A model generated the notes under the pieces. That model made no database searches, had not been told where the DNA came from, and saw only the letters and a list, made by a program, of their open reading frames with translations. Source: a virus (taxonomy: Duplodnaviria; Caudoviricetes). From it: a stretch of 24,551 bases of DNA. Of the stretch, positions 1 to 24,551 are shown one piece after another (the stretch's first letter is position 1; each line of letters opens with the position of its first letter). The position numbers and the translations under genes were made by a program. Location: the IMG/VR virus record IMGVR_UViG_3300040971_000027, positions 1 through 24,551 of that record. One strand, given 5' to 3'.

Positions 1-117
1 GTTTTTAAGTTCTGTCTTGATTTCGTTGTCTGAAAGTTCAAGGTATTTCACCCTTTCTTCCAGATCGTCAATGCTTTCAATCATTTCCTCGTGTCTATCG
101 CAACCGTAGTTTGTCAT
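1..117 (-). CDS. Partial small coiled-coil protein, possibly XhlA-like lysis accessory (3' end outside window)
   Basis: Own translation MTNYGCDRHEEMIESIDDLEERVKYLELSDNEIKTELKN...; GGGGG RBS; directly downstream of the holin. Confidence 0.55.
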   Translation of the reverse strand, partial: MTNYGCDRHEEMIESIDDLEERVKYLELSDNEIKTELKN

Positions 118-130
118 AACACAGCACCCC

Positions 131-376
131 CTAATGCGGTTCTGTATATGTCATTGCCCTCACGGAGTCTTTGATGCCCTTGGTGGTTGGATCAACCAGT
201 ATGCCAAGACCAACTAACAAATTAGCAACGATTGCTACAAACTGAAAGATGGTGTCCTCTGCCACAGGCGGTACGATGCCGAACATTCCAAGTATCTGAT
301 AAATGAACGCTATGACCGCCGTGCAGAACGCAACGACAAAAGGACGGCTTTGAAACCGCACATACCAGTTAATCAT
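131..376 (-). CDS. Holin, phiLC3 family
   Basis: MINWYVRFQSRPF start, two hydrophobic helices and the C-terminal GILVDPTTKGIKDS motif. AGGAG RBS before the ATG at 376; the track start at 478 is over-extended. Confidence 0.9.
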   Translation of the reverse strand: MINWYVRFQSRPFVVAFCTAVIAFIYQILGMFGIVPPVAEDTIFQFVAIVANLLVGLGILVDPTTKGIKDSVRAMTYTEPH

Positions 377-386
377 TTTATTTCTC

Positions 387-809
387 CTATCTTCTATTGT
401 CTTTGATGCGGAAAGTTGTGCTTCCAAACTTGTCAGAGAACGAGTCGAAGTGCATACCCCAAGAGTAGTATTCGACACCGCCGATTTTGTTGTGTTGCGA
501 ACAGATCACTTGCCACGCTATCGTAAATGCTTCATAAAGTGCTTGCGGAATGTTGTTGATGTCTGTCGCTCTGCCGTCAAGGTGCGCCGAATTGCTTGCC
601 CCTGCGATAAGGCGGTTAAAGGTTGGCGTACGATACCATGAGGATACTTCCATCGGCTTCCCGTACCAATCTCTCAACCCTTGCATCATCTGTGCGTGTT
701 CCACCACCAAAGGAGAAAGGACAAGTTTTATCTCGTCCTTTGCCACGGTGTTGGTCATTTCTTTTAGGGAGAAGTTCGGCACAATTCTCCCGTCTGTGAT
801 GTATGCCAT
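387..809 (-). CDS. Endolysin, peptidase M15 family (Zn peptidase)
   Basis: PNFSLKEM, SWYR..FN, SxH-x6-D (SAHLDGRATD) and MHFD motifs; adjacent to the holin. Confidence 0.88.
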   Translation of the reverse strand: MAYITDGRIVPNFSLKEMTNTVAKDEIKLVLSPLVVEHAQMMQGLRDWYGKPMEVSSWYRTPTFNRLIAGASNSAHLDGRATDINNIPQALYEAFTIAWQVICSQHNKIGGVEYYSWGMHFDSFSDKFGSTTFRIKDNRR

Positions 810-812
810 ATC

Positions 813-1037
813 TTATTCCTCTGGGTACAATGCTTTTGCATCTTCCATGAAAGCAACATAGTCAAATTCAAGCGGGATTGGGTACGGCTCAATCCGTTCA
901 TCAAGCACATATCTGCCGTTGGTGAGCAACATCTCAAAACAGACAAAGTTATCCTTGTCGTACATCTTGAACAGTTCCATGATCGCTTCTGCGTACTTCT
1001 CCATCAGTTGCTTTCTTACCGATTTATACTGGTTCAT
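813..1037 (-). CDS. Hypothetical protein (74 aa) in the lysis cassette
   Basis: Coupled to the upstream gene (TAATG overlap) with GGAGG RBS. Confidence 0.7.
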   Translation of the reverse strand: MNQYKSVRKQLMEKYAEAIMELFKMYDKDNFVCFEMLLTNGRYVLDERIEPYPIPLEFDYVAFMEDAKALYPEE

Positions 1038-1867
1038 TATTTGACCTCCAATCCTACTGCGGCAGGGATTGCCCTACCGTCTGTCGTGATAACGTATGCA
1101 CCGCCCATGTAAAGCGATTGCGAACCACCACCGTCGTTCCCTTGCATGAACTTTACCTTTTGATAAAGTCCTTCGTCACGCATCGCCCACAATGTCTGAT
1201 TCGTAAGCGAGAAGAACAGCAATACGGAAGTGTCGGTTACGGCGGTGCAGTTTCGCCTTGTGCGAGCGTCCATGATGGAACGTGGAAACGCATTGATTGA
1301 GATGGTGTCGGTCACATAGTTGTCTATCAGCGTGGGAGCCGAACCTTGCATATCTATCGGCTTGCCTGTAACGTTGGTGACAACGGTAGCGTAAGCACGG
1401 TCAAACGTTTTGGGATAAGCAATGCCTTCGTACCCCATGCCCCATGCTTGGACAACGCCGTTTAGTACAAGTAACTGCACGATTTTCCTGTTTGCTGTGT
1501 TGAAGAACGCACCGTTCCAAACAATGTCCGTTTTGTATTCGTCGGCGAACCGCTTGCAGGAATACGCTTGTCCGTCTTTCAGAAGCACGTTCGCCTTTGC
1601 AATCTTGGTGAACGGTATCTCGAGTGCTACGATGTTTGCGTTTCTCGTCTTACGAAAACCCATCGACTTCTGTGTGTTCATTCCCACAGAGCCGTCAACC
1701 ACAAGACCGTTTGCTTTCTGGTAACGCTTTACGGCGTCCTCAGTCTTCTCGCCAAAGTCACCATCCACGGACAGCTGCTCGGCGGCGAATTGGTTCAGCC
1801 ACGCCTGTAGGAACTTGACCTCGGTCTTGTTATTTATCCATCGGTATCGTTTACTAAGTGTTCTCAT
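1037..1867 (-). CDS. Peptidoglycan-binding domain (PG_binding_1) fused to a phosphodiester glycosidase (NAGPA-like) domain
   Basis: N-terminal VKFLQAWL..VDGDFGEKTEDAVKRYQKANGLVVDGSVG; C-terminal NGAFF, RNCTAV and NDGGGS motifs. Confidence 0.8.
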   Translation of the reverse strand: MRTLSKRYRWINNKTEVKFLQAWLNQFAAEQLSVDGDFGEKTEDAVKRYQKANGLVVDGSVGMNTQKSMGFRKTRNANIVALEIPFTKIAKANVLLKDGQAYSCKRFADEYKTDIVWNGAFFNTANRKIVQLLVLNGVVQAWGMGYEGIAYPKTFDRAYATVVTNVTGKPIDMQGSAPTLIDNYVTDTISINAFPRSIMDARTRRNCTAVTDTSVLLFFSLTNQTLWAMRDEGLYQKVKFMQGNDGGGSQSLYMGGAYVITTDGRAIPAAVGLEVK

Positions 1868-1903
1868 AGATTTCCTCCACTGGATTTGTCGAACTATTCA
1901 ACA

Positions 1904-2530
1904 CTAAATCTGTTTCCACCCTGCCGGATATCCTGTTGGACTCCATACGTTAGCATTTATTACTGATTCATAAATCTTGGTATTGAATATCACCTTATCA
2001 CCAATTTTATAAGCATCTGTCGAGCCTATCGGTTGCGCCCAGTTGGGGATAACGACCGATGGAGTTTTGTTCTTGTAAAGTGATGCTGTTGTTGATGGAA
2101 TCCAATTCGCTTGGCTTGTATGCGCTTGCACCACTTCAAACATATTGCCCTCGTGTGTCAATATATCTCCTATGACATAGGTCTTTCCTACTTCGTAATT
2201 AGGGTATACCTCTACCAATTTAAGCATCTGTTCTTTTGTCAACGTGTCTGTTCTGATTAAATCCTTTGTTGCTATTTGCCCTGCCACCGCAAGAGATTCT
2301 ACAGTTTTTGCGTATCCATCAAACTTCTCGATTAGGTTTGTGTCAATGTACGGATATACTGACAACCCTGTTTCATCTGCCTTGTAGCAATAACAAAGTA
2401 TCTTTGTATCGCTATAACCCTTAAATGGGTATTCATATGCTGTTTCATCTAGTTCAATTACAGTTAAAGATAAATCTGTAATTTCTCGCATCTGTTTAAT
2501 TTGGTATAAACTGTTTATTCCTATTCTCAT
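1904..2530 (-). CDS. Tail-associated protein with two C-terminal CBM5/12-like carbohydrate-binding modules
   Basis: Y..GD.(L/V)...G..(F/Y)E repeats, AHTSQANWIP and NVWSPTGYPAGW. AGGAG RBS before the ATG at 2530 (track start 2551). Confidence 0.75.
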   Translation of the reverse strand: MRIGINSLYQIKQMREITDLSLTVIELDETAYEYPFKGYSDTKILCYCYKADETGLSVYPYIDTNLIEKFDGYAKTVESLAVAGQIATKDLIRTDTLTKEQMLKLVEVYPNYEVGKTYVIGDILTHEGNMFEVVQAHTSQANWIPSTTASLYKNKTPSVVIPNWAQPIGSTDAYKIGDKVIFNTKIYESVINANVWSPTGYPAGWKQI

Positions 2531-2538
2531 ATTGACTC

Positions 2539-2988
2539 CTATTCTAACCATATTTTGTAAAATCTTGCGTACACTGTACCCGAACTATTGCCACAGTATA
2601 ATTTTATGTATTTCGAACTGTTTATCGAACTTATGTCTATTGATTTAGTTGACCTTGCGGCAGCAACTGTTGTGCCATAGCTTGCATCTTGTTGTTCCGT
2701 TAACTTTTCGGAACTAACCATAAATCCTGCGTAAACATTTCCGCTTCCAACCGCATCATAATCCACATATAATTTAGTAAATGGTGTTAAGTCCACTGTA
2801 GCATCTGTAACAAAATGCCCTGTTCCACCTGATACGGATATTTTTAAATCCCCTGCTTCTTTTGTTCTTGTAGTAGATAAATATGAAAACCCATTAACCC
2901 AGACAACATTTTCCGCACCTTCGGTATAAAGAGGCAATGTTAATGCACCCTTTGATTTTCCTCGTCTTGTTTTTATTGCTTCTGCCAT
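2539..2988 (-). CDS. Small tail-fibre/receptor-binding module protein (paralog of 2990-3502)
   Basis: Shares VD(L/V)T.(F/Y).KL, DIS...Y and YKIWLE motifs with its neighbour; GGAGG RBS. Confidence 0.65.
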   Translation of the reverse strand: MAEAIKTRRGKSKGALTLPLYTEGAENVVWVNGFSYLSTTRTKEAGDLKISVSGGTGHFVTDATVDLTPFTKLYVDYDAVGSGNVYAGFMVSSEKLTEQQDASYGTTVAAARSTKSIDISSINSSKYIKLYCGNSSGTVYARFYKIWLE

Positions 2989-2989
2989 T

Positions 2990-3502
2990 TTATACCTCCA
3001 GCCATATTTTATATGCGTTTATCGCACAATCTCCATTTGCAGGAGTAAAGTATGAATTTGCACAAACCCCTATATAATAAGTTCCCGACATTGCCGATAT
3101 ATCTAATGTTAATATTGCACCTGAAACTGTGGTTAATTGAGCCAACTTACAAGCACCACCACTAATTTCAGCATTATCCGTTGCCACTAAACCTAAATCT
3201 AATCTAGCAGCATTTGCAATCGTTACATTAGTTAATATCTTTAGTTTGCTGTATGCTGTTACATCAACTTTACTTTGCGTTTGATATGTTCTTTGCCAAT
3301 GGGTAAAATTTAAGTTGTTATGTGCTGTCATATATAAATTGTCAGCGTTCTTGGTTTGCGAACCCGAACCCGAACCCGTTGAGAGTGTAAACCCAGCATC
3401 CCATCCACCTGTTAAAACGTTATATTCATCGCCTAAATTATAAAGATAAACATTGGTATCAAACACAGGAGTTCCTTTTTGAAATTTAAACCCTTCGCCC
3501 AT
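2990..3502 (-). CDS. Small tail-fibre/receptor-binding module protein (paralog of 2539-2988)
   Basis: LYNLGDEYNVLTGGW, VDVTAYSKL, LDISAMSGTYY and YKIWLE; coupled to the fibre gene. Confidence 0.65.
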   Translation of the reverse strand: MGEGFKFQKGTPVFDTNVYLYNLGDEYNVLTGGWDAGFTLSTGSGSGSQTKNADNLYMTAHNNLNFTHWQRTYQTQSKVDVTAYSKLKILTNVTIANAARLDLGLVATDNAEISGGACKLAQLTTVSGAILTLDISAMSGTYYIGVCANSYFTPANGDCAINAYKIWLEV

Positions 3503-4062
3503 TATCTCACCGCCAATATCTGTAATGGAATATCAGCAGTTGGAACGGCATGAGCATAAAACGTAATTGTATTTGCCGATGTGACCATTCTGTAAATATT
3601 CGCCCAATTCGTTTCCATTGTCACGTCTGTTGCGTATGTTCCTGAAGGTACAATGTCAATTAATGGAGTGTCTGTTGCCAATATTCCCGATACCGTTACC
3701 GCTTTAGTAAATGGTGCAACCGAACCAGTCCATGAAGTATAGGGAAGGGTTGCGGTGTATAAGTTCTTTGTCGCTTTGCTGTCTTGCAAAACCTTCCCTT
3801 GCTTCGCAGACAGAGCAGAAGTCGTTGAGGTTGAGGTTAGGTTGTCTACGACGGTGACAGCATCGGGAATGGTCGGCTTGTTTAGTATCTGTGCGTCGCC
3901 ACTTGATGCGTTCCAATCTGCGTTGACGTTGACTTCTGCGCCTGCTTCGATCAAACCAAGTTTGGCATCTATCGTGTCCATGTTGGTATTGATGGAAGCA
4001 ATATCCGCAACATCTGTCAATTCGGGTTTGATGAGGTTCATATAAGTTGTATTAGTTGCCAT
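3502..4062 (-). CDS. Tail fibre protein
   Basis: N-terminal NLIKPE..D..DI..IN.NMD.ID, fibre motifs VNADWNASSGDAQILNKP and VVDNLTSTSTTSALSAKQGKVL; AGGAGG RBS. Confidence 0.8.
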   Translation of the reverse strand: MATNTTYMNLIKPELTDVADIASINTNMDTIDAKLGLIEAGAEVNVNADWNASSGDAQILNKPTIPDAVTVVDNLTSTSTTSALSAKQGKVLQDSKATKNLYTATLPYTSWTGSVAPFTKAVTVSGILATDTPLIDIVPSGTYATDVTMETNWANIYRMVTSANTITFYAHAVPTADIPLQILAVR

Positions 4063-4073
4063 AATGAACCTCC

Positions 4074-5054
4074 TTAAAATGTAGTAACGAGTCTTGGTTC
4101 AACTTTTATAGTTCCACGAACAAGGCTGTCAACATTGTTTAACGCATCTTTAATTCTGAACTCATAGCCGTAAGAACCCGACTTTGTGAAGTCTGCCGCT
4201 ACCAAATCAACCGATATGACATTGCTTGCAATCGTGCAATCCTTGTCTGCGGTAAACCCTTCCGCACGAAACTTCGCTGTCGCACCCGTAAGGTCGGCGG
4301 CTGTTCCTGTCGTGGTCAAAACGGTCAACTCTATTGTCTTGGTTTCGCCAAGCACCATGTAGATCGTGTTACCTTTTGGGTCTGCTCCCATAGTCCAAGT
4401 CACCTCCTGTATGTTTGAATTGATTACTGTTAATTGACAATCACCAACCAGGATTGATGATACGGATTGGGTTTTGTTGAGTATCGCCGTAAGCGTTGGC
4501 GGTAGTTGCTTGATTGCCTCAACCGCTTGCACCAACGAATGGATAACGGTCATTCTGATTACTTCGATAAATTCTTGAACCGCAAGTTTTGTCAAAGAAG
4601 CAGATACGCTGTTCGATGCGGATACTATCTTGCCAATGGTTCGCCTGATGGATGCTGACGATACGGTTACAGAAGCCAATGTCTTTGCTATGGATTTCGC
4701 AACCGACGAATTAGTAACACTGTGCGATAATAGTGTTCTGCTCACCGACCTTGAAACCGCCGATAACGAATTTGTTATGGCGGTAAGTCCTTTCGCTGTC
4801 AACCTTTGGATTGTCGAACCAACAGAAACGTTGGCACTAACATTCTTGCCAATCTGCCTCCGCACAGAAGATGCAACGCTTATTGTTGCAAGTAGCATCT
4901 TCTTAAACACATTACTTTTTGCAATAGATGAAGATGTCAAAACAGAACAGGAAAGTTCTTTCTGCCTTTGGCAAATGGTGATGGATTGCCAAGTGTAATT
5001 GTCAATCTCACCCCATGTATAGTTCTTGATTCCAAGCCAAGTACAGTTCGCCAT
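4074..5054 (-). CDS. Tail structural protein: Ser/Thr/Val-rich ~18-aa repeats plus C-terminal BppU-like Ig domain
   Basis: About seven K/R-started repeats. C-terminal DLTGATAKF..G.YGYEFRI..V..L.RGTI.V resembles the BppU N-terminal domain. Strong internal RBS (see findings). Confidence 0.65.
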   Translation of the reverse strand: MANCTWLGIKNYTWGEIDNYTWQSITICQRQKELSCSVLTSSSIAKSNVFKKMLLATISVASSVRRQIGKNVSANVSVGSTIQRLTAKGLTAITNSLSAVSRSVSRTLLSHSVTNSSVAKSIAKTLASVTVSSASIRRTIGKIVSASNSVSASLTKLAVQEFIEVIRMTVIHSLVQAVEAIKQLPPTLTAILNKTQSVSSILVGDCQLTVINSNIQEVTWTMGADPKGNTIYMVLGETKTIELTVLTTTGTAADLTGATAKFRAEGFTADKDCTIASNVISVDLVAADFTKSGSYGYEFRIKDALNNVDSLVRGTIKVEPRLVTTF

Positions 5055-5066
5055 TACAACACCCCA

Positions 5067-5456
5067 TTATGCTTGATCGTATTTTGACTTAATTGTGAAC
5101 TGAACCGAATCTCCATCTCCAACATTGATTGCACTAAACGTTCCATGCAGATAACACGATGCCCCAGATATGGTCGCTTGATTGAGTATGGCGACCTCTG
5201 TTATTGCCAACGTTCCACCCGCCGTTATGGTAGCAACGACTTGGTAGGTATCGTTTGCGACGGTTGTTGTTACTTGTGATTGCGTTCCTGTTTCTGCGGT
5301 TACTGTGGTTGGTGCGGCGGCCGTTTCAAGTGCCGTATCGCCAACTGCCGCTTGTGTCGCTCCCGTTCCCCATGCAACGTATTTGTACGTGGAAGCGGCA
5401 AGTGCCGCAGTAGTCAATCCCTGTCCAACATCAACAACATATACTGTATCTGCCAT
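5067..5456 (-). CDS. Virion structural protein (tail/fibre attachment)
   Basis: YVAWGTG..AA..DTALE, ITEVAIL and INV..GDSVQFT motifs common in tail-region proteins; GGAGG RBS. Confidence 0.7.
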   Translation of the reverse strand: MADTVYVVDVGQGLTTAALAASTYKYVAWGTGATQAAVGDTALETAAAPTTVTAETGTQSQVTTTVANDTYQVVATITAGGTLAITEVAILNQATISGASCYLHGTFSAINVGDGDSVQFTIKSKYDQA

Positions 5457-5605
5457 TACGATTTACCTCCCAATCTTTTCCACACTTCACGAACGATGTT
5501 ACTTTTGTTGCTTTTGGATATTACGCCAAGATTTTCTCTTGTTCCGTCTGCACGGATAATAACCGCTTCTATCTCCACGCTTGCAATGTTCTTTGATGTT
5601 TTCAT
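5456..5605 (-). CDS. Small hypothetical protein (49 aa), not in ORF track
   Basis: Own translation MKTSKNIASVEIEAVIIRADGTRENLGVISKSNKSNIVREVWKRLGGKS; GAGGT RBS; TAATG coupling to the next gene; fills the gap exactly. Confidence 0.75.
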   Translation of the reverse strand: MKTSKNIASVEIEAVIIRADGTRENLGVISKSNKSNIVREVWKRLGGKS

Positions 5606-5610
5606 GTTTG

Positions 5611-7764
5611 CTACCTCGTTAGATTCGCTACGGAAACAGGAACAGAGATCCCCTCAATAGTGAGTTCGCTTTGTTCTGTGTTTCTGATAAATAATTTGAT
5701 TCGGTTGAACTTCTTCGCCTTGACACGGAGTTTTCGTGTGCGTGGTTCGTAGTTGGTTGTCATTTGGATTCTGCCAACTTCCCGTTCGTCTGTGCTGTCC
5801 ACCGCATAAGAAACAACCGCAAGCGAGTTGCCATGCGGTTTGATTGTGAACCATGCGTAGTCCATATATTTAGAACGGTTTGGTGTACCGTAATCAAGCC
5901 AATCGGTTTCTATGTAGCCGTTGATCGCTGTGCCATTGTCGGTGAGCGAAGTATCGAATGTCATCAACTGACCGCCAGTAGTACCGATCACGATTGCACT
6001 TCCAACCTTGCAGATTGATGTGACCGTATCTGCCAAGTAGAATCTGTGCCACGTTTCAAGGTTGTGGTTCCAAACAAAAACGTTCCTGCCGATGCAAAGC
6101 CAGTATTCCTTTTCTTCCTCGTTGTCCAACGTGTGAACATTAGTAAACGTTAGCGCATCGAGTAGAGGTTGTATCTTATCGCTGACATACTTGACATACC
6201 GTTCGTCACGCATATACGGAGATGTAATTTCATAGATACTCTTTTGATAGATGAACCAGGGATTGTTTCTGATTGTCTGCCCCGTTCCAAGGAACGTGCA
6301 ACCAACATTGTCGTTGAGTGGGTACGTTGGGAATGTTACGCCAAGGCTTGTATCGTATTCGTAGGCACACCAGTAGATAGAGTGTTCTTTCATTATTACT
6401 TGTCTGTCGTACTGTGTTGTCAGTTGAGTTACATTTTCGTTATCATTCCCTATACCAATAAAGTTTAACGCTGGGAAATATTCTGCTGATGGAATCCCGT
6501 CTGCGAGTCCGCTAAAAATTGTGCGGTTACTACCACCATACAGGAATACCCTGTTGTCGTTTTTACCGCCGTACAGATTTGAATTTGTATATTTTGTGAC
6601 ATTCGTACTTCCCGTTGCAGTTGATGTATACCTGATGCAAACATTTTTAGAGCCAGTTGGTGGAACTGTTATAAATGTGATAGCACCCGTTGTCAGATTT
6701 GATGTGTACGATACATACCTGCGAAGTACAATTGATGCTGACGTACCCGAATTGACGGTTGCGTCTATGTATGCGCCGCCACGGGTAAGGGAAAGATAAA
6801 ACTCTGTATCAGAAATACGGGTGACATAGTAGTCTGTGTTAGCCGTTAGAACTGAAGCAACGTTAAAGTTAAACTGTATCTTATCCCCAGTAACGCAACC
6901 ATGCGCACCTGTGGAAGTGAATATATCGGTTATTGCAACAACACCAACGTGGGAAAGGTTTGTAGTTCCAACAATATCTGAACCACTAAATAATATGGAA
7001 TCTACACTTGTTATTCCTGTTTCTTCTAATTGAAGAACGGTTTGGCTTCCAGTTCCATCGAAATATTCTGTTTTTGAATTGTTAGTCCAATAGATTTCAA
7101 CATTATTGATTCCATTGGCGGGTATGTTGCCAGCCGTAAATGTTACAACTCCCGTAGTTAGGTTAACGGTGTAGTGAGTTGTGACGGTTTTAAGCGCACC
7201 TCCAACGTATACATAATCAATAGACGAAATATTTTGCTCACGAAGCACATAGGCGGTGGCAGAGCCATCTCCATTAAACTGCTGTCTGCGTTTATTGTTT
7301 AGAAGGTTTACACCTTCGTAGTCTGTTCCACCACCAGCAGGAAGCGTAGCAACGGCAATCAATGGGATATGTCCAGTTACGTCAGAGATAACGCCTGTGC
7401 CTGTCCACTTCTTGTATTCTGTACCGTTCTGAATGTAGACGGCATCTTTGAAGAAGAAGAAGTTTGTTGGTGCATCGGTTAATGTTCCAAGGTCTGTCAC
7501 CGTACCGTCACCGTCGTTCTGATAGATGTGACCATTAGAAGCAAAAAGGTGGTAGTAGGTTGAACCGATTTTTCCATACCATTGACCATTGATTGGCTTG
7601 GTAGTTGCTGTGTTCAAAACCGCCGTGTATCCGTTACGCTTTTCAACATCGTACCCGTCAGTAATCTTGAAGTTCTGCATATTGGCAAGTTCACCTTTTT
7701 TAAGGTCGTTGCCTGTGGCGTTGATGCCAAGGAATTTGTCGATATTCATTTGAAGATTCGCCAT
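5611..7764 (-). CDS. Podovirus nozzle / head-closure protein (P22 gp10 / tail tubular protein B-like) with inserted domains
   Basis: 717 aa, beta-propeller-like; position after the adaptor; C-terminal ETDWLDYGTPNRSK motif. Confidence 0.72.
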   Translation of the reverse strand: MANLQMNIDKFLGINATGNDLKKGELANMQNFKITDGYDVEKRNGYTAVLNTATTKPINGQWYGKIGSTYYHLFASNGHIYQNDGDGTVTDLGTLTDAPTNFFFFKDAVYIQNGTEYKKWTGTGVISDVTGHIPLIAVATLPAGGGTDYEGVNLLNNKRRQQFNGDGSATAYVLREQNISSIDYVYVGGALKTVTTHYTVNLTTGVVTFTAGNIPANGINNVEIYWTNNSKTEYFDGTGSQTVLQLEETGITSVDSILFSGSDIVGTTNLSHVGVVAITDIFTSTGAHGCVTGDKIQFNFNVASVLTANTDYYVTRISDTEFYLSLTRGGAYIDATVNSGTSASIVLRRYVSYTSNLTTGAITFITVPPTGSKNVCIRYTSTATGSTNVTKYTNSNLYGGKNDNRVFLYGGSNRTIFSGLADGIPSAEYFPALNFIGIGNDNENVTQLTTQYDRQVIMKEHSIYWCAYEYDTSLGVTFPTYPLNDNVGCTFLGTGQTIRNNPWFIYQKSIYEITSPYMRDERYVKYVSDKIQPLLDALTFTNVHTLDNEEEKEYWLCIGRNVFVWNHNLETWHRFYLADTVTSICKVGSAIVIGTTGGQLMTFDTSLTDNGTAINGYIETDWLDYGTPNRSKYMDYAWFTIKPHGNSLAVVSYAVDSTDEREVGRIQMTTNYEPRTRKLRVKAKKFNRIKLFIRNTEQSELTIEGISVPVSVANLTR

Positions 7765-7776
7765 ACCGACACCCCC

Positions 7777-8370
7777 TTAAAATCCACCGTATGCGTTGAA
7801 TACTTGCTCGAAACTTGCGGGTTTGATTCTGCTGATTAGTGCTTTCTTTTCGTCGTACTCTCTTGTTAGATATGAAGTCATTTCGCTGTTCCCTTCGGGC
7901 AGAACGAACGCTTTCGCCAAGCCGTAGGACATAGCCACTTGCGACAAGTGATCCACAACCAACGCATCTTCCAACGTTGTAATATCCGCAGGTACGGCAA
8001 AGTAGGTCAGCCGTATCGTGCCGTCAAAAGTAGTTGGAACATAAACGTTCTTGTTCTCCACCATCGTCGCTTGTCGGTAGTAGTTGTTCGGTGGGTCTAA
8101 CACAACCGCTTTCTCGATGTAGTCAACATCAGTTGGCATCGTGACGGTAGCGTATGCAATCGACGGGTCGGCGGTAGTCGCTGTCACAGCGATGTCTGCG
8201 ACCTTCTTGTACTTGCCGATTCTTGCGACTTCCTTTTGCAGTAGGTCGATTAGAAACGGCGCACGGGATTCGTAGTCGCCAGTTGTCGCTACATCTACCG
8301 TTCCTGTTTCAGAAGATATTTCGTCTATTAAGGCGATTGCCTTGTTGTAAACATCCCTTGCGGTAGCCAT
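7777..8370 (-). CDS. Head-tail adaptor (tail tubular protein A-like)
   Basis: Size, position before the nozzle, and the pattern LTYFAVP..IT...D.L.V...YGLA. Confidence 0.6.
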   Translation of the reverse strand: MATARDVYNKAIALIDEISSETGTVDVATTGDYESRAPFLIDLLQKEVARIGKYKKVADIAVTATTADPSIAYATVTMPTDVDYIEKAVVLDPPNNYYRQATMVENKNVYVPTTFDGTIRLTYFAVPADITTLEDALVVDHLSQVAMSYGLAKAFVLPEGNSEMTSYLTREYDEKKALISRIKPASFEQVFNAYGGF

Positions 8371-8371
8371 G

Positions 8372-8971
8372 TCATTTCCCCCCTATCACGTTGTAGTTGA
8401 CGGTTCCTATGTGTCCACAGCAGACCGCAGGATCAAGCCAAATATCGTAACCCTTCTCTTGCGCTTTGCGTGAGAAGAATATATCTTCGCCCATGTACGG
8501 CGAGTACACGAACCACGGTTCTTCTATGTCTTTGAATATGGAAGTCTTTGTCAGAACGCAACCGAACCCGATAGCATCTACCGACAACAGTTCACCGCTT
8601 TTGTGCTTGTCTTTGATTTCCTTGACGGTCACATCGTCGTAGGTGTCTGCTTCCTTGTCCTTGTACCGCTTGGCTACAACGTTCTTCCCGCCTAAAATCT
8701 TGTAGGCGTACACTCCGCTTACAATGTCTTTATCCCAATCCATCAGCCGGACGAGTGTGTCTTTGGGTAAAATCGTGTCTGAATCTACCCATAAGATGTA
8801 GTCGTAGCCGTGATTTAGGGCATATTCGGCTATCATGTTTCTGCTTGCGTCAATCGAATAGTTGTGTGCGACAAAGAACTCTACCTTGCCACGCTTCTTT
8901 AGGTTGTAGATGCTTTCAAAACACTCGGTTTCCACCGTCCTTGCAGACGGTATCGCAAGTAACGTTTTCAT
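8372..8971 (-). CDS. Glycosyltransferase family 2 (GT-A fold)
   Basis: SRNMIAEYAL..GYDYILWVDSD (DxD), DIVSGVY, GFGCVL, GEDIFF and D....CGH; AAGGAGG RBS. Confidence 0.88.
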   Translation of the reverse strand: MKTLLAIPSARTVETECFESIYNLKKRGKVEFFVAHNYSIDASRNMIAEYALNHGYDYILWVDSDTILPKDTLVRLMDWDKDIVSGVYAYKILGGKNVVAKRYKDKEADTYDDVTVKEIKDKHKSGELLSVDAIGFGCVLTKTSIFKDIEEPWFVYSPYMGEDIFFSRKAQEKGYDIWLDPAVCCGHIGTVNYNVIGGK

Positions 8972-9027
8972 AAATCCTCCTTGTCGCTCCTGTCAGAGTT
9001 GCACTGACATCAATCTCTTGGAACGAT

Positions 9028-9049
9028 AAAGGGGAGATTGCTCTCCCCT
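9028..9049 (-). terminator. Hairpin / weak intrinsic terminator after the capsid genes
   Basis: AGGGGAGA-GCAA-TCTCCCCT, 8-bp stem with GNRA loop, short U tract. Confidence 0.55.
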
Positions 9050-9056
9050 GTTTCCT

Positions 9057-9425
9057 TTACGGAAGTGCGATCGCCGCAACAGCGATAGCATTGGTGTTGG
9101 TCGTGGATTTGTCACGAACAATAACCTTGCCCTTATTGTCGCCGGACACGTTCACAAACTTGCCCGATTCGATAACGGTCACGACTTCACTGGATTGTGC
9201 AATGGGAATCTCAATGTTTGCGGTTCCCTGCAAGCCGTTGCCCGCCAAGATCACGGCGGTATGGGTTGCGTTGGTGATCTGATTCTTGATTTTCAGAAGA
9301 ATCTTCTGATCGTCCTTGTCGAATGTGACAAATGCGCCTTCGTTGGTTGCGCAGGTCACATAGGAAGGAAGTGCGGTGGCGGCGTTGCGAGTAACCACCG
9401 TCTTTGTAATAGTTGCTAATGCCAT
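9057..9425 (-). CDS. Putative capsid decoration/minor capsid protein
   Basis: 122 aa, beta-rich, directly after the major capsid gene; AAAGGGG RBS. Confidence 0.6.
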   Translation of the reverse strand: MALATITKTVVTRNAATALPSYVTCATNEGAFVTFDKDDQKILLKIKNQITNATHTAVILAGNGLQGTANIEIPIAQSSEVVTVIESGKFVNVSGDNKGKVIVRDKSTTNTNAIAVAAIALP

Positions 9426-9467
9426 AAAAATCTATCCCCTTTCAATGGTTGATTTATTCAGTTCGCC

Positions 9468-10280
9468 TTATTTGTGTGCCTTAATGACATACAGTTCTTT
9501 GGGACGAACCACCTTTACGCCGTACACGGACAGACCTTTGACCGCATCAGAGAACAGGGTTTCGGGGCGGTATGCCTCGACCTTGTCAATCTGATCCGCA
9601 ATGGCGATGGCTCTCTTGGTACGAACCATAGCGTAGTAGTCGGTTCCGTCGTTGTAGAGGTTGTTGGTGACACGGACACGGGCATTGTCATAAAATCCCA
9701 TGATGCCCTTTTTCAGCATTTCGCTGTTGGAAGTGTCAAGTTCAATGTACTTGTCCTTCATCAACTGATACACGAAAGGCGGGATTTCCAGGACAACCTC
9801 ATCGTCGATGGCAACATTTTCCTCACGGAGCGCAAGGATGGCCGCGTCGATTGCGGTTTTGGCAGATGCGGCAGAGTTGATTTGCGTGGAACTGGAGAAC
9901 GTACCCGCATCAACGGAAACGGCAGCAACATCAGAGTCCTGTTCAAGAGCAAGTGCTTTGGTCGCTTCGTCCATAAGGACTTCCATCAGACCGTCAACGC
10001 TCTGCGCTTCATCCACATCGTCAACCATGAAGTTGAAGTATTTTGCCTTGTCGATAGGCATGAGTACGGACGAATCCGCAACGGTTTCGGGTGTGCCGAT
10101 AGATGCTCCTGTGTAGTTGCCGATGCTCGGTGTACCTACTCCAAGGATTTTGACGGTGCTTCCCTGTTTTGCTTCGCCCTCAAACTGCCTCCAACACCAA
10201 TCAGCGAGAATCGCTTTCTTGTGCAGTTCTTGCTGAATATACTGCGACCAAATGGTCGGTTTGAAATTTGCGTATGCCAT
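9468..10280 (-). CDS. Major capsid protein (P22 coat-like, HK97 fold)
   Basis: FKPTIWS, EGEAKQGSTVKI, IDKAKYFNFMVDDVD, and C-terminal FSDAVKGLSVYGVKVVRP; start at MAYANF. Confidence 0.92.
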   Translation of the reverse strand: MAYANFKPTIWSQYIQQELHKKAILADWCWRQFEGEAKQGSTVKILGVGTPSIGNYTGASIGTPETVADSSVLMPIDKAKYFNFMVDDVDEAQSVDGLMEVLMDEATKALALEQDSDVAAVSVDAGTFSSSTQINSAASAKTAIDAAILALREENVAIDDEVVLEIPPFVYQLMKDKYIELDTSNSEMLKKGIMGFYDNARVRVTNNLYNDGTDYYAMVRTKRAIAIADQIDKVEAYRPETLFSDAVKGLSVYGVKVVRPKELYVIKAHK

Positions 10281-10301
10281 AATCAAATCATTCCTTTCAA
10301 A

Positions 10302-11117
10302 TTATCCCCCTATCTTTTTGAGCGATTTCATCGCCTTGTCAAAGATTGCGGGGTTCTTTAAGTCTTTTTGCGATAACCTATCAAGTTCTTCCGAAGTGAA
10401 AAACTCCTTCTCGCTTCCTGCTCCGTTGCCCGTAACGCTTCCTGGACTCAAATTTGAGTTTTCAGCGTTCGCCTTTTCGATTGCCTTTTCCTTTATCAGT
10501 TCTTTGGCAAGATGTTCGGCGTAAGCGTGTTTCAACGGTGTGCCGTTGTTCATGGCAGTAAGAACTTCTTTCGGCAATGTGGTGGTTGCGTCGAAGTCTT
10601 TTCCGTTCACTTCACGGTAGAAGTCGAGAAATTCAAGGTCTTGCTTTCGCTGTGCTTCTTCCGCAAGCGCACGTTGTTCCAACGCTTTACGTTCTTCACG
10701 CTCTTTGCGGGAAAGGTACAGTTCTTCAGCAAGTTCCTTGGGGAGTTCCAATCCTTGTGTGAGTTCTTCGATTTCACGTTGGCGCAGTTGTTCGTTGGCT
10801 GCTTCCTGGTAGGCGGCTATGTCGCCGTGACCGTTCGCATCAAGGAACCCTGCTTTCCTTGCGATTTCTTCAAACTTGCCAAGTGTCTGTTTGGAAGTTT
10901 CCCACTTCTGTTGGAGTGGATCGTAGTTCATGCCCTTTTGTGCCAAGGTTTTGGCTTCTTCAAGGGTGATTTCTTTTTCCTCTCCTAAATAGTTGAGTCT
11001 TAGTTTCGGTTCTGCCTGTGGTTGGGCACCGGTGCTTTCCGTTTGCGGTTCTGCTTGCTCGGTAACTTCGGGTGTGACTTCCGCTTCCACGGTCTGCTTG
11101 GTTTCTGTTTCTGACAT
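10302..11117 (-). CDS. Capsid scaffolding protein
   Basis: Acidic N-terminus, LNYLGEEKEITLEE..TLAQKGMNYD, coiled coil; lies between portal and capsid. Confidence 0.8.
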   Translation of the reverse strand: MSETETKQTVEAEVTPEVTEQAEPQTESTGAQPQAEPKLRLNYLGEEKEITLEEAKTLAQKGMNYDPLQQKWETSKQTLGKFEEIARKAGFLDANGHGDIAAYQEAANEQLRQREIEELTQGLELPKELAEELYLSRKEREERKALEQRALAEEAQRKQDLEFLDFYREVNGKDFDATTTLPKEVLTAMNNGTPLKHAYAEHLAKELIKEKAIEKANAENSNLSPGSVTGNGAGSEKEFFTSEELDRLSQKDLKNPAIFDKAMKSLKKIGG

Positions 11118-11195
11118 TTGTAGTTCCTTTCTCCCTATGGTTGGGGATGCGGTGTTTTTTATATATGAAAAAGGGAAGGTTGCCCTTCCCTACTC

Positions 11196-12983
11196 TCAAT
11201 ACTGTTGTGGTGCGCCGTTCATCATTGCTTGAATTTCCATCTCCATTTCTTCGGGTGGCATTGACATTAGTTGCTGTTGTACTTCGGGCGGTAGTCCGTC
11301 AAAGAACGCCGCTTCTGCTTCAAGTTGTGCTTGGGGCATACCTTGGGGTGGCTGACCGCCGTTTTGTGGCTGTGCATCGGTCTGCACACCTTCGCTTGGC
11401 ATGGGAGCCGCCATTGCGATTGCCTTCTGCTCCTCGATTAGTTTCTTGATGCCGCTAATGTAACCGTTCGGCATACGTTCAAGGTACTGTATCAATGTGA
11501 TGCGGTTCTGCTGTAACAGAGCATCAAGTGTCTGTATGGAAGAAATTTCGCTCCAATAAGAGGAAGCACCGACTTCTATCTTGGCGTTCATTATCAGTTT
11601 GTCTTTGTCTTTCGGTTTGAACGGCTTGTAGACGGTTTTTCCATCTTGGTCGAACACAGGAACGTTACGACCTACGATGTAGTAGTTCGCCATAAAGTCT
11701 GCCCAAATAAGGAAGATGTCCTCAACGAACTGGTACATTCTTGCTTGCTGATTCTCCAAAGGTAGAGCAGACGCTTTCTGCATCATGATAAGTGCAGAAG
11801 TGTTGTCGGCTCGTTCCTGTCCAAGTGCTGCGTCGGTTGCACCTTGCATTTCCTTGGTGTACTTGATTGCGTAGTCGATAATCAAAAGAACTGCGCTGTT
11901 GAAGTTGCCTGCTGTCAGTTGTTGGATAACCCCGTCAACGGGGCCTTGTACTGGCAACGCAACCCCGATCTCATTTGTCCATGCTGTGATTCGGGTCGCA
12001 TCGTATGCGGTCTTGCCAAAAGCATTGTGGGCGAACCATACCATGCACAAAGCAAACATCTTGTTGATGAAGCGTTGGTTCGGGTGGATTTCAGCACATT
12101 CTGCTTTGCCGTGGAAACAGTTTTCCACTTCATCCCAGTTGCCCCATGCAATAGGGTAGCGTGAGAGCTTTGTCGGTATGTCCTTACAGATTTCAACGCC
12201 CTCGGTTGATTTGCTCCAATAGACCTTGCCGTCATCCTTCTTGTAGTACATGATGTATGCGTTAGTCTTTTGCGTTGAGGAATCGCCATCAATTTCTATT
12301 TGACCGTACTTGCCGACTTGTGTTTCGGTGTTGGCGTCTGAACCGATGCGTATGAGTTCGTCTTTCTTGACTCCACGCCGTTCTGCTTCGGCTCTTAGGT
12401 TGTCTACGGTGTCACGAACCTTGATGATGACCCAAGGTTGTTTCTGAACATTTGGCTCGTTTGGATTGCCGAAGAACATATTACCGCCGTGTACCCGTTC
12501 TGTTCGTATGTCGCCTTTGGCTTTCTGCCCTGTCTTGACGGTTTCATCCCAATACACATGAGCGCACATATCGCCTGTGACGAACCCGTCACGCAACCAA
12601 CGCCGTATCTTTGAGTCCATCTTCTGCTTTTCCCACAGGACTTCTGCGTTGCCACTCATAAGTTTGGCGATGTCGTTTAGTTCCATTTCAGATAGAACGT
12701 TTTCGTCAATCTCTGACTCGTCAATTTCGCCATGTTGGGTTATCCCCTCAATGCCGTAAACCGCTTTGACACGCTGGCTTGAAAGTGCGGCGACTTTGTA
12801 GTCCATGATTCTTTTTTCGATATTGAACACGGGAGTCGGCAAGCCGTTATGCTGCACACCGATCCATTGCTCTCCGTTGATGTAATTCTCGTTCTCGGTT
12901 GTCTTGGCATAGTAACCCAACTTTTGGTTGTAGGCGTACCCCGCCGAATACCGACGATGTGCAACGGTTGTGATTGGCTCCAT
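11196..12983 (-). CDS. Portal protein (P22-like)
   Basis: About 595 aa; Y..GEQW..GLPTPVFNI, NQRFINK, ADNTSAL and Pro/Gln-rich tail; GGGAGGT RBS before the ATG at 12983. Confidence 0.9.
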   Translation of the reverse strand: MEPITTVAHRRYSAGYAYNQKLGYYAKTTENENYINGEQWIGVQHNGLPTPVFNIEKRIMDYKVAALSSQRVKAVYGIEGITQHGEIDESEIDENVLSEMELNDIAKLMSGNAEVLWEKQKMDSKIRRWLRDGFVTGDMCAHVYWDETVKTGQKAKGDIRTERVHGGNMFFGNPNEPNVQKQPWVIIKVRDTVDNLRAEAERRGVKKDELIRIGSDANTETQVGKYGQIEIDGDSSTQKTNAYIMYYKKDDGKVYWSKSTEGVEICKDIPTKLSRYPIAWGNWDEVENCFHGKAECAEIHPNQRFINKMFALCMVWFAHNAFGKTAYDATRITAWTNEIGVALPVQGPVDGVIQQLTAGNFNSAVLLIIDYAIKYTKEMQGATDAALGQERADNTSALIMMQKASALPLENQQARMYQFVEDIFLIWADFMANYYIVGRNVPVFDQDGKTVYKPFKPKDKDKLIMNAKIEVGASSYWSEISSIQTLDALLQQNRITLIQYLERMPNGYISGIKKLIEEQKAIAMAAPMPSEGVQTDAQPQNGGQPPQGMPQAQLEAEAAFFDGLPPEVQQQLMSMPPEEMEMEIQAMMNGAPQQY

Positions 12984-13000
12984 CTCGTTACCTCCCAATT

Positions 13001-13033
13001 AAAAAAGCCGTCCACTTGTTACAGCAGACGGCT
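13001..13033 (-). terminator. Intrinsic terminator just upstream of portal, preceded by tandem GAGCC
   Basis: AGCCGTCT...GGACGGCT stem followed by a T run. Confidence 0.75.
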
Positions 13034-13044
13034 CAATGGCTCTC

Positions 13045-13548
13045 TCAATATTTCTGCAAGGCGAAAAAGAATTTCCCGCCGTGCGTTTCTGAAAACACAA
13101 GTCTAAGGTCGCCACTATAAAGGTAGCGGTAGTCGCTCATGCTTGTTTTGCCGATTTGCCAGTAGAATGTTTGGTCAAGGAAAATCAGCGTGTCTTTCGT
13201 TATGACTCGCTTGTGTCCAGGATCACCCCACAGCCAAGGAGAGTCTATTGCGGGAACACTTGCGTAGAATATACCGCCATGTTTCAGCAAGCGGTAATAT
13301 TCGTTGAACTCGGCAAAGAAATACTCTGCGTCGCCTTGGTAGGCAAGATGCTCCAACACTTCGTAAGCGTGTATCTCGTCAAATTCCTCGTCGGCAAACG
13401 GCAACGGCAGAATCGACAAGTCCCACAGTACATCGGGGTTGTGGTCTTTGTTGCAATCCAACCGAACAACGTTTGTAAACTCTTGTGAACCCGCAAGCGA
13501 CAAGTCCTTCTCGGTTCGGTTGCCACAACCTAACAGAAGTTCTTTCAT
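13045..13548 (-). CDS. Class I SAM-dependent methyltransferase (Methyltransf_11-like)
   Basis: LLLGCG motif I, LPFADEEFDEI...VLEHL, RLLKHGG and DPGH. True start MKELL at 13548; the track N-terminus is a wrong-frame reading of the upstream zinc-finger gene. Confidence 0.85.
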   Translation of the reverse strand: MKELLLGCGNRTEKDLSLAGSQEFTNVVRLDCNKDHNPDVLWDLSILPLPFADEEFDEIHAYEVLEHLAYQGDAEYFFAEFNEYYRLLKHGGIFYASVPAIDSPWLWGDPGHKRVITKDTLIFLDQTFYWQIGKTSMSDYRYLYSGDLRLVFSETHGGKFFFALQKY

Positions 13549-13664
13549 GGCACTTTGACCTCGACTTCCTTCTTGCACATCTTGCACCAAAGGTACAGAG
13601 TGCAAGCAGACTCGACAGACACTTGACACAGTTTTTTGTTGCACACAGGGCATAAAACCCACAA
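13545..13664 (-). CDS. Com-like zinc-ribbon protein (39 aa), not in ORF track
   Basis: Own translation MWVLCPVCNKKLCQVSVESACTLYLWCKMCKKEVEVKVP with CxxC-x18-CxxC. TTG start 1 nt after the upstream stop; ATGA overlap with the methyltransferase. Confidence 0.75.
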   Translation of the reverse strand: MWVLCPVCNKKLCQVSVESACTLYLWCKMCKKEVEVKVP

Positions 13665-13665
13665 T

Positions 13666-13890
13666 TTACTCTTTGTATCCATCATAGTTTAGTATGCTTT
13701 TCATTCCCACTTCCCATGCGTCCGGTTCCTTGTCCTTCTTCGGGGCAATGGCGTGTACTGCGTTCACTACCGCTTTGACGGGTTCCACTTTCGGCTCGAC
13801 CTTCTGCGACAGTTTGTAGCCGACTTGAACGCCGACATAGAAGATGAACCCTCCAAGTGCCGATGCCACAACGATCAATGCAATCTCCAT
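13666..13890 (-). CDS. Small single-pass membrane protein
   Basis: Hydrophobic N-terminal helix; AAGGGGG RBS. Confidence 0.7.
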   Translation of the reverse strand: MEIALIVVASALGGFIFYVGVQVGYKLSQKVEPKVEPVKAVVNAVHAIAPKKDKEPDAWEVGMKSILNYDGYKE

Positions 13891-13899
13891 GTTTCCCCC

Positions 13900-15426
13900 T
13901 TATCCAAAGTTCATGTAACTTTTGCTTATCTTACCGCCCGTGATTTCTCGCTTGGCGGTGGGTTTCGGTTCCAACGTTGCAAAGTCGCCTTTCGGTTTCG
14001 TCTGCGCAGGTGCGTTCGCAACAAAATCTTTTAAGCGAACAACCGCTTGCGAGGTCATATCAACCATGTCCTTAAAAGATGATTTTGGAAACCTTGTCAT
14101 TTGGTCAAGATATTCCTCTACCCAAGGTTCACCTTTAGGCAAGTGTACGTTTCCAGCCATGACGAAAGGTTGGATCGCTTGCGCTCTTGACTCCTTGCTT
14201 CCTAACGGGTTGACAGGCACAACGCCCATGATTTCACGCTGTAATGTACTAATGATCGCTGAACCGTTCGCCTTGTCCTCTATAAGAACCATGCTTGCTT
14301 GTGGGTATTTCTGTTTCATGTACCGTATAACTTCAAGTGTTTTTCCAAAATCCATACGCTCGTTGATTACATCTAAAACATAAATGTTTGTGCCGTTTTT
14401 ACCCAACACTCCAATTGCTACTTTGTCGCTTGTTTTGGTTTCCTTAAAGGCGGCATCTACTGAAATCATCGTTTGATACATTGGTGGTAAATCGTGCTTG
14501 TCGTAAAACTTGAACCAATCTCGCTTAAACATATTTCCAGATTGCAATACTGGATTCCCTTGATACATTGCAAGCCAAGCATCCATACCGTCAGTTGCGA
14601 TATATGATGCTTTCATCTCGTCTTTCCATTTTCGACCTTTGCCGATTTCTGGGAATAGACCGTCGCCAACTTCACGACCTAATATATCGTTTTCTTCTGC
14701 TTCACAAGTGAGGTTGATGTGCGTTACATTGTTTTCTGTTTTGAGCATTTGCCCTGCGAGATCATCTTCAAACCATCTTGTCATAATTAGTATGACTTTC
14801 GCCCCATTTGCAAGTCGTGTTTTCATGGAAGATTGCCATTCTTGCCATATCTTTTCTCTTGTAACAAGCGAATACGCTTCTTCACGGGTACGAACTGGAT
14901 CATCAATAATAAGTAATTTTGCAGGGTTTCCTGTAACACCAGCCATTACGCCACGGGTTATCATTCGCCCTTTGTGTCCTTCTATTTCAAAATCGTCGTT
15001 TGCCGACTTGCTCTTGGAAACGCTGATGCCGAATATGATTTTGCCGAACCGTTCTATCTTTTCCTTGTTCCGTCTGCCAAACCTCTGTGCAAGGTCATCT
15101 CCGTAAGCAAGTGCGATCACACCTGCGTCTGGATTTTTACCTAAAAACCACGATGGAAGTGTTTCGGTAACTGCGCTCGTTTTTCCGTGCTGCGGAGGCA
15201 AATTCAGTATGAGTATGTCGTAAGCGTTGCCTGTTTCCTTCTCGACGAACTCTTGTACCTTGTTGCAGAGGAACACAAGATGCTTGCCTGGTATCCAATC
15301 TGCATCCTTGTTCGTTGACGAGTTCACGATCTCAACGTACTTTAGATAGTTCGCAGTACAGACTTTCCTTGCGGCAAGGGCGAACGCTTTTCTTTTCTTT
15401 GCCGATGTCGCTTTGTCTGTTGCCAT
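13900..15426 (-). CDS. terL: Terminase large subunit
   Basis: Walker A PPQHGKT, Walker B LLIIDDP, MTRW motif, and nuclease acidic motifs SVDAAF, EDKANG and DMVD. Confidence 0.96.
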   Translation of the reverse strand: MATDKATSAKKRKAFALAARKVCTANYLKYVEIVNSSTNKDADWIPGKHLVFLCNKVQEFVEKETGNAYDILILNLPPQHGKTSAVTETLPSWFLGKNPDAGVIALAYGDDLAQRFGRRNKEKIERFGKIIFGISVSKSKSANDDFEIEGHKGRMITRGVMAGVTGNPAKLLIIDDPVRTREEAYSLVTREKIWQEWQSSMKTRLANGAKVILIMTRWFEDDLAGQMLKTENNVTHINLTCEAEENDILGREVGDGLFPEIGKGRKWKDEMKASYIATDGMDAWLAMYQGNPVLQSGNMFKRDWFKFYDKHDLPPMYQTMISVDAAFKETKTSDKVAIGVLGKNGTNIYVLDVINERMDFGKTLEVIRYMKQKYPQASMVLIEDKANGSAIISTLQREIMGVVPVNPLGSKESRAQAIQPFVMAGNVHLPKGEPWVEEYLDQMTRFPKSSFKDMVDMTSQAVVRLKDFVANAPAQTKPKGDFATLEPKPTAKREITGGKISKSYMNFG

Positions 15427-16275
15427 TTACCTACCTCTAAAATACTTATCCCTCATTGGCTCAAATACCGCATAAGACGAATCGTACACGATACCGCACC
15501 CAAGCGTTTCTCGGTTCTTGTTGTACTTCCCGTAACGGAAAGCGTAACGGTCAATATCAATGCCACAACCTACATTCAAGCCGAATATCAGCATCTTTGA
15601 GTTGCTTTTATACAGGCAGCCACCGAAACTGTGCAGATGCCCGATAACCACGCTCTGCATGGCGTTGGTAGCCTTGTCCACGGCTCCTGTCTTGCCATTT
15701 ACGCCTAACCCATGTTCGTACAGAACATCGTTGATGACAAGTTGCTCGTGTATCTTCCACCCTTTCGGCAGATTCCACAGTTCTCTGAACCCCTTCAAGT
15801 AGCATCGTGGGATTCCAAGTGTGGCGCATTGCCGTTCGGGTATCAAGTCGTGGTTTCCAAGCAGGGTATCTACGTTTGGAAACGCTCTTGTGTAGATTTC
15901 AACGTTCTTTGTCGCAAGTTCAAACTCTGTGACGGCTCCGTCTGCATCGGCTTCCCTCTGCCAACGGCTGATTGCATGGTTGTCTACAAGGTCGCCAATC
16001 TGCACGATGCGTGTGACTCGGTGTTTACGAAAGGTGTCCTCTAAAAAGTGTATGTAGTTTGGATGCACGAACGGGAAATGCAGGTCTGCGATCACGCCGA
16101 CAACCTCTTGTCGCTCGGTTTCTTGGTAGGTCGGCAGCGAACGGATGTGTCCTCGCACTTTCTCACGAACCTTCTGCGTGTCCTCGGTAGGGAAATACTT
16201 CTCTTTGATGACGGCAACGGTTTCTGTCCACGACAAAGTTTCTTTCAACGCTTCTGCTTCCGTTTTCCAGTTCAT
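15427..16275 (-). CDS. Calcineurin-like metallophosphoesterase
   Basis: DLH, GDLVD, GNHD, EHG and GHLH motifs; AAGGAGG RBS. Confidence 0.9.
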   Translation of the reverse strand: MNWKTEAEALKETLSWTETVAVIKEKYFPTEDTQKVREKVRGHIRSLPTYQETERQEVVGVIADLHFPFVHPNYIHFLEDTFRKHRVTRIVQIGDLVDNHAISRWQREADADGAVTEFELATKNVEIYTRAFPNVDTLLGNHDLIPERQCATLGIPRCYLKGFRELWNLPKGWKIHEQLVINDVLYEHGLGVNGKTGAVDKATNAMQSVVIGHLHSFGGCLYKSNSKMLIFGLNVGCGIDIDRYAFRYGKYNKNRETLGCGIVYDSSYAVFEPMRDKYFRGR

Positions 16276-16286
16276 GTTCCCTCCTT

Positions 16287-16357
16287 AAAAAGAAATGACA
16301 ACGATCCCCTATCCTTTCGTTGTCTGTGCCGTAGACCCGCTGGACTACTTACGACAC
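16287..16357 (-). terminator. Double hairpin ending in a terminator-like stem directly before the phosphoesterase RBS
   Basis: GTGTCGTA/TACGGCAC stem (G-U pair only on the minus strand), then GACAACGA/TCGTTGTC + ATTTCTTTTT + AAGGAGG. Confidence 0.55.
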
Positions 16358-16387
16358 GCCCTTATTTCATTTAATTGAAATTGTTTT

Positions 16388-16419
16388 CAAACAAAAGGAG
16401 CAAGAATCAATCTCGCTCC
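16388..16419 (-). terminator. Intrinsic terminator closing the structured non-coding region
   Basis: GGAGCGAGA-TTGAT-TCTTGCTCC followed by TTTTGTTTG. Confidence 0.7.
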
Positions 16420-16790
16420 GTGTGTTAGAACTGCTCTCATAACGCCATACGGCTCCCTGACCCTCCGCTTTAATAAAATGCCACGGTCTTGCAGGGCGGC
16501 TCGTTTTAGAACTTTTGAGCATACAAGTAAAGGTGGCGCCTCGGATGCTGACCCCCGCGCCTTATTCGTGTACCTTTACTCAAAGTTTTAGCACAACATC
16601 ACAGCATTCTTTTAGTTGTGCCTTTGACGATAGATTTTACAGTCCCCACTTATCGGTAGGGTTCACCTGATTTATTATTTAGCGCCCTGCGTCCGAAGAA
16701 CCTCGTTGCGCACCGATAGGTCTTTGTCAAATATTGCAGTACGGGCATGAACCAAACCGCTTTACCGTCAACGTGACCAACAGGGCTGAT
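16420..16790 (-). ncRNA. Candidate large structured ncRNA (possibly ROOL-related)
   Basis: No ORF of 60 aa or more. Nested stems 16526-16534/16572-16580, 16535-16539/16557-16561, 16591-16597/16615-16621, 16623-16628/16726-16731 and 16649-16657/16712-16720. Bounded by a tRNA-like CCA end and a terminator. Confidence 0.5.
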
Positions 16791-16883
16791 TGGTGGAAGC
16801 GATGAGAGTTGAACTCATGTTCCGGAAGGTGTCAACGGCTTATTTCACGCCATTGCACCTCTCACGGCGTACCCGACGCTCCC
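16791..16883 (-). ncRNA. 93-nt tRNA-like RNA resembling an isolated tmRNA tRNA-like domain (Ala acceptor)
   Basis: Acceptor GGGAGCG/CGCTTCC with G3.U70, A73 and encoded CCA; T arm ATGAG-TTCAACT-CTCAT; no canonical 7-nt anticodon loop. Confidence 0.7.
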
Positions 16884-17016
16884 ATGTTTTTATCCATTGC
16901 GTAAAATCGAACCATTTAGTCGATACGATGTAATGGACATTGTAGTAAAGTTTGATATGCCAAGGTATGTCGTCAAATAGATTTAATTCTTGTATCGGCA
17001 CAATTTTATTTGCCAT
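16840..17016 (-). CDS. Small hypothetical protein (58 aa) overlapping the tRNA-like element
   Basis: Own translation MANKIVPIQELNLFDDIPWHIKLYYNVHYIVSTKWFDFTQWIKTWERRVRRERCNGVK; GAAAGGT upstream. Confidence 0.45.
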   Translation of the reverse strand: MANKIVPIQELNLFDDIPWHIKLYYNVHYIVSTKWFDFTQWIKTWERRVRRERCNGVK

Positions 17017-17049
17017 CACTCGCTACCTTTCATCCCCATGTGTGTACTT

Positions 17050-17790
17050 ATTTGCACAATTTACCCATGTTTTTAGGCATATAAGTAGATTGTTGTGCAA
17101 ATGCACTAAACCCTTTAGGGTATAATGTTAATCAAAAAATCAAGTATTGTACCCGATGGGGTTGACTTTCGTGCTATGTTTCGTTTGTAAAGTGTGCATG
17201 GTTGTACGGTTTTACGTTTGTAAAAGTGTACGTTATGTACGTTGTGTCCCTAATGATGTACTCGATTAGGGACATTATTCGTTAATCTGTTTCAGTATGC
17301 GCCTCGCCTTTCTGCGGTTCTCACGTTTCATGTATGACCAGATGTATTTCTTGCAACAGCAGTATTTCCGCAAAAAGCGATCTTCGTAAGTCAGTTTGCG
17401 GTAGATTCCTCTTTGCATATCTGCACCTCGCAATCGTGTTTTCCTCGATAATGCGGTGTAACATTCTAAATTTGTAATGTAACGTGCTGATGTTAGATTG
17501 CTTAACCTACATTTTGCAGTTTTCTAAAATTGTAGGTTGCTTTAATGTTGGTGTAAAGTTTGCTAATTTTGAGGATAATCTCGTAAAATCCAAAGTGCTG
17601 TGGTGGAATTTACGGATACAACCTTAAACTTTGGCTCGGTTTTGCTTGTTGTTTTGGCTTGTTTGCAACTGACTACGATTTGTAGTCGTTTTGTTGAGTT
17701 GATTGTAATTTCCATTTTGGAAATAACCACGCAATAATGACTTTTATGTGCGTTTTAATCACAGAATTATGATTTAATCGCACTTGTTGC
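17050..17790. repeat. Cluster of short, mutually different inverted repeats
   Basis: For example ATTTGCACAA/TTGTGCAAAT (17050/17093), TGTCCCTAAT/ATTAGGGACA (17245-17274), AACCTACAATTTT/AAAATTGTAGGTT (~17504-17538) and GACTAC/GTAGTC (~17671-17687). Confidence 0.7.
17275..17418 (-). CDS. Small basic protein (47 aa), not in ORF track
   Basis: Own translation MQRGIYRKLTYEDRFLRKYCCCKKYIWSYMKRENRRKARRILKQINE; GAGGTG RBS; hairpin directly after the stop. Confidence 0.6.
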   Translation of the reverse strand: MQRGIYRKLTYEDRFLRKYCCCKKYIWSYMKRENRRKARRILKQINE

Positions 17791-17875
17791 TGACGACAGC
17801 AAAATCGTAAGGAAGTGGGAGTCGCCCTTCGTTTCAGACGGCTCCCGATAAGAGAAAGGAGGGTTTCTCGTGAGG

Positions 17876-18439
17876 TTAGTGTATGACAATCGGCAAGTCT
17901 GGTACGGTCTTGGCTTGCTCTAAGAAGTTGTTCTTCACCCATTCGGGCAACGCTTCTGATAGCTCGTCTTGGAATATGATGTACGTTTCCAGCGAGATGC
18001 GCTTGTCTTTCAACCCGTACAATGGGTTGTAGGCGTACCACGATATACCGCCGATTGTGACTTCCTTTAAGACTTTGTGCTTCTTTGCCGCCTGTATTGT
18101 ATAGTAGGTGCTTCGGTTCTTGCACTTGAATATCTCTGAAATTCGGCTGATCGTAAGCGGTATGAACCGTCCGTGCTTTCGCTCTCCTAAAAGTTGCGAC
18201 GATCCTACAATGTAGGTCTGTAACCTGGACAACTTCCCTTGGTCTACCCACGACAACCCCGACGGCAGCGCAGAATCCGTAAACTTCTTGACGTAGTTCT
18301 CTCTTGGCTTGTATAAGAATCCTTTGTGGTCTGAGAACATGGCATCCACAAAGCGTTCTTTTCCGTAGGTGATCTCCCCTGTTTCAAGGTTCGTATGCTC
18401 TTGCCGTATTAGTTGCTTCCCTTTGTTCTTGACTCGCAT
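17876..18439 (-). CDS. RepL-like winged-helix DNA-binding protein
   Basis: NLETGEI N-terminal motif, HTH-like ISRISEIFKCKNRSTYYTI and YAYNP wing motif typical of Firmicute RepL-like proteins; AAAGGGG RBS. Confidence 0.65.
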   Translation of the reverse strand: MRVKNKGKQLIRQEHTNLETGEITYGKERFVDAMFSDHKGFLYKPRENYVKKFTDSALPSGLSWVDQGKLSRLQTYIVGSSQLLGERKHGRFIPLTISRISEIFKCKNRSTYYTIQAAKKHKVLKEVTIGGISWYAYNPLYGLKDKRISLETYIIFQDELSEALPEWVKNNFLEQAKTVPDLPIVIH

Positions 18440-18473
18440 ACAGACCCCTTTCCGCTTCTAAATTTTAGGGTGC

Positions 18474-18522
18474 TGTGCACTCTCATTGCACAAAGTGGTA
18501 TCTTTTGTGCACTCTCATTGCA
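18474..18522. promoter_or_regulatory. Two 17-bp direct repeats TGTGCACTCTCATTGCA (operator/iteron-like)
   Basis: Exact copies at 18474-18490 and 18506-18522, 32 bp apart, each containing TGCA-N7-TGCA. Confidence 0.75.
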
Positions 18523-18616
18523 AAAGCACTTTGCCTGTGCGTGTTCAAATATCAATCAGCATCGGGAGTCAAAAAGATCCGTTCCTTATGTATGTATATA
18601 ACGCTGATCTTTAAGG

Positions 18617-19096
18617 TCAAGGGCGTACCCCTTTTGTAGATGCCCTTTTCTTCTTGTCTTGTGCTGCAAATATGTCGATGTGGTTGTAGAAGTTCCAGAT
18701 ACCGTTTTCTTCTTTGTATCGGTTCAGTAGTAGCGACCATGTGTTTCTGGCAAGGATGTAGTTCTCTTTGCCTGTCAGTACGCCGATGCGCTTCTTCGCT
18801 TCCAATGCCCCTATCTGCGAGTCAAAGTACAGTTCAAGTGTAGGTAGCACCTTCTCATACTCAACCATTGGTTTTCTGCCCCTGTCGCCACGCTTCTTGT
18901 ACGACTTGTCGTGCGCCTTGCAATGACACTTATAGCAAAGTGGCACTATGTTCCTTGCTTGATGGCTACCACCATTACACAAAGGAACGATGTGGTGGAG
19001 TTCTATGTCTGTGTCTGAACCACAATTCAAACAAACATAGCCATATAACCGTGAAATCTCTGACTTCATGGTTTTTGTAAGCGACATTCGTTTCAT
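18617..19096 (-). CDS. HNH endonuclease with C-terminal extension
   Basis: CLNC...ELHHIVP...GG...NIVPLCYKCHCKAH; AGGAG RBS. Confidence 0.92.
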   Translation of the reverse strand: MKRMSLTKTMKSEISRLYGYVCLNCGSDTDIELHHIVPLCNGGSHQARNIVPLCYKCHCKAHDKSYKKRGDRGRKPMVEYEKVLPTLELYFDSQIGALEAKKRIGVLTGKENYILARNTWSLLLNRYKEENGIWNFYNHIDIFAAQDKKKRASTKGVRP

Positions 19097-19178
19097 GGGT
19101 TCTCCTGGAAATCAAGGTTGCGTTAAGCACAAATACACTATATAGGTCGCCCACGGAGGCGTACCCCTTTTGTAGATG
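18622..19178. repeat. Perfect 21-bp direct repeat GGCGTACCCCTTTTGTAGATG bracketing the HNH gene
   Basis: Copies at 18622-18642 and 19158-19178. Confidence 0.9.
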
Positions 19179-19340
19179 AGGTCTTTCGCTGATCGCTGTG
19201 CGGTCTACATCTAATAGGTGCATGGGGGAGGGGTCTTTTTATGCCATATAGGGGGATTGTTAAATAATAGTTCCTATTCCCTAAATCAACATTTACGGGG
19301 GTGATGTTTAGAATCGTTGTAATTCCAACGGTTGCAGCCA

Positions 19341-19772
19341 TCACTCTAACAACTGATAACCCAACTTTGACAGTAAAGCATCGATTTCCGTGTCATCTGC
19401 GTCAATTTCGACGGTATCGTTCGTGTTTTCGGTCGGTTTATCCTGGTAGCCGAAAGCGTTCTTCATATAGAAGATTGCCATCGCCGGAGCGCCTTTATAG
19501 TTGATCGCTCTATCCTCTAATGCGTGAGAAGCCTTTTTGTATGACTCGGGATAGTATGCTTCTTGCTCATAAAACGTATCTTCCGTAATATCAGCGAAAA
19601 CGCAAAACCCCTTCTTGTTTGCCAAATCCTTCCGATCCTCGCAAACCTTAAGATATTCTAGGATAGCACTTTGAAACGATTCTTCTGTGGGGAATCTCCG
19701 TGGTCTACCAATCTTGGCGGGTAGCAACTCGGGATGATCAGCGTAGTATTCCTTTGTTCGCTTCCGTGCCAC
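19341..19772 (-). CDS. terS: Terminase small subunit (P22 gp3-like)
   Basis: GRPRRF.T.E.FQ.AI.EY, GFCVFA.I...TFY and AIFYMKNAFGYQDK; AAGGA RBS, GTG start. Confidence 0.85.
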   Translation of the reverse strand: MARKRTKEYYADHPELLPAKIGRPRRFPTEESFQSAILEYLKVCEDRKDLANKKGFCVFADITEDTFYEQEAYYPESYKKASHALEDRAINYKGAPAMAIFYMKNAFGYQDKPTENTNDTVEIDADDTEIDALLSKLGYQLLE

Positions 19773-19812
19773 GGTGTCACATCCTTACATTATATAAGCG
19801 GAAAACTGCAAT

Positions 19813-19849
19813 AAAAAAACCGCCGATCGGGTTGTAACCTGGTGGCGGT
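19813..19849 (-). terminator. Intrinsic terminator between the leftward promoter and terS
   Basis: ACCGCC...GGCGGT stem with an inner stem, followed by a T run. Confidence 0.75.
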
Positions 19850-19870
19850 GTGTTTCTTGTCTACCCTACA

Positions 19871-19899
19871 TATATACCACATCTTGCGCTAACTGTCAA
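19871..19899 (-). promoter_or_regulatory. Putative leftward sigmaA promoter (late operon)
   Basis: TTGACA (19899-19894), 17-bp spacer ending in TGG, then TATATA. Confidence 0.55.
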
Positions 19900-19966
19900 T
19901 AGAGGTACAAGGGATAGGCGATAAAAAGTTTTTAGTGCAATGTGAGTGCAAATTGAAAAATAACTG

Positions 19967-19995
19967 TTGACAATGACGTTTGTTGGGTGTATAGT
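19967..19995 (+). promoter_or_regulatory. Near-consensus rightward sigmaA promoter
   Basis: TTGACA-17 bp-TATAGT with an A-rich upstream tract. Confidence 0.85.
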
Positions 19996-20040
19996 GTAAT
20001 TAATCAAACGCCACTTGACGCAGTAACGGAGGATCACAAA

Positions 20041-20262
20041 ATGAAAAGCATGATTAAATGGTTGATCGCAAACAATCTAAAATTCAGACCCGTAACAATG
20101 ACCAACGGTAAAAACGGAATCATGGTAGACACCAATTACAACGGTGAATACCCCAAAGCGGAAACATTCCACACCCACAGCATGATAGAAAAGAAAGCAA
20201 GCCGCCTAAAACTAAACGGCGAACCCAGAGGACATTGGACAGCGTATCTAATAACAGAATAG
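20041..20262 (+). CDS. Hypothetical protein (73 aa)
   Basis: GGAGG RBS before the ATG at 20041; the track start at 19987 lies inside the promoter. Confidence 0.8.
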   Translation: MKSMIKWLIANNLKFRPVTMTNGKNGIMVDTNYNGEYPKAETFHTHSMIEKKASRLKLNGEPRGHWTAYLITE

Positions 20263-20370
20263 CCGCCGATCCCCTACCACAGATCACGACGGCTAAAACC
20301 ACCACCACAGAGCGGGAGCGGATACCTAATTATAAAGTATCCCCCCCAAAAAAACAAGGAGGGAACGAAA

Positions 20371-21234
20371 ATGAACGTTTACGAAATCGTAACTGAACGA
20401 ATGATTGAAGAACTCAAAAAGGGAAACATCCCTTGGTTGAAACCTTGGACAGGGACAAAAGACGGCGCATACAGCCGCAGCACGGGGCGCGCATACTCTT
20501 TTATCAATCAAATGATGCTAAAGCACACAGGCGAATATCTAACCTATAAGCAAGCAACAGAAGCGGGTGGTAGCGTTCGCAAAGGCGAAAAATCAGAACT
20601 GGTCGTATTTTTCAAACCCTATCCAGTCAAAGATACGGACGCAAGCGGCAAGCAAGTAGATAAAATTATTCCCTTGTTGCGCTACTACAATGTATTTCAC
20701 ATCACGCAATGCGACGGTATAGAAGCCAAATATCAGCCAGAAGAAGTCAAAATATTTGATCCGATTGCAGAAGCCGAAAGTTTGAAAGACGAATATATCA
20801 GCCGAGAAGGGATTTCATATTTAGAGGAAGTTGGCAACAGGGCATATTATTCTCCAAAATTGGACGCTGTAAAACTACCAGATCGCTCACAATTTGACCA
20901 GGTAAGCGAGTTTTATTCAACAGTATTCCATGAGTTGGTCCACAGCACTGGACACGAAAAACGGCTCAATCGTTTAACAAAAGATGCTCATTTTGGAAAT
21001 CAGGAATACAGCAAAGAAGAACTTGTTGCCGAGATTGGCGCAGCCGCCATATTGAACAAACTAAATATTGAATCAGACAGCAGCATAAAGAATAATATCG
21101 CATACGTTGGTAGTTGGCTCAAAGCATTGCAAAACGATTCAAAGATGATAATCTATGCAGCAGGAAAAGCAGAAAAAGCCGTCAATTTGATTATGGGAAT
21201 CTCCGTTGAAAAGACAGAATCGGAGGTAGCATAA
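20371..21234 (+). CDS. ardC: ArdC-like anti-restriction protein (ssDNA-binding domain + zincin-like MPTase domain)
   Basis: YEIVTERMIEEL..G.IPW.KPW, TGRAYS.IN, TYKQA...GG.VRKGEK, Y.VF...Q.DG, AYYSP..D, HELVHSTGH and YSKEELVAE. Confidence 0.9.
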   Translation: MNVYEIVTERMIEELKKGNIPWLKPWTGTKDGAYSRSTGRAYSFINQMMLKHTGEYLTYKQATEAGGSVRKGEKSELVVFFKPYPVKDTDASGKQVDKIIPLLRYYNVFHITQCDGIEAKYQPEEVKIFDPIAEAESLKDEYISREGISYLEEVGNRAYYSPKLDAVKLPDRSQFDQVSEFYSTVFHELVHSTGHEKRLNRLTKDAHFGNQEYSKEELVAEIGAAAILNKLNIESDSSIKNNIAYVGSWLKALQNDSKMIIYAAGKAEKAVNLIMGISVEKTESEVA

Positions 21235-21383
21235 TGTACCTCATCCCCGCCGACCCAGTAACCTTCCGTCGCCAGCAACGGCAACGGCGGTACAGAATCA
21301 AAGTAACAGTTTTGCAAGTAGTTAACGGAATGATGTTGTTGTCCATCCTGTTATGGGCAGCAGCGCAGGGATCATGGAGGTAG
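21234..21383 (+). CDS. Small basic membrane protein (49 aa), not in ORF track
   Basis: Own translation MYLIPADPVTFRRQQRQRRYRIKVTVLQVVNGMMLLSILLWAAAQGSWR; GGAGGT RBS; TAATG coupling to ardC. Confidence 0.65.
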   Translation: MYLIPADPVTFRRQQRQRRYRIKVTVLQVVNGMMLLSILLWAAAQGSWR

Positions 21384-21481
21384 GAACGTACCACCCACCC
21401 GCAAAAACTCGCTGTACGGTCAAATTAGAGCCTCGCCCGTGGCATGGTAACGGGCAGAAAGTCAAAATGGGGGGTTAAACA

Positions 21482-21889
21482 ATGAGATACTTTAACGCAG
21501 AGCAAAAAGCATATATGCAGGCAAAAGCAATCCTTGCGACATTGCAAGATGAAGAAAACGCACTAGATGAAAAGTACATAAAAGAAAACAACATAACAAA
21601 TCCAGACGGTACAATGCCGACCAGAACATACGCAATAGAAGATGATACCACCGCAGAAAAAGCGATACACGAAGTTGGTAAATTATTAGCGAACAGCGGC
21701 CTTTGGGATGATATACTAAAAGCCAGAGAACTACTCAAAGAAACAGAAAACGCTTTAATAGCGTACGGCTTGAAGATCGCACCCGCATCCACAAGAGAAA
21801 CGCTTTCTAACGCATCAAAAACAAACTATACCGTACGTGACAAAATGATAAATGCAATAATGTTATTAGACACAAGAACCATAAAATAA
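21482..21889 (+). CDS. Hypothetical helical protein (135 aa)
   Basis: GGGGG RBS; co-oriented within the island. Confidence 0.8.
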   Translation: MRYFNAEQKAYMQAKAILATLQDEENALDEKYIKENNITNPDGTMPTRTYAIEDDTTAEKAIHEVGKLLANSGLWDDILKARELLKETENALIAYGLKIAPASTRETLSNASKTNYTVRDKMINAIMLLDTRTIK

Positions 21890-21902
21890 GGAGGAAATTA
21901 AA

Positions 21903-22136
21903 ATGCCAAGAGGACACCACACCCCAAGCCAGCACCCTGTCGCCGTCCGACGTATCGCAAAGGGGTTGACTCGCAGCCAACTGTCGGAACAAACAGGCGT
22001 AGCGTTCGACACCATTGCACGATGGGAGCAAGGTTCACGGTCAATCAGAAATTCGCCCTGCGAGATTGTGGTCAGGGTAGCGAAGGTCTTGAAGTGCAAG
22101 CCGGAGGAATTATTTGAAGAAGTGAAGGGAGAATGA
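21903..22136 (+). CDS. XRE-family helix-turn-helix regulator
   Basis: RIAKGLTRSQLSEQTGV..DTIARWEQG and VAKVLKC..EEL; GAGGA RBS. Confidence 0.9.
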   Translation: MPRGHHTPSQHPVAVRRIAKGLTRSQLSEQTGVAFDTIARWEQGSRSIRNSPCEIVVRVAKVLKCKPEELFEEVKGE

Positions 22137-22137
22137 A

Positions 22138-22338
22138 ATGGATTGCAAACTTTATACGCAAAAGGAATCTGTTGTAAATGGTCACCATGTTTGGCACTAC
22201 TTAATATCAACCCCTATTGGAGATTATCACATAATACAGTATGAAGAACTCGACATGACCATATCAGAAAAGATTGTCAGAACGAACACGGAAGCGGAGC
22301 AAATATACAAAAGGCGTGTAAGATATTTAAGCCGATAG
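22138..22338 (+). CDS. Hypothetical protein (66 aa)
   Basis: Begins 1 nt after the HTH stop; GGGAG RBS; ends before the terminator. Confidence 0.7.
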   Translation: MDCKLYTQKESVVNGHHVWHYLISTPIGDYHIIQYEELDMTISEKIVRTNTEAEQIYKRRVRYLSR

Positions 22339-22346
22339 CAGAACTG

Positions 22347-22379
22347 AAAATGAGGGGAGCAAACGCTCCCCTTGTTTTT
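22347..22379. terminator. Bidirectional terminator between convergent genes
   Basis: AGGGGAGC-AAAC-GCTCCCCT flanked by A and T tracts. Confidence 0.8.
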
Positions 22380-22761
22380 ATTCTAACAACTCTAAAACAT
22401 CGTGGACATTGCCTATGATTTCAAATTTGTTAACATATCGCTGCGCAAACAAACTTGAACCTTTCTTGCTGTTAAACTCCCACGCAGCAGAATTTTCTGC
22501 CCATTTGACAGTAAACACCAAGCCATCGCCATCTCTCACAATATCCCCTTCATAAATTTCATTGCCATTGGCATCCTTTCTTCCTGTGTATTGACCAAGT
22601 GTAGTTAAAACAATTTCACAATCTTCAATTTGAAAAAACTTTTTTGGGCATTCGGGGAACACAACTTTTTTAATAAAATTATTCCCAAGGTGGTTGCTCC
22701 AAAAGTAACCAACCACCCATTCACCTCTTCTTGTTTTGCCCCTAAACTTAATATCTCGCAT
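22378..22761 (-). CDS. YopX family protein
   Basis: MRDIKFRGK, LGQYTGRKDANGNEIYEGDIV and EIIGNVHD. Confidence 0.92.
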   Translation of the reverse strand: MRDIKFRGKTRRGEWVVGYFWSNHLGNNFIKKVVFPECPKKFFQIEDCEIVLTTLGQYTGRKDANGNEIYEGDIVRDGDGLVFTVKWAENSAAWEFNSKKGSSLFAQRYVNKFEIIGNVHDVLELLE

Positions 22762-22994
22762 TACTCACTTGTCCCCTCCCTTATTTTGCACTCAATCTCG
22801 CGTCCTTCAATGATAAGTTCGAAGTTTGAACCGTTCCACTTGTCAAGTTTGCGTTGCGCTTGCGACAAGGTTTCAGATTCCTCAATCATGCTATATAAAT
22901 CAATAAGTTGCAGAAATAAATATTCAACCGTGGATTCAAGGTCTTTAATTTGCTTTTCATAATCTTCCATCACCTCTCTTGCCCAATCATTCAT
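22761..22994 (-). CDS. Hypothetical coiled-coil protein
   Basis: Start and stop overlap both neighbours. Confidence 0.7.
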   Translation of the reverse strand: MNDWAREVMEDYEKQIKDLESTVEYLFLQLIDLYSMIEESETLSQAQRKLDKWNGSNFELIIEGREIECKIREGTSE

Positions 22995-23269
22995 TTCTTG
23001 CTCACCTTTCCCTTGCTTTTCAATCCTTTTTCAATTTCTCTGATTCTTTCGTTCATACGATTAGTTTTCACATCAAGATCATGTATTCTGGTATTGATAA
23101 ATCTAATACCGCTTTGAGCGGCATACGCATCTTCTTCGATCTGTTTAATTTTGGCTGTTCGCTCTTCTTTTTTGTTTATAAAATGATAAGTCACAGTGCG
23201 TACAAATATAGCAAAGCCAATCATCGCAATCAAAGTTACAACCCAAAACACAACCAAATTAACGTACAT
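22991..23269 (-). CDS. Membrane-anchored coiled-coil hypothetical protein
   Basis: N-terminal hydrophobic helix; AGGAGG RBS. Confidence 0.72.
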   Translation of the reverse strand: MYVNLVVFWVVTLIAMIGFAIFVRTVTYHFINKKEERTAKIKQIEEDAYAAQSGIRFINTRIHDLDVKTNRMNERIREIEKGLKSKGKVSKK

Positions 23270-23510
23270 CGCAATCCTCCTTCTGCTGGGTATACATCAC
23301 CATGTGGTAATAAGAATCAATTTTTTGCTCCCAATCATCAAAACCCATAAATTTAAGCACTAACTCATTCAATTCAATGTCGCACCGATCACAGATCGGT
23401 CGGTACTGATTCCCGTCGGAGCATATCTGCCATTGCCGCGACGCTTGGTTCCCGCATCGAAAACATTTTAATCTGCGTATGCCAACTTTTGTGTACGGCT
23501 TTGTCCTCAT
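23259..23510 (-). CDS. Cys-rich (Zn-binding) hypothetical protein
   Basis: CFRC...CDRC; start MRTKPY with GAGGGG RBS and ATGA overlap (track start over-extended). Confidence 0.7.
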   Translation of the reverse strand: MRTKPYTKVGIRRLKCFRCGNQASRQWQICSDGNQYRPICDRCDIELNELVLKFMGFDDWEQKIDSYYHMVMYTQQKEDCDVR

Positions 23511-23710
23511 TGCTTCCCCTCCCCTTCCACTCCTTGTTGACATCTTAATTCTTTTACCAAAAGATCGTTTAGTTCCTTGCTTATATCTTTCCACAGAAAA
23601 CCATTATTTGTACGCAGTCCAATACTATATGTATTAGTGTAAGTGTCCTTACAAGACCTCACGACTCCGTCACTTGTTTGTAATAATACCGTCAGTTCGG
23701 CACCTTTCAT
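23507..23710 (-). CDS. Hypothetical protein (67 aa)
   Basis: Tiles between neighbours; GGGGTG RBS. Confidence 0.6.
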   Translation of the reverse strand: MKGAELTVLLQTSDGVVRSCKDTYTNTYSIGLRTNNGFLWKDISKELNDLLVKELRCQQGVEGEGKQ

Positions 23711-23714
23711 AAGG

Positions 23715-23903
23715 TCACACCCCTTCCTTCTTGGTTAGATAAATGTTTCGTTCACACTTTGCACATACCTCAGCGCCATTCTTTTCATTCTTGATAATGC
23801 AGGTATTACACATCCAGCATTCGTGCCAAGCCCGTTTAACTTCACTTGCACGTAGCTCCTCTATGAGTCCGTCTACTAACATCTGCTTCACAAGTTTAAT
23901 CAT
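23715..23903 (-). CDS. Cys-rich hypothetical protein (62 aa)
   Basis: CWMC..C...CAKC; AAGGAG RBS. Confidence 0.65.
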   Translation of the reverse strand: MIKLVKQMLVDGLIEELRASEVKRAWHECWMCNTCIIKNEKNGAEVCAKCERNIYLTKKEGV

Positions 23904-23916
23904 TCTCCTTCACCCC

Positions 23917-24294
23917 CTATTCGCAATACTTTCTCACAACTTTCAGCACCCAAACATCGCTGACCTCTGCGCCCTCGGCAATCTTGCGGTAACTCTTTCC
24001 GTCAAGATGTCCAAGCAGCATACTCCACGCATCTTTGGGCGCAACCTCTTTCACTCTTGCAATCAACCCACGCACGGCGGTTTCATACTCGGTGATCGCT
24101 TCCATGATTTCATGGTCAATGTCGGCGGTAGCGGTAGCGAGATCGCCCACAGGATCGCTGACACCTGGTTTCCTTGGCATCCCGTCAAGGTCTTTGCCGT
24201 ACGCCAGTATGTCCTCTTTTTTGCGGGCAAGCCGACGGATATTTTCCTTATGGTTCTGGATCAAATATTGTTCTGCTTTGGTTATTTTGTCCAA
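23917..24294 (-). CDS. Putative transcriptional activator with C-terminal sigma-region-4-like HTH (RinA/ArpU-like)
   Basis: GMPRKPGVSDPVGDLA and DGKSYRKIAE...VS..WV; TTG start with GGGGAAGG RBS. Confidence 0.6.
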   Translation of the reverse strand: MDKITKAEQYLIQNHKENIRRLARKKEDILAYGKDLDGMPRKPGVSDPVGDLATATADIDHEIMEAITEYETAVRGLIARVKEVAPKDAWSMLLGHLDGKSYRKIAEGAEVSDVWVLKVVRKYCE

Positions 24295-24551
24295 CGACCT
24301 TCCCCCTCTCAACTCTGCGCTCCATCAATTCCATAATGCAGTAGTTTGCCAAGTCCATCAGGCTATCGTCAATGCTTTCATCAACCTCGGTTTGCTTGCC
24401 GTTTAGAAGTGTTCGCAGACGGTTCACCTTGTCATAGATTCTGACCATGATTGCCATATCTGGGTACAAATCCCTAACCATCGCAAAACTATCCCCGTAG
24501 TCGGCGTTCTTGCGCTTGTAGGTATCGTTCAGTTCTTGGCAGATGCGACGG
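24248..24551 (-). CDS. DUF1599 / nucleotide-modification-associated domain protein (5' end outside window)
   Basis: The frame is open to the window edge: YKRKNADYGDSF..VRIYDKVNRL..ESIDDSLMDLANY. Confidence 0.85.
   Translation of the reverse strand, partial: RRICQELNDTYKRKNADYGDSFAMVRDLYPDMAIMVRIYDKVNRLRTLLNGKQTEVDESIDDSLMDLANYCIMELMERRVERGKVVGQNNQSRTIFDPEP

Follow-up and report, generated by a model that had tools for sequence, protein, structure and literature searches.

A phage genome fragment encodes a 93-nt RNA that has the anatomy of the tRNA-like domain (TLD) of tmRNA and nothing of its tag-encoding part. The fragment, an IMG/VR virus record of 24,551 bp that we analyzed over its whole length (hereafter, the window), carries this RNA on its minus strand at 16791..16883. 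We identify it as a whole TLD-only (tag-less) tmRNA-like RNA gene based on its sequence, its match to the Rfam tmRNA model RF00023, its fold, and the breaks in homology found at both of its ends. To describe the element as a tmRNA tRNA-like domain without the mRNA-like domain is accurate. With respect to its role, we favor with moderate confidence, and by analogy with the RNA of phage DS6A, the reading that this is a discrete phage TLD RNA gene whose product would be alanylated, would likely bind host SmpB and would compete with host tmRNA.

Anatomy of the RNA and its 3′ end

We numbered the RNA such that position p equals 16884 minus the window coordinate; all of the features described here are on the minus strand. 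The sequence at 16791-16883 reads exactly as written in the initial annotation of this DNA, and the acceptor stem, T arm and stemless D region that were claimed there were all confirmed. The 5′ strand of the acceptor stem, GGGAGCG (RNA 1-7; 16877..16883), pairs at 7 of 7 positions with 16795-16801, including the G3.U70 pair, and the 3′ strand CGCUUCC (RNA 83-89) is followed by the discriminator A73 and an encoded CCA (RNA 90-93), with strand, discriminator and CCA together occupying 16791..16801. The T arm (RNA 66-82; 16802..16818) has a perfect 5-bp stem, AUGAG/CUCAU, and the loop UUCAACU. The D-loop-like unpaired stretch with its GGG (RNA 8-16; 16868..16876), which was assigned from the RF00023 alignment and the fold, has no convincing stem, with at most a 2-bp CG/CG helix in the minimum free energy (MFE) fold, and it aligns to the single-stranded D-loop analogue of RF00023. 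Thus, the features of a TLD are all present in the element: a 7-bp acceptor with G3.U70, A73-CCA, a T arm and a stemless D loop.

In place of an anticodon arm, the RNA forms a long P2-like helix with a cap (RNA 17-62; 16822..16867), which is found in both the MFE and the centroid folds and in the P2 region of the RF00023 alignment. The initial annotation had described this helix as ~13 bp with a 9-nt loop; the loop size stands, but the helix is longer, with 17 pairs interrupted by bulges at U20, G23 and A52 in the MFE fold. At its tip, the apical hairpin (RNA 29-51; 16833..16855), which is the variable part of the molecule, consists of the stem CAAUGGC/GCCGUUG and, in the fold, the 9-nt loop GUGAAAUAA (16840-16848). 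The MFE of the element is -37.6 kcal/mol, compared to -26.1 +/- 3.0 in 200 shuffles (z -3.8), and none of the 200 shuffles (0/200) equaled it.

The element was missed by both ARAGORN and Rfam at its curated cut-off. ARAGORN, run in its tRNA and tmRNA modes, called zero tRNAs and zero tmRNAs across the whole 24,551-bp window, which answers the question, raised in the initial annotation, of whether a canonical tRNA lies here. At curated cut-offs, Rfam returned no match for the element, as the gathering cut-off of RF00023 is 47 bits. The RF00023 model aligns end to end with the element (positions 1-374), with a score of 38 bits and an E-value of 2.7e-13 (9.8e-16 in a second search), and in E-value mode it outscores every other tRNA-clan family, the tRNA model included, on exactly the span of the element. 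In this alignment, 11 nt of the element replace 288 inner positions of the model; together with the result of the ARAGORN tmRNA mode, this indicates that an mRNA-like domain with resume codon and tag frame is absent, in agreement with the absence of a tag ORF noted earlier. The pseudoknot ring PK1-PK4 is likewise absent from the element, and we consider it excluded, because there is no room for it and because the 9-nt loop closes the P2 helix.

Two features of the alignment are relevant to binding by SmpB. The lower helix contains four non-standard pairs, and the element departs by one base from the highly conserved CGAC motif that the model has behind the D-loop GG, at the 5′ base of P2. Given the sub-cut-off score, the four non-standard pairs and the altered CGAC base, recognition by SmpB is not assured. 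Moreover, in a control, RF00023 also gave matches with E <= 0.001 in archaeal genomes, which to our knowledge lack tmRNA, and so a low RF00023 E-value alone is no proof of tmRNA ancestry. It is the global alignment across the P2 helix, together with the 3′ end and the population evidence, and not the E-value, that carries the argument for tmRNA.

For the 3′ end, we searched one genome per prokaryote species with a pattern composed of the T loop, 4 N, the 3′ acceptor strand and ACCA, which yielded 80 bacterial loci. At 62 of the 80, ARAGORN calls a complete tmRNA, tag peptide included, whose end coincides exactly with the match; at six others, a suitable 5′ strand lies ~350 nt upstream, which makes them probable tmRNAs missed by ARAGORN; and only three of the loci are tRNAs (Ala, Lys and Ser). 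Judged by record titles, the matching loci are mostly from Clostridia (Oscillospiraceae, Christensenellaceae, Lachnospiraceae, Peptoniphilus), with a few from Francisella/Thiotrichales. Four of the tmRNAs start with GGGAGCG, as the element does, and the others among the best 25 of 63 start with GGGGGCG; furthermore, the element and those bacterial tmRNAs have the same junction (..CGGA.C) ahead of the T arm. On this sequence evidence, the 3′ end of the element is of the tmRNA type and not of the tRNA type, and with the global RF00023 alignment and the DS6A parallel it bears out the TLD layout that had been proposed initially. The T stem AUGAG/CUCAU is found in 0 of the 62 ARAGORN-called tmRNAs; thus, the element is no fresh copy of any tmRNA in this set.

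Genomic setting, natural relatives and limits of the gene

The window, estimated to be 34% complete, encodes a holin, an M15 peptidase, an endolysin-like PG-binding protein, tail-fibre repeats and an SU10-type adaptor, as well as a major head protein, a P22-like portal, large and small terminases, and HNH, YopX and ArdC-like proteins. Among cultured phages, those of Bacillus and Staphylococcus have the closest large terminases (~42% identity); we refer to the phage as Bacillota-type and to its host as Bacillota-like. The element is on the strand of the packaging genes, with the small terminase (19341-19772) and a gene of unknown function (17876-18439) upstream, and the metallophosphoesterase (15427-16275) and large terminase (13900-15426) genes downstream. 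The HNH gene is also upstream. The ~1.6 kb around the element (16276-17875) is ORF-poor, and the first terminator-like hairpin with a T run downstream of the RNA is at 16397..16419 (minus strand).

Part of this 1.6-kb stretch is matched by 15 public runs from 8 studies, and we compared contigs from six of the runs. The evidence on close variants comes from short contigs of two samples (X2 and X4) of one study and was read from tables, not from an alignment. In many short contigs from both samples, RNA 1-27 and 60-93 have no listed difference. In contrast, the apical hairpin (here RNA 28-52), the part that these comparisons mark as free to vary, occurs in several forms. A second form (X2 and X4) differs from that of the window by one substitution in the loop and one inserted base; a third (one 95-nt X2 contig) has the stem UAUUGC/GCAAUA and an 11-nt loop, with a further U-A pair possible; and a fourth (a 27-letter loose end in X2 and X4) has the stem of the third form with two differences in the loop. 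Thus, the replacement apical stem is different yet complementary (6-7 bp), and the apical loops of near-identical relatives are 9, 10 or 11 nt long. The swap of one stem for another complementary stem is the behavior of a structural RNA and not that of a protein C-terminus.

The diverged 95-nt X2 contig has 16 differences (14 of them listed) and two indels. Its haplotype carries C56>A and C59>G in the lower helix, which look unpaired; the partners of these two positions (G25 and G21) lie within 31 nt of the contig end, where the tool lists no differences. In addition, a single X4 contig has A54>U, which breaks the U27-A54 pair.

The relatives also lose homology at the ends of the RNA. On the 3′ side, contig depth in X2 and X4 is zero at 16751-16786 and starts at 16787-16792, and the sequence goes on in three different ways downstream, the junctions lying 0-3 nt beyond the last A of the CCA. 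(Read in the RNA sense, two of the three continuations begin with hairpins.) On the 5′ side, G1 (16883) is the exact junction with a second upstream context, small indels and substitutions start 2-3 nt upstream of G1, and upstream joints (16885>17161, 16883>17182 and 16886>17051) skip 164-298 nt. A contig from run X10 has the first 20 nt of the RNA, then 86 unlike letters and then the terminator hairpin (about 16394-16426); this contig is without 16427-16863 (437 nt), including the ~365 nt by which RNA and terminator hairpin are separated in the window. Since relatives keep the core, swap a complementary apical helix, and cease to be homologous at G1 on one side and no more than 3 nt from the CCA on the other, we conclude that this is a discrete RNA gene. 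As far as contig sequences can tell, core conservation, the compensated hairpin swap and the exact boundaries argue for selection on the element.

The upstream boundary also bears on a 59-codon ORF (16840..17019, minus strand) from the mechanical ORF list, which overlaps RNA 1-44 and stops inside the loop of the RNA. This ORF has no Pfam match and no PHROG match, is mostly skipped in the contigs of relatives, and has an altered stop codon in one haplotype. A direct repeat (copies at 16881-16897 and 17064-17080, 88% alike and sharing ..AAAAACATGGG on the RNA strand) flanks a segment of 183 nt that includes the 5′ part of the ORF. The ORF is probably not a gene; we take it as an insertion by-product that places no constraint on the RNA.

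We considered that the element might be a functionless relic, either a piece of a host tmRNA gene left as an att site or a tRNA or tmRNA pseudogene in decay. The 3′ ends of tmRNA genes are described as common integration sites (PMC11915505), and the 24-nt signature at the 3′ end of the element is common to many bacterial tmRNAs. Moreover, among phages with a related large terminase (TerL), one locus (L003) is without the RNA and another (L002) has a tRNA-Trp at the analogous place. In contrast to these points, the complementary 5′ acceptor strand, for which an att core has no need, is present with all of its pairs, and the close relatives keep both the 5′ and the 3′ parts of the RNA, whereas an att remnant would have left only the T arm and 3′ end. 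There is also no match to integrase or resolvase families in the window (a 34%-complete fragment), and the T stem differs from those of all 62 tmRNAs. With the evidence for selection added to these observations, we consider a relic very unlikely.

Variation in the apical hairpin is also pertinent to two further proposals, which taken together we regard as very unlikely: that the RNA is an odd decoding tRNA with an expanded 9-nt anticodon loop, or that it is a tRNA-like processing handle for a neighboring RNA. A cloverleaf-like alternative with such a loop can indeed be drawn, as the initial annotation pointed out, and tRNA-like units serve elsewhere as RNase P/Z handles. Against the decoding tRNA, ARAGORN makes no call and the tmRNA model outscores the tRNA model; the cloverleaf itself is unlikely because the sequence and the length of the loop differ between near-identical relatives. 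Against the handle, which had also been suggested initially as a processing signal for the adjacent RNA, the downstream DNA is not shared with relatives, has a fold z of -1.17 and is without a strong Rfam match. Neither proposal gains from a search of the window for a complement of the apical loop, which found only the self match (0.43 expected by chance).

We rejected three other candidates. A canonical tRNA (RF00005), for example tRNA-Ala, was rejected on the absence of an ARAGORN call, the higher score of RF00023, and the loop of 9-11 nt, which is unconserved in close relatives. A very short tag within the helix (e.g., Ala-Met-Ala-stop) was dropped since this stretch is replaced in relatives. 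Finally, we found no case for a second structured RNA in 16385-16790, a stretch with the same unremarkable z, no strong Rfam match, and no counterpart in relatives; the only downstream Rfam matches at E <= 10 have E-values of 2.2 and 8.6 and fall on the terminator hairpin and close to the next gene, on its upstream side.

We also searched more widely for homologues of the element. A blastn search with 16400-17300 against 50,697 phage records gave no match, and the exact 28-nt 3′ end had 0 matches in IMG/VR. TerL relatives in IMG/VR were found at six loci, none with the element; at these loci, the DNA upstream of TerL is not alignable and the neighboring genes are not shared. Among 401 sampled genomes, there were 11 matches to prophage TerL relatives (30-48% identity), and no RNA families were found near the four of these 11 that were examined. 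A pattern search of metagenomes that allowed C or U at position 70 (18 of 64 parts) yielded at least 120 loci, mostly ordinary tRNAs, and none of the 8 spans without an ARAGORN call resembles the element.

Predicted action on trans-translation

Trans-translation is the main bacterial ribosome-rescue path and a drug target. A phage RNA that reproduces tmRNA just in its tRNA-like head is a natural candidate for an inhibitor or hijacker of this process. The alanyl-tRNA synthetase AlaRS recognizes G3.U70, and SmpB takes the place of an anticodon arm by binding the TLD on its D-loop/P2 side.

The best-supported functional reading, argued from analogy, is SmpB titration or the blocking of trans-translation. 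Specifically, the RNA would be transcribed from upstream together with the late (packaging) genes of the same strand, and its ends would be matured as in tRNA and tmRNA. AlaRS would charge the RNA with alanine, as predicted from G3.U70, A73 and CCA, and the RNA would capture SmpB, perhaps together with EF-Tu and the stalled ribosome's A site. While the phage makes its late proteins, trans-translation in the host would then be weakened, and with it ssrA tagging. Since it has no resume codon, the RNA cannot support tagging and would compete with host tmRNA for SmpB.

Inhibition of this kind has a parallel in Mycobacterium phage DS6A. A DS6A-like molecule, chargeable or not, is reported to inhibit tmRNA strongly, perhaps by titrating SmpB (PMC4131195), and the DS6A form expressed in E. 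coli is reported to have inhibited endogenous tmRNA (PMC11915505). The reported inhibition was obtained with a sequence other than that of the element, in E. coli.

Searches for associated signals and genes gave the following results. A simple promoter scan revealed no site directly upstream of the RNA, and a search of the fragment (34% complete) turned up no SmpB gene. With respect to expression, none of the 15 runs is listed firmly as an RNA data set; the contigs of run X13, labeled as RNA with a question mark, do not cover the element, and runs X11 and X12 have none on it.

We considered as an alternative that the RNA takes part in productive rescue without tagging. Here, alanyl-RNA with SmpB would accept the nascent chain on a stalled ribosome, and the peptidyl-RNA would drop off or be hydrolyzed, with the result that ribosomes are freed and phage proteins are left unmarked for proteolysis. 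The anatomy of the element fits this alternative equally as well as it fits SmpB titration, and location on the late-gene strand fits a role under heavy translation, but we know of no mechanism for the release of a peptidyl-TLD. The CDS-less tmRNAs of organelles, which co-occur with SmpB, are argued to help with incomplete mRNAs (PMC11915505). Weighing against productive rescue, a DS6A-like molecule is described as an inhibitor of tmRNA even when it is unchargeable (PMC4131195, PMC11915505). We consider this alternative rather unlikely.

A different target is envisaged if the RNA is a decoy or sponge for RNase R, for type III CRISPR accessory nucleases, for defense proteins with SmpB-like domains, or for toxins that act on acceptor ends. 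A phage anti-CRISPR is reported to generate fragments of tRNA and, at roughly 90 nt, of tmRNA, which accompany Cas10-Csm and bind RNase R (PMC11662646), and the CoCoNuT defense systems are reported to carry SmpB-like domains predicted to bind tmRNA (PMC11090510). Furthermore, an arms race might give the pattern found in close relatives, in which the core is fixed and the apical hairpin is replaced. However, this proposal is made purely by analogy, no such defense or Acr gene was found adjoining the RNA, and neutral structure-preserving drift or recombination explains the hairpin replacement equally well; thus, we think a decoy improbable.

About as improbable, in our view, is a two-part device, in which an invariant core that accepts alanine and binds SmpB is joined to a swappable hairpin cassette that retargets the RNA or escapes a host factor, e.g., a defense nuclease or an RNA partner. 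Related phages of one community would exchange the hairpin. If this proposal were true, mini-tmRNAs would be a diversifying counter-defense module of phages and not a simple sponge for SmpB. If SmpB titration is the true function, such RNAs would be compact, ready-made tools to switch off tagging in Gram-positive hosts.

Comparison with known systems

To place the element in a wider class, we searched IMG/VR (30 of 64 parts) with the pattern GGGA...UUCCACCA plus the T loop, which gave at least 120 loci. In thirty spans, the acceptor pairs at 7/7 positions and the T stem at four or more of five; 13 of these contain an ordinary tRNA and 17 do not. We ran Rfam on 16 of the 17, leaving out a duplicate of L008. 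RF00023 is the best model for seven of the 16 (55.2, 52.8, 52.5, 36.2, 27.6, 27.3 and 24.8 bits), and three of these seven are above the 47-bit cut-off; the tRNA model is best for three spans, and six have nothing at E 0.01. The mini-tmRNA-like RNAs in this set (e.g., L170, L146/L165, L160 and L220/L138) resemble the element in having an Ala-type acceptor, a T arm and RF00023 as the best model, although the likeness of their acceptors arises by selection, since the search pattern partly fixed acceptor bases. They are 81-91 nt long with no tRNA call, and several are beside tRNA genes. Their interiors cannot be aligned with the element (MAFFT), and none is a close relative. An 11-nt motif common to the element and L170 was treated as chance because the two phages are unrelated by tblastx and blastn.

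The comparison with bacterial tmRNA, that of Clostridia especially, is closest at the 3′ end, where 62 ARAGORN-called tmRNAs match the element exactly in T loop, 3′ acceptor strand, A73 and CCA. Unlike bacterial tmRNA, the element is without pseudoknots, resume codon and tag ORF, has another T stem, and scores below the cut-off. With tRNA-Ala, the element has in common G3.U70, A73, the CCA end and a T arm, but it lacks the D arm, the 7-nt anticodon loop, the anticodon and the ARAGORN call of such a tRNA, and just 1 of the 80 bacterial loci with its 3′ end is a tRNA-Ala.

CDS-less tmRNAs are also described from organelles, in mitochondria and as two ~65-bp plastid genes (PMC11915505). Like these, the element is reduced to the tRNA-like domain and has no tag frame (PMC11915505), a likeness drawn from description; in contrast to the phage-borne element, the organellar RNAs are vertically inherited and work with imported SmpB.

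The nearest counterpart is the RNA of Mycobacterium phage DS6A, which is listed as a 'TLD only' tmRNA (tmID 11587, tmRNA Website) (PMC4131195). We located it at 28478-28560 of JN698994.1, in an unannotated gap between gp33 and gp34; it aligns globally to RF00023 with 43.2 bits, just under the cut-off, compared to 38.0 for the element. Both RNAs have a 7-bp acceptor with G3.U70, a T arm, no D stem and a single helix in place of the anticodon arm, and both are phage-encoded, unannotated and without a tag ORF (83 nt in DS6A, 93 nt here). In the element, as in the DS6A type, a complete TLD is joined to a P2-like helix with a short cap and no tag ORF, in a discrete gene on phage DNA (with terminase, portal, capsid and lysis genes in the window). 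In contrast, the two phages are unrelated (an actinobacteriophage and a Bacillota-type phage), there is no sequence similarity inside the stems, and the DS6A gene ends in CUA whereas the element ends in CCA. The helix is also much longer in the element (17 bp) than in DS6A, with fold z-scores of -3.8 and -0.86, respectively.

In the open-access literature, DS6A is the sole phage example that we found named, and we found no paper on a wider phage family of such RNAs. The novelty implied by the initial annotation was overstated, as this kind of RNA is already published for DS6A (PMC4131195, PMC11915505), and the element extends it to a Bacillota-type phage. What is genuinely new here is the combination of a Clostridia-type tmRNA end, an unusually long P2 helix, and an invariant core with a swappable, compensated hairpin and exact boundaries.

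Boundaries of the mini-tmRNA gene

At the 5' end of the window RNA (the 93-nt mini-tmRNA-like gene, minus strand), we found a direct repeat whose two copies, at 16881-16897 and 17064-17080, are 88% alike and have in common the string AAAAACATGGG, read on the RNA strand. The 183-nt segment between these copies contains the start of the 59-codon ORF, and contigs of relatives show joints at 16883-16886, with 164-298 nt left out near the repeat. This region looks like the site of a recombinational insertion or deletion.

On the other side, a stretch of ~365 nt (16427-16790, minus strand) lies between the window RNA and the terminator hairpin. We found no convincing ORF and no strong Rfam match in this stretch, and its fold z-score is -1.17. 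Most contigs of relatives diverge from the window at 16426, and the stretch is partially covered by only one low-depth contig from X2, a public sequencing run.

Neighboring genes in the window

A small basic ORF of 47-52 codons (17275-17433, minus strand) has a good GAGG ribosome site before an inner ATG and matches no family. Directly after it comes a perfect 10-bp hairpin that has no T run (17247-17274), which is removed in several contigs of relatives via joints 17241/17275. Farther along, on the plus strand and thus opposite to the window RNA, 20371-21234 encodes a protein with ArdC-N and zincin (MPTase-PolyVal) domains, a predicted anti-restriction factor; it is adjoined by a Cro/C1-type HTH gene.

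Related RNAs and unusual tRNAs elsewhere

Two near-identical 81-nt mini-tmRNA-like RNAs from IMG/VR, L138:301-381 and L220:318-398, differ at a compensated acceptor pair, 5-68 (G-C in one, A-U in the other), and at a compensated pair in the small D-side hairpin (U-A in one, G-C in the other); tRNA genes adjoin both. We also note that the 11-nt string GCAATGGCGTG is common to helix and loop of the window RNA (16846-16856) and to L170:325-335, part of a high-GC phage mini-tmRNA with a score of 55.2 bits against the Rfam tmRNA model RF00023. The two phages are otherwise without similarity (tblastx and blastn both empty), and the common string is probably due to chance.

A 127-nt candidate in a Gemmatimonadales MAG (L283, genome_contigs) has acceptor strands and a T loop identical to those of the window RNA. 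Its interior is rich in GC, and no tag ORF is called there; the candidate may be a reduced tmRNA-like RNA, either bacterial or prophage-borne. Among metagenome contigs, three (L024, L037 and L074) carry 84-nt tRNAs with a CUA anticodon, labeled tRNA-Pyl by ARAGORN, which are possible amber-suppressor tRNAs. On another, L112, the anticodon region of a tRNA-like gene contains a palindromic insert of ~25 nt, and ARAGORN gives this gene no call.

Region preceding the large terminase gene

Of two IMG/VR relatives, L003 has neither a tRNA-Trp nor a mini-tmRNA ahead of its large terminase gene. The other, L002 (TerL 73-75% identical), carries a normal tRNA-Trp (CCA anticodon) at 25-98. This tRNA gene precedes the large terminase by ~1.45 kb, roughly where the window carries the mini-tmRNA. 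The position upstream of the terminase appears to act as a site for cargo genes of the tRNA type.
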